Assembly (NCBI GenBank): GCA_963836075.1
Contig: CAWIIB010000009.1
Span: 2,208,311-2,272,310 of the forward strand
From: an uncultured Acidobacteriota bacterium
Lineage (GTDB): Bacteria > Acidobacteriota > JAQAZP01
Length of the DNA stretch: 64,000 nt
Direction of reading: 5' to 3'
Position numbers and translations under genes: made by a program. This document shows, in pieces, positions 1 to 64,000 of the stretch (position 1 is the stretch's first letter; every line of letters starts with the position of its first letter). The notes beneath the pieces are model-generated. The model was not told the DNA's origin, ran no database searches, and was given only the letters and a program-made list of their open reading frames with translations.

Positions 1-111
1 TGCCACTTTCACCTGCGCTGCCCGCTGGCCGAGGAGATCTGCCGGCGAACGGCTCCCGAACTGCGTGAGATCGCCGAAGGACACCGGGTCTCCTGCCACC
101 TTGCGCGGTGA
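1..111 (+). CDS. C-terminal fragment of an oligopeptide/dipeptide ABC transporter ATP-binding protein (OppD/DppF-type C-terminal domain), 5' truncated by window
   Basis: Frame 1 translates CHFHLRCPLAEEICRRTAPELREIAEGHRVSCHLAR* ; matches the conserved CxFxxRCP...C...P......H.VACH tail of Opp/Dpp ATPases; stop TGA 109-111. Confidence 0.5.
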   Translation, partial: CHFHLRCPLAEEICRRTAPELREIAEGHRVSCHLAR

Positions 112-287
112 GCCCTGACACTTCTTCAGCTTTCTTAATGAAACAAAACGGACTTGGACTGCGTATTCCCTTTGACTTCGAAGGCATGATACTTTGGTGC
201 TCGAGACATGGGCGGCAGGGGGTTGCCGCAACCCGTCGCCTGCAACCGGCGGCGCGGAATACATCCGGAATACACGGTGAGGTGAGG

Positions 288-1881
288 ATGCACATGGAGA
301 AGAGAAACTTGTATGCCGCCGGTATGATACGCTCTGCGGCGGCGGTCCTGCTGCTGATGGTCTCGGCCCTGCTCTTTCCGGCCGCGGCGACCGCGCAGGA
401 CGGGGAAGGCACGCTGGAGCTCACACTCCGGGACTGCATCGAAATCGCCCTGCAGAACAACATGGACATCGAAGTGGGCCGCTACAACCCGCAGATCTCC
501 TTCACGGCCATTGACCAGGCCTGGGGCACCTTCGACCCCGCGATCTACATCCAGGGCCGCAACACCGAGGAGGACCGGCTCTCCTACTTCGGTTACGAAG
601 TGCAGGGAACAGAGGCCTCGCGCTGGCTGGCCACCGGGTATGACCAGACCTTCACCCCGGGCACCAACATCAGCTTCGACTTCTTCCTGCGCAGCAACAC
701 CTCCGAGGAGGAGTTTCTCGGCGAGGCCTCCTCGTCCGACTCCTGGCTCGCCGACGCCCAGTTCACCGTGACCCAGCCCCTGCTGCGCAACTTCGGCCGG
801 GACCTGAACAAGCGGAACATCTACATCGCCCAGAACAATCTCGACATCTCCAACGAGATGTTCCGCGGCGAGGTGATCGATGTCCTGAACAACGTGCAGT
901 CCGCGTACTGGAACCTCAAATACACCATCGGCTGGCTCGGGGTGGAGCAGCAGTCGCTCAAGCGGGCCCAGGACCTCTACGACCTGAACAAGGTCAAGGT
1001 GGAGGTGGGCGCCCTGCCGCCCATCGAGATCACCACCGCCGAGGCGGAGGTGGCGGCGCGGCAGGTGGCGATCATCGTCGCCGAGAACGATGTCCGGGAG
1101 GCCAAGGACGCCTTGCGCAAAATACTCAACCTGCCGGCGGAGCTTTCCGACTGGGAGCGGGACGTGATCCCGGTGGACAACGCTGATTTCGACCCGGTGG
1201 ACGATCGACTGGCAGCGGGAGGTGGAACTGGCCTTCACCAACCGCCCCGACCTGATCCAGGCCCGCCTCGACCTGAAGAACAAGCTGATCGACATCGACT
1301 TCCGCGAGAACCAGATCAAGCCGGACCTCAGCCTCGAGGCCGGGTACGGTCAGGCCGGCCTGGATCAGGACCGCTACGACCAGGGAACCGGCGAGCTATT
1401 GTACAATGCCAGCCTCGGCGAGGCCCTGAAGGGGATGGTGGACGGCGACCTGATGGACTGGCACGTGGGCGCCACCTTCTCCATGCCGCTGCGCAACCGC
1501 ACGGCCAAGGCCAATTTCGCCGCGGCCAAGCTGGAGAAGACCAGGGCCGAGCTCTCGCTGCAGCGCCTGGAGCAGGATGTGATCGTGGAGGTCCGTTTCG
1601 CCATCCGGACCCTGTTGAGTTCTGCCGAACAGGTGGCGGCCTCGAAGATATCGGTCCGGCTGGCCGAAGAAAAGCTGGCCGCCGAGGGAAAGAAATTCGA
1701 AAACGGCCTGAGCACCAGCTACAATGTGGTGCTGATGCAGGAGGACCTGGTGCAGCAGCAAGCCGGGTATGCCCGAGCGCTGCTCGACTTCAAGAAGGCC
1801 GAGTACGGCCTCGAGGCGGCCAAGGGCACACTGCTGGAATACCTCGGCGTGGAGATGGCATCCACCACCGAAGACGAGTAG
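288..1881 (+). CDS. TolC-family outer membrane efflux protein, interrupted by a +1 frameshift near 1186-1215 (N-part in frame of 108..; C-part = ORF 1222..1881)
   Basis: Signal peptide MHMEKRNLYAAGMIRSAAAVLLLMVSALLFPAAATAQ, TolC-like repeats (LRDCIEIALQNNMDIEVGRY ; ...REVELAFTNRPDLIQARLDL...); frames join as DPVDDRL | EVELAFTNRPDL; RBS GAGGTGAGG before ATG 288. Confidence 0.75.
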
Positions 1882-1901
1882 TCTGGGGATACGGTCACAG
1901 C

Positions 1902-2582
1902 ATGCTGATCAGTATCGAATCCCTGGCCAAGCACTACCAGCTGGGCTCCACCCGGGTGGAGGCCCTGCGCGGCCTCGACCTGGCGGTGGAGGCCGGGGAA
2001 TACCTGGCCATCATGGGCCCCTCCGGTTCGGGCAAGTCGACACTGATGAACCTCATCGGCTGTCTCGACACTCCCACCCGCGGCTCATACCGGCTGGAAG
2101 GGAGCGAGATTTCCTCCCTTGACGACCGGCAGCTGGCCGCCATCCGCAATCGCAAAATCGGTTTCATCTTCCAGACCTTCAACCTGCTGCCGCGGATGAG
2201 CGCCCTGCACAACGTGGAGCTGCCCCTGGTCTACCGCGGCCTGCCCCCGGCCCAGCGCCGCAAGGCGGCCACCGCAGCGCTGCAGGCGGTGGGTCTGGCC
2301 GACCGGGCCGCGCACCGGCCCAGCGAACTGTCCGGCGGCCAGCGCCAGCGCACCGCCATCGCCCGCGCCCTGGTGATCAGTCCCTCCCTGCTGTTGGCCG
2401 ACGAGCCCACCGGCAACCTGGACAGCGTCACCGGCGGCGAGATTCTCGATCTCTTTGACCGGCTGAATCGCGACGGTCAAACGGTGATCCTGGTGACCCA
2501 TGAGAACGAGGTGGCCTCCCGGGCCCGCCGCCGGGTGGTGCTCCGGGACGGCCGGATCCGCTCCGACGAGCGCGCCGCCTGA
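1902..2582 (+). CDS. ABC transporter ATP-binding protein (MacB/LolD/FtsE-like ATPase), no cognate permease adjacent
   Basis: Walker A GPSGSGKST, Q-loop, signature LSGGQRQRTAIARAL, Walker B LLLADEPTGNLD, H-loop VTHE; 226 aa. Confidence 0.9.
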   Translation: MLISIESLAKHYQLGSTRVEALRGLDLAVEAGEYLAIMGPSGSGKSTLMNLIGCLDTPTRGSYRLEGSEISSLDDRQLAAIRNRKIGFIFQTFNLLPRMSALHNVELPLVYRGLPPAQRRKAATAALQAVGLADRAAHRPSELSGGQRQRTAIARALVISPSLLLADEPTGNLDSVTGGEILDLFDRLNRDGQTVILVTHENEVASRARRRVVLRDGRIRSDERAA

Positions 2583-2616
2583 CGCCATGGAAATCCCTTT
2601 CCCGCCTCTGATTACC

Positions 2617-2646
2617 TTGACACGCTTTTTCGGGGTATGCTATAAA
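2617..2646 (+). promoter_or_regulatory. Candidate sigma70 promoter (TTGACA -18- TATAAA) at the start of the 430-nt leader of the exbB operon
   Basis: TTGACA at 2617-2622, 18-nt spacer, TATAAA at 2641-2646; AT-rich intergenic region 2583-3011. Confidence 0.35.
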
Positions 2647-2684
2647 GATCGCTCTGAATTGCGTTGTTTGCTGGTCTGTAAAAG

Positions 2685-2703
2685 TTCATTATTATCATAA
2701 TTT
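2685..2703 (+). promoter_or_regulatory. Putative Fur box (iron-responsive operator) in exbB-exbD-exbD-tonB leader
   Basis: TTCATTATTATCATAATTT; reverse complement matches 14/19 of GATAATGATAATCATTATC consensus; TonB systems are classically Fur regulated. Confidence 0.35.
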
Positions 2704-3011
2704 TAAACATAGAAACACATCCAAGGAAGGAGGTGTGGGCCAGGGGCTGGAAACGTCTTCGCCGGTCAGATCTACATCGCACAGCCGTGCGGTGCAAGCT
2801 GATCAAATCACCAGTTTTCCCTTCGACGCGTGACGATGCGCTATAATCATGCTCAGAGAGGAAGGCTGAATTGAAAACCGCTCCATCGTCCGCCATCTTG
2901 GCTGAAAACTGCAAATCCCTGCTTTTCAAGGCAAGTGTGACGGGCAATTCTTCCATGCCGGAGCTGCACCGCGTGTCGTTCTCGAAACGCAGCGTCTAGG
3001 AGGTAACAACC

Positions 3012-3650
3012 TTGTTCAATTTCATTGACAGTTTTCTTCTGAAATACATTCGCGACGGTGGCCCGGTAATGTATGCCCTGGTGTTGGCATCCATCATAGC
3101 GCTCGGCTATACCATCGAGCGTTGGTGGGCGCTGCACAAGGCAAAGATCAATACTGCCGAATTTACCGGCAAACTGCGCACGGTTCTGCTGAAGAAGGAC
3201 GTCAAGGGCGCTGTCCGTCTCTGCGAGAACTACCGTGGTCCCATCGCCTCGATCCTCAAGGCCGGCCTGCTGAAGTACGGTTCGCCCAAGGAAGATATCG
3301 AGAAGACCATTGAAACCGCGGCGATTCACGAGATGGCGCGCCTCGAGCGCGGCCTCAACGTTCTGGCTTCCATCGCCAACGTTGCCCCGATCCTCGGCTT
3401 CCTCGGCACCGTCACCGGCATGATCAAGTCCTTTGACCAGATCGCCAAAGCCGGGTTGAACAACCCCGCCGCCGTGGCCGCCGGTATCTCCGAGGCGCTG
3501 ATCACCACCGCATCCGGCCTGATCATCGCGGCCCCGACCCTGATGGCCTACAACTACTTCACCACCAAGATAGGCAAGTTTGTCCGTGAGATGGGTTCAG
3601 CCTCCAACATCCTGCTGGAGACGTTCGCCGAAATGGACAAGAAGGCGTAG
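3012..3650 (+). CDS. exbB: MotA/TolQ/ExbB family proton channel protein
   Basis: 212 aa, 3 TM helices, conserved C-terminal motif ...SEALITTASGLIIAAPTLMAYNYF; TTG start with AGGAGG RBS 9 nt upstream. Confidence 0.9.
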   Translation: MFNFIDSFLLKYIRDGGPVMYALVLASIIALGYTIERWWALHKAKINTAEFTGKLRTVLLKKDVKGAVRLCENYRGPIASILKAGLLKYGSPKEDIEKTIETAAIHEMARLERGLNVLASIANVAPILGFLGTVTGMIKSFDQIAKAGLNNPAAVAAGISEALITTASGLIIAAPTLMAYNYFTTKIGKFVREMGSASNILLETFAEMDKKA

Positions 3651-3692
3651 CCCGGCCCGAGTGGATTTTCCAAACACTCCAAGGAGTGCCCG

Positions 3693-4121
3693 ATGCAAAA
3701 GTTAAAGACAAAACCCATCGAGGCAAATATCCCTACGGCTTCCATGGCGGACATCGCCTTCTTGCTGATCATCTTTTTCATGGTGACGACGGTCTTTACG
3801 GTTGACCGGACCAATGTCAACCTGCCCCTGTCGATGAAACGTGAAGAGGTGCCCAAGGGCGCCGCAGTGGTCACGATCACCATCGACCAGATGATGAAGT
3901 TCTCCGGCGGACGCGAAGAGAGTTTCGTGATCAGCAGCGCGGAGGACCTGATCTCCCTTGCTGCGGCCGAGGTGGCCAAGAACAGCCTGCACCCCTTCGT
4001 GATCAAGGCAGACGGGGAGGTGCCCTACCGGGCCGTTGACGAAGTGATGGACCGGCTGAAACAGGCGGGTGTTCAGGTGCTGATCCTGCTCACCAACCAG
4101 GAAACCGTGGATAAGGCCTGA
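3693..4121 (+). CDS. exbD: ExbD/TolR family biopolymer transport protein (copy 1)
   Basis: N-terminal anchor MADIAFLLIIFFMVTTVF, periplasmic domain; 142 aa. Confidence 0.9.
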   Translation: MQKLKTKPIEANIPTASMADIAFLLIIFFMVTTVFTVDRTNVNLPLSMKREEVPKGAAVVTITIDQMMKFSGGREESFVISSAEDLISLAAAEVAKNSLHPFVIKADGEVPYRAVDEVMDRLKQAGVQVLILLTNQETVDKA

Positions 4122-4147
4122 GTCGGCCTTCTGACGGGGGATGTGCG

Positions 4148-4597
4148 ATGCTCAACCTGAAAAAACGAACCGTCGACTCGGAGATTCCATCTTCGTCGAT
4201 GGCCGATATCGCCTTCCTGCTGATTGTGTTCTTCATGGTCACCACTGTGTTCAGTGCTACCCGCGGTCTGGAATTCCAGATCCCGCGGGAGGACAAGGCC
4301 GAGATCATCGAGCCCGAAGAGGCGGTGTTGATCGTCATCGGCCCGGACACCAAGCTTACGGTGGACGGTGACCCGATGGAGCTCGATGGTGTGCTCGCTT
4401 ACCTGGCCCCGAAACTGGCCAGGAACCCGAACAAACCGGTGATCCTCCAGACCGATCCCAAGGCACCGTACTACGCCATGGTGAGCGTGATGGATGAACT
4501 GCAGCAGGGCAAGGAAAAGCTGAAGCTTGTCAAGGATATCAATGTGGCCATACCCACTCAGCGAGAGATCGAGGAGCAGTGGGGCGGTTTAATCTGA
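4148..4597 (+). CDS. exbD: ExbD/TolR family biopolymer transport protein (copy 2)
   Basis: MADIAFLLIVFFMVTTVF anchor; paralog of previous gene; 149 aa. Confidence 0.9.
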   Translation: MLNLKKRTVDSEIPSSSMADIAFLLIVFFMVTTVFSATRGLEFQIPREDKAEIIEPEEAVLIVIGPDTKLTVDGDPMELDGVLAYLAPKLARNPNKPVILQTDPKAPYYAMVSVMDELQQGKEKLKLVKDINVAIPTQREIEEQWGGLI

Positions 4598-4623
4598 AGT
4601 TTGCTCTACACAGAGGGGTTTAC

Positions 4624-5346
4624 ATGGCTGGCCAAGAGAAGGACAAAATCCAGACGGGACAACCAGCCGATTCCGTGCCGGATCCAGTGACGGAGCTTGT
4701 GGACGAGGCGTACCTGGAGGACGACCAGGACAACAAGCAACTCAGGGTCGCCCTGCTGATTGCCATCGCCGCGCACCTGCTCCTCTTCTGGTGGAACCTC
4801 TGGCCCGATTTTTCCGTGGCGGCCATGGCCAAGGAGGACCGCAAGGTCATCCTGGTCAAGCGGTTTATTCCAAAGAAGCCGCCGCCACAGAAAAAAGAGC
4901 TCCAGAAGATGAAGTCGAAAAAGGTGCCGATTCCCGATCCCACTCCGGACGAACCGGAACCGATCGTGGAAGCGGAACCCGAGCCCGAGCCCGAGCTCGA
5001 CCTCGATGACGACTTCATCATCGGGATCCCTGAAGGGCCGCCGGTGCCGGACGGGCCGGTGCGTGCGGGATTTGGCGCCACCACGCCGGTGGTCATCCAC
5101 CGGGTAGACCCGGTCTACCCGGAGCTGGCACGCCGGGCCAAGGTCCAGGGTACGGTAATCCTGGAAGCGATCATCAAGCGCGACGGAACGGTGGGCGATA
5201 TCAAGGTCCTCCGTTCACTGGGAAAACTGGGCTGTGACGAAGCCGCGGTGGCTGCGCTGAAACAGTGGCGCTTCACGCCCGGTGAAATGAACGGCCACCC
5301 GGTGGACGTGATCATGACCCTGACCATCAAGTTCGTCCTCGAGTGA
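4624..5346 (+). CDS. tonB: TonB family protein (Pro/Glu-rich spacer + TonB C-terminal domain)
   Basis: PEPEPIVEAEPEPEPE spacer; C-terminal VDPVYPELARRAKVQGTVILEAIIKRDGTVGDIKVLRS...AAVAALKQWRFTPGEMNG; ATG 4624 preceded by AGAGGGG; ORF track start 4579 overlaps exbD. Confidence 0.8.
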   Translation: MAGQEKDKIQTGQPADSVPDPVTELVDEAYLEDDQDNKQLRVALLIAIAAHLLLFWWNLWPDFSVAAMAKEDRKVILVKRFIPKKPPPQKKELQKMKSKKVPIPDPTPDEPEPIVEAEPEPEPELDLDDDFIIGIPEGPPVPDGPVRAGFGATTPVVIHRVDPVYPELARRAKVQGTVILEAIIKRDGTVGDIKVLRSLGKLGCDEAAVAALKQWRFTPGEMNGHPVDVIMTLTIKFVLE

Positions 5347-5497
5347 TCGGGCGCCGGTTGATCCCGGTCTGATGTCTGCTGAATTTTCACAGGTCCCCCC
5401 TGGGGCCTGCCGGAAGACCGGTGCGGGTGTACCTGCACCGGTCGCCGGCCAAAATCCCGGCTCATTCGCCGGGATTTTGCTTTTATGGAGCAGAATT

Positions 5498-5833
5498 GTG
5501 GCGTTTGAGGGATATCTCAGCGGTCTTCAGCTTCACGACCTGCTGCAACTGGCTGCCGGTTCGAGAAAGACGGGCATGTATCGCTTTTCCGGGCGGGACG
5601 GTGGCCTGGGACGGATCTATCTCTTCCAGGGGAATGTGGTTCACGCCGAGTCCGAAGAGGGCGGGGACGCCCTGGAGGGTGAACCGGCCTTGGGCCAGTT
5701 GTCGCTGTGGGCCGGAGGCCGGTTCGAGTTCGTGCCGGGTGCGGTCACCGGGAAGAGGACCATCACCCGGGGAACCACCACCATTCTGCTGGAGGCGGCC
5801 CGCCGGCGTGACGAAGCGTGTATGGGTGGCTAG
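5498..5833 (+). CDS. DUF4388-domain protein (small, motility/regulatory-associated domain); start ambiguous (ORF opens at 5372)
   Basis: GYLSGLQLHDLLQLAAGSRKTGMYRF... matches DUF4388 core (G.L....L.DLLQ.L....KTG.L); GTG 5498 preceded by GGAG. Confidence 0.5.
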   Translation: MAFEGYLSGLQLHDLLQLAAGSRKTGMYRFSGRDGGLGRIYLFQGNVVHAESEEGGDALEGEPALGQLSLWAGGRFEFVPGAVTGKRTITRGTTTILLEAARRRDEACMGG

Positions 5834-6510
5834 GCCCCTTCCTCGGTGTCAGCGGACACCGGCTCGGCGGGGCGGTCATACGGATTGCGTTCGATAATCG
5901 AAGTTTCCTTTTCGCCGTGGCACATCACCGTGTAGTGCTCGGTTTCGGTGTAGCCCACGAAGACGATGCTCCGTTCGGACCAGTCGGTAAAATACTCGTT
6001 GATCCGGGTGTGCCACTGGCAGGCGGTTTTCTTGGCCGTCTCCTCGTCGATTACGCTGTCCGGCGAACCGTAGAGGGTCACGGTGTGTGACCCCTCGTGG
6101 ATCTTGACATGCTGCAGTTTGAGCGGGTCGAGGTCACTGGCGAGGTAGACCTTGTTGGCCACCGTCCGGGCCTTGACCGTGTCGCCGGACCAGAACTTGC
6201 TCTGCTTGCGCATGGTCCAGGCGCCGGAGTGGATCCAGCCGGTCATACCGCTTGGCGTATGGGTGGCCTTGCCCCACTTGTCCTGCACTTCCAGCAGGTC
6301 CAGGTGGTCCCCCTCGTGGACCTGGGTCATCACCGGGCTGCTGTCGGCTGGATTTTCCAGCAGCAGGGCATCCATTGTGGCCAGGCAAAGTTCGTCATCC
6401 TTGGGCGGGTCCGAGGAGAAGACGATGGATTTGGACTCCACTTCCGACTTGCAGCAGACGAGGCAGAGACAGACTGCCACTGCGACAACCAGGAGTGCCG
6501 TGTTCTTCAT
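5830..6510 (-). CDS. Hypothetical secreted/lipoprotein
   Basis: N-terminal MKNTALLVVAVAVCLCLVCC signal/lipobox-like; 226 aa; RBS GAAGAGGGGG upstream on minus strand; convergent overlap with DUF4388 gene stop (CTAG). Confidence 0.6.
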   Translation of the reverse strand: MKNTALLVVAVAVCLCLVCCKSEVESKSIVFSSDPPKDDELCLATMDALLLENPADSSPVMTQVHEGDHLDLLEVQDKWGKATHTPSGMTGWIHSGAWTMRKQSKFWSGDTVKARTVANKVYLASDLDPLKLQHVKIHEGSHTVTLYGSPDSVIDEETAKKTACQWHTRINEYFTDWSERSIVFVGYTETEHYTVMCHGEKETSIIERNPYDRPAEPVSADTEEGA

Positions 6511-6589
6511 TGGACCCCCCTCTTCAGCTTGTAATTAGATTGACCGACCAATTTTGTTAATAAAATCTAACACCCGTGAGGAAGAACTG

Positions 6590-6616
6590 TCAAGGAACAG
6601 AATTCCAGATTATAAT
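6590..6616 (+). promoter_or_regulatory. Candidate sigma70 promoter for TPR gene (TGTCAA -17- TATAAT)
   Basis: TGTCAA 6590-6595, 17 nt, TATAAT 6611-6616 in AT-rich divergent intergenic region. Confidence 0.3.
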
Positions 6617-6761
6617 ATATATAGGATACGAATTCGGGCGGGCCGAGGTTCCGGCACGTATTCCCATCCTGGGGGATTGTGGTATGATGCCGGTTCGCCG
6701 GCACGGCTCGAAGCTGGCGCGGGGATGGATGAACCGTAAACTTCAACGAGGCAGGATAAAG

Positions 6762-8057
6762 ATGAAGACCTTTCGCATTTCTCTTATCGCACTGATTCTT
6801 TTGGGCTTTGCCCTGGGGTTTCAGGCTGCTCCCGAACTGTACGCCGACTACAAGGAAGCGGTGCAGAAGTACCAGCAGGGGCAGTATGTGGAAGCTGCGG
6901 CCGCTTTCCGGGCCGAGGTCGAGGCGTTCCCCAACTGGTGGTTTGTCCAGTATTACCTCGGGAAGTGTAATCTCAAGCTGGAAAAATACGACCAGGCGCT
7001 GATCGAGTACAACAAGGCCAAGGGCCTGGCCAAGGAGGATCAGGAGGTTTTTGCCACCGGTTACGACATCGCCCAGGTTTACTACAAGCAGAACAAGCTT
7101 TCCGCCTCCCTCGATGCGCTGAAGGCGGTGGAAGGGGCGGCAAAGCAGGACGCCGAAAAGAAATCGCTCTACAACCTGATGGGCAACATCTATTACAGCC
7201 AGAAGAAGTACGGTGATGCGGTGCCGGTGATGGAACGGAGCGCCGCGGTGGAGGCTGATGCCAGTCTGCTGTTCAAGATCGGCTACAGCTACTACAGCCT
7301 CGGCGAGTACGAAAAGGCCTACCAGAAGCTGAACCAGGCGGTGAGCAAGGAATCGAAGAACACCAGTGCCCGCTACTGGATGGGTGTGACCGCCCTGACC
7401 CTGGGACGGACCTCCACCGACAAGGCTAAGAAGAATGAGTGGTACACCAAGGCGGTGACCCAGGGCGAACAGCTGACCCGGATGAAGCCGGGCAACATCA
7501 AGTACATCTCCCTCACCGGCCAGGCCTACCTGGGGGCCAAGCAATACGACAACGCCATCGCCCAGTTCAACAAGGCCCTGCAGTCCGACCCCGGGGACTG
7601 CAAGAGCCAGCACAACCTGGCCAACGCTTTGCTGGGCAAGAAGAGCTATGGTGATGCCGAGGCGGCCTTCCTCAAGGTGATCAAGTGCAAGCCCGACGAC
7701 GCGTCGGCGTACAATGCGCTGGGTTTCATCTACGAACAGATCTCCAAGGACTTTGCCAAGAAGGCCGAGAAGGATGCCGCGAAATACAGCGAGGCGATCA
7801 GGAACTGCGACCTGGCCCTGGCCAACTACGAAAAGTCACGGCAGAAGAAGTCCAGCTCGGCGGTATCCTCGTCCATCACACGGGTTCAGGGCAACCGTGA
7901 CATCTACGCCGAGAACATGTCCACCGACGCCGAGAACAGGCGCATCGCCGAGGAGAACGCCGAGGCCGAGCAGTACAACGAGCAGCTGGTTGACGAGTTC
8001 GGTGAGGATGAAGTGCTCGAGGCCGGTGAAGAGCTTCCCGACCCGGACGAGGAATAG
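6762..8057 (+). CDS. Tetratricopeptide-repeat protein with signal peptide and acidic C-terminal tail
   Basis: MKTFRISLIALILLGFALGFQA signal; multiple TPR-like 34-aa units (YYLGKCNLKLEKYDQALIEYNKA...); C-term EDEVLEAGEELPDPDEE; ORF track start 6576 is upstream extension. Confidence 0.75.
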   Translation: MKTFRISLIALILLGFALGFQAAPELYADYKEAVQKYQQGQYVEAAAAFRAEVEAFPNWWFVQYYLGKCNLKLEKYDQALIEYNKAKGLAKEDQEVFATGYDIAQVYYKQNKLSASLDALKAVEGAAKQDAEKKSLYNLMGNIYYSQKKYGDAVPVMERSAAVEADASLLFKIGYSYYSLGEYEKAYQKLNQAVSKESKNTSARYWMGVTALTLGRTSTDKAKKNEWYTKAVTQGEQLTRMKPGNIKYISLTGQAYLGAKQYDNAIAQFNKALQSDPGDCKSQHNLANALLGKKSYGDAEAAFLKVIKCKPDDASAYNALGFIYEQISKDFAKKAEKDAAKYSEAIRNCDLALANYEKSRQKKSSSAVSSSITRVQGNRDIYAENMSTDAENRRIAEENAEAEQYNEQLVDEFGEDEVLEAGEELPDPDEE

Positions 8058-8162
8058 CAACGGAGATCTTCATCTGCCGAGTTGAAGTAGCGGTCAGCAA
8101 ACACCGTCCTTAACGGGGCGGCGTTTTACTGTGCGATGACGGAAGAAACGCGGCAGTTGTCG

Positions 8163-9338
8163 CTATTTCTGTACGACCCGGCGGATCAGTGCGCGGTACT
8201 GCTCCTCGATCCGTTCCCAGGCGTAGGTCTCGTGGCAGTAAGCTTTGCCGCTCTCTCCCAGGGCGCGGCAGAGGTCGTCGTCCTTGATCAGCAGTTCCAT
8301 GGCGTAGAGGAACTCGTCGAAGCTGCTGTACCACAGCCCTCCATTGGCCCGGGTCGCCTGCCCGCGCAGCACGTCGCAGCGGCCGTTGACCAGCGACGGG
8401 GTTCCCATGGTCCAGGCCTCCAGCACCACCATGCAGAGGCTCTCGTAGAACGAAGGCATCAGCAGGAACCGACTGCCGGCCAGCGCCGAGAACTTCTCCT
8501 CCTCGGAGACGAAGCCGAAGTGCCGGATCCCCGGGTGGCGGGGGATCTCCATCACCGGTTTGCCGATCACCACCAGGGGCGGGCAGCCCGGGCGCTCGCC
8601 GGCGTAGCGCATGTAGTGGGCGAACATCTGCCGGCAGCCCTTGTTCTCGTCCACCCGTCCCAGGTAGAGGATGTAGCCGTTTTCCGGGAGATCGTGTTTC
8701 CGATGAAACAGGCTGCGGTCCACCGCCCCCGGCCAGGTATCCAGCCCGCCGATCACGTCCCCGGGGACCTCGCGGTTGCCGGAGATCGATTCGATCAACT
8801 CCTTCTCCTCCGGGGTGAGGTAGACGATGCCGCCGGGCAGGCGGAAGAAGTCGCGGAAGATCTCCAGGTCGATCACCGGGTCATGTTCGGCAGTGGGGAC
8901 CAGAATTGCCTTGTGCGCCACCTGCGGCAGGCCGTGGTAGGTGATGTAGTAGCGGTAGGAGAAGAAGATGAACAGGTCATGCTCCTGCTGGTGTTTGTGG
9001 ATGTGCTGGATCAGAGCCGGGCTGTACGGGCCTTCTTCCTCCAGCCACTTCAGTTCCTGGCGCCGGGTGTGCGGGTTGTTGAGGATGAACTCCTGGATCT
9101 TGCCGAACCGTTTGGGGTTTCGCGGGCGGGCCACCGGGAAGCGTCGCACCGGGATGCCGTTGACCGACTCCAACCCCGGTTTCAGCTGGTTGGCCCAGGT
9201 GACATAGTCCACGGCGCAGGTGGTGAGCACCTCCACTTCGTGCTCCCGGGACAGGCGTTCGGCCACCCGGCGACAGAGCATCTCGGCGCCGCCGGCGATG
9301 GTTTCGCCGTAGCGCTGGATAATAAAGGCGATTTTCAT
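8163..9338 (-). CDS. Glycosyltransferase family 1 (GT4-type, GT-B fold)
   Basis: 391 aa; MKIAFIIQRYGETIAGGAE N-term, C-terminal E..E motif region (FLLMPSFYESLCMVVLEAWTMGTPSLV). Confidence 0.85.
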   Translation of the reverse strand: MKIAFIIQRYGETIAGGAEMLCRRVAERLSREHEVEVLTTCAVDYVTWANQLKPGLESVNGIPVRRFPVARPRNPKRFGKIQEFILNNPHTRRQELKWLEEEGPYSPALIQHIHKHQQEHDLFIFFSYRYYITYHGLPQVAHKAILVPTAEHDPVIDLEIFRDFFRLPGGIVYLTPEEKELIESISGNREVPGDVIGGLDTWPGAVDRSLFHRKHDLPENGYILYLGRVDENKGCRQMFAHYMRYAGERPGCPPLVVIGKPVMEIPRHPGIRHFGFVSEEEKFSALAGSRFLLMPSFYESLCMVVLEAWTMGTPSLVNGRCDVLRGQATRANGGLWYSSFDEFLYAMELLIKDDDLCRALGESGKAYCHETYAWERIEEQYRALIRRVVQK

Positions 9339-9859
9339 TGGCCGTCGTCCCCGGGGTCGGCCACCAGGCGGTGGATGCGGTCCAGGGCCTCCGACCGCAG
9401 CTCGTTCTCACCGGGGGCGCCGCTGGCCCGGAGGACCCGCTCCAGGTGGGCCACCTTCCGTTCGGTGCGCACCTGTTCCAGCAACAGGTGGTGGACCACG
9501 GTGCGCAGGTAGGTGTTGATCTCGGCCTGGCGGTAGACCAGCGGGTTCCCCAGCGCCACGCCGCAGCGTCTCATCACCTTCTTGACCCAGCCCACGGCCC
9601 GGCCGGCAATCCCGGCCCGGTGGCTGGCCATGGCGAACCGGCCGGTGAGGTTCCACTGCTCACCGTCCAGCCGCATCTCCTCCAGCAGGGCCGGCCTGAT
9701 CCGGGTCTCGGTGATCAGTGCTTCCAGACGCCCGGCCACCGCGGCTTCCTCCTCCTCGGGAGTGGGGACGGCGCCGCCGCTCTCACGGATCAGCCGGCGG
9801 ATGGCCTCCATCAGGGCGGACACGTCAGGGTGCTGGTATTCGGGTGGTTCTGCGGTCAT
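9335..9859 (-). CDS. Hypothetical protein (174 aa), in operon between UbiA-like prenyltransferase and glycosyltransferase
   Basis: ATG at 9859 (rc), ends 9335 overlapping GT start by ATGA; upstream 5' extension of ORF track (9335..10726) is an out-of-frame Pro/Arg-rich artefact overlapping the UbiA gene. Confidence 0.55.
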   Translation of the reverse strand: MTAEPPEYQHPDVSALMEAIRRLIRESGGAVPTPEEEEAAVAGRLEALITETRIRPALLEEMRLDGEQWNLTGRFAMASHRAGIAGRAVGWVKKVMRRCGVALGNPLVYRQAEINTYLRTVVHHLLLEQVRTERKVAHLERVLRASGAPGENELRSEALDRIHRLVADPGDDGQ

Positions 9860-9873
9860 GGTCCGGTCATCCG

Positions 9874-10764
9874 TCAAAAAATGTGGGCCAGTCTGGACCA
9901 GTAGATGATCAGGATCACGGTGCTGGTCCAGAGCAGGATATTGATCAGCAGCGGGCGGTCGGTGAGCAGGGTCAGCGAGGGGTTGCCTCCGTGCTCCTTC
10001 TGGTGGATCAGGTAGAGATAGCGAAAAATGCCGTAAATCACAAAGGGGATGGTCAGGTGCAGCTGCGTGGTGTTGAACTTCTGTATTGTCTCGTCGGCCA
10101 TGGTGTAGAGCGCGTAGGCCATCAGCGTGGAGGCGGTGACCACGGCGATCATCTGGTCCAGCAGGTAGGGGCTGTACTCGTCGAGGATCTGGCGATGGCC
10201 AGTGGCCGAGTCGGCCAGCTTGACCAGCTCGTCCCGCCGCTTGCAGAGCCCGAGGAAGAGGGCCAGCAGGATGGTGCAGACCAGCAGCCAGGCGGAGATC
10301 CGCACGTTGATGACCACCGCGCCGGCGATGGCCCGCAGCACGAAACCGACGGCGATGAGCAGGACGTCGAGGATGACGATGTTTTTCAGGTAGAGGGAGT
10401 AGGAGAGAAAAAGCAGCAGGTAGACCAGGCAGACCAGGAAAAAGCCGGTATCCAGGGCCCAGGCGGCGGACAGCGCCACCACCGTGATCACCGCCGCGGT
10501 GGTCATGGCGGCCCGCGGGCTGAGCAGACCGGCGGCGATGGGCCGCTCGCACTTCACCGGGTGGATCCGGTCCCGCTCCATGTCGCAGACGTCGTTGATC
10601 AGGTAGACGGCGCTGGAGAGCAGGCAGAAAACGGCAAAGGCCGCGATGGCGGTGAGCAGGCTGGGCACGTGGAACAGACTGGCCGAAAAGACCAGGCCGG
10701 CGAAGATGACCAGGTTCTTGGCCCACTGCTTGGGACGCAGCGAGGTGACGATGTGTTTGAGCAT
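9874..10764 (-). CDS. UbiA-family prenyltransferase, decaprenyl-phosphate phosphoribosyltransferase (DPPR synthase)-like
   Basis: MLKHIVTSLRPKQWAKNLVIFAGLVFS..., NDVCDMERDRIHP (Asp-rich motif), 8-9 TM helices; true start ATG at 10764 (ORF track 11109 start is a spurious extension). Confidence 0.8.
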   Translation of the reverse strand: MLKHIVTSLRPKQWAKNLVIFAGLVFSASLFHVPSLLTAIAAFAVFCLLSSAVYLINDVCDMERDRIHPVKCERPIAAGLLSPRAAMTTAAVITVVALSAAWALDTGFFLVCLVYLLLFLSYSLYLKNIVILDVLLIAVGFVLRAIAGAVVINVRISAWLLVCTILLALFLGLCKRRDELVKLADSATGHRQILDEYSPYLLDQMIAVVTASTLMAYALYTMADETIQKFNTTQLHLTIPFVIYGIFRYLYLIHQKEHGGNPSLTLLTDRPLLINILLWTSTVILIIYWSRLAHIF

Positions 10765-11047
10765 GAACAGGATGCCTGGGTTCTGTCGGTTATGCGTTCC
10801 TCGAAACGATATTTTATGCTCAAAGTCGTTTCCTCGCAATGCTACCCTGAACGGTCCCCGGGCTGTTGCCTCTTCGCTCCGGTCGCGAAACGCTCCGACG
10901 TCGCTCCCAGGCATCAGCCCGAGGACCATGACACAGAACCGGCAGAAGAATGGGGCCTGATCCCATTCTGTTTTATTCTTGTTTTTGGACATTTTCACAC
11001 GACGATTTGGGCTATTCCCGGGGCTTGTGTATCTTTTCACAAGTTCG

Positions 11048-11076
11048 TTGACACCCCTTGGGCGGTGTGCTAGATT
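11048..11076 (+). promoter_or_regulatory. Candidate sigma70 promoter of nuo operon (TTGACA -17- TAGATT)
   Basis: TTGACA 11048-11053, 17-nt spacer, TAGATT 11071-11076, about 90 nt upstream of nuoA ATG. Confidence 0.35.
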
Positions 11077-11096
11077 TCCGGTGTCCTGAAGTTTTT

Positions 11097-11132
11097 GCGC
11101 CCGGCGCATCTGTCGGGCGCTCCTTTTTTATT
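11097..11132 (+). terminator. Intrinsic-terminator-like hairpin + U-tract inside the nuo 5' leader (possible attenuator)
   Basis: GCGCCCG-gcgcatctgt-CGGGCGC followed by TCCTTTTTTATT. Confidence 0.3.
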
Positions 11133-11162
11133 GCCCATGCTGGCTTAGGACAGGCCGCTCTG

Positions 11163-11519
11163 ATGCTCACTGAGTTCCTTCCCATAGGTGTGGTTTTGCT
11201 GCTCGGCGTCCTTGTGGCTGCCGGCCTGCTGCTGGTCTCCAATCTCCTGGGCCAGAAGAAGCCAAGCCCTGCCAAAAACGCAGTTTACGAGTGTGGTGTC
11301 CCGCTGGTCGAGGGTGCCCGCAAGCGTTATCCGATCAAATTCTTTCTCATTGCCATGATGTTCATCCTCTTCGACATAGAAGTGGCGTTCCTCTTCCCCT
11401 GGGCCGTGGTCTTCCGCAAACTGGGCCTCTTCGGGTTCGTGGAAATGGCCGTCTTCGTCGCCATTCTCCTGGTGGGCTTTGTTTACATCTGGAGCAAGGG
11501 AGGCCTGGAATGGGAATAG
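11163..11519 (+). CDS. nuoA: NADH-quinone oxidoreductase subunit A
   Basis: 118 aa, 3 TM; ...[40 protein letters not shown]. Confidence 0.9.
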
Positions 11520-12079
11520 AAACCATCGGTGGTGACTCCTTTGTCACCACGACCATCGACGCGGTGGCCAACTGGGGCCGCAAGAACTCGCTCTGGCCCC
11601 TGCCTTTCGGCACGGCCTGCTGCGGCATCGAGATGATGTCGGGGCTGGCCTCCCGTTTCGACATCTCCCGCTTCGGCGCCGAGGTGGTCCGCTTCTCGCC
11701 GCGCCAGGCCGACCTGCTGATCGTGGCCGGCACCATCTGTATCAAAATGGCCCCGGTGATCCGCACCGTCTGGGAGCAGATGATGGAGCCCAAGTGGGTC
11801 ATCTCCATGGGGGCCTGCGCCTCCTCCGGCGGGATCTACAACACTTACAGCACGGTGCAGGGCGTGGACCACGTGATCCCGGTGGATATCTATATCCCCG
11901 GCTGCGCGCCGCGGCCCGAAGCGCTGCTGGACGGGCTGCTCAAACTGCAGGACAAGATCAAGGCCGAGACGGTGCAGGACCGCAAGAGCCTGCCGGCCGC
12001 TGAGCGGAAACGGATCATGGAAGAGGGCAGCAGGGAATCGGGCGAGGATTACACCGCCTGGCCCCGCAAACCCGAGTAG
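11510..12079 (+). CDS. nuoB: NADH-quinone oxidoreductase subunit B (20 kDa, N2 cluster)
   Basis: [12 protein letters not shown]..., [18 protein letters not shown] motifs; ATG 11510 overlaps nuoA end. Confidence 0.9.
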
Positions 12080-12084
12080 GACCA

Positions 12085-12615
12085 ATGGAACTGGCGACAA
12101 TCGTCGACAAACTGAGAGAAGCGCTGCCCGAGGCGGTACTGGCCAGCCGCGAAGGGTTCGGTGACACCACCCTCACCGTGCACCCGCCGGCGATCCGTGA
12201 GGTCTGCCGCTGGCTGAAGGAGAACCCCGAGGCGCCCTTCAACCTCTTTCTCGATGTCTGCGGCCAGGACCGCTTCCCCAAAGAGCCGCGGTTCCGTGTG
12301 ATCTACCACCTCTACGCCTTCCCGGCCAACCTGCGGCTGCGCCTGGAGGTGGAGGTTGATTCCGACACTCTTGAAATCGATTCGGTGGTCCCGGTCTGGA
12401 GGGGCGCCGAATGGTTCGAGCGCGAGGTGTTCGACATGTACGGGGTCCGTTTTGCCGGCCACCCCGACCTGCGCCGGCTCCTCTCGCCCGACGGATACGG
12501 CGATCACCCGATGCGCAAGGACTTCCCCCTGGAGGGCAAGTTCCGCATCGAATCCCCCGATGATCTGCATCCCTGGGAAACAGGGCGCCCCGGCGGCGGC
12601 AAAGGGGGAGCGTAG
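12085..12615 (+). CDS. nuoC: NADH-quinone oxidoreductase subunit C (30 kDa)
   Basis: 176 aa; ...GAEWFEREVFDMYGVRFAGHPDLRRLL. Confidence 0.9.
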   Translation: MELATIVDKLREALPEAVLASREGFGDTTLTVHPPAIREVCRWLKENPEAPFNLFLDVCGQDRFPKEPRFRVIYHLYAFPANLRLRLEVEVDSDTLEIDSVVPVWRGAEWFEREVFDMYGVRFAGHPDLRRLLSPDGYGDHPMRKDFPLEGKFRIESPDDLHPWETGRPGGGKGGA

Positions 12616-12622
12616 GGTACTG

Positions 12623-13822
12623 ATGCGCGTAGACGTTGAACAGCAAGAGGGCATGCCTTCCGACCGGATGGTTCTCAATCTCGGCCCGTCGCACCCGGCG
12701 ATGCACGGCACGCTGCGCGTGGTGGTGGAGCTGGAAGGGGAGATCATCAAGAAGGCCACCCCGGAGATCGGCTACCTGCACCGCGGGATGGAAAAGCTCT
12801 CCGAGCACCGCACCTACCCGCAGATCCTGCCGCTCACCGACCGGCTGAACTACGTCTCGGCCCTGATGAACAACATCGGCTACATCATGGCCGTGGAGAA
12901 ACTGCTGGGTATCGAGGTCACCCCGCGGGCCCAGCGGGTGCGGCTGATCCTCTGCGAACTGTCGCGCATCGCCGATCACGCGGTCTGCGTGGGGATCAAT
13001 GCCGTGGACATCGGGGCCATGACCCCCTTCCTCTACATCTACCAGCAGCGCGAGATCATCTACGACATCTTCGAGAAACTCACCGGGGCCCGGCTGCACT
13101 ATACCTACCCCCGGGTGGGCGGAATGGCCGATGACCTTTACCCCGGTTTCGAGGACGAGGTCAGGGCCTTCATGGAAGGCTTCCCCAAACCGCTGGAAGA
13201 CCTGGAAGCCTTGCTCTCCCGCAACCGCATCTGGGTCGACCGGACCCGGGACGTGGGAAAAATCAGCGCCGAAGACGCCCTGGACTACGGTTTCACCGGG
13301 CCCTGTCTCCGTGCGGCCGGCGTACCCTATGACATCAGGCGCGACCGGCCCTACCTCGGCTACGAGGACTTCGACTTCAAGGTGCCGGTGGGGACCAACG
13401 GCGACATCTACGACCGCTACCTGGTGCGTATCGAGGAGATGCGCCAGAGCCTGGAGATCGTGCGCCAGGCCATCGAGGGCATCCCCGAGGGGCCGATCAA
13501 TATCGACGATCCCAAGCTCTTCCTGCCGGAGAAGAAGCTGGTCTACAGCCAGATGGAAGAGCTGATCCACCACTTCAAGATCATCATGCACGGTGTGCAG
13601 CCGCCCAAGGGCGAGTGTTACTTCAGCACCGAGGCGGCCAATGGTGAACTGGGGTTCTACATCGCCAGCGAGGGCGGGCCCAAGCCGGACCGCCTGCACA
13701 TCCGTGGGCCATGTTTCGCTATTTACCAGGCGTTCCCCAAAATGATCGAGGGCCGGTTCATCGCCGACGTCATCGGTATCCTGGGCAGCCTGAACATTAT
13801 CGCCGGAGAGCTTGACCGTTGA
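12623..13822 (+). CDS. nuoD: NADH-quinone oxidoreductase subunit D (49 kDa)
   Basis: MVLNLGPSHPAMHGTLRVVVELEGE..., HRGMEKL; true ATG 12623 (ORF track start 12356 is spurious extension overlapping nuoC). Confidence 0.9.
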   Translation: MRVDVEQQEGMPSDRMVLNLGPSHPAMHGTLRVVVELEGEIIKKATPEIGYLHRGMEKLSEHRTYPQILPLTDRLNYVSALMNNIGYIMAVEKLLGIEVTPRAQRVRLILCELSRIADHAVCVGINAVDIGAMTPFLYIYQQREIIYDIFEKLTGARLHYTYPRVGGMADDLYPGFEDEVRAFMEGFPKPLEDLEALLSRNRIWVDRTRDVGKISAEDALDYGFTGPCLRAAGVPYDIRRDRPYLGYEDFDFKVPVGTNGDIYDRYLVRIEEMRQSLEIVRQAIEGIPEGPINIDDPKLFLPEKKLVYSQMEELIHHFKIIMHGVQPPKGECYFSTEAANGELGFYIASEGGPKPDRLHIRGPCFAIYQAFPKMIEGRFIADVIGILGSLNIIAGELDR

Positions 13823-14316
13823 GCGAGAGTGACAGACAACCGACCGACGCCGGCTGGAGCGCCGAGACCGACGAGCTGATCTCGCGGCTGCTGGGCAACT
13901 ACCCGGACAGGATGGCCGCCCTGCTGCCGGTGCTCACCGCCGTGCAGCGGGAGAAGAACTGGCTTTCCCTGGCCACCATGGACCTGATTGCCGAGCGTCT
14001 GGAGCTGAGCAAGCGGCACGTTTACGGCGTGGCCACCTTCTACACCATGTACAACACCGAGCCGGTGGGGAAGTGGCACCTGCAGCTGTGCCAGAACCTC
14101 TCCTGCTCGCTGGTGGGCGGGGTGCAGATCCTGGCGCACCTGGAGAAGAAACTGGGCATCGGCACCGGGCAGACCACCGCCGACAAGCGGTTCACCCTGA
14201 CCACGGTGGAGTGCCTGGGCTCCTGCGGCACCGGGCCGGTGCTGCAGATCAACGACGTCTATCACGAAAACCTGACCATCGAGAAGGTGGATGAGATACT
14301 GGAGGGCCTGGATTGA
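13819..14316 (+). CDS. nuoE: NADH-quinone oxidoreductase subunit E (24 kDa, 2Fe-2S)
   Basis: ...LQLCQNLSCSLVGG...ECLGSCGTGPVLQIND; TTG start overlapping nuoD stop. Confidence 0.85.
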   Translation: MSESDRQPTDAGWSAETDELISRLLGNYPDRMAALLPVLTAVQREKNWLSLATMDLIAERLELSKRHVYGVATFYTMYNTEPVGKWHLQLCQNLSCSLVGGVQILAHLEKKLGIGTGQTTADKRFTLTTVECLGSCGTGPVLQINDVYHENLTIEKVDEILEGLD

Positions 14317-15644
14317 CCCGCAACGCGGGGACCCGGGCACCGGGAATCATGGCTGAAGAACTGATCCTGCTGAAAAACGACGGCAACCCGGACGCGCGGG
14401 CCCTGAGCTTCTACAAGGCCGGCGGCGGGTACCAGGCGCTGGAAAAGGCGCTGGGCATGCAGCCGGACGAGATCACCGAAGAGGTGAAGAAGGCCGGAGT
14501 GCGGGGCCGCGGCGGCGCCGGGTTCCCGGCAGGGGTCAAGTGGGGCTTCGTGCCCAAGGAAGCGCCAAAGCCGAAGTATCTCTGCTGCAACGCCGACGAG
14601 GGCGAGCCGGGCACCTTCAAGGACCGGGCGCTGATGGAGTGGGACCCGCACATGCTGATCGAGGGCATGGCCATCGCCTGCTTCGCCATCGGCATCCATA
14701 CCGCCTATATCTATATCCGCGGCGAGTTCCACTGGATCACCCTGATCCTGGAAAAGGCCATCGAGGAGGCCCGGGAGGCCAACCTGCTGGGCAAAAACAT
14801 CCTCGGCAGCGGTTTCGACTGCGAGATCTACGTCCACGAGGGTGCCGGCGCCTACATCTGCGGCGAGGAAACCGCACTGATCGAGTCCCTCGAGGGCAAG
14901 CGGGGCCAGCCGCGCCTCAAGCCCCCCTTCCCGGCGGTGGTGGGCGTCTTCGGCGGGCCGACGGTGGTGAACAACGTGGAGACGCTCTGTTGCGTGCCGC
15001 ACATCATCACCCGCGGCGCCGACTGGTTCACCTCCATCGGTCCCGAGCGCAACGCCGGGCCGAAGATCTTCCCGGTGAGCGGCCACGTGCGCAAGCCCGG
15101 CAACTACGAGCTGCCCATGGGCACGCCGCTGCGCGAGATCATCTACGATGTCTGCGGCGGCATCCCCGGTGACCGCAAGCTGAAAGCGGTGATCCCGGGC
15201 GGGTCGTCCACACCGGTGCTCAGCGCCGACGAAGTGGACGTCAAGATGGACTTCGACAGCCTGGCCGCCATCGGCTCCATGTTCGGCGCCGGCTCGATCA
15301 TCGTCATGGACGACAGCACCTGCATGGTGCGGGCACTGATGGTGCTGACCCGTTTTTATGCCCACGAGTCGTGCGGCCAGTGCACGCCGTGCCGCGAGGG
15401 CGTTCCCTGGATGTATGACATCATCAAACGCATCATGCGCGGCGAGGGCAAACCCGAAGATCCCGACCTGCTGCTGGATATCTGTGTCAACATCGAGGGC
15501 AACACCATCTGCCCCCTGGGTGATGCGGCGGTGGGTCCGGTGCGCAGCTTCATCCAGAAATTCAGAAACGAGTTCGACCATTACATCGAAACCGGGAAGT
15601 CGCTGGTTGGCGACGGCGGTTTCGATTTTCGCCCGGGAGACTGA
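14313..15644 (+). CDS. nuoF: NADH-quinone oxidoreductase subunit F (51 kDa, FMN/NADH binding); alternative start ATG 14349
   Basis: GRGGAGFPAGVKW (FMN site), CGQCTPCREG (4Fe-4S); GGAGGG RBS 6 nt before TTG 14313. Confidence 0.9.
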   Translation: MTRNAGTRAPGIMAEELILLKNDGNPDARALSFYKAGGGYQALEKALGMQPDEITEEVKKAGVRGRGGAGFPAGVKWGFVPKEAPKPKYLCCNADEGEPGTFKDRALMEWDPHMLIEGMAIACFAIGIHTAYIYIRGEFHWITLILEKAIEEAREANLLGKNILGSGFDCEIYVHEGAGAYICGEETALIESLEGKRGQPRLKPPFPAVVGVFGGPTVVNNVETLCCVPHIITRGADWFTSIGPERNAGPKIFPVSGHVRKPGNYELPMGTPLREIIYDVCGGIPGDRKLKAVIPGGSSTPVLSADEVDVKMDFDSLAAIGSMFGAGSIIVMDDSTCMVRALMVLTRFYAHESCGQCTPCREGVPWMYDIIKRIMRGEGKPEDPDLLLDICVNIEGNTICPLGDAAVGPVRSFIQKFRNEFDHYIETGKSLVGDGGFDFRPGD

Positions 15645-15647
15645 GCG

Positions 15648-17207
15648 GTGGCAACGATCACCATCAACGGACAGCAGGTTGAAGTGGCCAACGACGCCAC
15701 GATCATGAAGGCGGCGGAGAAGCTCGGGGTCTACATCCCCCATTTCTGCTACCACCCCGGCCTGTCCATCGCCGGCAACTGCCGGATGTGCCTGGTGGAG
15801 GTGGAAGGTGCGCCCAAACTGCTGGCCTCCTGCTGCTCACCGGTGCGTGACGGCATGGTGGTGCTGACCGAATCGGAGAAGGTGGTCAAGGCCCGCAAGG
15901 GAATCATGGAGTTCCTGCTGATCAACCACCCGCTGGACTGCCCGATCTGCGACCAGGCCGGCGAGTGCGTGCTGCAGGACTACAGCTACGACTACGGCGA
16001 CGGCCACAGCCGCTACAGCGAAGAGCGGCAGCGGCACGAGCGGGAAAATGTCGGCAGCACCATGGTGCGCGACATGAACCGCTGTATCGCCTGCACCCGC
16101 TGTGTGAGGTTCTTCCAGGAAGTCACCGGCGAAGACGAATACAACGTATACCTGCGGGGCGGGCACACCGAGGTGGGCACCTATGGCGACCACGAGATCG
16201 GCACCAAATTCATCGGCAACGCCGCCGAGATCTGTCCGGTGGGGGCGCTGACCCTGCGTGATTCCCGTTTCAAGTGCCGGCAGTGGCTCTTCGAACAGGC
16301 CGAATCGGTTTGCCCCTATTGCGCCAACGGCTGCCGTATCGAGATCGACTACCACAAGGACGTGCTGCACCGCTTCCGCAGCCGACCCGACCCGGAGAAG
16401 GACCGCTGGTGGATTTGCGACGAGGGCCGCTTCGGCTTCCACCGCCTCAACGACCGGGAAGCGCGGCTGAGCAAGCCGATGATCCGCCGCGACGGCACGT
16501 TGGTGGAAGTGAGTTGGGACGGAGCCTTCGCCTACATCGCCCAGCGGCTGAAGACCCTGGCCGCCGCCGACGCCACGACCCTGGCCGTCGGCTCGGGCCA
16601 CTGCTCCAACGAGGACAACTACGCGCTGAAGCGTTTTGCCAACCAGTGCCTGAACACCGACGCGGTGCGCTTCAAGTCATGGCCGCCGCCCTGGGTCACA
16701 CCCGGCGAGAAGGACCCGAAGGACCTGTTCATCGAGCCGGACAAGTCGGCCAACGGCACCGGCGCCCGCCGCCTGGGCCTGGAGCCCGACCCGGGCCTGG
16801 CCAAAACCTGGGACGAGCTGGCCGCCGGCGCCTTCCAGGTACTCTACGTCATGGGCGCCGACCTGCTGCGCGGCGACCCGGACAATCCCCGGGACCCCAA
16901 GGTGCTGGACAAACTGGGCCTGGTGGTGGTCCAGGACGTGTTCCGCAGCCCCACCACTGAGCTGGCCCACGTGGTGCTGCCGGCCCTGGCCTTCAGCGAG
17001 CGGCACGGCACCTACACCAACTGCCACGGCGAGGCCCAGGAATTCTTTGCCGGGCCGCACCCCTCGGGCAGCACGGCGATGGCCGACTGGGAGATCATCG
17101 CCCGGCTGGGCACCCACCTGGGGGACAGTTCCCCTGGACCGGGTTCCGCGAACTGCCCTGGCGCGAGGATTACAACGAGAGCGCGTAACAAGCGCGGACG
17201 GACCTAG
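15648..17207 (+). CDS. nuoG: NADH-quinone oxidoreductase subunit G (75 kDa, short form); probable 1-nt indel near 17113-17117 changes the last ~25 codons (alternative natural-looking end at 17189)
   Basis: 2Fe-2S CRMCLVEV, HPLDCPICDQAGEC, CIACTRCVRF clusters; alternative frame after CTGGGGG reads GQFPWTGFRELPWREDYNESA* instead of DSSPGPGSANCPGARITTRARNKRGRT*. Confidence 0.85.
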   Translation: MATITINGQQVEVANDATIMKAAEKLGVYIPHFCYHPGLSIAGNCRMCLVEVEGAPKLLASCCSPVRDGMVVLTESEKVVKARKGIMEFLLINHPLDCPICDQAGECVLQDYSYDYGDGHSRYSEERQRHERENVGSTMVRDMNRCIACTRCVRFFQEVTGEDEYNVYLRGGHTEVGTYGDHEIGTKFIGNAAEICPVGALTLRDSRFKCRQWLFEQAESVCPYCANGCRIEIDYHKDVLHRFRSRPDPEKDRWWICDEGRFGFHRLNDREARLSKPMIRRDGTLVEVSWDGAFAYIAQRLKTLAAADATTLAVGSGHCSNEDNYALKRFANQCLNTDAVRFKSWPPPWVTPGEKDPKDLFIEPDKSANGTGARRLGLEPDPGLAKTWDELAAGAFQVLYVMGADLLRGDPDNPRDPKVLDKLGLVVVQDVFRSPTTELAHVVLPALAFSERHGTYTNCHGEAQEFFAGPHPSGSTAMADWEIIARLGTHLGDSSPGPGSANCPGARITTRARNKRGRT

Positions 17208-18248
17208 ATGGATACCTTGACCGACATTCTGCTCTCCGACGCCGGCGTCACGGTGATCAAGGCGATGATCGTCTATTTCGCGGTGCTGATGACCGTGCCG
17301 GTGATGGTCTATATCGAGCGTCGCGGAGCCGGCCTGATCCAGGACCGCCTGGGGCCCAACCGGGTGGGGCCCTTCGGCCTGATCCAGCCGTTCGCCGACA
17401 TGGTCAAGCTGATGTTCAAGGAGGAGTTCATCCCCTTCAAGGCCAACCGCCTGCTCTACCTGGCGGCCCCGGCGCTGGCCCTGATCCCGGCGGGGATGAC
17501 CTTCGCCGTGATCCCCTTCGGCACCGAGATCACCATCGGCGGGATCAGCATCCCGCTGCGCGCCGCCGACCTCAACGTCGGCATCCTCTACATCTTCGCC
17601 CTGACCTCCCTGGGGGTCTACGGGATCATGATGGCCGGCTGGTCCTCGAACAACAAATACTCGCTGATGGGCGGCCTCCGTTCCTCGGCGCAGATGATCA
17701 GTTACGAACTGTCGATGACCCTGGCCGCGGTGGGGGTGATCATGGCTGCCGGTTCGCTGCGTCTCGGTGATATCGTCGAAGCCCAGACCCCGCTCTGGTT
17801 CTGCGTGCCGCTGTTCATCGGCTTCATCGTCTTCCTGGTGGCCAGTTTTGCCGAGACCAACCGGCTGCCCTTCGACATGCCCGAGGCGGAGAACGAACTG
17901 GTGGGCGGTTACCACACCGAATACAGCTCGATGCGCTTCGCCTCCTTCTTCATGGCCGAATACATCAACATGTTTGTCTCGGCCGGCTTGACGGTGACCC
18001 TCTTCCTCGGCGGCTACCGCTTCCCGCTGCAGCACCTGGTCACCGACCCGACCCTGCTCAGTCTTCTCCAGGTGGCGGCCTTCGTGGGCAAGATCGCCTT
18101 TCTGATGTGGTTCTTCGTCTGGATTCGCTGGACGCTGCCCCGGTTCCGCTACGACCAGCTGATGAAGCTGGGCTGGAAGGTGCTCTTCCCGCTGGCCCTG
18201 GCCAACGTCTTCATCACCGGGCTGCTGATCCTGCTCGGAGTGATATAG
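17208..18248 (+). CDS. nuoH: NADH-quinone oxidoreductase subunit H
   Basis: 346 aa, 8 TM; ...GLIQPFADMVKLMFKEE..., NRLPFDMPEAENELVGGYHTEYSSMRF. Confidence 0.9.
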   Translation: MDTLTDILLSDAGVTVIKAMIVYFAVLMTVPVMVYIERRGAGLIQDRLGPNRVGPFGLIQPFADMVKLMFKEEFIPFKANRLLYLAAPALALIPAGMTFAVIPFGTEITIGGISIPLRAADLNVGILYIFALTSLGVYGIMMAGWSSNNKYSLMGGLRSSAQMISYELSMTLAAVGVIMAAGSLRLGDIVEAQTPLWFCVPLFIGFIVFLVASFAETNRLPFDMPEAENELVGGYHTEYSSMRFASFFMAEYINMFVSAGLTVTLFLGGYRFPLQHLVTDPTLLSLLQVAAFVGKIAFLMWFFVWIRWTLPRFRYDQLMKLGWKVLFPLALANVFITGLLILLGVI

Positions 18249-18255
18249 GAAACCG

Positions 18256-18786
18256 ATGACCGGACCTGACGACAAAAAGAGGAAAAAGGACGTCCTGGTC
18301 AAGGAGTTCAAGCCGCTGACCTGGTGGGAGAAGCTCTACCTCCCCGCCGCCGTCAGCGGGCTGATCCTGACCATCCGTCACCTCTTCTTCAAGAAGAAAG
18401 TCACCGTGCAGTACCCGGAAGAGACGTTGCCGATCCACGACAATTTCCGGGCGCACCAGCGGCTGACCGTCCACGAGGACGGCCACGTCAAGTGCGTGGC
18501 CTGCTACATGTGCTCCACCGCCTGCCCGGCGGAGTGCATCCACATCGTGGCCCAGGAAGACCCGGACCCCGAAGTGGAGAAGGTGCCGCTCTCCTTCGAG
18601 ATCGACATGCTGCGCTGCATTTACTGCGGCTACTGCGAGGAGGCGTGCCCCAAGGACGCCATCGTCATGGGTACGCATTACGAGTTCTCGAATTACCAGC
18701 GGAAGAATTTCGACGTGGGCAAGGAAGAACTGGTCCACAAATACGACAGCGATCCCGGACGGAAGAGTAAAGTCGTAAAGAAGTAA
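18256..18786 (+). CDS. nuoI: NADH-quinone oxidoreductase subunit I (2x 4Fe-4S ferredoxin)
   Basis: CVACYMCSTACPAECI and CIYCGYCEEACPKDAI motifs. Confidence 0.9.
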   Translation: MTGPDDKKRKKDVLVKEFKPLTWWEKLYLPAAVSGLILTIRHLFFKKKVTVQYPEETLPIHDNFRAHQRLTVHEDGHVKCVACYMCSTACPAECIHIVAQEDPDPEVEKVPLSFEIDMLRCIYCGYCEEACPKDAIVMGTHYEFSNYQRKNFDVGKEELVHKYDSDPGRKSKVVKK

Positions 18787-18796
18787 GGGGAAGCCG

Positions 18797-19366
18797 TTGA
18801 TCGAAACCGTGCTTTTCTACATCCTGGCGGTCGTCGCCGTGGTCAGTGCGATCAGTGTGATCAGCCAGCGCAGCCCCATGTCCAGCGTGATCTCGCTGGT
18901 GGTCTGCTTCTTCTCCCTGGCCGTGCTCTACCTGCTGCTCAACGCGCACTTCATCGCCGTGCTGCAGGTGATTGTCTACGCCGGGGCGATCATGGTCCTC
19001 TTCCTCTTCGTGATCATGATGCTCAACCTGCGGGGGCCCGAGGCGCCGCACTCCTTCCACGGCCTGCACAAGCTGGCCGCCGCGGCCCTGGTGCTCTGCC
19101 TGGTCTGCCTGGTGGTCTTCGGGCTGGTCAACCGGGTGGTGCTGGGCGAGGCGGGCCAGGCCACCGAGGAAGCGGTGGGCGCCGCCGGCAACACCGAGCT
19201 GCTGGCCGAACTGCTCTTCCAGCGCTACCTGCTGCCCTTCGAGGCGGTTTCGATCCTGCTGCTGGCGGCCATCGTCGGCGCCATCGTGATGGCCAGCCGC
19301 CGCTTCGAGCGGCCGGACCACGAGGCCGACCCCGACGCGCCGGGCGCCAACAAGGAGACACGGTGA
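18797..19366 (+). CDS. nuoJ: NADH-quinone oxidoreductase subunit J
   Basis: 189 aa, TM-rich; TTG start; stop overlaps nuoK ATG (TGATG). Confidence 0.85.
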
Positions 19367-19671
19367 TGATGGTCACCCTCAACCACTACCTGGTGCTCAG
19401 CGCGCTGCTCTTCAGCATCGGTGTGGCCGGGGTGCTGCTGCGCCGCAACGCGATCATCATCTTCATGTCCATCGAACTGATGCTCAACGCGGTGAACCTT
19501 TCGTTCATCGCCTTTGCCCGCTACCTCGATTCTCTGGACGGGCAGATTTTCGTGCTCTTTGTCATGGCCGTGGCCGCCGCCGAGGTGGCGGTGGGCCTGG
19601 CGATCATCATCGCCATCTTCAAGAGGAAGTCCACGGCCGACGTGGACCGGGTCAACCTGCTCAAGTGGTGA
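19366..19671 (+). CDS. nuoK: NADH-quinone oxidoreductase subunit K
   Basis: ~101 aa; ...[21 protein letters not shown]...; AGGAGA RBS 8 nt upstream of ATG 19366. Confidence 0.9.
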
Positions 19672-19672
19672 C

Positions 19673-21707
19673 ATGTCACTGGAACTGATCATCCTGATTC
19701 CGTTAGCACCGCTGATCGGCTTTCTGATCAACGGCCTGCTGGGCCCGAAACTGCCCAAAAAACTGGTCAGCTTCATCGGCTGCGCGGCGGTGGGCGTCTC
19801 CCTGGTGGTGGCCATCCTCGCCTTCTCCACCCTGAGCGGGATGGAGGTGCGCCACTTCGAGCACGACTACTTCATGTGGATCGAGTCGCCGTCGGCCGAC
19901 TCGGGGGTGGTCAGCGACTACCGCGTCTCCATCCCCTTCGGCCTGCAGCTCGACCCGCTGTCCATGGTGATGGTGCTGGTGGTCACCGGGGTGGGCTTCC
20001 TGATCCACGTCTACTCCGTCGGCTACATGTGGCACGAGCGCGGCTATGCCCGCTACTTCTCCTTCCTCAACCTCTTCACCTTTGCCATGCTGATCCTGGT
20101 GCTGGCCAACAACTTCTTCCTGCTCTTTGTGGGCTGGGAGGGGGTGGGGCTCTGTTCGTATCTTTTGATCGGCTTCTTCTACGAGAAGCACTCGGCGGCC
20201 AAGGCGGGGATGAAGGCCTTCGTGGTCAACCGTATCGGTGACGTGGGCTTCGTCCTCGGCGCCTTCCTGGTCTTCCTTGTCTTCGGCACCCTTGATTTTT
20301 CCGAGGTGATGATGCTGGCCAGCCAGCCCGGCGCCGTTACCGCCGGCGCCGGCGTGATCACCCTCATGGCCCTGTTGCTCTTTGTCGGCGCCACCGGCAA
20401 GTCGGCACAGATCCCGCTCTATGTCTGGCTGCCCGACGCCATGGAGGGCCCCACACCGGTCAGCGCCCTGATCCATGCCGCCACCATGGTCACCGCCGGT
20501 GTCTACATGGTGGTGCGCTGCAACGTGCTCTTCGCCCTGGCTCCCGACGCCATGCTGGTCGTGGCGGTGATCGGCGGGATGACCGCCATCTTTGCCGCCA
20601 CCATCGGCCTGGTGCAGAACGACATCAAGCGGGTGCTGGCCTACTCCACGGTGAGCCAGCTGGGCTACATGTTCCTGGCCCTCGGCGTGGGCGCTTTCAC
20701 CGCCGGGATCTTCCACCTGATGACCCACGCCTTCTTCAAGGCGCTGCTCTTCCTCGGGGCCGGGCTCGGTGATCCACGCCATGAGCGGCGAGCAGGACAT
20801 CCGCAAGATGGGCAACCTCAAGGGCAAGATCCCCGTCACCTACTGGACGTTCCTCATCGCCTCGCTGGCCATCGCCGGTATCCCGCCGTTGTCCGGCTTC
20901 TTCTCCAAGGACGAGATCCTCTGGAAAACCTTCAGCACGGGACACACCATTCTCTGGGGTATGGGCTTCCTGACTGCCGGGATGACCGCCTTCTACATGT
21001 TCCGCCTGGTCTTCCTCACCTTCCACGGGGAAAGCCGGATGGACAAGGAAACAGAATCTCACGTGCACGAGTCGCCGAGGTCGATGACCGTGCCCCTGAT
21101 GACCCTTTGTCTGCTGGCCATTATCGGCGGCTGGATCGGCATCCCCCACGCCATCACCAACATCACTCACTTCCCCGCGGCCAACTACTTCGAGGAGTGG
21201 CTCGAGCCGGTGGTGGGGTGGAGCGGGGAGCAGCTGGCCGGTGGCCACGCGGATGCGGCCCACGCCGAGGTGCCCCACGGTGCAGAGCATGCTGCCGCCG
21301 GCCACGGCCACCATGCCGTGGACCCGATGGAATACGTGCTGATGGGCCTCTCGGTGCTCATCGCCCTCTCCGGCATCCTGCTGGCCGCGGCCTGGTATCG
21401 CAGGAAGAACGACACTCCGGCGAAACTGGCCGGGGTGCTGGACGGCGGCCCGTACCGCACACTGCTCAACAAATACTGGGTGGACGAGCTCTACGACCTG
21501 ACCGTCGTGCAGCGCTTCATCTGGTTCGGCAACTTCCTCTGGAAGTTTATCGACGTGATCGTCATCGACGGGACGGTGAACGCCGTGGCCCACATCAGCC
21601 GCTTCTTCGGCATCGTGGGATCGCGGTTCCAGACCGGCTACGTCAGAAACTACGCGCTGGGGATCGTTCTCGGCGTGGTGATCCTGATCTGGGCCTGCTT
21701 GTTTTAA
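19673..21707 (+). CDS. nuoL: NADH-quinone oxidoreductase subunit L; single-nt frameshift near 20760-20770 splits it between two frames
   Basis: N-part (19673-~20766) ...[13 protein letters not shown] then C-part (ORF 20769..21707) [18 protein letters not shown]...; removing one base in GGGGCCGGGC restores [17 protein letters not shown], the canonical NuoL sequence. Confidence 0.85.
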
Positions 21708-21734
21708 CCAGCAGGCCGGAAGGAAGAACAGAAC

Positions 21735-23312
21735 GTGTCCTGGCTAACCGAACATCTGCTCTCCTGGATCGTCTTCCTGCCCCTTGTCGGGGCGGGCCTG
21801 ATCATGCTCATCGGCAGGCAGAACAAGGCGGCCCTGCGCTGGACCGCCGTAATCTGTTCTTTGCTGGTTTTTGTCATCTCGCTGCCCCTCTGGTTCGGCT
21901 TTGACGAGACCACCGCGTCGATGCAGTTCGTCGAGCTGGCCGACTGGGTGCCCGCCCTGGGCATCAGCTACCACCTGGGCGTTGACGGTATCAGCCTGTT
22001 GCTGATCCTGCTCACCACCTTCATGACTCCGCTGACCCTGCTGAGCACCTTCAGCGCGGTGGACAAGCACCTCAAGGAGTTCCTGGTGGTGCTGCTGATG
22101 CTGGAGACGGGGATGCTCGGCGCCTTCGTGGCCGTCGATCTCTTCCTCTTCTACATCTTCTGGGAAGCGATGCTGATCCCGATGTGTTTCATCATCGGTA
22201 TCTGGGGCGGCCCCCGCCGGGTCTATGCGGCGGTGAAGTTTTTCCTCTACACCCTGGTGGGCTCCCTGCTGATGCTGGTGGCCATCCTGACCATGTATTT
22301 TCTCCAGCAGCAGGCCTCGGGCATCCCGACCTTCGACATGGCCACGCTGATGTCGACACCGGTGCCGGCCCATATGCAGATGTGTCTCTTCCTGGCCTTT
22401 GCCCTGTCCTTTGCCATCAAGGTGCCGATGTTCCCCTTCCACACCTGGCTGCCCGATGCCCACGTGGAAGCCCCCACTGCGGGCTCCGTGATCCTGGCTG
22501 CCATCCTGCTGAAACTGGGAACCTACGGCTTCATCCGTTTTGCCATACCGTTCTTCCCCGAGTCTTCCGGGGTTCTCACGACACTGTTTGCCTCGCTGGC
22601 CGTCATCGGCATCATCTATGGCGCCCTGGTGGCCATGGTGCAGAAGGACATCAAGAAGCTGGTGGCCTACTCCAGCGTCAGCCACCTGGGCTACGTCATG
22701 CTGGGCCTTTTCGCCCTCACCGTGCAGGGCGTGGAAGGCGGTATCTTCGTCATGCTGGCCCACGGCCTCTCCACCGGCGGGCTGTTCCTCATTGTCGGCA
22801 TGATCTACGAGCGGAGGCACACCCGGATGATCGCCGACTTCGGCGGCCTGGCCAGGCAGATCCCGGTGTTCACCACCATCTTCATGATCGTGACCCTGGC
22901 CTCCATCGGCCTGCCCGGACTGAACGGTTTCGTCGGCGAGATCCTGGTTCTGGTGGGCACCTTCACCTCCACCTCGATGAACCACGCCAAGGCTTTCACC
23001 GCCCTGGCCGCCACCGGGATGATCCTCGGCGCGGTCTACATGCTCTGGATGTTCCGCCGGGTGATGTTCGGGCCGCTGGAGCGCGAGGAGAACAAGACGA
23101 TCAAGGACTTAAGCGTCCGCGAGCTGGTGGTGATGATCCCGATCCTGATCATGATCGTCTGGATGGGTGTCTACCCCGGGCCGTTTCTCCGAAAAATGGA
23201 TGTCTCGGTGGCCGCATTTGTCGAGCGGGTGAAGGTGACCAGGCAGGCCACGGCCGAGATGAAAGCGACCGGACAGCCCCGGGGAGAGAGTGAAGCGAGG
23301 AGTGAGCAGTGA
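21735..23312 (+). CDS. nuoM: NADH-quinone oxidoreductase subunit M
   Basis: 525 aa, GTG start; ...FHTWLPDAHVEAPTAGSVILAAILLK... Confidence 0.9.
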   Translation: MSWLTEHLLSWIVFLPLVGAGLIMLIGRQNKAALRWTAVICSLLVFVISLPLWFGFDETTASMQFVELADWVPALGISYHLGVDGISLLLILLTTFMTPLTLLSTFSAVDKHLKEFLVVLLMLETGMLGAFVAVDLFLFYIFWEAMLIPMCFIIGIWGGPRRVYAAVKFFLYTLVGSLLMLVAILTMYFLQQQASGIPTFDMATLMSTPVPAHMQMCLFLAFALSFAIKVPMFPFHTWLPDAHVEAPTAGSVILAAILLKLGTYGFIRFAIPFFPESSGVLTTLFASLAVIGIIYGALVAMVQKDIKKLVAYSSVSHLGYVMLGLFALTVQGVEGGIFVMLAHGLSTGGLFLIVGMIYERRHTRMIADFGGLARQIPVFTTIFMIVTLASIGLPGLNGFVGEILVLVGTFTSTSMNHAKAFTALAATGMILGAVYMLWMFRRVMFGPLEREENKTIKDLSVRELVVMIPILIMIVWMGVYPGPFLRKMDVSVAAFVERVKVTRQATAEMKATGQPRGESEARSEQ

Positions 23313-24766
23313 ACTTTGATCTCTACGCCATAATGCCGATCCTGATCCTGGTGATCTGGGGCTGTGCGCTATTACTGCTCGAAGCCGCCTCCAGAAACAT
23401 GGCCCGCGCCGTGGCCGGGCCGCTGACCCTGGTGGCGGCCCTGGTCTCCGGCATCGGCTGCATCTGTCTCTGGGCCAACCCGCCCGGATCCCAGTTCGGC
23501 GGGATGCTGCTGCTGGACAAGTTCAGTCTGTTCTTTGGTGCCCTGCTGGCCTTCATCCTGGCCATGACCGTGCTGATCTCCGGCGGCTACCTCCGCCGGG
23601 AGGAGAACAACCACAGCGAGTATTACGCTCTGCTCTGCTTCACCGTATCCGGCGCCATGCTGATGGTCGGAGCAGGGGACATGCTGGTGCTCTTCCTCGG
23701 CATCGAGCTGCTCTCCATCCCGCTTTACATCCTTGCCGGGTTCCAGCGGAGAAAGCCCGAGTCCACCGAAGCCGCACTGAAATATTTCCTACTGGGCGCC
23801 TTTGCCACCGGCTTTCTGCTCTACGGCATCGCCCTGGTCTACGGCGCCACCGGCCAACTTGGCCTGCACGCCATCGCCGACCACCTGATCGCCAACGGTA
23901 TCACCACCGAGGAACCGATCCTGCTCATCGGCATCATCTTCCTGGTGGTGGCCTTCGGCTTCAAGGTTTCGGTGGTGCCCTTCCACATGTGGACCCCGGA
24001 TGTCTACCAGGGTGCGCCCACCTCGATCACCGCCTTCATGGCCGCCGCGCCCAAGGCTGCTGGCCTGGCCGTGGTTCTCCGTGTGTTCATCACCGCCTTC
24101 CCCACCGAGCAGGAGTTCGTCTCGGCCATGGTGGTGGTGCTGGCCGTGCTGACCATGACCGTGGGCAACGTGCTGGCCCTGGTGCAGGACAACATCAAGC
24201 GGATGCTGGCCTACTCGTCCATCGCCCACGTGGGCTATCTCCTGGTCGCGGTGGTGGCCGGCAACGAGCTGGGCATGCGGTCGGTCCTCTTTTACAGCGT
24301 GGTCTACGCCCTGATGAACATCGGCGCCTTCGGCCTGGTGATCATGCTCGGCAAGAAGGGGGAGAGCGATCTCGACATGTCCTCCTACGCCGGTGCCGGT
24401 TTCCGCTTTCCGCTGATCGGCCTGGCCATGGCCCTCTTCATGTTCTCCCTGGCCGGCATTCCGCCCACCGGCGGTTTTTTCGGCAAGTTCTACATCTTCT
24501 CCGCCGCGGTCAAGGCCGGGTATATCCCGCTGGCCATCATCGGCGTATTGAACTCCGCCCTCTCGCTCTACTTCTACCTCCGGGTGGTGGTCTACACCTA
24601 CATGCGGGAACCCGACTCCCGGGACGCCGTGGCCGACACCCTGACCCTCTCCCCGGGCCTGATCACCGCGGTGGTCATCGCCTGCCTCGGCACCCTCTAC
24701 CTCGGCCTGCAGCCCGGCGGCCTGCTTGGCCTGACCGGTGAGGCGATTCGGTCGTTGGTGGGGTAG
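23309..24766 (+). CDS. nuoN: NADH-quinone oxidoreductase subunit N
   Basis: 485 aa; ...FHMWTPDVYQGAPTSITAFMAAAPKAAGL...; GTG start overlapping nuoM stop. Confidence 0.9.
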   Translation: MNFDLYAIMPILILVIWGCALLLLEAASRNMARAVAGPLTLVAALVSGIGCICLWANPPGSQFGGMLLLDKFSLFFGALLAFILAMTVLISGGYLRREENNHSEYYALLCFTVSGAMLMVGAGDMLVLFLGIELLSIPLYILAGFQRRKPESTEAALKYFLLGAFATGFLLYGIALVYGATGQLGLHAIADHLIANGITTEEPILLIGIIFLVVAFGFKVSVVPFHMWTPDVYQGAPTSITAFMAAAPKAAGLAVVLRVFITAFPTEQEFVSAMVVVLAVLTMTVGNVLALVQDNIKRMLAYSSIAHVGYLLVAVVAGNELGMRSVLFYSVVYALMNIGAFGLVIMLGKKGESDLDMSSYAGAGFRFPLIGLAMALFMFSLAGIPPTGGFFGKFYIFSAAVKAGYIPLAIIGVLNSALSLYFYLRVVVYTYMREPDSRDAVADTLTLSPGLITAVVIACLGTLYLGLQPGGLLGLTGEAIRSLVG

Positions 24767-24769
24767 GCT

Positions 24770-26580
24770 GGCTCACCCTGGCGGCACACCGTCAACCGCA
24801 GTTTCCACCAGTCTCCTCATAATCCTGCTGACTGACGCTCAAGCTGATCGGCCCCGATCTTGCTCCTCCTGGTCTGTATGGGCCAGGACAAACAGAGCAT
24901 CTACCGACCCCGGCGGCCGGAGCGGACCGACCTGCACCTGGCGGTTCGCGAGAACCTGGAGTTGTTCCTCGAAACCTACGACGAGCGGTTCCTCGACCGG
25001 CACGGCCCTCTGACCGACCGTGCCCGCCGCACGCTGGAGGAGTATCTTCGCTGCGGGATCCTTGCCGCGGGGTTCGCCCGGGTCCGCTGTGGCGACTGCG
25101 GCCACGAGCAACTGGTGGCCTTCTCCTGCCAGCTCCGAGGTGTCTGCCCTTCATGCCAGCAGAAACGGGCCGAGATCCTTTGCCGCTTCGTCATCGACGA
25201 GGTGATCGAGCCGGTGGAGCACCGCCAGCTGGTCTTCGTGCTGCCCAGGCACCTCCGCCGCCCGTTCTACCGCGACCGCCGACTGCTCACCGGCCTGTGC
25301 CGCTCAGCGGTGGAGGCGACCCACACGTTCTACCGGGCCGGCCTGGGCCGTGACGATCTGAGAGTGGGGATGGTGGTGGTTCCCCAGCGGTTCGGCGACC
25401 GGGTCAATCCGCACATTCACCTGCATGCCCTAGCCACCGACGGCGCTTTCGACCGGGACGGACTGTTCCACCCGATGCCCTTCGGCATGCAGGGGGACAT
25501 CGAGGTGCTGGAGCGGCTGTTCGCCCGGCGGGTGCTCGACCTGATGGTGAGGCGTAAGCGGCTGAGCGTGCGCCTTCGCGACGAGATGCTGGACTGGGAG
25601 CATAGCGGGTTCTCGGTGGACGGCTCGGTCAGGGTGGCGGTGGGGGATTACGGGCGGCTCAAGCGGCTGGTGCGCTACCTGGCCCGTCCGGCGGTGTCGG
25701 CGGAGCGGGTGTCCTACGACCGGTCGAACGGCACGGTCACGGTGCGCAGTTCGAAGAAGGTGCGGGGCGTCCGTCCGGTTGTGGCCCAATACGACGGGCT
25801 GACCTTCCTGTCCCTTCTGGCGCTGCAGGTGCCGCCGCCCGGGGTGCACATGGTGCGCTACTACGGTCACTACTCGGTGCGGAGCCGGGCGGAGCGGAGG
25901 AAGAGGTCCGGGGAGGGGACGGCCGGCATCCGCAGCGAAAAGCCGCCGCCGGCAAGCGAGCGGCGGCGGAGGTGGGCGGAGCTGATCCGCCTGGTATTCG
26001 AGGTGGACCCTCTGCGCTGTGATAAGTGCGGGGGCGGTATGAAGGTCGTCTCGTTCATCTCGACGGCGCAGTCCGAGGTGATCCGCCGCATCCTCGAGCA
26101 CCTGGGGGTGAGCACCGTCGTTCCCCGGGCCCACGGGCCGCCGGGGTGGGCTGCCACAAGCGAGCGGCACGTTCAGGCCGAGCTCTCCAGGGACGAGGAG
26201 GACTGCTCGCAGGCGCCGCCAGGTTGGGACGAGTGGGAGCCGGCGTGAGGCCTTCGGTCAGTGACGGGCTGCAGGGAGAGGTATGTCCTGATGACAGATT
26301 AAACGGGGGGCATCGTCGGCATGGCGTAAGGCCACCAGGGATTGACCTCGAACGGCGGGGGAGTGGAGAAACGGCAGGGGGAAAATGACCGGATCATGGA
26401 CCTGAAGGGAGGGGAGATTTCTTGACGCCGGGAAAGGAAATCCCTACTCTTCTCACCTGGTTGATGATCGAGGTGGAGGCGCCCTGATGCTGGGCTCACT
26501 GGTGGGCAACGCACTGCTGCTGGTGCCGGTGACCCGGGCGACCCACCGGCACCGCTGAGCTGGTCGTCTACCCGCTATTT
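24770..26580 (+). mobile_element. IS91-family insertion sequence (ends not resolvable by eye) inserted immediately downstream of nuoN
   Basis: Transposase CDS plus flanking non-coding DNA between nuoN stop (24766) and FG-GAP gene start (26646). Confidence 0.4.
24860..26248 (+). CDS. IS91-family transposase (HUH Y2 rolling-circle type) with N-terminal zinc-binding domain
   Basis: CGDCGHEQLVAFSCQLRGVCPSCQQKR zinc ribbon; HIHLHALATDGAF; C-terminal ...CDKCGGGMKVVSFISTAQSEVIRRILEHLGV typical of IS91/ISCR transposases; alternative ATG 24878. Confidence 0.85.
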   Translation: MLLLVCMGQDKQSIYRPRRPERTDLHLAVRENLELFLETYDERFLDRHGPLTDRARRTLEEYLRCGILAAGFARVRCGDCGHEQLVAFSCQLRGVCPSCQQKRAEILCRFVIDEVIEPVEHRQLVFVLPRHLRRPFYRDRRLLTGLCRSAVEATHTFYRAGLGRDDLRVGMVVVPQRFGDRVNPHIHLHALATDGAFDRDGLFHPMPFGMQGDIEVLERLFARRVLDLMVRRKRLSVRLRDEMLDWEHSGFSVDGSVRVAVGDYGRLKRLVRYLARPAVSAERVSYDRSNGTVTVRSSKKVRGVRPVVAQYDGLTFLSLLALQVPPPGVHMVRYYGHYSVRSRAERRKRSGEGTAGIRSEKPPPASERRRRWAELIRLVFEVDPLRCDKCGGGMKVVSFISTAQSEVIRRILEHLGVSTVVPRAHGPPGWAATSERHVQAELSRDEEDCSQAPPGWDEWEPA

Positions 26581-26645
26581 TCATGGATAATCACTCAGCG
26601 GAACGCGGTATACTGCAGCGAACCAGCCAGGAGGGACGCCTGACC

Positions 26646-29600
26646 ATGAAGCTCGCATCCATCGGATCTGTTCTGCTCTTCCTGCTCACCGCTGTCCCGC
26701 AGTTGACGCACGCCACAAGGCTTTTCGACACGAGGATCGACCATTTCGTCGGTGCTTACCCGTTCGCCATCGACAGCAGCGATCTTGACGGTGACGGGCA
26801 CCTCGACCTGGTGGTGGCCCTCCACGGCTCGGACGGCATCTCCGTTCTTCTCGGCCTGGGGAACGGTGAATTCAGACCCGCCGTGCCATATGTGACCGAC
26901 GACAATCCCACGTCCGTGGCTGCCGCCGATTTCAACGGTGACGGTCACCCGGATGTGGCGGTGGCCAACCGGTATGGGCACAACATGTCCGTCCTCCTGG
27001 GCCAGGGGGACGGTATCCTGTCGCCGCCGGAGCACTACACCACCGGGTCCTCGCCCGAAGCTGTGATCGTCTCCGACCTTGACGGCGACACGGTGCCCGA
27101 CCTGGCCGTGGCCTGCCATTCGAGCCACGCGGTGTCAATCCTGCTCGGCAACGGGGACGGGAGCTTCCAGGCCGAGGTCCGCTACGACACCGGCTGGTAT
27201 CCCATCGATCTCGCCGTGGGGGACGTCAACGGTGACGGTGTGCCGGATCTGGCCACGGCCAGTTCGGCAGACCGCAGCGTGTCCATCCTCCCTGGCGCCG
27301 GCGATGGTTCCTTCGGGCCGCCCCAGGCCATCGAGATCGCCCAGGGCGTTTACGCCCTCGCCCTCGGTGATCTCGATGGGGACGACGTGCCCGACCTGGC
27401 CATCACAACGCACGTTTCGAGCACGAATTCGGGCGAGATCCAGATCTGGCTGAACACCGGTGGCGGCGCGTTCCAATGGAACCAGGAATGGGCGCACGGC
27501 GTCTTGCTCTACGACACCGTCATCGAGGACCTGGACGGCGACGGCTATCGGGATCTGGCGGTCACCGACATCGGATTCGCAAATGCTGAAGGCCGGGTCA
27601 CGGTGTACGCCGGCCGCGGTGACGGCACCGTGGAAGCGGCCTTAGGTCGATCATATTGGGCCGGCCTGTCCACCAATGCCGTCCACCCCGCCGATATCGA
27701 CGGCGACGGCCGTCTGGACCTGGCCGTATCGAACGCCACCAGCAGCGACATCTCCGTACTGCTGGGCAGAGCTGACGGCGCCTTCCACACCGCCCCGACG
27801 TACGGCGCGGGGTATGGCCCGAGGACCTCGGCCATTGCCGACCTCAACGGCGACAGCGTTCCCGACATCGCCGTTTCGTCATATGCCAACGGGCTCATCA
27901 AGATCCTGATCGGCGAGGGGGACGGCACCTTCCTGCCTGCCGGCCAGGTCACCGGGGCCGGCGGAAAACCGTCGGCCATCGTTGCCGACGACCTGAACGG
28001 CGACGGCATTTCCGACCTGGCCTTCACCACCCCGCTGGACGACAGCTGCTCAGTGACATTGGGCAATGGAGATGGAACGTTCCAGCCGGCGACGGACTTC
28101 GGAACCGGGGGATATCCCGACGCAATGGTGATCAGTGACCTGAACAACGACACCATCCCGGACCTGGCCGCAGCCAACATGGCCAGCGACTCGATCTCGG
28201 TGCTCCTCGGTGCGGGGGACGGCAGCTTTCTTCCGGCGCTCCACGCCGGCGCCGGTGCCGAACCGGCCGGCCTGGCCGCCGGGGACCTGGATGGCGACGG
28301 GGCCACCGACCTCGCGGTTACCAGTTCCACCGGGCATGACGTCTCCGTGCTGATCGGCAACGGTGATGGCACATTCCGGACGGCGGTGGGCTACGCGACC
28401 AGCCAGACCCCGGCCGGTGTGGCCATTGCCGATCTCAACGGCGACGGCCACCCGGACCTGGCGGTGGCCTGCCAGAACAGCAACAGGACATCGGTGCTCC
28501 TCGGCCACGGCGACGGTACCTTCCGGGAGGCGGTCGATCACTACACGCCCCACGGCCCGATATCGGTGACCGCCACCGACCTCGACCTCGACGGCTCGCT
28601 CGATCTGGTGCTGGCCTGCACAGTACGGTTCACCGTCGCCGTCCTCCGGGGACAGGGTGACGGCTCATTCATGGAAGCCGAACAGTACCGGCGTCGGGTT
28701 TCATCCGTACCATGTCTCCGCCGGCGACCTGGACCGGGACGGCCACCCGGACCTGGTGGCGGTGAACCGGTACAGCCATGATGTCTCGGTGTTGATCAAC
28801 GCCGGGAGCCCGGGGATGCTGGTGACCGGCCCTGGTCCGGGATTGGCGAACGAACCGCTGGTCAGGGTCTTCCCGCCGGTGGAGAACGCATTTCACGTTT
28901 CCGCGTTTCAGGCATATGGCGCCCCCCACTTTGGCGTGGGCGTGGCGGCCGGTGATCCAGACGGCGACGGCATCGACGTCATCATCACCGGCGCCGGCCC
29001 GGGGGCGGTTTTTGGCCCCCACATCCGCGCATTCATGGTCGACGGCACACCGGACCCCGGCATCAACTTCCTGGCCTACGGCACCAACAAGTTCGGCGTC
29101 AATGTGGCCGCCGGCGACCTGGATGGCGACGGGATCGACGAGATCGTCACCGGCGCCGGCCCGGGGGCTGTGTTCGGGCCCCACGTCCGGGGCTGGAACG
29201 TGGATGGCGGTACGGCCACGGCCATGCCCGGGGTCAGCTACTTCGCCTACGGCACGCTGAAACACGGGGTCAACGTGGCGGCCGGCGACCTGGACGGCGA
29301 CGGTTACGATGAGATCATCACCGGCGCCGGCCCGGGGGCGGTGTTCGGGCCCCATGTCCGGGGCTGGAACGTCGACGGCGGCACGGCCGCGGCCATGTCC
29401 GGGGTCAGTTTCCTGGCCTACGGCACCAACAGGTGGGGGGTCAACGTGGGTACCGGCGACATCGACGGGGACGGCATCGACGAGATCCTCACCGCGCCCG
29501 GTCCCTCGGCCCTCTTCGCCTCGCACATCCGGGGCTGGAATGCGGATGGCAGTTCCGCCACACCGCTGGCCGGCTGCAGCTTCCTCGCCTGGTCGGCAGC

Positions 29601-29817
29601 GCTGTCCCGCTACGGCGCCCGGGTGGCCTCGGGTGTCGACCTCGACAGCGACGGGTACCAAGAGATCCTGGTGGGCGCCGGCCCGGACCCCGCCACCGGC
29701 TCACCGGTGCGGGTCTTCGACTACCAGGATGGCCAGGTCAGCGAGGACTTCTCCCTCACCGCCTACCCCCAGGGCTGGAATCACGGGGTGAACGTGGCCG
29801 CGGGTCTGTTCCGGTAG
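26646..29817 (+). CDS. FG-GAP/VCBS repeat-containing secreted protein (~1057 aa) interrupted by a 1-nt frameshift near 28690-28700 (ORFs 26583..28781 and 28657..29817 are one gene)
   Basis: Signal peptide MKLASIGSVLLFLLTAVPQLTHA; >15 FG-GAP units (DLDGDGHLDLVVA...), C-terminal GAGPGAVFGPHVRGWNVDGG repeats; frames join as GQGDGSFMEAEQY | (G)VGFHPYHVSAGDLDRDGHPDLVAV. Confidence 0.8.
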
Positions 29818-29959
29818 ATCAAGACTTGGATTCGGCAAGCCGTGTGTCTGGAGCGGGACCCCACGGAGCAGCCCCTCCGTGCTCAGGTCTTCATCGATGT
29901 CCGGCCAATGGATACCGACCCCTGTCCCTCCTGTAAATTACGTACTACCTGATAACGTT

Positions 29960-31300
29960 GAACTTAGCGCTTCAGGAGTGTACCATCGATGAATGATGTA
30001 CAAACTCCTCAAAACCATCTATTCAGCTCTGAGAACCCAACGAACTTTGGCCCTGGAGAACCTGGCGCTCAGGCAACAACTTGCCATCCTCCGTCGAACG
30101 ATGAAACGCCCTCGATTGACGGAAACCGATCGACTGTTCTGGGTCTTCCTTTCCAGGATATGGCGAGACTGGGCCCAGGTGCTCGTTGTCGTCAAGCCTG
30201 AAACCGTCATTTCCTGGCATCGGGTGGGCTTCAAGCTCTTCTGGCGATTGAAAAGCCGGCGGAGGAACCGGGGCCGGCCTCGAGTTACACGTGAGATCAG
30301 GGATCTGATCAGAAGAATGTCCCGAGAAAACCCGACGTGGGGCGCTCCAAGAATCCATGGAGAACTGCTCAAACTGGGAATCGATGTGTCTCCGGCATCC
30401 GTGTCGAAATATATGGGTCGCCACCGGAAACCTCCATCCCAAACTTGGAGAACCTTCCTGCGCAACCATATGGGCGACATGGCCTCCATTGATTTCTTCA
30501 CCGTGCCCACGGCGACGTTCCGGATTCTCTACGCCTGTATCATTCTGACCCACTCTCGACGCCTCGTTGTACATTTCAACATCACCGATTCCCCTTCGGC
30601 AGCCTGGACTGGTCAGCAGATCATCGAGGCATTTCCCTGGGATTCAGCTCCGCGGTATCTGCTCCGCGATCGTGATGGGAAATACGGCCATGAATTTGTC
30701 AGCCGCGTCCGGTCAATGGGCATTGAAGAAGTGAAGACTGCCCCACGATCACCCTGGAAAAACTGTTTCGTCGAGAGGCTCGTTGGATCCATACGCCGAG
30801 ATTGCCTCGACCATGTCATCATCATCAACGAACAGCACCTCCGGCGAATCCTGAAAGAGTACTTCCTGTATTACCACCGGTCTCGAACGCATCTATCGCT
30901 CGATAAGGATTGTCCGGAGCCGCGAGCTGTAGAATCACCGAAGATGGGCAAAGTGATCGCACTGCCGCAGGTCGGTGGACTCCACCATCGCTACACCCGT
31001 CGGGCCGCCTGATCTGGTCGTGGACTTCAAAGCTTCTACATCAGATAGAACTGTAGGATCGTTTGTTCCGAATCGTTTTCTTTGGTCAGGCAACACTTCA
31101 TGAAGTGGCGATCCGTTGGTCTCGATGATTTCCCCCATCGATGATGCTTCAATTCTTCACTCTGAATGATCCCTCCGTCCATTCGTTCGACACCATCAGC
31201 GAGTCAGATGGATTTTGCAGGAGCCACAGGTATCCTGAATCATGTACACCGTACACAGCGAGGCGCGGATTCCCATATCCGCGCCTCATTGATTCTGCTC
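29960..31300 (+). mobile_element. IS481-like insertion sequence (approximate limits); lower-GC block between FG-GAP gene and flotillin gene
   Basis: Transposase gene, local GC drop, palindromic/CCATCGATGA repeats near both ends (29982-29998, 31133-31149), 11-bp stem hairpin 31259-31286. Confidence 0.35.
29993..31012 (+). CDS. DDE transposase/integrase (rve integrase core; IS481-like family)
   Basis: 339 aa; N-terminal HTH region, WGAPRIHGELLKLGIDVS, DFFTVPTATFRILYACIILTHSRRLVVHFNITDSPSAAWTGQQIIEAFP (DDE core). Confidence 0.8.
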   Translation: MMYKLLKTIYSALRTQRTLALENLALRQQLAILRRTMKRPRLTETDRLFWVFLSRIWRDWAQVLVVVKPETVISWHRVGFKLFWRLKSRRRNRGRPRVTREIRDLIRRMSRENPTWGAPRIHGELLKLGIDVSPASVSKYMGRHRKPPSQTWRTFLRNHMGDMASIDFFTVPTATFRILYACIILTHSRRLVVHFNITDSPSAAWTGQQIIEAFPWDSAPRYLLRDRDGKYGHEFVSRVRSMGIEEVKTAPRSPWKNCFVERLVGSIRRDCLDHVIIINEQHLRRILKEYFLYYHRSRTHLSLDKDCPEPRAVESPKMGKVIALPQVGGLHHRYTRRAA

Positions 31301-31321
31301 TAACCCGTTTAAACCAGTTTT

Positions 31322-32680
31322 TTACAGAATTGGTTCTTCAGGTTTTGTACTTTCAGGGACTCTTTCCGACTTCTCAGCTTTGACGCCCATCTGGCCCAGC
31401 ACGGCTTCGCCAAGCGGGGTCTGGGCAAATGCCTCCACCATCGAGGCGAGGTTGGTTCCGCCCTTGGAAGAGAAGAGGTCCATCGCCCGGTTCATGCCCT
31501 CGTTGGCATTGCCGGCGTTGGCGATGACCTTGACGTCAGCGGTCTGGAGCGCCTGGGCCTGTTCCTGGCCGACGATGATGTGGGCCTTGATCGCTTCCAG
31601 CATGGCCAGATACTGCTGGTAGCCGTCGTTGGCGCCGATCTCCTTGGCCAGCTCGATCTGGGCCATCACCGGCGCCAGCTTCATCGCCTTCTCGGCATCG
31701 GCACGGGCCACACCAACCACCCGGATGGCCTCGGCTTCCTTCTGCTGGGCTTCCAGTTCGCCCTCGGCGCGGATGATACGCGTTTGCTTGTCCTGCTCAG
31801 CGGTCACCACCTGGCGGTCCTTCTCGATCTCTTCCTGCTTGACCTGCTCGACCCGGCGCACGTCCATGGTGCGCTCCTGGGTCAGCTTTTCCTGCGTGAG
31901 CACCTCCTGGCGCGACTGCTGCAGGGCGATGCCGACGGCCTTGTCCTTTTCGGCCGTGCGCTGGCCGACGGCTTCGGCCGCTTCCTGGTCGCGCACATCG
32001 ATGACCTGCTGGGACTCGATCTCGGCGGTTCTGGCTTTCTTGGTGTTCTCCGCGACCTCGGTGCGTGACTCCATCTCGATGAAGGAGGTCTTTTTGGCCA
32101 TGATGTTGCTGACGTTGCGCGAGCCCTCTCCGTCACGGATGTCCATCAGCTCCATCGACTTTACCGACCGGACGCCCCACTCCTTGAGCTGGTCGCCAAC
32201 CTCCTCGGTGAAGGCGTTGCCGAATTTGGCCCGCTCGAGCATGATGGAGTCGATGACGTCGTCGGCCAGCACCTTCCTCACCGCGCCCTGGACGATCAGT
32301 GAGAGTTGCTCTTCCAACTCCTTGACGTTCACCACACGGCGCGCCGCCACTGCCGTGTCCTCGATGCGGAAGAACGCCGTCACGTCGACGATGAACGGCA
32401 CACGGTCCCGGTCATACGCCTCGTAGGCCAGCAGCGAGAGGTCGAAGTTGCTCACCGGGAGCCTGATCACCGTGACACCCAGCCCCGGAATCCACGAGGG
32501 CCACCGGAAGTAGACGTTGCCTGCTTTCTGGCCCGTGCCGTAGGGGGTGGTCTTACGGCGCGACTGGACCACATGGACCATGTTGGTGCTGACCACGGTG
32601 CGCATCATGAATGATGCGATGATGATGATGAACACAAAACCGACCGCACCGAGAACAATGGCTGGAGTCAACATAAACAT
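31322..32680 (-). CDS. Flotillin-like SPFH/band-7 domain protein (FloA/YqiK-like)
   Basis: N-terminal TM MFMLTPAIVLGAVGFVFIIIIASFMM, SPFH domain, long EA-rich coiled coil (AEIESQQVIDVRDQEAAEAVGQRTAEKDKAV...). Confidence 0.85.
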   Translation of the reverse strand: MFMLTPAIVLGAVGFVFIIIIASFMMRTVVSTNMVHVVQSRRKTTPYGTGQKAGNVYFRWPSWIPGLGVTVIRLPVSNFDLSLLAYEAYDRDRVPFIVDVTAFFRIEDTAVAARRVVNVKELEEQLSLIVQGAVRKVLADDVIDSIMLERAKFGNAFTEEVGDQLKEWGVRSVKSMELMDIRDGEGSRNVSNIMAKKTSFIEMESRTEVAENTKKARTAEIESQQVIDVRDQEAAEAVGQRTAEKDKAVGIALQQSRQEVLTQEKLTQERTMDVRRVEQVKQEEIEKDRQVVTAEQDKQTRIIRAEGELEAQQKEAEAIRVVGVARADAEKAMKLAPVMAQIELAKEIGANDGYQQYLAMLEAIKAHIIVGQEQAQALQTADVKVIANAGNANEGMNRAMDLFSSKGGTNLASMVEAFAQTPLGEAVLGQMGVKAEKSERVPESTKPEEPIL

Positions 32681-32992
32681 TCCTTCTCTCCTTCGCTACC
32701 CTCGCCCGAACAACAGGGCATTCAGTTGTTGAGACCCGATCCTATCACGAGTGACTTCTGACTTGTACGTTGGGTATTGTACTTAAGGCAGTATAAAAGT
32801 AACTCATGCACAACTCCTCCAGGTGATCCCATACTTTGTTATACGCAGCGACCACGTCGGATATTTTCTTCCCTTTCGAGCGAGCGCCGATCAGCTTGCA
32901 GATGGTCACCGCGGAACCGCTCAGCCGCTCGCGGTTGGGGCAGGTTTCTGCCGGTGCGGCGAACAGCCGGGCACCGCTCTCATGCAACGGGG

Positions 32993-33021
32993 TTGACAAG
33001 AGGGCGGTGAACTACAATATT
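32993..33021 (+). promoter_or_regulatory. Candidate promoter (TTGACA -17- AATATT) upstream of selenoperoxiredoxin gene
   Basis: TTGACA 32993-32998; weak -10; divergent region between flotillin and prx. Confidence 0.2.
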
Positions 33022-33254
33022 GGTCGATGTGGTCTAAGTTGTTGCAAGAACTAAATATATCGACATGGTGGTCATTCGCACACCGGGTCCCGCCGGTGGG
33101 GCAGCTGGTGTCGTTTCTTGCCGGTCGATAGTGGCGAAAGGAGCAACGCATGGCGCAGGAGAAGGACGGGTGCGTCAAGCCGGCAAGGGGCCCGATCATG
33201 CCGGCAGAATCGGAAGGCAGTCCAGGCGGCGGTGAAAAAAAGGAGGTGATCGCC

Positions 33255-33851
33255 ATGCAGGCACGAGTGGGACGGGAAGCGCCGGATTTCGAGGCCAACG
33301 CATACGTGGCCGGTGAGGGGTTCAAGACGGTTCGGCTCTCCGGTTTCAAGGGCAAGTGGATCGTGCTCTGCTTCTACCCCGGTGACTTCACCTTTGTCTG
33401 ACCCACCGAACTGGCGGCGGTCGCCGCCCGTTACGAGGACCTGAAAGGGCTCGGTGTCGTCGTGCTGTCCATGAGCACCGACAGCCGGTTCGTGCACCAG
33501 ATCTGGCAGCGCGAGGAACTGGCCAAAATGGTCGACGGTGGGGTGCCCTTCCCGATGCTTTCCGATGCCGGGGGGCTGATCGGCAAACTGTATGGGGTGT
33601 ACGATGAGGCCGCCGGAGTCGATATCCGCGGCCGGTTCATCATCGACCCCGATTTCGTCATCCGGGCGATGGAGGTGCTGACCCCCGAGGTGGGCCGCAA
33701 TCCCGATGAACTGACCCGGCAGGTCAAGGCGTTCCAGCATGTGGCATCCACCGGCGAGGTGACCCCCTCCGGCTGGCAGCCCGGCGATACCACCCTCACG
33801 CCGGGCCCCGACCTGGTGGGCAAGGTCTGGGAGGCCTGGAAGGTCAAGTAG
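33255..33851 (+). CDS. Selenocysteine-containing peroxiredoxin (AhpC/Prx1 family; Sec encoded by in-frame TGA 33399-33401 at the peroxidatic Cys position)
   Basis: ORFs 33150..33401 and 33462..33851 are in the same frame separated only by TGA; read-through gives [38 protein letters not shown] matching the FTFVCPTE active site; AAGGAGGTGA RBS 7 nt before ATG 33255; SECIS-like hairpin 11 nt downstream of TGA. Confidence 0.85.
33402..33435 (+). promoter_or_regulatory. Bacterial SECIS-like element: 11-nt spacer then hairpin GGCGGC-GGUC-GCCGCC
   Basis: Stem 33413-33418 / 33423-33428, apical loop GGTC 33419-33422, identical to the GGUC apical loop of E. coli fdhF SECIS; begins 11 nt after UGA. Confidence 0.6.
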
Positions 33852-33859
33852 GGCGAGGG

Positions 33860-34314
33860 CGCGATCAACAGGGCCCGACACGCCGAACCCCGACCAGGAG
33901 GATGCCGACGAGGACGGTGTTGGTGATGCCTGTGACACGGCCTCCGCCACCCTGGCCGCCACTCTGCGCTGTCTGCCCGATGCGGGGACCCTGCCCTTCA
34001 CCACCACCATGACGGTGGAACTGGCCAACCTGTATGGCGGGCAAACCCGCCGTCTGGCTGGACGTCTCGAACTGGACCTGGCCGGCGGGCAGCACTACGG
34101 CAGCTGGCGGGCCGGCTGGAGCAACATTGGCCCTTCAAACAGCTACCTCACCAGTTGGGGGCAATTCATCCCCGCCCTGGGATCGCTGGTGGGTGTCAAC
34201 ACCTTCACCCTGCTGGCCGAGGATGTCACACCGGCCCCGTACAACCAGCCGCCCTACCCGGCAGCCGGCGACCAGGCCAGCGACAACTGCACGGTGACCG
34301 GAATCCTTCCCTGA
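33860..34314 (+). pseudogene. Orphan copy of the conserved ~115-aa C-terminal domain (CTVTG-type CTD) without an N-terminal catalytic part or signal peptide; possibly a gene remnant (ATG-initiated ORF 34009..34314)
   Basis: Frame 1 reads ...DQEDADEDGVGDACDTASATLAATLRCLPDAGTLPFTTTMTVELANLYGGQTRRLAGRLELDLAGG...WRAGWSNIG...LGSLVGVNTFTLLAEDVTPAPYNQPPYPAAGDQASDNCTVTGILP, homologous to C-termini of four neighbouring genes; starts right after prx stop with no start codon. Confidence 0.45.
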
Positions 34315-34576
34315 AGTAGTTTATCGACGGCCCGGGGGACGCTCCCCGGGCCGTCCGTCCGGCATCCCGCCTGAAATCACTCCTTGACGAGTCTCATTCC
34401 TGAACATAAATTAGCTTCAAGACAATTGCACTCTCTTTCTCTATGACAACGATCAAGCGCAGCACTCCTGTCGCGAGAGTGCGTGAAACTACCACCAGGG
34501 CGAGTTGTTGTTGAAGGTCTGCTGCAGGTCGGCAGCTGATTTTCTTTCTTGTCCAATTAGCAAAGGGAGAAGAGCC

Positions 34577-34786
34577 ATGGCCGAGAGCGTGTACAAAGTC
34601 GTTGAAATCGTGGGTACCAGCACCGAGGGTTGGGAGAGAGCCGCGACTGCCGCCGTGGAGCGGGCAAGTCAGAGTCTGCGTGACCTTCGTGTCGCCGAGG
34701 TGACAGCGATGGACCTGGTGCTCAAGGACGGGCAGGTCGAGGCTTACCGGGCAAAGGTCAAGGTCTCCTTCAAATACGAGGGCTGA
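34577..34786 (+). CDS. Dodecin-family flavin-binding protein
   Basis: 69 aa MAESVYKVVEIVGTSTEGWERAATAAVERASQSLRDLRVAEVTAMDLVLKDGQVEAYRAKVKVSFKYEG; GGGAGAAG RBS. Confidence 0.8.
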   Translation: MAESVYKVVEIVGTSTEGWERAATAAVERASQSLRDLRVAEVTAMDLVLKDGQVEAYRAKVKVSFKYEG

Positions 34787-34829
34787 GCGGAGGCCGCCGC
34801 GGGGCGGCCCCCGAGTCGTCCCGACCCGG

Positions 34830-37055
34830 TCAGGGGGCGTGGGCCACCACCACGTTTGTCTTGGTGCACGTACTTCCCGAAGGCGGGTAGGGCGGCTGGT
34901 TGTATGGGGCCGGCGTTACATCCATGACGGACAACATACTGGTGTTGCTGCCGATGACGCTCCCCAAACTCGGGATGGTCACCGGGAACTGGGTGTAGTA
35001 GAAGGAACCCGGGGCTACGTTGGTGTAGCCCGCTCTCCAAGGGTTGAAGAGGGTGCCGTTGGCCAGGGTCAGGGAGATCTGCCCGGCGATCCGGCGGGTG
35101 AGGGCCGCGCCTCCGCTGAGGGTGTTGGTCATGGTGATCTGGTGCAGCACCTGGAAGGGCACTGTACCCGAGGAGGGCGTGCAGTTATAACTGCAGGTAA
35201 GGGTCGAGGTGCTCACGGCGCCGAACCCGGTGGCCCGGAGGCCGTAGTTGCCGTAAACCCCGCTGTCGGCGTAGAAGGTGCCTCCGATATAGGTCATGGT
35301 CCGTCCGTTCCAGGGTGAGCTGGTGTCCGCGCCGATGTTCGAACCGTTGTAAATGATGTAGAGCACCCAGAAGTCGCCCGAAGCGATCTGGATGTTCAGG
35401 CCGGAGACATCCTCGTAGTCCCAGCTATACCCGGTGGCCCCGGTGCTGGTGAGCACCGAGGTGAGAGGGGAGCCCGGCGAACCGCCGCTGTCGGACCAGA
35501 TCTGGTACTGACAGTTCCCGGTGTTCTGATGGATGTGAATCCCCTTCAGGTCGAAGGGGTAGGCGCCTGGCGTCATTCGCACCGCCCAGCCGTAACCCTC
35601 GGCCCAGTTCCAGCCGGTCTCGATGGACCCGTCGTCATAGACCAGGTATTCCCACAGGTCGCCCGGCTGGATGTCCATCTGCATGTCGCCGGCCGAAGCG
35701 GCGATATTGGTGATCGAAACCCCGGAGGCGCTGCCGTCATGCCGGTTGCTCGACGGCGTGGTGGAGGCGGTGAACTGGTCCACCGTGCTGTAGGGATAGA
35801 TGTCGCCGCTGTCACCGTAGGGCATGAAGGCTGAGCAGTCGAGGTCGAAGTTGCCGTCCGGCTGCTCCAGGGAGACCAGGTAGTGCGAGCTGGACGTGCA
35901 GTACGGCGCGTCCTCGCAGTCATTGCCGGTGGCGACTTCCTCGTCGATGTGCCAGACCAGCACACCGCCGCCCGGAAGGTTGCTGTCGAAACCGTAGCTG
36001 TTATCGCGGTGGGAGACCAGCAGGTACTCGGAACCCCGCCAGTTCATCCCGATCTTCAGCACCGTGGCGTTGTCCTCGATCCGCGGCAGCAGCCGGCCGA
36101 CAGCCGGTGAGGCCACCACCGTGGGGGTGAGCCAGCCCATCTGGATCTTGGACCAGGCGCAGAGGTGAGTGGGCTGTTCGGGATCGGCCACCGTGCCGCC
36201 CCATCCGCCGTAGCCCATCAGTCCCCAGACACCGATGCCTGAGCTGAGGGTGTCCATCGGCGGCCCGCAGACGAACCCGGTGTCGTTCAGGTCGGGCAGG
36301 CCTAGCATGTGGCCGAACTCGTGGCAGTACACGCCGATCTTGACGTGGGTCAGCGGCGAGGCGTCCTGCAGTTCCGGAACGCAGAGGTAGGAATCAATGG
36401 TCTTGCCGTCGTAGGACCGTGCCGTGCCGCCCATGGCGCTGATCGAGCTGAGGTGGCTGTGGATATCGTTGGTGTCCAGGCTGGTCTCGTGCCCCTCGCC
36501 GCAGTGCACCACGAAGATCGATTCGGCCACCCCGTCGCCGTCGTTGTCGTACTGGGAGAAATCAACCCCGGCGGTCTCGGCGGCATCCACCGCCTCCTCA
36601 ACCAGCGCGGCCGCGTTCCGGGGGTACGCGCCCCAACCCTGTTGCGCATTGCCGTAATAGGCCCGGGTGTTGGCCGCCGTATACCAGCCCACGCACAGAC
36701 CGGCGAGCTGCAGATTGCCGTACGACACCTCGTTGAAATAGTCGTTCATACTGTGTGGCGACCAGGGGCCGAACACCATGTTGTCAAAGGAGCCGGCCGT
36801 GTAGTTGCTGGTGACGTCCGAGAAACGGATACAGATCACCAGGATGTTGTGCGTTGCCCGCCAGCCCCCGTCGGGGATCCGGGCCGGCTTGTCGATCCAG
36901 GGCGGCTTGACCATCAGCTGCCGCCCATCCAGGGTCAGTCCGGGATTGGCCGGATCCAGAGCCCTGGGATCAACCGTGATCGCCTGGGCCAGAAAGCCGG
37001 GGAAGGAAAAGAGCGTGCACAACAAAAGCACCAACAGAAAATACTTGATATTCAT
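34830..37055 (-). CDS. Secreted M6-like (immune inhibitor A-type) zinc metallopeptidase with conserved C-terminal CTVTG-type domain
   Basis: Signal peptide MNIKYFLLVLLLCTLFSFPGFLAQA; HEFGHMLGLPDLNDTG (HExxH...zinc site); C-terminal ~115 aa CTD (...WRAGYTNVAPGSFYYTQF...DVTPAPYNQPPYPPSGSTCTKTNVVVAHAP). Confidence 0.8.
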   Translation of the reverse strand: MNIKYFLLVLLLCTLFSFPGFLAQAITVDPRALDPANPGLTLDGRQLMVKPPWIDKPARIPDGGWRATHNILVICIRFSDVTSNYTAGSFDNMVFGPWSPHSMNDYFNEVSYGNLQLAGLCVGWYTAANTRAYYGNAQQGWGAYPRNAAALVEEAVDAAETAGVDFSQYDNDGDGVAESIFVVHCGEGHETSLDTNDIHSHLSSISAMGGTARSYDGKTIDSYLCVPELQDASPLTHVKIGVYCHEFGHMLGLPDLNDTGFVCGPPMDTLSSGIGVWGLMGYGGWGGTVADPEQPTHLCAWSKIQMGWLTPTVVASPAVGRLLPRIEDNATVLKIGMNWRGSEYLLVSHRDNSYGFDSNLPGGGVLVWHIDEEVATGNDCEDAPYCTSSSHYLVSLEQPDGNFDLDCSAFMPYGDSGDIYPYSTVDQFTASTTPSSNRHDGSASGVSITNIAASAGDMQMDIQPGDLWEYLVYDDGSIETGWNWAEGYGWAVRMTPGAYPFDLKGIHIHQNTGNCQYQIWSDSGGSPGSPLTSVLTSTGATGYSWDYEDVSGLNIQIASGDFWVLYIIYNGSNIGADTSSPWNGRTMTYIGGTFYADSGVYGNYGLRATGFGAVSTSTLTCSYNCTPSSGTVPFQVLHQITMTNTLSGGAALTRRIAGQISLTLANGTLFNPWRAGYTNVAPGSFYYTQFPVTIPSLGSVIGSNTSMLSVMDVTPAPYNQPPYPPSGSTCTKTNVVVAHAP

Positions 37056-37224
37056 GGCCGGTCCTCCATTTATTACAGGGATATGATCTGCGTTCAGTTA
37101 GGTAGTGCGAGGAAGGGAAAGTAATCTCACAACAAAATATAGGTATTTTTCTTTTATGACGCCATAATTTTCTGATGTTTTTGGTTTTCGCTTCTGTGGG
37201 TCACAAAGTGACTGATACTGTTGA

Positions 37225-37310
37225 GGTTATCATTGCTTGAAGTCGTCACGCCTGAAACCGACATCTTCTGGAATCGAATGGGTTTCAAGCTCTTCTGGCG
37301 GATGCCCCCG
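37225..37310 (+). mobile_element. Short remnant of the IS481-like transposase gene (nucleotide similarity to 30196-30265)
   Basis: gtcgtcacgcctgaaaccgacatcttctggaatcgaatgggtttcaagctcttctggcggatg vs gtcgtcaagcctgaaaccgtcatttcctggcatcgggtgggcttcaagctcttctggcgattg; peptide VVTPETDIFWNRMGFKLFWR vs VVKPETVISWHRVGFKLFWR. Confidence 0.5.
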
Positions 37311-37430
37311 CAATTCCCACTCCGAATTGTCACTATTGTAATTTGGTTGGACCCATCAGCACGTCGGTTGGATATTCAGGAGCAACACCAGTGGGTTGAC
37401 ACAGAAGGAGGCTGTATTGGCATCTCTAGT

Positions 37431-37462
37431 TCGAGTCCGGCCCGGGGAGCCAGCATTCGGCA
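37431..37462 (+). other. tRNA 3'-end-like fragment (T-loop/T-stem/acceptor/CCA format) - possible att-site remnant
   Basis: TTCGAGT-CCGGC-CCGGGGA-G-CCA fits T-loop + T-stem 3' + acceptor 3' + discriminator + CCA but no matching 5' half upstream. Confidence 0.3.
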
Positions 37463-37643
37463 CATGAAATTCGCTGCAGGGCACACGAGGTATAATCTAA
37501 TATCGGTATATTCAGGAAATTCCCATGAATCGTGACCAGTTAGAGGTAAAACCATGACAATGATTCAGATGGTATCCGGCAACAACTGGTGGTAGAGGAA
37601 TCTAATAGGCGGGGGTGTTACCTGGAATGGAGGAGAACAGGAA

Positions 37644-39164
37644 ATGAAATATCAATCATATATCATCGTCCTTCTTGTTACCCTGATGTTTGCCATGGTG
37701 GGAAGTTACGCCAGAGCCCAATGGAATCCTCCCGAGCAGATTACCTACAACAACAAAGATGAACTGATCACGAACGGAAGTCTTGCCATCGATGGCAACG
37801 ATATCCTTCACATGGCCTGGGCACAGTACGATGGCATGGGAAGCAGCAAGCAGATCGTCTACATGGAGGGCTCCAGCGGAAACTGGGGGGATATCGTGGA
37901 GATTACCCCCAGCAGCCTTGACTGCACGACTCCGAACCTCGCCGTCCACTCGAGTGGAGACTCCCATCTCGTGTGGCTGCAGGACAACGGGAGCGCCGGC
38001 GAGCTTTTCTATGCCACCAATTCCTCGGGAACCTGGATCACGGAACGGATCACCAACAACACGACAACCGACATCGGTCCGGTTGTTGGTGTCGACGGCG
38101 CAAACAGCCCGCACATTGCCTGGGCTGGATACGATCCGGCCTCCGGCGAAGGCAAGATCTTCTATGGAAAGCGTTCCGGAGGGATCTGGAACAAACAGGT
38201 CCTCGAGAATTCTTCTCTCGGTGATTACTGGACCGGCGCCTATCCAAAGATCTCGGTCTCCCCTGCGGGGATTGTCCAGATCACCTACCGCGGGGGCGGA
38301 TACGGCTACTACCATATCCATCAGGCGACCAATGCGACCGGGGACTGGACGATTCAGATCCTCCATAGCACGAATCTCAATGATTTTTCCTCTTCCGTGC
38401 GCACCGATCCTTTCAACACCTGCTATCTCGCTATGAGCGGAGATTACGGATGGGGAATGCCCGGTGAGGTCTATTACCGAGAAAGCAGCGATCAGGGACT
38501 CACCTGGTCCGCGGCCGAACTGGCCTCAGGTTATCACGGAACATCGAATCCAGTGCTCGAAGTGGACGGGGAGGGTCACGCCCATATCGCCTGGGAGGAA
38601 GTCAGCGGCAGCATTTACACGGGAACGATCTTTTATTCCACCAATCGAGGCGGCGCCTGGACTACCGAACAGATGACGGGAAGCAGTGACTACTTCAGCC
38701 CCTCTCTCGTGATGGACGGTTCGGGGAGGGTTCACATGATCTACCTGCAGGAAATCCATCCCCAGCCCTCCGAGATATTCTACCTGACCAATGCGACATC
38801 GACCGTGACCGCGGACATCACCTGCACACCCTCATCGGGCACCTTGCCGTTCAGCACCTTCATGACGATGACGATGACCAATCTCCACACCGATCGGCGC
38901 AGGATCGCCGGCCGGCTCGGCATCACCCTGGCCAACGGCACCAGTTACGGCACCTGGCGGGCCGGGTACACCAACATTGGTAGCGGGGAAAGTTACGTCA
39001 CCTCCTGGGTCCAGAGCATCCCGGCCCTGGGCTCGCTGGTCGGGGACAACGTCTTCTCGCTCACCGCCGAGGATGTGACCCCGGCGCCGTACAACCAGCC
39101 GCCCCACCCGCCGGCGGGCGACACGGATACGGCCCAATGCACGGTGACCGGCGTGGCGCCGTAA
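37644..39164 (+). CDS. Secreted beta-propeller (BNR/sialidase-like repeat) protein with C-terminal CTVTG-type domain
   Basis: Signal peptide MKYQSYIIVLLVTLMFAMVGSYARA; recurring blade motif (...HIAW....G.IFY.TN.GG.W...); CTD 38815-39164 ending CTVTGVAP. Confidence 0.75.
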   Translation: MKYQSYIIVLLVTLMFAMVGSYARAQWNPPEQITYNNKDELITNGSLAIDGNDILHMAWAQYDGMGSSKQIVYMEGSSGNWGDIVEITPSSLDCTTPNLAVHSSGDSHLVWLQDNGSAGELFYATNSSGTWITERITNNTTTDIGPVVGVDGANSPHIAWAGYDPASGEGKIFYGKRSGGIWNKQVLENSSLGDYWTGAYPKISVSPAGIVQITYRGGGYGYYHIHQATNATGDWTIQILHSTNLNDFSSSVRTDPFNTCYLAMSGDYGWGMPGEVYYRESSDQGLTWSAAELASGYHGTSNPVLEVDGEGHAHIAWEEVSGSIYTGTIFYSTNRGGAWTTEQMTGSSDYFSPSLVMDGSGRVHMIYLQEIHPQPSEIFYLTNATSTVTADITCTPSSGTLPFSTFMTMTMTNLHTDRRRIAGRLGITLANGTSYGTWRAGYTNIGSGESYVTSWVQSIPALGSLVGDNVFSLTAEDVTPAPYNQPPHPPAGDTDTAQCTVTGVAP

Positions 39165-39435
39165 GGAATCTCTGACACGGGCGGGGGCTGTGCCCCCTCC
39201 CGCAATCCTCCTTGACTCTCACCGGCAGTGGGGTGCAACAAACACCTTCCGAAAAGTTCTACCTTCTGCTGGGCCCGGGGAGCCAGGCTTTTGTACAGCG
39301 AATCTGAAGGCCGATCTGGTTAACAGACAATATGACTCTTATTGTTGGACGTCTACCATATGGGTAAGCTTACGGTCTGTCTCCAATTTTTATCACTAAC
39401 TCTCTGTTCGCGATGCACTGGTTGGATGAAGCACA

Positions 39436-39451
39436 CCCCCCCCCAAAAAAA
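39436..39451 (+). repeat. Homopolymer tract C9-A7 in AT-rich intergenic region upstream of SBBP gene
   Basis: cccccccccaaaaaaa at 39436-39451; region 39290-39790 is ~40% GC versus ~65% flanks. Confidence 0.6.
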
Positions 39452-39801
39452 TAAGCATTTATCCGATGGGAGCCATACCTTTATAGTTATGGATTAATGT
39501 TGTACGAAGCAGGTCTAAAGTCTTACAGTTACTCTGCAAGCACGATCCCATCAAATTATTGTTTTACAGTTGCCTCAACATTATCGAGCCACAAGGCTCT
39601 ATATTTCACCGATCATGGCGTGGCTCCATCCCTGATGAGTCATTCCGTCAGCTTGTTCATGGAAATCTGAATCACACTCCACTCAGCGGTGGAAAACCCC
39701 AGGAGAGCGTGATAACAGCAGTGCTCAATTGAATCGAACAGTCGAAGTCAAATATGTTCAGACGCATTAGCAGGAATGAAGTACCAAAGGAGAAACGTAC
39801 G

Positions 39802-41499
39802 ATGACCAATAAGATAATATGGCAGGCCCTCGCTCTTGGACTCATGGCACTGTGGTTGGCGGTACCGGCGGCCCAGGCCCAGGTCGAGGAGGCCTGGGTG
39901 TCTCAATACATCGGCCCCCCTCCCCTCGAGGGCTGGCACCCTTCGGACTATGTAACAGATCTGGCGGTGCGTGACGGCTACGTCTATGTCACCGGATACG
40001 AATCTCGGTTTACCGCCTACTGGGCCACCGTGAAGTACGACTATACCGGGCAGGAGGTATGGGTCCAGAGAGTTGTGGACGGTCAGTCACAGACCGCCGA
40101 GGGGATCGCGGTTGACGCGGCCGGCAACGTTTATGTGACCGGCTACCAAAAACAAGTTGGTGCCGGCGGTGATGCGTTGACGGTGAAGTACAGCCCGGAG
40201 GGCGTGATCCTGTGGGAGAAGCTCTACGTGAGCCCTGGCGGTAACAACCGACCAAATGACATAGCGATCGATGCATCCGGGAACATCTACGTCTCCGGTG
40301 CCTCGTGGGTCACCGAGCAAGAGGAGTTTGACATGCTCCTGCTCAAGTACGACTCCGACGGCGAATTGCTATGGGATCGCACGTTCGACGATGGGGAAGA
40401 AAATTGGGACTCCGGTCTCGCATTAGCCATCGATCCGGATGGCAACACAATTGTGGCAGGTTTCACCGAACCCGAAGCCATGCTTGTGAAGTACAGCCCC
40501 ACCGGCGACCTGCTCTGGTATGACAAGCACGTGAGCTATGCGCCCTGGGACCAATGGGCACGAGTCATAACTGACTCGACGGGCAACATCTACGTTCTAG
40601 GGGAAATATCTCTCCCGGGGACGCCAAAGTACCTGTGGACGGCCAAGTACGATCCCGACGGCAACATTCTGTGGGAACAGCCCTACACCGGCACCGCGGA
40701 CGAATCCTGTTACGATGGCAACCTGGCCCTTATGCCCGACGGCGGCGTGGTGGTCACTGGCCAGAGTTGGGAGGTGTCCGGCATCAGCATCGTCACGATT
40801 CGTTATGATAAGGAAGGCACTGAGCTCTGGCGGCGGCTCGAAAACGCCGGGTACGCGCATACCAGCGGCGACGATGTGGCCGTCGACGCGGAAGGCCGTA
40901 TCTACGTCACGGGCTACGGCTATAACTATAGCTACTGGGAGGACAACATTACTCTGGGTTACTCACCCGACGGCGACCTGCTCTGGACACAGATCTACGC
41001 CAATCCCCAGCCCGATGGATCGGACTATCCGCAGGCGATCGCGGTGGATGAAGACGCGAATGTGTTCGTCGCGGCGCACTCCTGGAGTAGCGAAACCAGC
41101 AACGACTACACCACGATCATGTACCGGCAGGGTGCTCTGTCTGCCGAGTTGACCTGCCTTCCCTCATCCGGCACGCTCCCGTTCTCCACGGTAATGACCG
41201 CAACGCTGAGCAATCTATACACTGAACAGAGCCGCCGCATCTCCGGCCACATCGACGTCACTTTGGCCAGCGCTCAGCTATTCACCAATTGGCGGGCTGG
41301 ATTTACCAATATTGCTGGTGGCGCAAGTTACGTCACGACCTGGAATCAGACCATCCCGGCCTATGGGAGTGTGGTCGGTGAAAACGTCTTCCAGCTCCTG
41401 GCTCAGGACGTCACACCGCCACCATACAACCAACCGCCCTACCCACCGGCAGGGGACACGGCCACGGCCACCTGCACTGTGACGGGGATAGCACCCTGA
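39802..41499 (+). CDS. Secreted SBBP beta-propeller repeat protein with C-terminal CTVTG-type domain
   Basis: Signal peptide MTNKIIWQALALGLMALWLAVPAAQA; repeated G(N)xYVTG(Y) motifs typical of SBBP (PF06739-like) repeats; CTD 41150-41499 ending CTVTGIAP; AAGGAGA RBS. Confidence 0.8.
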   Translation: MTNKIIWQALALGLMALWLAVPAAQAQVEEAWVSQYIGPPPLEGWHPSDYVTDLAVRDGYVYVTGYESRFTAYWATVKYDYTGQEVWVQRVVDGQSQTAEGIAVDAAGNVYVTGYQKQVGAGGDALTVKYSPEGVILWEKLYVSPGGNNRPNDIAIDASGNIYVSGASWVTEQEEFDMLLLKYDSDGELLWDRTFDDGEENWDSGLALAIDPDGNTIVAGFTEPEAMLVKYSPTGDLLWYDKHVSYAPWDQWARVITDSTGNIYVLGEISLPGTPKYLWTAKYDPDGNILWEQPYTGTADESCYDGNLALMPDGGVVVTGQSWEVSGISIVTIRYDKEGTELWRRLENAGYAHTSGDDVAVDAEGRIYVTGYGYNYSYWEDNITLGYSPDGDLLWTQIYANPQPDGSDYPQAIAVDEDANVFVAAHSWSSETSNDYTTIMYRQGALSAELTCLPSSGTLPFSTVMTATLSNLYTEQSRRISGHIDVTLASAQLFTNWRAGFTNIAGGASYVTTWNQTIPAYGSVVGENVFQLLAQDVTPPPYNQPPYPPAGDTATATCTVTGIAP

Positions 41500-41530
41500 T
41501 CGACCAGACAGCACCGGCTCGGGACAATGT
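41150..41530 (+). repeat. CTD-coding repeat copy A (~93% nucleotide identity with 42643-43025, extends ~30 nt past the stop codon)
   Basis: Direct comparison of the two segments: long identical runs (ccctcatccggcacgctcccgttctccacggtaatgac..., ...tgaccagacagcaccggctcgggac). Confidence 0.8.
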
Positions 41531-41540
41531 GCGATGATTG

Positions 41541-41574
41541 CTCCATTCCTGCCCTTCAAGGGGCAGGAATGGAG
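41541..41574 (+). other. Perfect 14-bp inverted repeat hairpin (CTCCATTCCTGCCC-ttcaag-GGGCAGGAATGGAG) between SBBP and FGE genes
   Basis: Perfect palindrome produces mirrored peptide MLHSCP in ORFs on both strands (41538+, 41577-); no U-tract. Confidence 0.5.
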
Positions 41575-41625
41575 CAATGAAAAAGACCGCCGATATTCGG
41601 CTGAGATTTATTGAACTGGAGGGAT

Positions 41626-42994
41626 ATCGTGAGAGTTTTCTTATTCTGCGTTGTGTTGGTTTTGACACCCGCCGTGATGTGCCTTGCCCAAACTCCAGTC
41701 ATGCAGTTGGTTCCCGCCGGGGAGTACCGAGATGGGGGACCACCTGGGAACGGGATATTACCAGGAACTCCCTGTTCATGCGGTGTACATAGACGCGTTC
41801 TACATGGACACATTCGAGGTGGCCAACGAGGGGTACGGCACCTACTTGAACTCGGCCTACAGCCAGGGATTGATCGAGGTATCCGGGGGCGTGGTGTACA
41901 AGAACAACGACACCGAAGCGTACTGCTCAACAACCTCTGCACCTCCGGGCGTTCCTTTCTTTGGCGAGTCCAGCCGTATTTCCTGGAACGGAAGCACCTT
42001 TGCGGCCACCGCGGGCAAGAAGGAGCACCCCATGGTGCTGGTGAGCTGGTGGGGGGCTGCGGCGTACGCGAATTGGCGAAGCGAGCAGGAAGGACTGACG
42101 CCCTGTTACAACCTGGCAACCTGGGAGTGCGACTTCGGTGCGGACGGATACCGGCTGCCCACGGAAGCGGAGTGGGAGAAGGCGTCCCGGGGCGGTGAGC
42201 ACACACCTTATTACGATTATCCCTGGGGCAATAGCATTGATGGGTCAAAGGCGAACTACTATGATTCCGGTGATCCGTATGAGACGGGTGCCTTCCCTCA
42301 CACAACACCGCAGGGGTATTACGACGGCAACCAGATCCCTTCCGGCGTAGATATGGCCAACGGGTACGGCCTGTACGACATGTCGGGAAGCGTATGGGAG
42401 TGGTGCAATGATTGGTACGATGATCAATATTACCAGGCCTGCGTGGACTACGGGATATACGACAACCCGACAGGACCTCCGTATAGCCCTTATGGCTATC
42501 GTGTGTATCGCGGCGGTTCGTGGTTCAGCTATGGGATCAACCTGCGTTGCTCGGTCCGCGAAAGAAACTACCCCATCATTCTGCCCGAAATTGTCGGGTT
42601 CCGACTGGTCCGGGGTGCATCAAACAGTACCGTAGCTGCTGACCTGACCTGCGATCCCTCATCCGGCACGCTCCCGTTCTCCACGGTAATGACGACAACG
42701 CTGAGCAATCTATACACTGAACAGAGCCGCCGCATCTCCGGCCACATCGACGTCACTTTGGCCAACGACCAGTTCATCGCCAACTGGCGTGCCGGTTACA
42801 CCAACGTGGCCGCAGGCGGAAGTTACGTCACGACCTGGAATCAGACCATCCCGGCCTATGGGAGTGTGGTCGGTGAAAACGTCTTCCAGCTCCTGGCCCA
42901 GGACGTCACACCGCCACCATTCAACCAACCGCCCTACCCACCGGCGGGGGCCACGGCCACGGCCACCTGCACCGTGACGGGGATAGCACCCTGA
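41626..42994 (+). CDS. Secreted formylglycine-generating-enzyme (FGE/SUMF1) sulfatase-modifying-domain protein with C-terminal CTVTG-type domain; +1 frameshift near 41720-41730
   Basis: Signal peptide (M)RVFLFCVVLVLTPAVMCLAQT in frame of ORF 41611; FGE domain (YRLPTEAEWEKASRGG, GLYDMSGSVWEWCNDWY, YRVYRGGSWFS) in ORF 41684 frame; frames join as LVPAGEY | EMGDHLGTGYY (delete one C in TACC); CTD 42643-42994. Confidence 0.75.
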
Positions 42995-43025
42995 TTGACC
43001 AGACAGCACCGGCTCGGGACTCCCT
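42643..43025 (+). repeat. CTD-coding repeat copy B (paired with 41150-41530)
   Basis: see copy A. Confidence 0.8.
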
Positions 43026-43210
43026 GGGCCGGTGTTGCTGTGTACGGATAGCGCCAACGGCCGGCGGTGCATTGATTTCCTCACGTGCATGCGGCCCTCA
43101 TTCGTGTACCCATTGCCTGGGCTGGCTGCATACCATATAATATCAACAACTTAGGTGGCATCCCGCAACGATGAATGCATGAAACTCCCCTGTGAAAGGA
43201 TCGGTCACCC

Positions 43211-44182
43211 ATGAATGTCCCTGCAACGTTCCTGATTATCGCGCTGCTGGCTGGTGGTGCAACGACACCGGTCATCGAGCGGTGGCAGCCCCGGATCGTG
43301 ATCGCTGACCCCACCTTCATCGACGTGGACGGCATCTGCTGTTGCTCAGGGGAAGTCTTCGTGGCCGACACGAAGGCCAGGTCGGTCCTGGTGTTCAATG
43401 GGCAGGGCGACAAGCTCAGGGTGTACGGTGGCCAGTCAGAACCACAGCGTTTCGGCGAACCGATGGGTCTCGCGTGCCAGGGAGATCGGATCGTGCTGGT
43501 GGATCGGGAAAGAGTGCAGGTCAGCATCCTGACGCTTGATGGTGAGGTGGTCAAAAAGATCGCAGGAGCACCCGGGGCGCCGTTCCTGGAACCCAGTGGG
43601 GTGACCGTCGGCCCGGGGGGCAGGATCTTCGTAGTGGATTCGGGAAACCGTGTGTTCGTTTTCGACAGGAGTGGGAACTATCTCTTCCGCTTCGGCTCAC
43701 AGGGGTCGGAACCCGGGCAGTTGGACGGTGCCGAGTCCATCGCAGTGGACGCCCGGGGCCGCATCGTGGTGGCCGACGAAGGCAACTTCCGTTTGTCCGT
43801 TTTCGATGACAGCGGCCTGTTTCTCCGCACCATCAGTGAACGGGGGCCCGGTCCCGGCAAGTTCACCAAAGACGTCGAGGGGATCATCATTGACAAACGG
43901 GGTTACATTGTCTGTTTGGACGAAGCCGACGGCCTTGTGGAGGTCTTCGACCTGGAGGGTCACGTGATCGCCACCATCGGGAACGGGGCAGGCCAGGGGC
44001 CCGGCAAGCTCAACAGTCCGGACGGCATGGCCTATGATATGGAAACCGACCACCTCTGGATCGGAGACCAGGGGAACAAACGGGTTCTGTGCTTCGATCT
44101 TGGTCCCCTCCTGGGCCAGACGGAAGCGACCCCTCCAGGCAAGGCTGCCTTACCTTCCGTTGACGCCCCTCATTGTGAGTAA
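43211..44182 (+). CDS. NHL-repeat (six-bladed beta-propeller) secreted protein
   Basis: 323 aa; signal-like N-term MNVPATFLIIALLAGGA; repeated ...P.GVAVD..G.I.VAD..N.R..VFD..G... NHL units. Confidence 0.8.
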   Translation: MNVPATFLIIALLAGGATTPVIERWQPRIVIADPTFIDVDGICCCSGEVFVADTKARSVLVFNGQGDKLRVYGGQSEPQRFGEPMGLACQGDRIVLVDRERVQVSILTLDGEVVKKIAGAPGAPFLEPSGVTVGPGGRIFVVDSGNRVFVFDRSGNYLFRFGSQGSEPGQLDGAESIAVDARGRIVVADEGNFRLSVFDDSGLFLRTISERGPGPGKFTKDVEGIIIDKRGYIVCLDEADGLVEVFDLEGHVIATIGNGAGQGPGKLNSPDGMAYDMETDHLWIGDQGNKRVLCFDLGPLLGQTEATPPGKAALPSVDAPHCE

Positions 44183-44380
44183 GCGCGGGTTGTCCCTCCT
44201 GAATATTCCGTCCGCGTTCATTTCATTAGACTTACGCGACCGCCATCGAAATCAGGAAACTCAACGTCTTACCATACTGTAGTGTGTAACCCGATTTGAG
44301 TTTTTTGCCAATGCTCTCTGGTCGTCTGGATCGCCACTTCATCCCGGACATGTACGCTCTGAGCCATTAGCCCGGGGAGC

Positions 44381-44409
44381 CCAGCCGGACTCGAACCAGA
44401 GGTGTGACC
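44381..44409 (-). other. Second tRNA T-arm-like fragment (GGTTCGAGTCCGGC) in inverted orientation relative to 37431-37449
   Basis: Minus strand reads cctctgGTTCGAGTCCGGCTGGGCTCCCCGGGC; 17/19 identity with tctctaGTTCGAGTCCGGC at 37431; no complete cloverleaf. Confidence 0.3.
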
Positions 44410-44557
44410 CGCCGTTTTACCTTTAGCTTGCCAATCGTGATCAAAGGTATACGTCTACTTGCACGTCAAGCAGCCTCACCCTCAGCTGTCAGATCCCCCG
44501 CTCCACGACCTTCCACCCTCTTCCCAAGCCTGATAATATAAACTCCAGTGGCCGCTG

Positions 44558-46210
44558 ATGGTCCACCTTGGATTGGTGCCCTTCAGCGGCCAGTTTCATT
44601 TCCATGTCAATCTTGGACTCAGGCTCTCTCCGGGGTATCTGCCCTTGATCAACCGCTCCGTCGAACGTGTGACTCGTGCCGCCTGGCTGGTGATTCTGGC
44701 CACCGTGGTGGTGCGTGTGGTGGGGCTGCTCAAGGAAGTGGTGGTGGCCGGCAGCTTTGGTGTGGGCCCGGCCATGGACGCCTTCAACGTGGCCATTGCC
44801 ATCCCCTATCTGCTGGCCGGCGTGGTGGTGCCGGCCATCTCCGGGGCGGTGGTGCCCCTGGCCGCGGCGGCCGAGCTGAAGTGGGGGACAAGGGCTGAGC
44901 GCAACAGGCGGTTCTGGGGCACCCTGCTGCTGGTCACCTTTGTGGTGCTTTTTTCCGGGGTGCTGCTGGTTGACCTGTTGTCTTTCGGGCTGGAGGGGCT
45001 CTTTGCCTTTCTCTCACGGTTGATGGGCGGCACCTTCGACGCCGATCTCCAGGTGCCGCTGATCCGCAACCTGCTCTTCATCGTCACGCCCATGGCTCTG
45101 CTGCAGGGCCTGGCCAGCCTCGAGGCGAGCCTGTTCCACATCCGCAAGCGCTTCCTGTTGCCGGCGCTGGCGCCGATCTCCTTCTCCCTGGCCATGATCC
45201 TGCTGCTGGTGCTGCACCCATCTCCCAATGTGGTTCTTCTGGCCTGGGCGGCGCTGATCGGCAATGTGTTCTGGGCTTTTGCGCTCTTGCCCTACTTCAT
45301 GCGCAATGCCCGGCCACTATTCAAGCCTGTGGGCGAGGATATCCGTGAGTTCACGGGAACGCTGCTCCCCCTGACCCTGGTGATGCTCTTTGCCCAGTCG
45401 TCGGAGGCCCTGGGGTATTTCCTGGGGATCAGCGTCTCGGTGGGTGGGGCGGCGTCCCTGGGCTATGCCCAGCGTCTGGTGGACATGCCGGTTCTGCTCT
45501 TTGGGGCGGCGCTGTCGGTGGCGGCGTTCCCCTATCTCTCGGACAGTGCGGCCGAGGGTGATCTGAAGCAGCTGTCCGTCGATTTTCGCCGGGCATTCGG
45601 GCAGGTGGCTCTCCTGATGGCGCCGGTGACCGCGGCCTGGCTGGTGCTGGGGAGGCAGATTCTCACCTCGCTCTACAAACAGGGGGCCTTTGATGAGGCT
45701 GCGGTCACCATGACCCTTGGTCCGCTGTTCATGTTCGCCCTGGGCGGGACTTTCAAGGCGCTGAGCTTTACCCAGGGCAAGATGCTGATGGCGGTGCGGC
45801 GCTACAAGGCGCTGATCTTCTTCGGGCTCAGCGCCCTGGTGATCAACTTGACCCTGTCCGTGCCCCTGGGCCGTGTCTTCGGGCCCCCGGGCCTGGCCGC
45901 CTCGGTCTCCATCTCCTATGCCTGCGTGGTGGTGGGCATCACCATCCTCACGGTGCGGGTGCTCGCCCCGTATTTTCTCCTGCGCCCGTTGCTGGCCATC
46001 CTGGCCCGGGCAGCTGCTGCCGCGGGGGGGGCGGGTGTGGCGGCTGCCATCCTTCTCTCTTTCATACCACTGCAGAGTGGCCTGGCCGGGTTCGGGCGGC
46101 TGTTCCTCGGGGGAGTGGTGCTGCTTCTCCTCTACCTCCTGCTCTGCCGGGTCTTTGGTGTACGGCTGAGCGATGTGGGCATCATGCGCAACCAGGAGCT
46201 TTCCGGCTGA
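44558..46210 (+). CDS. murJ: Lipid II flippase MurJ (MviN family); start possibly GTG 44669
   Basis: ~14 TM; N-terminal ...VRVVGLLKEVVVAGSFGVGPAMDAFNVAIAIPYLLAGVV matches MurJ N-terminus (RILGFVRD..IA..FG.G...DAF.VAF..P). Confidence 0.8.
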   Translation: MVHLGLVPFSGQFHFHVNLGLRLSPGYLPLINRSVERVTRAAWLVILATVVVRVVGLLKEVVVAGSFGVGPAMDAFNVAIAIPYLLAGVVVPAISGAVVPLAAAAELKWGTRAERNRRFWGTLLLVTFVVLFSGVLLVDLLSFGLEGLFAFLSRLMGGTFDADLQVPLIRNLLFIVTPMALLQGLASLEASLFHIRKRFLLPALAPISFSLAMILLLVLHPSPNVVLLAWAALIGNVFWAFALLPYFMRNARPLFKPVGEDIREFTGTLLPLTLVMLFAQSSEALGYFLGISVSVGGAASLGYAQRLVDMPVLLFGAALSVAAFPYLSDSAAEGDLKQLSVDFRRAFGQVALLMAPVTAAWLVLGRQILTSLYKQGAFDEAAVTMTLGPLFMFALGGTFKALSFTQGKMLMAVRRYKALIFFGLSALVINLTLSVPLGRVFGPPGLAASVSISYACVVVGITILTVRVLAPYFLLRPLLAILARAAAAAGGAGVAAAILLSFIPLQSGLAGFGRLFLGGVVLLLLYLLLCRVFGVRLSDVGIMRNQELSG

Positions 46211-46347
46211 TCGTCCCCCCGAACGTTACCCTCCCTGGTCTCGTATAGTGGTACAGTTTCACGAGCTCTGTCCCGGTGCACCGCCGGCAGTCGGCCGGTG
46301 GGACGACGTGTGGCGGGGGAGAGAGAAAACCGAAGCGGGAGAACGAA

Positions 46348-47046
46348 ATGCAGCGTAAAAAAGAAGCGAAGACGGATACCTTGAAGACGAAGCTGGTCCG
46401 GTTCTGGAACTCCTGGGGCAAACTGCTGTTGGTCACCATCCTGCTGGTGACGTCGTTTCGCTCTGCCGTGGCTGACTGGAATGACGTGCCCACCGGGTCG
46501 ATGAAGCCCACCATCCTCGAAGGGGACCGGATCTTCGTCAACAAATTGGCTTACGACCTCAAAGTTCCGTTTACCACGATGAGGCTTGCCCGCTGGTGTG
46601 AGCCCCGGCGGGGTGAGCTGGTGGTCTTTTTCTCCCCGGTGGACGGCACGCGGCTGGTCAAGCGGGTGGTGGGGGTACCCGGCGACGTGATCACCGTGCT
46701 GAACCACCGGTTGCTGATCAACGGCGAGATGGCGACTTACCAGCCCTCCGGTGAGGCCCAGGGGGCTGTCCGTTTCACCGAGACGCTGGCCGGCTCCAGC
46801 CGCACGGTGCAGTTCACTGCCGGCCGGTCGGCGAACGGCTCATTCCCGGAGACGATCCTGGAAGACGGGACCTACTTCATGATGGGGGACAACCGCTGCA
46901 ACAGTGCCGACTCGAGGTATTTCGGGGCAGTGGGGTTGGACCGCATTGTGGGGCGGGTGAGCACCGTGGTGCTCTCCGTCGACCGTGGCCATCATTACCT
47001 TCCCCGCTGGGACAGGTTCTTCAGGTCACTGGACAATAATTCGTAA
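46348..47046 (+). CDS. lepB: Signal peptidase I (S26 family)
   Basis: DVPTGSMKPTILEGDRIFVNK (Ser box), RLVKRVVGVPGD (Lys box), YFMMGDNRCNSADSRYFG; GGGAGA RBS before ATG 46348. Confidence 0.9.
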   Translation: MQRKKEAKTDTLKTKLVRFWNSWGKLLLVTILLVTSFRSAVADWNDVPTGSMKPTILEGDRIFVNKLAYDLKVPFTTMRLARWCEPRRGELVVFFSPVDGTRLVKRVVGVPGDVITVLNHRLLINGEMATYQPSGEAQGAVRFTETLAGSSRTVQFTAGRSANGSFPETILEDGTYFMMGDNRCNSADSRYFGAVGLDRIVGRVSTVVLSVDRGHHYLPRWDRFFRSLDNNS

Positions 47047-47285
47047 CCGGGATTACGGAATCGTGACCGGCTTGCCCTTTTCCCCTCCCTCGTTCTGTCC
47101 CTGTCATTTTCCTGGTACATATTCAAGCCATTGTAAAATAATGGCTTACGTTTTGTTTGCTGGTTTTTGGCATGGTGGAACGGCGGTTGCACTATGTCAA
47201 TGCATCTTGACTCACGGCGTTGTCTCCCTTGGTGTGAAAGCGGCGTCGATGGAATGGAATCTGGCTAATCAACAGGAGGGCCGTC

Positions 47286-47720
47286 ATGAAGAGAGCCAAC
47301 CGGGGATTCACCCTCATCGAATTGCTGATCGTTGTTGCCATCATCGGCATTATCGCGGCCATCGCTGTTCCCAACCTGCTCAACGCCATCCAGCGCGGCA
47401 AGCAGAAGAGGACCATGGCCGACATGCGGTCCCTGGGCACCGGCATGGGGACTTACGAAATCGACTACAACCAGTATCCCGCGGGACTCTCGGGGCTGGC
47501 GCCCGACTATTTGAAGAACCCCCCGGCGGCTGACGGCTGGAATACGGCCTGGGTGACCACGTTCGGGACACAGGAATATACCTTTGTCAGCCTGGGCAAG
47601 AACCAGGCGGCTGACGGTGCTGGGAGCTATGGTGGGACCACCAGCACCTTCAACGCCGACATCGTTTACTCCTCCGGAACCTTCATCCAGTATCCGGATG
47701 GAAAGCAGACCAACGGCTGA
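47286..47720 (+). CDS. Prepilin-type N-terminal cleavage/methylation domain protein, GspG-like pseudopilin / type IV pilin-like (copy 1)
   Basis: MKRANRG|FTLIELLIVVAIIGIIAAIAVPNLL (G-1, F+1, E+5); GspG-like ...MADMRSLGTGMGTYEIDYNQYP...; GGAGGG RBS. Confidence 0.8.
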   Translation: MKRANRGFTLIELLIVVAIIGIIAAIAVPNLLNAIQRGKQKRTMADMRSLGTGMGTYEIDYNQYPAGLSGLAPDYLKNPPAADGWNTAWVTTFGTQEYTFVSLGKNQAADGAGSYGGTTSTFNADIVYSSGTFIQYPDGKQTNG

Positions 47721-48115
47721 TTCGGATTGCTTCGTCAGGAGCAGTGACACGCACGCGGGCGGGGAGACAGGACCGCGGAACCTACCCCCTGCTCCTCGCC
47801 CGCAAGGCCCGGAAAACTGATCGCACCCGCAAGGCCCGCACTCGCCATGCCCACAGAAGACCTGGAACTCCCCTCCAGTTGATCGCCCGCTCCTCCACGG
47901 ATTCCCCCCGGTCATTTCAAGGCTGGAGATATATATATTGAGCACTAAACGTTTGGCCACGCAGTGACGATATAGTCATGTGAAGGATAGTGATTGAACC
48001 CATTCGGGGTGTCTTGAGCGAGGGCGTCGCGTATCAGTGGGGAACCGGCGTCGATAAAACTATCAGAAGGACGGGACTCGCAGATCTGCACCCGTCGAAG
48101 CCTGGGAGGGCCGCC

Positions 48116-48550
48116 ATGAAGAGAAACAACCGAGGATTCACGCTTATCGAACTGCTGATCGTTGTGGCGATCATCGGTATCATCGCCGCCATCGCGGTTC
48201 CCAACCTGCTCAACGCCATCCAGCGTGGCAAGCAGAAGAGGACCATGGCCGACATGCGGTCCCTGGGCACCGGTATGGGAACCTACGAGATCGACTACAA
48301 CCAGTATCCCTCGACGCTCGCCGGCCTGGCGCCCGACTACCTGAAGAACCCCCCGGCGAACGACGGCTGGAATACGGCCTGGGTGACCACCTTCGGGACA
48401 CAGGAATATACCTTTGTCAGCCTGGGCAAGAACCAGGCGGCCGACGGCGCGGGCAGCTACGGCGGCACCACCAGCACCTTCAACGCCGACATCGTCTACT
48501 CCTCCGGAACCTTCATCCAGTACCCGGACGGCAAGCAGACCAACGGTTAG
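48116..48550 (+). CDS. Prepilin-type pseudopilin / pilin-like protein (copy 2, tandem duplicate, ~95% aa identity to copy 1)
   Basis: MKRNNRG|FTLIELLIVVAIIGIIAAIAVPNLL...; differences mostly synonymous at DNA level; GGGAGGG RBS. Confidence 0.8.
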   Translation: MKRNNRGFTLIELLIVVAIIGIIAAIAVPNLLNAIQRGKQKRTMADMRSLGTGMGTYEIDYNQYPSTLAGLAPDYLKNPPANDGWNTAWVTTFGTQEYTFVSLGKNQAADGAGSYGGTTSTFNADIVYSSGTFIQYPDGKQTNG

Positions 48551-48576
48551 CCGTTAACAACGATTGGAATCAGAAA

Positions 48577-48604
48577 GGGACGGCGGTTACGCCGTCCCTT
48601 TTTT
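48577..48604 (+). terminator. Rho-independent terminator (bidirectional position between convergent genes)
   Basis: GGGACGGCG-gtta-CGCCGTCCC followed by TTTTTTAT. Confidence 0.7.
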
Positions 48605-48628
48605 ATGGCCGCTGCCGCTGTGAGTGCC

Positions 48629-49630
48629 CTACTCCCGGCCCTTGGCCCGCAGGGCGCGGAGGATGTAGATTACGCCGGCCGCCAGCAGGGCGATGGGAAG
48701 CAGGATCTTCCCGAACCACTGTCCCCCGCCTTCCACCACCACCACGAAGATCCCCACCCCGGCCAGAGCCACCGCCGGATAGCGGGCCCAGGCCAATTTG
48801 TTTGCTTCGTTGCTGATCAGGTAGAGATAGCCGAAGATCGCGCTCATGCCGAGGAAGAACAGGCAGGGACTCCACGGTTCGCTGATCCCCAACGTCTCTT
48901 CCATCTGGATGATAACGGCGATGAGGCAAAGCACGCCACCGGGGATCACCGGCCACCAGACCCGGCGCCGGCGCAGGTGAATGACCAGGAAGACCAGGCC
49001 CAGAAGAAAGGTGAAGACTGCGGGGCCCAGGTCGCTGTGGGGCAGGAACTCTTCGATGGTGAACACCACGGCCAGCAGCCCGAACACCCCGGCCACGATC
49101 AGCGGCCAGACTTTCCGCCGGTTGATCAGGTGCACGGCGAGAAAGGTGACGGCAAAACCGTAGAAGAGGAAGATCGGATTGTCGGTGTCGAAGCGGTTCA
49201 ACAGTTGCTGTATGCCCAGCTCGACGCCGACGAAGAAGAGGATACCCACCGGAATGATCGGCCACCACCGTTGGGGACTGGGACGGAAGAAAAGCAGGAA
49301 GCCCACCGCGATGCTCCACAATATGATCGTGGGCATGAAATGGGCCCCGGGACGCAGGGCATCGATCAGCCATCTGGCGGACAGGATCAGGAAAATGCCC
49401 GCCGGGATCAGTGCCCACCTCATGTTCACGTTCAGCCGGGCCGCAGCCAGGAAGCCCAGCCCGGCCAGCAGGGCCAGAACCCCCTGGGAGAAGTGCGAGT
49501 TGAGAGAGTAGATGCCGAGACTGGCGCCGAGAAAGATCAGGCCGCTGACCAGGAGGGCGATGCCCCCCAGCAGGTACTTGTTGTCGATTTGCCGTTCTGT
49601 GCTGGTCATTGGTCTCTCTCCCGCCGTCAA
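48629..49630 (-). CDS. Polytopic membrane protein with internal repeats (function unknown)
   Basis: 333 aa; repeated unit R(R/K)(R/K)VW(W)P(L/V)I(P/V)(A/G)GV(L/F) followed by TM helix, at least 4 times. Confidence 0.6.
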   Translation of the reverse strand: MTAGERPMTSTERQIDNKYLLGGIALLVSGLIFLGASLGIYSLNSHFSQGVLALLAGLGFLAAARLNVNMRWALIPAGIFLILSARWLIDALRPGAHFMPTIILWSIAVGFLLFFRPSPQRWWPIIPVGILFFVGVELGIQQLLNRFDTDNPIFLFYGFAVTFLAVHLINRRKVWPLIVAGVFGLLAVVFTIEEFLPHSDLGPAVFTFLLGLVFLVIHLRRRRVWWPVIPGGVLCLIAVIIQMEETLGISEPWSPCLFFLGMSAIFGYLYLISNEANKLAWARYPAVALAGVGIFVVVVEGGGQWFGKILLPIALLAAGVIYILRALRAKGRE

Positions 49631-49902
49631 TCGCTGACCGAAGTATATTCCGTGTTTCGCGCTATGTTACGGCCCGGGACCCGGAAAAGTTCCACCGACA
49701 GCTCCCCTCTTTGGGGGAACGGTTTTTCGACTGTGGAAACCTCAGCCGATCCATGGTGACCCGTGAGGCGCATCGCAGTCAAGACCACCCTGAATCCACC
49801 CCCTTGTTCGTTGACCGTGCCCCCTGTTTCAGCTATCCTTCTTCAAGGGATGGAATTCTCTGAAACAGCGGCGGCCGGGCTGTTTTTATTCGCCGCCGAG
49901 GG

Positions 49903-50676
49903 GTGTGGAACGTGTATCAACAGCAGCGAATCCGGTTCGGTTTCGGGTCGGGGCTGACCCCGGCGGTGAAACTTCTGCTCATCGTCAACGGCGTGGTTTT
50001 CATCCTGCAGAATCTCGCCCCCGATTTCTTCTACCGCTGGTTCGCCCTCTGGCCCTACCTCGTCTGGAGCAAGCTGAACGTCTGGCAACTGGTCACCTAC
50101 ATGTTCCTGCACGGCGGGTTCATGCACATCCTGTTCAACATGTTCGCCCTCTGGATGTTCGGCTGCCAGATCGAGCGGCTTTTCGGCCGGAACCGGTTCA
50201 TCCGTTTCTACCTGCTAACCGGCGTGGCCGCCGGGCTGACGCATCTGATATTCTCCCCCAACTCCATGGTGCCGGTGATCGGCGCGTCGGGCGCCACCTA
50301 CGGCATCCTGCTGGCCTTCGGGCTCTACTTCCCCGACAACAAACTGCTGATCTTTCCCTTTGTCTTCACCCCGATCAAGGCCAAGTGGCTGGTGCTCATC
50401 GTCGGTGCCATCGCCTTTCTCGGTTCGATCTCGTCCTCGGGCGGCGGCGGTGTCGCCCACCTGGCCCACCTGGGCGGGATGGTTTTCGCCTACTTTTACA
50501 TCCGCCGGCTCCGCTTTCTCAACGACATCCACTACCTGATCCAGCGGATCCGGCAGCGGTCGCTGAGGAAGAAATACAAGATCTATGATGGTGGAAACGG
50601 AGGGGATCGGACGCCTGGAGGATTTCCCCGGCGGCCGCCGGACGGGGACGACGACAACGACTTCACCGTGCACTGA
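49903..50676 (+). CDS. Rhomboid-family intramembrane serine protease
   Basis: GASGATYGIL (catalytic Ser), AHLAHLGGMVFAY (catalytic His), 6 TM; GTG start (alternative GTG 49912). Confidence 0.85.
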   Translation: MWNVYQQQRIRFGFGSGLTPAVKLLLIVNGVVFILQNLAPDFFYRWFALWPYLVWSKLNVWQLVTYMFLHGGFMHILFNMFALWMFGCQIERLFGRNRFIRFYLLTGVAAGLTHLIFSPNSMVPVIGASGATYGILLAFGLYFPDNKLLIFPFVFTPIKAKWLVLIVGAIAFLGSISSSGGGGVAHLAHLGGMVFAYFYIRRLRFLNDIHYLIQRIRQRSLRKKYKIYDGGNGGDRTPGGFPRRPPDGDDDNDFTVH

Positions 50677-50699
50677 CCTCAGACCAGGGAGCTGACGCC

Positions 50700-51641
50700 G
50701 TGCGGAAGGAAGAGCCCCCAGCCAACCGTGAAAAGGTTTCGATCATCGGCGGCGGCCGGGTGGGCAAGACCCTCGGTTTTCTGCTGGCCCGGGCAGGGTA
50801 TCGCATCCGCGGAGTCTCCTGTCTCAACCTGGCCGAGGCCGAGGAGGCGGTGCGCTTCATCGGCGACGGCGCCCCCTTCGAAGACAATACCGCGGTGGTG
50901 ATGGACAGCGTCATCGTGCTGATCACCACTCCCGACGACGCCATCGCCTCGGTGGCCCGTGGGCTGGCCGGGATACCGGTCTCCTGGACGTCGAGACTGG
51001 TGCTCCACTGCAGCGGGTTTCTCACCTCCGGGGTGCTCCGGCCGCTGGCCGACCAGGGCGCTGCCGTGGCCACCCTCCACCCGCTGCAGACCATTGCCAG
51101 CCCCCGCGAGGCGGTGACCGCGATCCGCACAGGTTTCTTCTCCATCGAAGGAGATGAGGACGCGTGGCCCACGGTACAGGCCATGGTGAGCCATATCGGG
51201 GCGCGTTACCTGATGATCGACCCGCAGAAAAAGGTGCTCTACCACGCCGCGGCGGTGATGGCCTCCAATTACGTTGTCACCCTCACCGGCCTCTGTGCCG
51301 ATCTGATGGCCGAAGCCGGGGTGCCCCGGGAGCAGGGTCTGGAAGCGCTGACTCCCCTGGTCCAGGGTGCGCTGGACAATGTCAAGCGACTGGGACACCG
51401 CCGTTCGCTCACCGGCCCGATCTCCCGGGGGGATGTGGCCACGGTGCGCGGCCACCTGGAGGGACTGGCCCGCGGCGGCCGGACCACCGATGCGGTTTAC
51501 CGTTCCCTGGGCCTGGCCACCCTCGAACTGGCTTTGGGCGGTCGGGGCGGTCCCTCCCTGGACCGGGCCTGGGAGCTTCGCGAGGCGCTGAAGAACAGCG
51601 ACGATGATCAGGGGGTTGTGGGTGGCGACGAATACGAGTAA
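50700..51641 (+). CDS. Rossmann-fold NAD(P)-binding protein, DUF2520-type (ketopantoate-reductase/ProC-like superfamily)
   Basis: KVSIIGGGRVGKTLGFLLARAG dinucleotide fold; C-terminal helical DUF2520-like region; GTG start. Confidence 0.55.
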   Translation: MRKEEPPANREKVSIIGGGRVGKTLGFLLARAGYRIRGVSCLNLAEAEEAVRFIGDGAPFEDNTAVVMDSVIVLITTPDDAIASVARGLAGIPVSWTSRLVLHCSGFLTSGVLRPLADQGAAVATLHPLQTIASPREAVTAIRTGFFSIEGDEDAWPTVQAMVSHIGARYLMIDPQKKVLYHAAAVMASNYVVTLTGLCADLMAEAGVPREQGLEALTPLVQGALDNVKRLGHRRSLTGPISRGDVATVRGHLEGLARGGRTTDAVYRSLGLATLELALGGRGGPSLDRAWELREALKNSDDDQGVVGGDEYE

Positions 51642-51677
51642 CCGAGACCTGGAGCAGCAATCCGGAGGTTTGTTCTG

Positions 51678-53138
51678 ATGCGCAAGATAGTGCTCACCGC
51701 CAGCCTGGTGTTCTTCCTCTTCATTTCCTGCGGCCATGTCGGCTCGGAGAGCGGGGGAGAAGGCGCGGTGTTGCTGGAACCGGCTTCGGCGTCCGTCCAG
51801 GGCCCCGTGACCGGCGGATCGGTCCCGGGCCGTCTGGAGGCCGGTTCGGCCCTGCAGGCTTCCCGGCGCACCGCGGTTGTGGAGGTGGTGGAGCGGGTGG
51901 CGCCGGCGGTGGTCAACATCTCCACCGAACAGGCGGTGGAGGTGAACCCCTTCCTGCGGCGGCAGACGCCGAGCATCTTCGACTGGTTTGGCGAACCGGA
52001 CCGCAGTTACACCCGGACCAGCCTCGGTTCGGGGGTGATCATCGACGACCAGGGGCACGTGCTGACCAACCAGCACGTGATCCTCAAGGGCTCGCGGATC
52101 ACCGTGGTGCTCTCCGACAAGCGGGAGTTCGAGGCCGAACTGGTGGGCGCCGACCCGACCCTGGACCTGGCCGTGCTGAAGATCGACACTGGAAACTCGC
52201 TGCCCCACGTGCCCATGGGCACCTCCTCCGACCTGATGATCGGCGAGTCGGTGATCGCCATCGGCAACCCCTTCGGGCTCAATCACACCGTAACCACCGG
52301 GGTGGTCAGCGCCACCGGTCGGATTCTGCGAACCGAGGAGAGGGTCTACCGTGATTTCATCCAGACCGATGCCTCGATCAACCCCGGCAACAGCGGCGGA
52401 CCACTGCTCAACATCAACGGTTCGCTGATCGGTATCAACACGGCCATCTATGGCGGAAGCGCCCAGAACATCGGCTTCACCATCCCCATCGACCGGGCGC
52501 GGCGCATCGTTGACGACCTGATCCGCTTCGGCGCCGTGGTGCCGGCCTGGCTGGGGGTGGATGTCCAGGACCTGAGCCGTGATTTGGCCGAGAGCTTTGA
52601 TTTCCCCCTGCGCAGCGGGGTGCTGGTCTCCGAGGTGGCGGAGGAGGGTCCGGCCGAGGCCGGCGGTCTCCAGCGGGGCGACATCATCACCGCCCTGGGC
52701 AGCGACAGCGTCCAGACGGCGCGGGACTTCCGGGAAAGCCTCCGCGGCTACACGGCCGATGACGAGGTAAAAGTGACGTACTACCGCGGTGGGGAGAAGA
52801 GAGAAGGCATGCTGCTCAGCACCGAATTCCCCGCCGGACAGGTGGACCAGGAACTGTGGCGCCGGGTGGGCTTCGAGGTGATCGAGATCACTCCGGCCCT
52901 GGCCCGCAGCTACAAACTGCCGGCCACGGACGGGGTGGCCATCCGCCGGGTCCGCGACAACAGCCCGGCATATGCCATCGGCCTCGACGGCGGTGACGTG
53001 CTGCTGCACATCGACGGCACGCACATCGGCAGCCTGGAGAATCTGCACCATGCGCTGGTGCCCGCCCTGGGCCGCGGCTCCTTCACGCTGATGGTCCAGC
53101 GGGGACGACACCGCTATCGGGGGGTGCTGGAGTTTTGA
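51678..53138 (+). CDS. DegP/HtrA-family periplasmic serine endoprotease (trypsin domain + 2 PDZ)
   Basis: Catalytic H (LTNQHVI), D (DLAVLKI), S (GNSGGPLLN); two PDZ-like segments; signal peptide; GGAGG RBS. Confidence 0.9.
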   Translation: MRKIVLTASLVFFLFISCGHVGSESGGEGAVLLEPASASVQGPVTGGSVPGRLEAGSALQASRRTAVVEVVERVAPAVVNISTEQAVEVNPFLRRQTPSIFDWFGEPDRSYTRTSLGSGVIIDDQGHVLTNQHVILKGSRITVVLSDKREFEAELVGADPTLDLAVLKIDTGNSLPHVPMGTSSDLMIGESVIAIGNPFGLNHTVTTGVVSATGRILRTEERVYRDFIQTDASINPGNSGGPLLNINGSLIGINTAIYGGSAQNIGFTIPIDRARRIVDDLIRFGAVVPAWLGVDVQDLSRDLAESFDFPLRSGVLVSEVAEEGPAEAGGLQRGDIITALGSDSVQTARDFRESLRGYTADDEVKVTYYRGGEKREGMLLSTEFPAGQVDQELWRRVGFEVIEITPALARSYKLPATDGVAIRRVRDNSPAYAIGLDGGDVLLHIDGTHIGSLENLHHALVPALGRGSFTLMVQRGRHRYRGVLEF

Positions 53139-53169
53139 CTGTCCCTCTTCTAGCCCAGAGGATGTGAGC

Positions 53170-53556
53170 ATGCCTTTCTCAATCGATACGTTCGAGCACC
53201 TGGACTTGACCGTCATCACTGCAGATGGAGAGATCATGCCTGGAGAGCCGCTGGAGACGATCAGGGCTTTCTATGGTGGCAGGCCGACAAGGTATGCGAT
53301 CTGGGATTTCAGGGCCGTTGCCATGAGCCAGATGTCCACTGATGAGATCCAGCTGATCCTTGATCACGGGTTGAAGAATATCCTCAAGCGACAGTTCGGC
53401 AAGACGGCTCTGGTGGCCCCGGGGGATCATGACTTCGAACTGGCCCGCAACACCAGCACCATCGGCGATTTGAAGGACGTCCCCTGGGAAATGCAGGCTT
53501 TCCGGACGATGGAGGAAGCGGCCCGGTGGATTGGCGTCCAGTATCCTGAAGAATAG
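53170..53556 (+). CDS. Small STAS/SpoIIAA-like (DUF3478-like) protein, paralog 1
   Basis: ~128 aa MPFSIDTFEHLDLTVITADGEI...WDFRAV...GKTALVAP...; tandem paralog of next gene; AGAGGA RBS. Confidence 0.45.
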   Translation: MPFSIDTFEHLDLTVITADGEIMPGEPLETIRAFYGGRPTRYAIWDFRAVAMSQMSTDEIQLILDHGLKNILKRQFGKTALVAPGDHDFELARNTSTIGDLKDVPWEMQAFRTMEEAARWIGVQYPEE

Positions 53557-53651
53557 GCGCCGACCCGTTGCTGTGACGCTCACCAGTGGCCCGGAAACAG
53601 GAAAGACACTATATTCAGTAGAGCATGCACCTGCTGCAGGGGGAGGTTGAC

Positions 53652-54038
53652 ATGCCAATCTCGATCGAACAGTACAAGGATCAGGATCTGACCGTCATCG
53701 TTGCGGCTGGAGACATCCTGGACGGTGAGCCGTTTGCGGCACAGAGGGACTTCTATGACGGTGAGCCGACGGCCAAGGTTCTCTGGGATTTCAGGGCCGT
53801 ATCCGGAGGACAGCTCAGCGCTGACGAAATCAGGCAGATCTTCGACTACGCCATTGTGAACATGCCCAAGCGCCAAAGCGGCAAGACGGCCTTTGTGGCT
53901 CCGGAAGACCACGAGTTCGGCCTGGCCCGCATGACCACCACCATCGGCGAACTGAGAGATGTCCCCTGGGAACTGCGGGCCTTCAGGAATCTAGCAGACG
54001 CCGTCCGGTGGCTCGGCGTCCAATACGTTCAGGAATAG
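53652..54038 (+). CDS. Small STAS/SpoIIAA-like (DUF3478-like) protein, paralog 2
   Basis: ~128 aa MPISIEQYKDQDLTVIVAAGDI...WDFRAV...GKTAFVAP...AVRWLGVQY; ~45% identity to paralog 1; GGGAGG RBS. Confidence 0.45.
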   Translation: MPISIEQYKDQDLTVIVAAGDILDGEPFAAQRDFYDGEPTAKVLWDFRAVSGGQLSADEIRQIFDYAIVNMPKRQSGKTAFVAPEDHEFGLARMTTTIGELRDVPWELRAFRNLADAVRWLGVQYVQE

Positions 54039-54106
54039 TAGTTCCACACAGGCCGTTTCCCCGGCCTGGTAATTTCCAGAGCGGGAGCTCCAAGGAGAAA
54101 TACGTC

Positions 54107-57100
54107 ATGGACATCCGCGGTACGTCTCTTCTTTGCTTCGCACTATTGATATCTGCTTCGTTCCCGCCACAACGGCCGGGCCACTGCTGTTCAACACGAG
54201 GGTCGAATTCCCGGTGGGTATCTTTCCTTCCTGCGTTGCCCTGGCCGACCTGGATGGTGATGGCCGCCAGGACCTGGCCGTGCCGAACCTGGTCAGCGAC
54301 GACGTCTCGGTGCTGCTGGGCAACGGTGACGGCACCTTTCAGGAGGCGGTGAACTACGGGGTGGATGATTCCCCTCTTGCGGTGGCCATCGGTGACCTGG
54401 ACGCGGACAGCCATCCGGACCTGGCGGTGGTGAACTATACCGACGGACTGGTCTCAGTGCTGCTGGGCCGGGGCGACGGCACTTTCGAGAACGCGGTGAA
54501 CTACGAGAGCGCCCACTCGGCCAACTCGGTGGCCATCGGCGATCTGGACGGGGATGGCCATCCGGACCTGGCGGTGGCCAACGGCGGTTTCCAGGCGGTT
54601 GCGGTTCTACTGGGCAATGGCGACGGCACCTTTCAGAGCAGGGTGAACTACAGCGCCGGTCTGGGGCCGGCATCGGTGGTCATCGGTGACCTGGACAACG
54701 ACGGTATCCCGGACCTGGCGGCGGCGAATTCCAGCCTCGACTCGGTTGCGGTGCTGCTGGGCAACGGGGACGGCACCTTCCAGACCCGTGTCCTCCACGA
54801 GACCGGGGACAGCCCGGTGGCGGTGGCCATCGTCGACCTGGAGAACGACAACTTCAAAGATCTGGTGACGGCGAGTAGAATCGGTAACAACATCTCGGTG
54901 CTGGCGGGCAACGGGGACGGCACCTTCCAGGCTGCGGTGAACTACCCGGCCGGGGACGATCCCGAAGCGCTTGCCGTCGGTGACGTGAATGACGACGGCC
55001 AGGCGGATGTGGTGGTTGCCAATCTGTCCAGCTCTGACGTCTCCATACTGCAGGGCAACGGGGATGGCACATTGCAGGTTGCCCGGCAATTCCCCATCGG
55101 CCGGGCCCCCGTTTCGGTGGCCATCGGCGACCTGGACGGCGACGGAAACCAGGACCTGACCGCGGCGACTTCCAGCTACAACTATGTCACGGTTCTGCGG
55201 GGATACGGGGACGGCACCTTTGCCACCGCAGCTGAATACGGTGTCGGCGGTCTCCCTCAATCAGTGGCCGCGGGCGAGCTGGATGGTGACGGGCGTGTGG
55301 ACCTGGTGGTGGCCAACCCCGACGAGGGCACCGTCTCGGTGCTTGCCGGCCAGGGGAACGGCAGTTTCGGCTCCGCGGTACAGCACGGTGCCGGTGCCGG
55401 GGCCTGGTCGGTGGCCATCGTCGACCTCGATGGCAACGGCAACCCGGACCTGGTCACGGCGAACTACAACGGTGACGACGTCTCGGTGTTGATGAACACG
55501 GGTGGCGGCGCCTTCGCCGCACCCGTGAATTACGGGGCCGGCAGCGGCCCATTCTCGGTGGCCGGCGATGACTTTGACAATGATGGCCACCAGGACCTGG
55601 TGGTGGCGAATTACTACGACAACAACGTGTCGGTGTTGCTGGGCAACGGTGACGGCTCCCTTCAGACGGCAAGTGACTTCGCGGTTCAGGCTTTTCCCAC
55701 GGCGGTGGTCACCGGAGACCTGAATAAAGACGGTGACCCGGACCTGGCCGTGGCCAACACGCTCGGCGACTCTGTTTCGGTACTTCTGGGTCTCGGGGAC
55801 GGCGCCTTCCAGGCGGCCGTAAACTACGGTGCAGGGAACAACCCGTATTCGCTGGCCCTCAATGACCTCGATGGCGATGGCGCCCTGGACCTGGCCGTGG
55901 CCAATAACGGCAGCGATTCCGTATCGCTGTTGCTGGGCCAGGGCGACGGCACCTTGCAGTCCGCGGTGTACTATGACACCGGCGTCGGGCCTGTCTCGGT
56001 GGCCATGGCCGACCTGGACGGCGACGGCCGGCTGGATCTGGCCGTGGCCAACCTCGACAGCGACAATGTGTCGGTGTTCCCGGGCCTGGGGGACGGCACT
56101 CTGGGGACCGCGGTGCTCTATGGTTGCGGTGAAGATCCCATCTCCATGGTGTCGGGCAACCTGAACGGTGATGGCTATCCGGACCTGGTCACGGCGGACC
56201 AGGACCAGGAGACGGTAACGGTGCTGATCAACGGCACCAGTATCTCGTCCCTTTCATCGCTCTATGTCGGTCCGGGCCCGGCCTACGACAACAGCCCCCT
56301 GGTCCGGCTGTTCCCGCCGTTGCAGGACGCAGCGGCCCAGTCCGAGTTCCCGGCATACGGCGCAACTCATTACGGCGTCAAGGTGAACAGCGGTGACCCG
56401 GACGGTGACGGAGCGGACGAGATCCTCACTGGTGCTGGTCCGGGTGACATCTACGGGCCCCACGTCCGGGGGTTCGAGGTGGACGGCACGCCCGTTCCCG
56501 GGCTCAATTTCCTGGCCTACGGCACGAACAAATACGGCGTGAATGTCGCCGCCGGCGACTTCGACGGCGACGGTTTCGACGAGATCATCACCGGTGCCGG
56601 TCCGGGTGCGGTGTTCGGGCCTCACGTGCGCGGCTGGACTTACAACGGCGGGTCAGGGGTCACTTCATTGCCCGGGGTGAGCTACTTTGCCTACGGCACG
56701 CCAAAGTGGGGAGTGAACGTGGCCGGCGGTGATATCGATGGCGACGGCTTTGACGAGATCGTCACCGGCGCCGGTCCGGGTGCGGTGTACGGCCCCCATG
56801 TGCGCGGCTGGAACGTGGACGGCGGTGCGGCGGCAGCCATACCAGCGGTGAGCTACTTCGCTTACGGCACACTGAAGTTCGGGGTCAATGTCAGCTGCGG
56901 CGATGTGGATGGCGACGGTATTGACGAGATCGTCACCGGCGCCGGTCCGGGTGCGGTGTTCGGGCCCCACGTGCGCGGCTGGAACTATGACGGGTCCGCG
57001 GTCACTTCGCTGCCCGGCTTCAGTTTCTTTGCCTGGCAGACCGAACCGCTCCGCTTCGGGGTCAATGTCTTTGCCGGAACCGACCTGGATGCCGACGGCC

Positions 57101-57255
57101 GTGACGATCTGCTGGTGGGCCGCGGGCCGGATCCCACCGCGGACAGTGAGGTGAAAGCGTTCTCCTACAACGGGTCGGCCGTGAGCCAGCTCTTTTCGCT
57201 GGACGCATTTCCGGGCCTGACCCACGGGGCCAACGTGGCGGCGGGAAAGAACTAA
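54107..57255 (+). CDS. FG-GAP/VCBS repeat-containing secreted protein (~1045 aa), paralog of 26646..29817; N-terminus may contain a frameshift (signal peptide in frame of ATG 54107, body in frame of TTG 54133)
   Basis: AAGGAGA RBS 8 nt before ATG 54107 giving MDIRGTSLLCFALLISASF signal; body ORF 54133..57255 with >15 FG-GAP units and C-terminal GAGPGAVFGPHVRGWN repeats. Confidence 0.8.
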
Positions 57256-57259
57256 TACG

Positions 57260-58693
57260 TTACCCCTTGATCACCGCCAGTGGCACCAGTCGGGCCACCT
57301 TGCGCGAGATCCCCGAGAGGTGCACCGCTTGCACCACGTCCTCCACGTCCTTGTAAGCTTCGGGCATCTCTTCGGCCAGGGTGCCCTTGCCCCTGGCGCG
57401 GACGTGAATCCCCCGGTCGGAGAGCTCGAAGGCGATGGTGCGCTCCCGGGCGGCCTTCCTGGCCTGGCGGCGGCTCATCACCCGGCCGGCGCCGTGGCAG
57501 GTGCTGCCGAAGGTGGTCTCCATGGCCTTGGCCGTGCCTGAAAGCACGTAGGAGCAGGAGCCCATGTCCCCGGGAATCAGCACCGGCTGGCCCACCGCGC
57601 GATAGGCCGCAGGGACTTCCGGGCGGCCGGGGCCGAAGGCGCGGGTGGCCCCCTTGCGGTGCACCATCAGTGTACGCTCCCGTCCCTCGAAAGTGTGCCG
57701 TTCCTTTTTGGCGATGTTGTGGCAGACGTCGTAGACCAGGCCCATGCCCAGGTCGCGCGGGCCGGCCTGGAAGACCTTCTGGAAGATCTCACGGGTCAGG
57801 TGGCTCATCGCCTGGCGGTTGGCGAAGGCGTAGTTGGTGGCGCAGGCCATGGCCGCCATGTAGTCCCTGGCCTCCCGGGAACCGATCGGCGCGCAGGCCA
57901 GCTGGCGGTCGGGCAGGTCTCTTCTGCCGCTGCGCACCAGCTGTTTGAGATAGTCGTCGCAGACCTGGTAGCCCAGGCCGCGGGACCCGGAGTGGATCAT
58001 CACGGTGATGCCGCCCTCGGCCAGACCGTAGGCCGCGGCCGCGGTCTCGTCGAACACGGTGTCCACCAAACCCACCTCGATGAAGTGGTTGCCCGAGCCG
58101 AGGGTCCCCAGCTGGTTGCGGCCCCTTTCCAGGGCCCGCCTGCTCACGGCTGCGGGATCGGCCTCGGGGAGGCAGCCCCGCTCCTCCATGTATTCCAGGT
58201 CGCTCTGCTGGCCGTAACCGTTCTTCACCGTCCAGGCCGCGCCCTGGGACAGCACTTTGAGCTGGTCAGCAGGGGAGAGGCGGATGGCGCCGCTGGAGCC
58301 CACGCCGCAGGGCACCCCGTTGAACAGCGCATCGGCCAGTGCGCGGATCCGCGGTTTCACCGTCTCCAGGTCCAGCCTGGTGCGCATCAACCGCACACCG
58401 CAGTTGATGTCGTAGCCCACGCCGCCGGGCGAGATGATCCCCTCGTCGAGATCGAAGGCCGCCACCCCGCCGATGGGGAAACCATAGCCCCAGTGGATGT
58501 CCGGCATGGCCAGCGAGTAGCCGACGATGCCCGGCAACTGGGCCACGTTGGTCAACTGGTCCAGGGCCTGGTCCTTGCGGATCTGGTCCAGGGCCGATTC
58601 ACGGGCGAAGAACCGGGCCGGCACCCGCATCCGGCCCCGTTTCCCGATCTCCCAGGTGCACTCGCCGATCTTCTTGAATCCTGCGCCGCTCAT
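57260..58693 (-). CDS. rtcB: RNA-splicing ligase RtcB
   Basis: 477 aa; ...GYDINCGVR..., SGSRGLGYQ, HNIAKKE, GHGAGR motifs characteristic of RtcB. Confidence 0.9.
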   Translation of the reverse strand: MSGAGFKKIGECTWEIGKRGRMRVPARFFARESALDQIRKDQALDQLTNVAQLPGIVGYSLAMPDIHWGYGFPIGGVAAFDLDEGIISPGGVGYDINCGVRLMRTRLDLETVKPRIRALADALFNGVPCGVGSSGAIRLSPADQLKVLSQGAAWTVKNGYGQQSDLEYMEERGCLPEADPAAVSRRALERGRNQLGTLGSGNHFIEVGLVDTVFDETAAAAYGLAEGGITVMIHSGSRGLGYQVCDDYLKQLVRSGRRDLPDRQLACAPIGSREARDYMAAMACATNYAFANRQAMSHLTREIFQKVFQAGPRDLGMGLVYDVCHNIAKKERHTFEGRERTLMVHRKGATRAFGPGRPEVPAAYRAVGQPVLIPGDMGSCSYVLSGTAKAMETTFGSTCHGAGRVMSRRQARKAARERTIAFELSDRGIHVRARGKGTLAEEMPEAYKDVEDVVQAVHLSGISRKVARLVPLAVIKG

Positions 58694-58714
58694 CCCCGGG
58701 GCCTCTACTTCTGT

Positions 58715-59146
58715 TCAGACGTCGAAGAGCAGGGTGGCCTCCAGCAGGCCGCCGTTCTCCCGGATGCCTGACTGGTGGTAGGTCACCGCCTTGATCTCGC
58801 AACCTGGGCGGCCTGTCCGCCGCATGATGCACTCGGCCCGCAGGCGTGTCTGGCCCAGCTGCTGAAAAGTGATCGCGTGGGGGATCAGATGTCGGGTATC
58901 GGCATGGAAGTGCAGTTCCCCCAGCCAGCGCACCAGCAGGTCGTCCGGGTCCAGGCCGTCGAGATCGATGTCGATCCGGGCGGCAAGGGACTGCGCGCCA
59001 CCCGTGGTTCCCTCGTCGGGGAACAGGGTGTCGAACAGCGCCCGGGCGGCCTGCCGGAAGAGACTTTCCCGGTCGGGGGCCCAGAGGCGGATACGCAGGT
59101 CCGCCGGGTGGTCCACCATCTCATATCCGGCCTCCGGGATTTCCAT
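58715..59146 (-). CDS. Archease (RtcB activator)
   Basis: 143 aa; MEIPEAGYEMVDHPADLRIRLWAPDRESLFRQAARALF...KAVTYH...; immediately upstream of rtcB in same orientation. Confidence 0.8.
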   Translation of the reverse strand: MEIPEAGYEMVDHPADLRIRLWAPDRESLFRQAARALFDTLFPDEGTTGGAQSLAARIDIDLDGLDPDDLLVRWLGELHFHADTRHLIPHAITFQQLGQTRLRAECIMRRTGRPGCEIKAVTYHQSGIRENGGLLEATLLFDV

Positions 59147-59223
59147 AACAGCACGGTTCCTTCATTGCCAAACGGTTCGCAAGCTGGTCATTTGAATAGT
59201 ATTATTGTACAGGAATCCGCCTG

Positions 59224-62200
59224 GTGACAAGTGAGGACAAGCCCCTGGCCCATAAGAAACCAAGTACAGAAGCGAAGAAATCGAGGAAGATTCTGTCAGC
59301 GTTCCGCTTCTCCCGAATCGGGCTGGCGGCCAGGATCGCCGGGGCGGTGATCATTCTTTTCTCCATTCTGTTGCTCTACCTCGTGTTCGGGTCGCCCAGC
59401 AGCCGCATCACCTCCAGTCTGCTCACCGGCCTGGTGGAGAAGTATTTCGCCCCGGGGTCGGGGTTTCAGGCGCTGAACCTCGACTTCTATTCGGGCGAAC
59501 TGCTTATCTCGGGCATCCAGCTCGAGATTCCACCCGATCCCGAGGCCCTGCCCACCGCCGAGGGCCCGGCCCCCGGCTGCTCGCTCACCCTGGAGTCCCT
59601 GCGCTTCGCCTTCGGCCCCTCCTTCCACAGGCCTTTCACCTTCGGGGCGCACCAGTTGGATCTCGACGGTCTCGACGTGGATATGGAGCACCATTCGCTG
59701 ATGGCCTTTGTCAACCGCTTCCGCAAGCGGGATAAGAAACCGCCGCGGGACTTCTCGATCAGCCTTCCCGGGGCCAGTATCCGGCGGGCGGTCTTCCGCT
59801 TCGGGCGGCACGAGATTCCCCTGGACATCGAGGTTCGGAACATCAAAGTGTCGCTGGCCCCCACGGACAGCCGCGAGGTCGTCGAGGGCGTGGTGCAGTG
59901 CGGGCCGGGCATGGTGGACGCCAACGGCTACCGCTTTCCGGTGGACTCGCTGGTGGCCGCGGCGGGCCTCGACCTCAGCGGTGTCCGGGTGCGTCACCTG
60001 GAGCTCTCCTCGCCGGTGGCCCAGCTGACCGGCGACGGGGTCATCGGCTTCCGGCGCTACGGAGAGGTTCCCCGGCGGCTGGCCATCCAGGGCGTCTGCC
60101 GGCTGGAACGGGTGGCCCGCTACACCCGGCTGCCCTTTGGTCTGACCGGCAGCGCGGCGCTGGATCTGGAGCTCATCGGCAAGTGGGGCGAGCCGGACGA
60201 GACCGGGCTCTGGACCCTCAGCGGCACCGTCTCCGGTAACCGGGCATGGATCGATGACCTGCCGCTGGATGACTACACCATCCTCGCCGAGGTGGGCAGC
60301 GCCGGGTTGACCGTGCACCGTTTCGACACCGGGCTGTTCGACGGTCGTTGCCGCGGGGCGGGCAGCCTCTTCCCGCTCAACACCCGGGGAGTGCTGGAGG
60401 CCACGCTGGAACTGGACAAGGTCAGCCTGCCGCAGGTCCAGCCCTGGATCCAGCTGGGAGAGGAGTGGCCTCAGGGGCTGGTCAGCGGCCAGGTCGCCGG
60501 GACGATGCCGGTGAAAAACTGGACCGACCTGGTGGCCGCGGGTGATCTGGTGGTGGACTCCGGCCAGAGAAAGGGCACTTTGCAGGCCATGGGCCCCCCC
60601 TCGTTGCGGGGCCGGGTGGCCTTCCACGCCTTCCAGGGGACGCTGCAGTTCCAGGAGAGCTCGCTGGTGGTGGGGCAGACCGCCGTCCAGTTCTCCGGGC
60701 CTCTCAGTCTGGAGGGCGGTGGATCCCGGGTCAACATCCGGTTGGTTGCCGATGACCTGCGCCGCAGCAAGAACACCCTGGAGCGGATCTTCGGGCCGCG
60801 GTATCCCACGCTCCGTGACGGGGAGGGGCGGACGCCGCTGTCCATGGCCGGGGTGCTGGAGTTCGACGCCACCCTGGTTCGCGAGGAGGGCGGGCCGTTC
60901 CGTTTCGAGGGCTGGATGCGGGGCGACAGTCTCCAGCTGGCCGGGTTCCGGCTGGGGCAGACCGACGGCCGTTTCCACCTGGACCCGGAGCGCTTCGAGC
61001 TGCGCGACCTGGTGTTGGGTGGTGACGGGGTCAACGGCACGGTGGACTATTTCGGCTGGCGGCTGGGGCGGCGTGGTGCCGGCGACGAGGAGCCGGGTGC
61101 GGAAACGGAGAAAGAGCGGGATCTCGTTCTGCAAGTGGATGACCGGATGGCCGGGCCGGCCGTTTACGGCATTCTCGGCCCCCTCGACCCGCTGATCGGG
61201 ATACGCTGCGACCTGACCGGTATTCCCCTGGCCACGGTCAGCAACCTGCTGCCCATGCCGCCGGTCAGCGGCGATCCGGCTGATGTCCAGCTGGCTCTCG
61301 ACCGGTCCGACCCCTTCTCCCCACTGGCCGGCTGGGGGCTGGTGGAGAGCGGCAGCTGGGACCTCGATCAGTGGCGCTTCGGCACCACCAGGGCCGGGGT
61401 GGAGGTGGACGGCGACGGGGTCCGCTGGCACGGTGAGATCGGGGGGAACGGGCGGATGAGCATCTCCGGGTGGATCGAGCCGGGGTTCCATGACGTCCAC
61501 TTTCGCTGCAACGGATCGGCAGTGGAGTTTGCCGGTGCCTGCACCGTACTGGTGGACGAGGAGACCGGCGAGCCGTATTTCCGGGCGCCTCTGGACTTCA
61601 CCGGGCACGGTTCCTATGACGGGGGCCGGTTCTCCCTGCGGGGCGGCTTCTATTTCCCCTGGCTGGCCTCGGGGGCCAACCTGCTGGGCCCGGGCAAGGC
61701 GAGTCTGGCCATGAACGGGGATATCTGGCGGCTGGAGCTGGAGCCGGAAACCGGAAGCGGCCGCATACGTGGGATGCTTTTTGCCGATGGTCACAACTGG
61801 CCGCTCTGGCTGGCCGGCGAACTCTCCTCGCTCCGCGTGCGGCAGTGCGAAGAGGACGCCACCGTTCCCCAGTTCATCCCCGGCCAGTGGGCCGAGCTCA
61901 CCGGCCGGGTCTGGCTCCGCGGGCCGGGAGCCGTGGCCCGGCGGATGGTGCTCGGCGGCCTGGTGGAGCACTGCCTGGTCAGCACGTCGGAGTACTACCG
62001 TCTGGAGAGCCGCGGCGCCTTCCCCATCCTGATGGACCAGGGCGTGCGCAGCCTGAAGGTGCCCCGGGCCAGCTTCCAGGGGCCGGGGGGGTCGCGGATC
62101 AGCGCCGGCGGCCGGTTGGCCTTCGAGGGTGTGCCCACGCCTTCCGACATGTTGCTCCTCGGCTCCTTCGACCTCGACGGCCTCGGTATCTCCCGCGAGA

Positions 62201-64000
62201 CCTACCAGCTCAGCGGCTCGGGGATGGCCGAGCTGCAACTGGGCGGTTACTACCCCCACCTGACCCAGACCGGCCGGGTGGACCTCACCGGCGGCAAGCT
62301 GACCCTGCCCCAGATCCACTTCGCCTGCACCGGCATCGAAGCGGCCATCGCCCTCGAACCGGACCGTCTCGAACTGCTGAGCATGAGCGGCCGGATTGGT
62401 GGCGGGCCGGTGAGCGGCAGCGGCACCCTCCACTTCGGCCGGGACTACTCGGCGGAATCGTTCCGCTTCGAGGCCGTCGGTCGGGACATGGTGCTGGCCT
62501 ACCCGGAGAAGGTGAGCACCCTCTTCGACGCCGACCTGGTGTTGGAAGGGGACCGGCAGGGGCACACCCTCTCCGGCCGGGGCCTGATCCGCCGCACTGT
62601 TTACAGCGGGTCGGTGTTCATCGAGGAGGAGGAACCGTTGCTGGTCGACGACCCGGTCTCCTCGGGGGAGGAAGAGATCGACTGGCTGGGACGGCTGGCC
62701 CTCGATCTGACACTGGAGGCGCCGGACAACCTCTTTATCCGCAGCGAGGAGGGCACGGTGCAGTTCGCCGGCAGCCTCGAGGTTGGACAGACCTTTGCCG
62801 AACCCCGGATTACCGGTACGGTGACCTCGGTTCCTGGCGGCCGGTTCCTGTTCCGCGACATCGAGTACGACGTGGAGGAGGCGCGGGTCGATTTCATCGA
62901 TCCCACCGGGGTGCAGCCGGTGCTCTACCTCAAGGCTTCCACAACCGTGGACACCTACCTGATCACCCTGGTGGCCGACGGTCCCTTCGAGGACCTCTCC
63001 TTCGAGGTCACCTCGGTACCTCGGCTCAATGACCGGGACATCATTTCGCTGCTGGCCTTCGGCCGTCTCAGCTCCGAGATGCCCGGGATCGAGGGGGCGG
63101 CGCTGGCCGGCCAGGAGGTGACCTCCTACTTCACCGGCGGGTTCACCGGTGAACTGCAATCGGTGTTCAAGGAGGCCTTCGGGCTCACCCGCTTCGAGAT
63201 CCAGCCGATGTTCCTCGAGGGGACCACCGACCCCACCGCCCGCATCACCGTGGGCAAGGACCTCTCCGAAGACCTTTTCTTCACCTACTCCACCAGCCTG
63301 ACGAACGTCGAGGAAACGCTGGTGCTGCTGCGCTACCGCTTTGACGAGCGGATGGCCCTGCTCGGCTCCCGGGAGCAGGACGGGTCGTACGGCGCCGACT
63401 TTCAGTACCGCACCACCATGAGTTTTGCCCAGGGCAAGGATAAGAGGTTGTGGGACAGCCTCCTGGGCCGGCGCAGCCGCACGTCCCCTGACCAGGGAAC
63501 CGCCGCCGACGGCTCTCCCCGGCCGCGGGTGGGCCGGATCAGCTTTGCCGAACCGGAGCAGCTTCCGGTGAAACAGGAGAAACTGGCCGGCAAGCTCAAG
63601 GTGCGATCCGGGGACCTGGTGGAAGCCAAGCGGCTGGTGGACGACCAGGAAAGGCTCACCAAATTCCTGCTCAAGCAGGGGCACCTCCGCTGCCGGGTGA
63701 AGCTGGACCGGCTGCCGCGGGAGACCGCCAGGGCCGATGAGCCGTTAACCGATCTGGTCTGGACCGTGAACGCCGGGCCGCGCTACGGGGTGAAGTACCG
63801 CGGGGGCCGTGTCCCCCTGGGGATGAAAGGAAAGATCCGCAAACTCTGGTCCGGGGAGGCGTTTTTCGATGACAACATCCGCCGGGCCCGGGAGATGCTG
63901 GCCCAGCACTTCCGGCACAAGGGCTTCCCCGACGCCGAGGTGACGGCGGTGCAGGAGCCGGCGGAGGACCGGACGGACCTGGTCTTCGTGGTGCGGGAGG
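59224..64000 (+). CDS. Giant TamB/AsmA-like translocation-and-assembly-module protein continuing, without stop, into POTRA-like (Omp85/TamA-type) domains; 3' end beyond window (>1590 aa). Missing from supplied ORF track
   Basis: Uninterrupted frame (codon phase of 59224) checked at 60001, 61021, 62041, 63001, 63901; N-terminal signal anchor ILSAFRFSRIGLAARIAGAVIILFSILLLYLVFG; DUF490-like C-terminal block ...RITVGKDLSEDLFFTYSTSLTNVEETLVLLRYRFDERMALLGSREQDGSYGADFQYRTTMSF; then linker and POTRA-like units (RVGRISFAEPEQLPV...LVDDQERLTKFLLKQGHLRCRVKLDRLP...DLVWTVNAGPRYGVKYRGG...). Confidence 0.75.
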   Translation, partial: MTSEDKPLAHKKPSTEAKKSRKILSAFRFSRIGLAARIAGAVIILFSILLLYLVFGSPSSRITSSLLTGLVEKYFAPGSGFQALNLDFYSGELLISGIQLEIPPDPEALPTAEGPAPGCSLTLESLRFAFGPSFHRPFTFGAHQLDLDGLDVDMEHHSLMAFVNRFRKRDKKPPRDFSISLPGASIRRAVFRFGRHEIPLDIEVRNIKVSLAPTDSREVVEGVVQCGPGMVDANGYRFPVDSLVAAAGLDLSGVRVRHLELSSPVAQLTGDGVIGFRRYGEVPRRLAIQGVCRLERVARYTRLPFGLTGSAALDLELIGKWGEPDETGLWTLSGTVSGNRAWIDDLPLDDYTILAEVGSAGLTVHRFDTGLFDGRCRGAGSLFPLNTRGVLEATLELDKVSLPQVQPWIQLGEEWPQGLVSGQVAGTMPVKNWTDLVAAGDLVVDSGQRKGTLQAMGPPSLRGRVAFHAFQGTLQFQESSLVVGQTAVQFSGPLSLEGGGSRVNIRLVADDLRRSKNTLERIFGPRYPTLRDGEGRTPLSMAGVLEFDATLVREEGGPFRFEGWMRGDSLQLAGFRLGQTDGRFHLDPERFELRDLVLGGDGVNGTVDYFGWRLGRRGAGDEEPGAETEKERDLVLQVDDRMAGPAVYGILGPLDPLIGIRCDLTGIPLATVSNLLPMPPVSGDPADVQLALDRSDPFSPLAGWGLVESGSWDLDQWRFGTTRAGVEVDGDGVRWHGEIGGNGRMSISGWIEPGFHDVHFRCNGSAVEFAGACTVLVDEETGEPYFRAPLDFTGHGSYDGGRFSLRGGFYFPWLASGANLLGPGKASLAMNGDIWRLELEPETGSGRIRGMLFADGHNWPLWLAGELSSLRVRQCEEDATVPQFIPGQWAELTGRVWLRGPGAVARRMVLGGLVEHCLVSTSEYYRLESRGAFPILMDQGVRSLKVPRASFQGPGGSRISAGGRLAFEGVPTPSDMLLLGSFDLDGLGISRETYQLSGSGMAELQLGGYYPHLTQTGRVDLTGGKLTLPQIHFACTGIEAAIALEPDRLELLSMSGRIGGGPVSGSGTLHFGRDYSAESFRFEAVGRDMVLAYPEKVSTLFDADLVLEGDRQGHTLSGRGLIRRTVYSGSVFIEEEEPLLVDDPVSSGEEEIDWLGRLALDLTLEAPDNLFIRSEEGTVQFAGSLEVGQTFAEPRITGTVTSVPGGRFLFRDIEYDVEEARVDFIDPTGVQPVLYLKASTTVDTYLITLVADGPFEDLSFEVTSVPRLNDRDIISLLAFGRLSSEMPGIEGAALAGQEVTSYFTGGFTGELQSVFKEAFGLTRFEIQPMFLEGTTDPTARITVGKDLSEDLFFTYSTSLTNVEETLVLLRYRFDERMALLGSREQDGSYGADFQYRTTMSFAQGKDKRLWDSLLGRRSRTSPDQGTAADGSPRPRVGRISFAEPEQLPVKQEKLAGKLKVRSGDLVEAKRLVDDQERLTKFLLKQGHLRCRVKLDRLPRETARADEPLTDLVWTVNAGPRYGVKYRGGRVPLGMKGKIRKLWSGEAFFDDNIRRAREMLAQHFRHKGFPDAEVTAVQEPAEDRTDLVFVVRE

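Follow-up and report, generated by a model that had tools for sequence, protein, structure and literature searches.

The DNA analysed here, a 64,000-nucleotide stretch from an uncultured Acidobacteriota bacterium (hereafter the window), ends inside a giant plus-strand gene in which a TamB protein is joined in frame to an Omp85 protein. We put at about 75% the probability that this single chain, a TamB fused to a BamA-like Omp85, bridges the inner and outer membranes as a covalent TAM; it likely works as an envelope-spanning machine for lipids and/or outer-membrane proteins. TamB is anchored in the inner membrane and normally docks on the POTRA domains of a separate Omp85 protein, TamA. An initial annotation, made from the letters alone, had proposed that TamB is fused in frame to POTRA/Omp85 domains and that such a fusion is apparently undescribed; the first point is now supported by Pfam matches, by a full-length public protein and by assemblies of relatives, and the second agrees with our search of the searchable literature, where no description of a TamB-Omp85 fusion was found. 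Public gene callers already predict the fusion as a single protein, though the names it receives are generic ('TamB domain-containing protein', for instance), and the naming of fused proteins of roughly 2100-2300 aa is inconsistent ('TamB domain-containing', 'BamA', 'YaeT', 'TamA'). The features of the region are:

59211 to 59215, plus strand: AGGAA, a Shine-Dalgarno-like motif read from the sequence, its AGGA core ending 9 nt before the GTG
59224 to 64000, plus strand: 5' part of the TamB-linker-5xPOTRA-Omp85 fusion gene, 4777 nt (1592 of 2181 codons), from the open frame and the identity to public protein P0155
59296 to 63684, minus strand: 1462-aa ORF, an antisense shadow and not a gene (GC1 0.878, GC3 0.684, mirroring the plus-strand codon-position pattern)
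59317 to 59391, plus strand: N-terminal signal-anchor helix, aa 32-56, IGLAARIAGAVIILFSILLLYLVFG, from the Kyte-Doolittle scan, with a Lys/Arg-rich cytoplasmic tail before it
59392 to 62382, plus strand: long beta-rich periplasmic region, aa 57-1053 (family N-terminal HMM, 382 bits)
62383 to 63426, plus strand: TamB/DUF490 domain, aa 1054-1401 (PF04357), its last strand ...ADFQYRTTMSF ending at Phe 1401
63427 to 63534, plus strand: fusion linker, aa 1402-1437, AQGKDKRLWDSLLGRRSRTSPDQGTAADGSPRPRVG, from three-frame translation (GC3 0.80-0.88)
63535 to 63771, plus strand: POTRA 1, about aa 1438-1516 (best PF07244 stretch aa 1434-1503; a beta-alpha-alpha-beta-beta unit at model residues 396-477)
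63784 to 63999, plus strand: POTRA 2, about aa 1521-1592 (second PF07244 stretch; model residues 482-552), nearly complete at the window edge

The plus-strand frame runs from GTG 59224 to 64000 through 1592 codons with zero stops, matching the uninterrupted frame of more than 1590 codons claimed initially; the remaining two plus frames hold 34 and 22 stops over the same interval. Since the frame has no stops, neither stop-codon reassignment nor read-through is needed. The product in the window is identical to P0155 (2181 aa, encoded on a 3.5-Mb contig) at 1592 of 1592 residues and shares its GTG start. The parts beyond the window (POTRA 3-5 and the barrel) were therefore read from this protein, which is 100% identical over the window part, and by length the gene should end some 1769 nt beyond the window. 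GC3 is 0.876 over the fusion frame (0.90 in the neighbouring RtcB gene) and all 150-nt windows across the DUF490/POTRA junction lie within 0.80-0.96. The gene was missing from the ORF list because that list omits ORFs running off the window end. The list showed instead the minus-strand ORF, dismissed as junk from the start; its codon-position GC confirms this, for the mirrored pattern marks it as an antisense shadow. The AGGAA motif is a plausible ribosome-binding site of the fusion gene and lies in an AT-richer divergent intergenic region, common to the archease gene, where GC falls to 0.59 (59000-59499).

In P0155 the order of parts is signal-anchor helix, long beta-rich region, TamB/DUF490, 36-residue linker, five POTRAs and an Omp85 barrel of 16 strands whose last residue is Phe. 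All 19-residue Kyte-Doolittle windows above 1.6 start at aa 29-44 (peak 2.72), so that aa 32-56 form the sole hydrophobic helix in the whole 2181-aa protein, and this helix would sit in the inner membrane. The region that follows, aa 57-1053, is presumed to be an AsmA/TamB-type lipid-groove bridge; a Pfam scan of this part of P0155 gave zero matches, AsmA and Chorein included, and distant fused relatives match Pfam AsmA, YhdP or DUF748 in the equivalent region. PF04357 matches aa 1054-1397 with 133.2 bits (cutoff 22.4) over model positions 3-379 of 381. In the solved E. coli TAM complex the family profile hits each of the two chains, 9xdc_A and 9xdc_B; its match to the TamB chain 9xdc_B scores 115 bits and covers residues 846-1195 only. 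Within the window product PF07244 finds two stretches from aa 1434 (36-44 bits, cutoff 21.3); beyond the window P0155 has three further POTRA matches and a PF01103 barrel at aa 1879-2181 (179.7 bits), which carries '...GGSNTVRGF...', with the loop-6 VRGF motif, and terminates in '...IGNSF'. The main parts named in the initial annotation are thus all present: the signal-anchor helix, the TamB-like DUF490 block in a beta-rich chain and the POTRA-like units, of which it had counted at least two. PF04357 and PF07244 both recognise their parts above cutoff, and the Omp85 barrel that it expected after the POTRAs is found in the full-length protein.

The fusion point was placed by comparison with canonical TamBs and with neighbouring unfused TamBs. 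Canonical TamBs end 3-8 residues after DUF490, and unfused acidobacterial neighbours end in ...RKRF, ...EKSF or ...RHVF; the fusion continues for 780 residues past Phe 1401. By these sequence comparisons the strand ending at Phe 1401 is the ancestral, beta-signal-like TamB C-terminus. DUF490 is therefore not at the extreme C-terminus, and its beta-signal strand has no free end. Three-frame translation and the hydrophobicity scan revealed no stop, no start codon plus signal peptide and no hydrophobic stretch in aa 1402-1437, and none of the alternative frames at 63250-63720 has a start codon followed by a signal peptide. Around the junction Kyte-Doolittle scores do not rise above -0.48; with every frame between Phe 1401 and POTRA 1 free of hydrophobic segments, the fused Omp85 lacks a cleavable signal peptide of its own. 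Both earlier statements about the junction stand, namely that a linker of about 40 aa (here 36 residues) replaces the stop, and that neither signal peptide nor start codon separates the parts.

An AlphaFold model (mean pLDDT 76) shows DUF490 closing with six strands, then the linker at low confidence, the five POTRAs and a barrel of 16 strands. In this model, of the kind that the initial annotation had proposed for the junction, two folded modules flank the linker, which is predicted to be disordered (pLDDT below 50 at model residues 363-392). The DUF490 part consists of a beta-taco, then helices, then the six terminal strands, with aa 1040-1400 almost wholly beta-strand. The best Foldseek matches of the model are full-length five-POTRA BamA structures (E about 1e-47); a phmmer search with DUF490 and linker as the query found no match among PDB sequences. 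Among 120 fused proteins the linkers measure 17-44 aa from the HMM end, are rich in Arg, Gly, Pro and Ala, and are hydrophobic in one case; certain family members have short ones, of about 13-19 residues past the aromatic end. In an alignment of five relatives the linker is conserved in its first half but variable, both in sequence and in length, in its second, and the motif 'SFAQGKDKxLWDSLxGR' is retained at the junction.

A disordered, Arg/Gly/Pro-rich linker with a variable second half would also suit a polyprotein precursor, exported as one chain and cut in the linker by a periplasmic protease, which would leave TamB and Omp85 as the two subunits of an ordinary complex. The syntenic loci have a gene for an HtrA-type Trypsin-PDZ protease a few kb upstream, a weak association that points the same way. 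Against cleavage, the conserved first half of the linker suggests a role beyond that of a cleavable spacer, very short linkers are common, a conserved cleavage motif is not apparent, and a permanently fused protein explains the loss of the signal peptide equally well. To our knowledge there is no precedent for such linker processing in TamB or Omp85 proteins, and we regard a precursor as improbable.

Relatives bear directly on whether the gene is real. A single ORF of about 2150-2200 aa occurs in seven loci (L001 and L005 from JGI, L002-L004 from NCBI assembly GCA_964623175.1 and two ENA assemblies, L006-L007 from species-representative MAGs). At the loci with listed gene calls (L001-L005) its neighbours are the archease and RtcB genes, transcribed divergently from it, and the gene 3' of it in syntenic loci is an MBL-fold gene. 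The full-length relatives comprise TamB, POTRA and Omp85 parts, with Omp85 ending at the C-terminus. Merging of adjacent tamB and omp85 genes by a lost stop or an indel, through misassembly or sequencing error, might be suspected from three observations. The frame change apparent near 1100-1220 in a TolC-like gene implies that indels or pseudogenes occur in the window; a relic-looking 'GATAAGAGGTTG' follows the TamB end; and at locus L014 tamB and omp85 share one frame, separated by a single TGA. Yet the ORF is uninterrupted in at least five independent assemblies of relatives (JGI, ENA, NCBI; 65-81% identity), and 103 of the 150 best (nearest) 50%-identity representatives are fused, with DUF490 and barrel 420-546 aa apart. 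The junction segments of five relatives (642, 645, 648, 648 and 651 nt) contain zero stops and differ by multiples of three; no frame offers a signal peptide for a separate Omp85; and GC3 is high in one frame all along. An artefact is thereby effectively refuted.

A DUF490 tree (simple neighbour joining, without support values) gathers 149 of the 151 fused proteins into a single block; the other two, P0159 and P0169, are placed among unfused sequences, which points to additional independent fusions. Fused proteins were surveyed taxonomically with two peptide patterns from a narrower alignment, a mixed alignment of fused and standalone Omp85 having been discarded as too diverse for pattern design; both patterns are specific, and the survey is accordingly not exhaustive. 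Taken at the level of sequence, these comparisons establish that the fusion defines a large, old clade, mainly or wholly of Acidobacteriota, and has been kept by selection. In unfused Acidobacteriota omp85 starts -18 to +12 nt from the tamB stop and its product has a clear signal peptide; these tamB-adjacent Omp85s are about 950-1000 aa long, with roughly 200 extra N-terminal residues. The same comparisons establish as the origin of the fusion an adjacent tamB->omp85 pair that lost the tamB stop and the Omp85 signal peptide.

The initial annotation had framed the second half in terms of TamA. An Omp85-type partner is indeed there, but the likeness to TamA fails: the fused Omp85 has five POTRAs as against the three of TamA, reaches only 101.2 bits with the TamA model NF047950 (cutoff 625) and passes the BamA equivalog TIGR03303 marginally (302.8 bits, cutoff 297.15). 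TIGR03303 scores do not separate housekeeping BamA from TamB-associated paralogues, being 355 bits for an NCBI-named BamA, 269-413 for tamB-adjacent Omp85s and 303 for the fused one. Heinz et al. 2015 (PMC4494059) report that Acidobacteria carry, besides a canonical BamA, a duplicate of it that shares an operon with TamB. The fused Omp85 is probably this TamB-associated paralogue and not the housekeeping BamA: the 748-aa NCBI-named BamA of a Vicinamibacteria MAG is 24% identical to it (61 bits), whereas Omp85 proteins of about 970 aa, the tamB-adjacent size, score about 230-240 bits.

Another possibility is that the fused Omp85 is the sole, essential BamA of the cell, with TamB permanently tying the insertase core to the inner membrane, a fused form of the arrangement in Borrelia. 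Such a role would fit the five POTRAs and the TIGR03303 pass, the best PDB matches, which are BamA by sequence and by fold alike, and the 64-kb window, where we found no second Omp85. Housekeeping bamA genes typically lie in a bamA-skp-lpxD neighbourhood, and no skp- or lpx-type family occurs among the called neighbours in the syntenic loci of relatives. The canonical BamA known from Acidobacteria besides the TamB-operon copy (PMC4494059) also speaks against a sole BamA, as does the low identity to the Vicinamibacteria BamA; all of these observations come from genomes other than that of the window. We consider this role quite unlikely, somewhat more so than cleavage of the linker. In Borrelia burgdorferi, TamB (BB0794) binds through its C-terminal domain the POTRA domains of BamA (BB0795) (PMC5582053, PMC11361582) and partners the only BamA of the cell (PMC5582053, PMC11361582, PMC4494059). 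The tamB gene there lies upstream of a five-POTRA BamA-type gene, as in the fusion, but the two are separate proteins and BamA is sole and essential.

Returning to the covalent TAM as the preferred reading, the N-terminal helix would be retained in the inner membrane while Sec exports the remainder of the chain. The terminal DUF490 strands may then dock onto strand beta1 of the protein's own barrel, giving a hybrid barrel as between E. coli TamB and TamA, and the linker would loop from the outer membrane back toward POTRA 1. The result would be a permanent 1:1 inter-membrane bridge for phospholipids that, like TAM, perhaps also helps some outer-membrane proteins. In E. coli the last strand of DUF490, the C-terminal beta-signal, is paired with beta1 of TamA, and TamB contributes six strands in the outer membrane to a hybrid barrel that is stable and functional (PMC13119328). 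Docking in cis is suggested for the fusion by analogy with this complex; with the shortest linkers (about 13-19 residues) a cis hybrid barrel that also carries a five-POTRA arm might be geometrically strained. More tentatively, and with the odds rather against it, the barrel could serve solely as an outer-membrane anchor and an exit port for lipids, permanently occupied, with the DUF490 strands of the same chain in its lateral gate. The gate would then be filled for the lifetime of the protein, and the barrel would therefore be no general insertase.

The closest known system is the E. coli TAM (TamA/YtfM and TamB/YtfN; 9xdc). Like the fusion as predicted, it combines a beta-taco protein, anchored in the inner membrane and closing with a DUF490 whose last strand resembles a beta-signal, with a POTRA-bearing 16-strand Omp85 partner, and the predicted DUF490 end of the fusion, helices followed by six strands, resembles that of E. 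coli TamB (PMC13119328). The fusion differs in being one polypeptide joined by a 36-aa linker, in lacking a signal peptide on the Omp85 part, in its POTRA number and in its order, with tamB first as against tamA-tamB in E. coli. The acidobacterial BamA-TamB operons (PMC4494059) come from the same phylum and likewise pair TamB with a BamA-like paralogue. There, however, the genes are separate, the order is BamA-TamB and some members have 6-7 POTRA-like units; the fusion has TamB before a five-POTRA Omp85 that is devoid of a signal peptide. A conceptual analogue is the LptF/G-LptA-LptD-like fused protein of Thermotoga maritima, a single polypeptide reaching from the inner to the outer membrane (PMC10160955). 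It too condenses a usually multi-subunit envelope-spanning machine into one chain, but belongs to the unrelated Lpt-pathway family and to another phylum and has neither TamB nor Omp85 domains.

Whether TAM is mainly an outer-membrane-protein insertase or a phospholipid bridge, and whether its hybrid barrel is stable or transient, is under debate (PMC13119328). An old fusion kept by selection argues, independently of experiment, that TamB and Omp85 act as an obligate, permanent 1:1 unit, that the POTRA arm can have its N-terminus near the C-terminus of TamB, and that being tied to an anchor in the inner membrane does not keep an Omp85 from reaching the outer one. The fusion also speaks for viewing the 'duplicated BamA' of Acidobacteria as a functioning counterpart of TamA, and adds to the few known single-polypeptide envelope-spanning machines, such as the Thermotoga Lpt fusion. 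As a design idea, cryo-EM or reconstitution might profit from a single-chain TamB-linker-TamA, in which the complex could be more stable. Were the barrel permanently occupied, structural and reconstitution studies would have in the fusion a single-chain TAM ready to use, and the fusion would be natural evidence for lipid transport, not outer-membrane-protein assembly, as the ancestral core job of TamB-Omp85 pairs.

At the other end of the window, the ORF at 108 to 2582 (OEP plus ABC ATPase) was considered as a second fusion and rejected as not real because its GC3 switches frame. It served as a negative control, displaying the frame switching expected from a false fusion, unlike the TamB-Omp85 gene.

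The plus strand of the window is open in frame 1 from a GTG at 59224 to the last nucleotide at 64000, giving 1592 codons with zero stops, as the initial annotation had claimed; over the same interval, stops number 34 and 22 in the remaining two plus-strand frames. The codon-position GC of this frame (GC1/GC2/GC3 = 0.683/0.472/0.876) lies near that of the neighbouring RtcB gene in the third position (GC3 = 0.90), and GC3 stays at 0.80-0.96 in all 150-nt windows across the TamB/POTRA junction. Because the ORF listing omits ORFs that run past the window end, it offered only the following feature here:

59296..63684, minus strand: 1462-aa ORF, GC1 0.878, GC3 0.684

These two values identify the ORF as an antisense shadow of a coding plus strand, in keeping with its earlier dismissal as junk.

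Both expected domain types were recognised by Pfam in the window product: TamB/DUF490 with 133 bits at aa 1054-1397, and POTRA in two stretches starting at aa 1434. An exhaustive HMMER search over 1.84 billion representative proteins returned 6735 relatives, and a word-indexed search seeded with the best match retrieved the public protein P0155, which has the same GTG start and is identical to the window product at 1592/1592 residues. P0155 is 2181 aa long and encoded on an NCBI/ENA contig of 3,516,849 bp. Its Pfam domains are TamB (1054-1397), five POTRA stretches and, past these, the anticipated Omp85 barrel (1879-2181), with whose end ('...YLSIGNSF') the protein terminates. The single hydrophobic helix of the entire chain is at aa 32-56. 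Nothing hydrophobic occurs in the vicinity of the junction (maximum Kyte-Doolittle score -0.48), and no start codon and signal peptide for a separate Omp85 were found there in any alternative frame, which agrees with the original reading of a single gene.

A stop codon or frameshift at the DUF490/POTRA junction, which would betray an artefact, is absent from the assemblies of relatives. Independent JGI, ENA and NCBI assemblies hold close relatives (65-81% identity), each with one ORF of ~2150-2200 aa, and in the five loci with listed genes (L001-L005) the fusion gene adjoins divergent archease and RtcB genes; an MBL-fold gene then follows. The span from the TDPTAR motif to WSGEAFF measures 642, 645, 648, 648 and 651 nt in five sequences, without in-frame stops, so that no length change shifts the frame, and they share a conserved first linker half ('SFAQGKDKxLWDSLxGR'). 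The pattern expected of a false fusion is provided by another ORF of the window, which served as negative control:

108-2582, plus strand: 824-aa ORF with OEP (TolC-like) and ABC ATPase matches, not a real fusion

A second, OEP-ABC fusion was rejected here since the high-GC3 frame switches twice: it moves from 0 to 1 near 1100-1220 and returns to 0 near 1900. The switches point to a TolC-like gene with a frameshift (either a pseudogene or an indel in the assembly), the second half of which is probably ORF 1222..1881, and, after it, a distinct MacB-type ATPase gene beginning 'MLISIESLAKHYQ'.

While the TamB-POTRA/Omp85 fusion proposed initially is thus confirmed, its partner is BamA-like rather than a TamA: the C-terminal 745 residues of P0155 narrowly pass the BamA equivalog TIGR03303 (302.8 bits, cutoff 297.15) but fall far short of the TamA model (101 bits, cutoff 625), and the closest PDB sequence matches of the fused Omp85 are BamA chains. 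AlphaFold modelling of aa 1040-2181 (38-sequence alignment, mean pLDDT 76) yielded, in order, a beta-taco, helices, six terminal strands, the linker (pLDDT below 50, disordered between the modelled domains), five beta-alpha-alpha-beta-beta POTRAs and 16 barrel strands. In Foldseek, the alignment with full-length E. coli BamA covers ~820 columns (E ~1e-47), and against the solved TAM complex the family profile scores 149 bits on TamA (9xdc_A) and 115 bits on TamB (9xdc_B). Acidobacteria are reported to carry a canonical BamA and a duplicated BamA in the TamB operon, the latter grouping with TamA and TamL (Heinz et al. 2015, PMC4494059). Most simply, the fused Omp85 would be this duplicated paralogue; candidate BamA paralogues are inseparable by HMM score, and no further Omp85 is present within the 64-kb window. 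Unfused TamB-associated Omp85s (genome loci L012-L038, public proteins P0240-P0245) reach ~950-1000 aa. They possess ~200 extra residues ahead of the region aligned with BamA POTRA 1-2, consistent with the count of 6-7 POTRA-like units given by Heinz et al. The fused proteins have only five POTRAs. Fusion was therefore accompanied by loss (or non-gain) of this N-terminal extension.

The TamB-Omp85 fusion family is large and old. DUF490 and barrel share one chain in 103 of the 150 best 50%-identity representatives, separated by 420-546 residues (median 449); ~8 more of these 150 are fused proteins cut short, and ~37 are classical TamBs ending 3-8 residues past DUF490. Distant members (25-30% identity) have the complete architecture, with N-terminal AsmA, YhdP or DUF748 matches. 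Measured from the HMM end, the linkers of 120 fused members are 17-44 residues long (median 24); Arg, Gly, Pro and Ala abound in them, and only 1 of the 120 is hydrophobic. Scanning the GTDB species representatives yielded 44 loci, which were sorted with family HMMs:

One ORF (fused): L006 (MAG); L007, L008, L010 and L020 (Acidobacteriota); L009 (Ca. Polarisedimenticolia)
Adjacent, separate tamB->omp85: Thermoanaerobaculia, Luteitalea, 'Multivoradales', bacterium HR10, others
Order omp85->tamB: Terriglobia (L019, L021)

Where the two genes are unfused, the last residue of TamB is aromatic ('...RKRF', '...EKSF'), and the Omp85 gene starts -18 to +12 nt from the tamB stop, with an obvious signal peptide. 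In Bacterium HR10 (L014 4955-12172, BEHM01000002.1) the two genes are in-frame with one TGA between them, Omp85 starting 7 nt past the tamB stop codon; this pair is one point mutation from a fused ORF, which would still contain the signal peptide. In a neighbour-joining tree built from 255 DUF490 domains, 149 of the 151 fused sequences group together as a single block, with five changes under Fitch parsimony. The exceptions are one fused protein truncated in the linker and two fused proteins nested among unfused ones, the latter suggesting extra, independent fusions. The MAG CALILB01 ('uncultured bacterium N4_Bin_METABAT__140_1') has an unfused tamB->omp85 pair on each of two contigs (L015, L033), either a real module duplication or a mixed bin. 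In the Acidobacteriota MAG CAWJEO01 (L048 4047-11069) the tamB-omp85 region is split into at least 7 short ORFs, each matching parts of the family HMMs; this reflects either decay into a pseudogene or a long-read assembly with many errors.

The protein combines the TamB-linker-POTRA-Omp85 order with a single signal anchor, no internal signal peptide and a disordered linker, in a frame under selection. Following established TamB and Omp85 biogenesis, Sec would export all parts past the anchor, BAM would place the barrel in the outer membrane, and the beta-rich groove would span the periplasm. In E. coli, beta1 of TamA pairs with the C-terminal beta-signal strand of DUF490, and six TamB strands in the outer membrane form a stable, functional hybrid barrel supporting phospholipid transport (PMC13119328). 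The equivalent strand here, '...ADFQYRTTMSF', would end where the outer membrane faces the periplasm, and the linker could return from there to POTRA 1. Docking of DUF490 on the barrel of its own chain is plausible, with the short linkers of some members as a caveat.

The fusion is real and conserved, an apparently undescribed version of a known system. The fused proteins are already predicted by public gene callers, and their Pfam domains are precomputed, under inconsistent names ('TamB domain-containing protein', 'BamA', 'YaeT', 'TamA'). The openly accessible full-text literature searched, including an Omp85 superfamily survey, a TAM evolution paper, a 2024 TAM review and a 2026 cryo-EM preprint, gave no account of TamB and an Omp85 protein fused in nature, which accords with the first impression of novelty. 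Conceptually, the nearest precedent is the Lpt fusion of Thermotoga, likewise a single polypeptide. The fusion chiefly lends evolutionary support to a permanent TamB-Omp85 unit, and it supplies structural studies with a naturally occurring single-chain design.

Directly upstream, in divergent transcription, are the genes for RtcB RNA ligase and its archease activator (57260-59146, minus strand), an arrangement kept in all close relatives examined (L001-L005); no functional link to the fusion gene is evident. Two large FG-GAP/VCBS-repeat proteins are also encoded in the window:

54133-57255, plus strand: 1040 aa, 13 FG-GAP_3 stretches
26583-28781, plus strand: 732 aa, 11 FG-GAP_3 stretches

In the relatives L002-L005, similar FG-GAP proteins are encoded downstream of the fusion gene.
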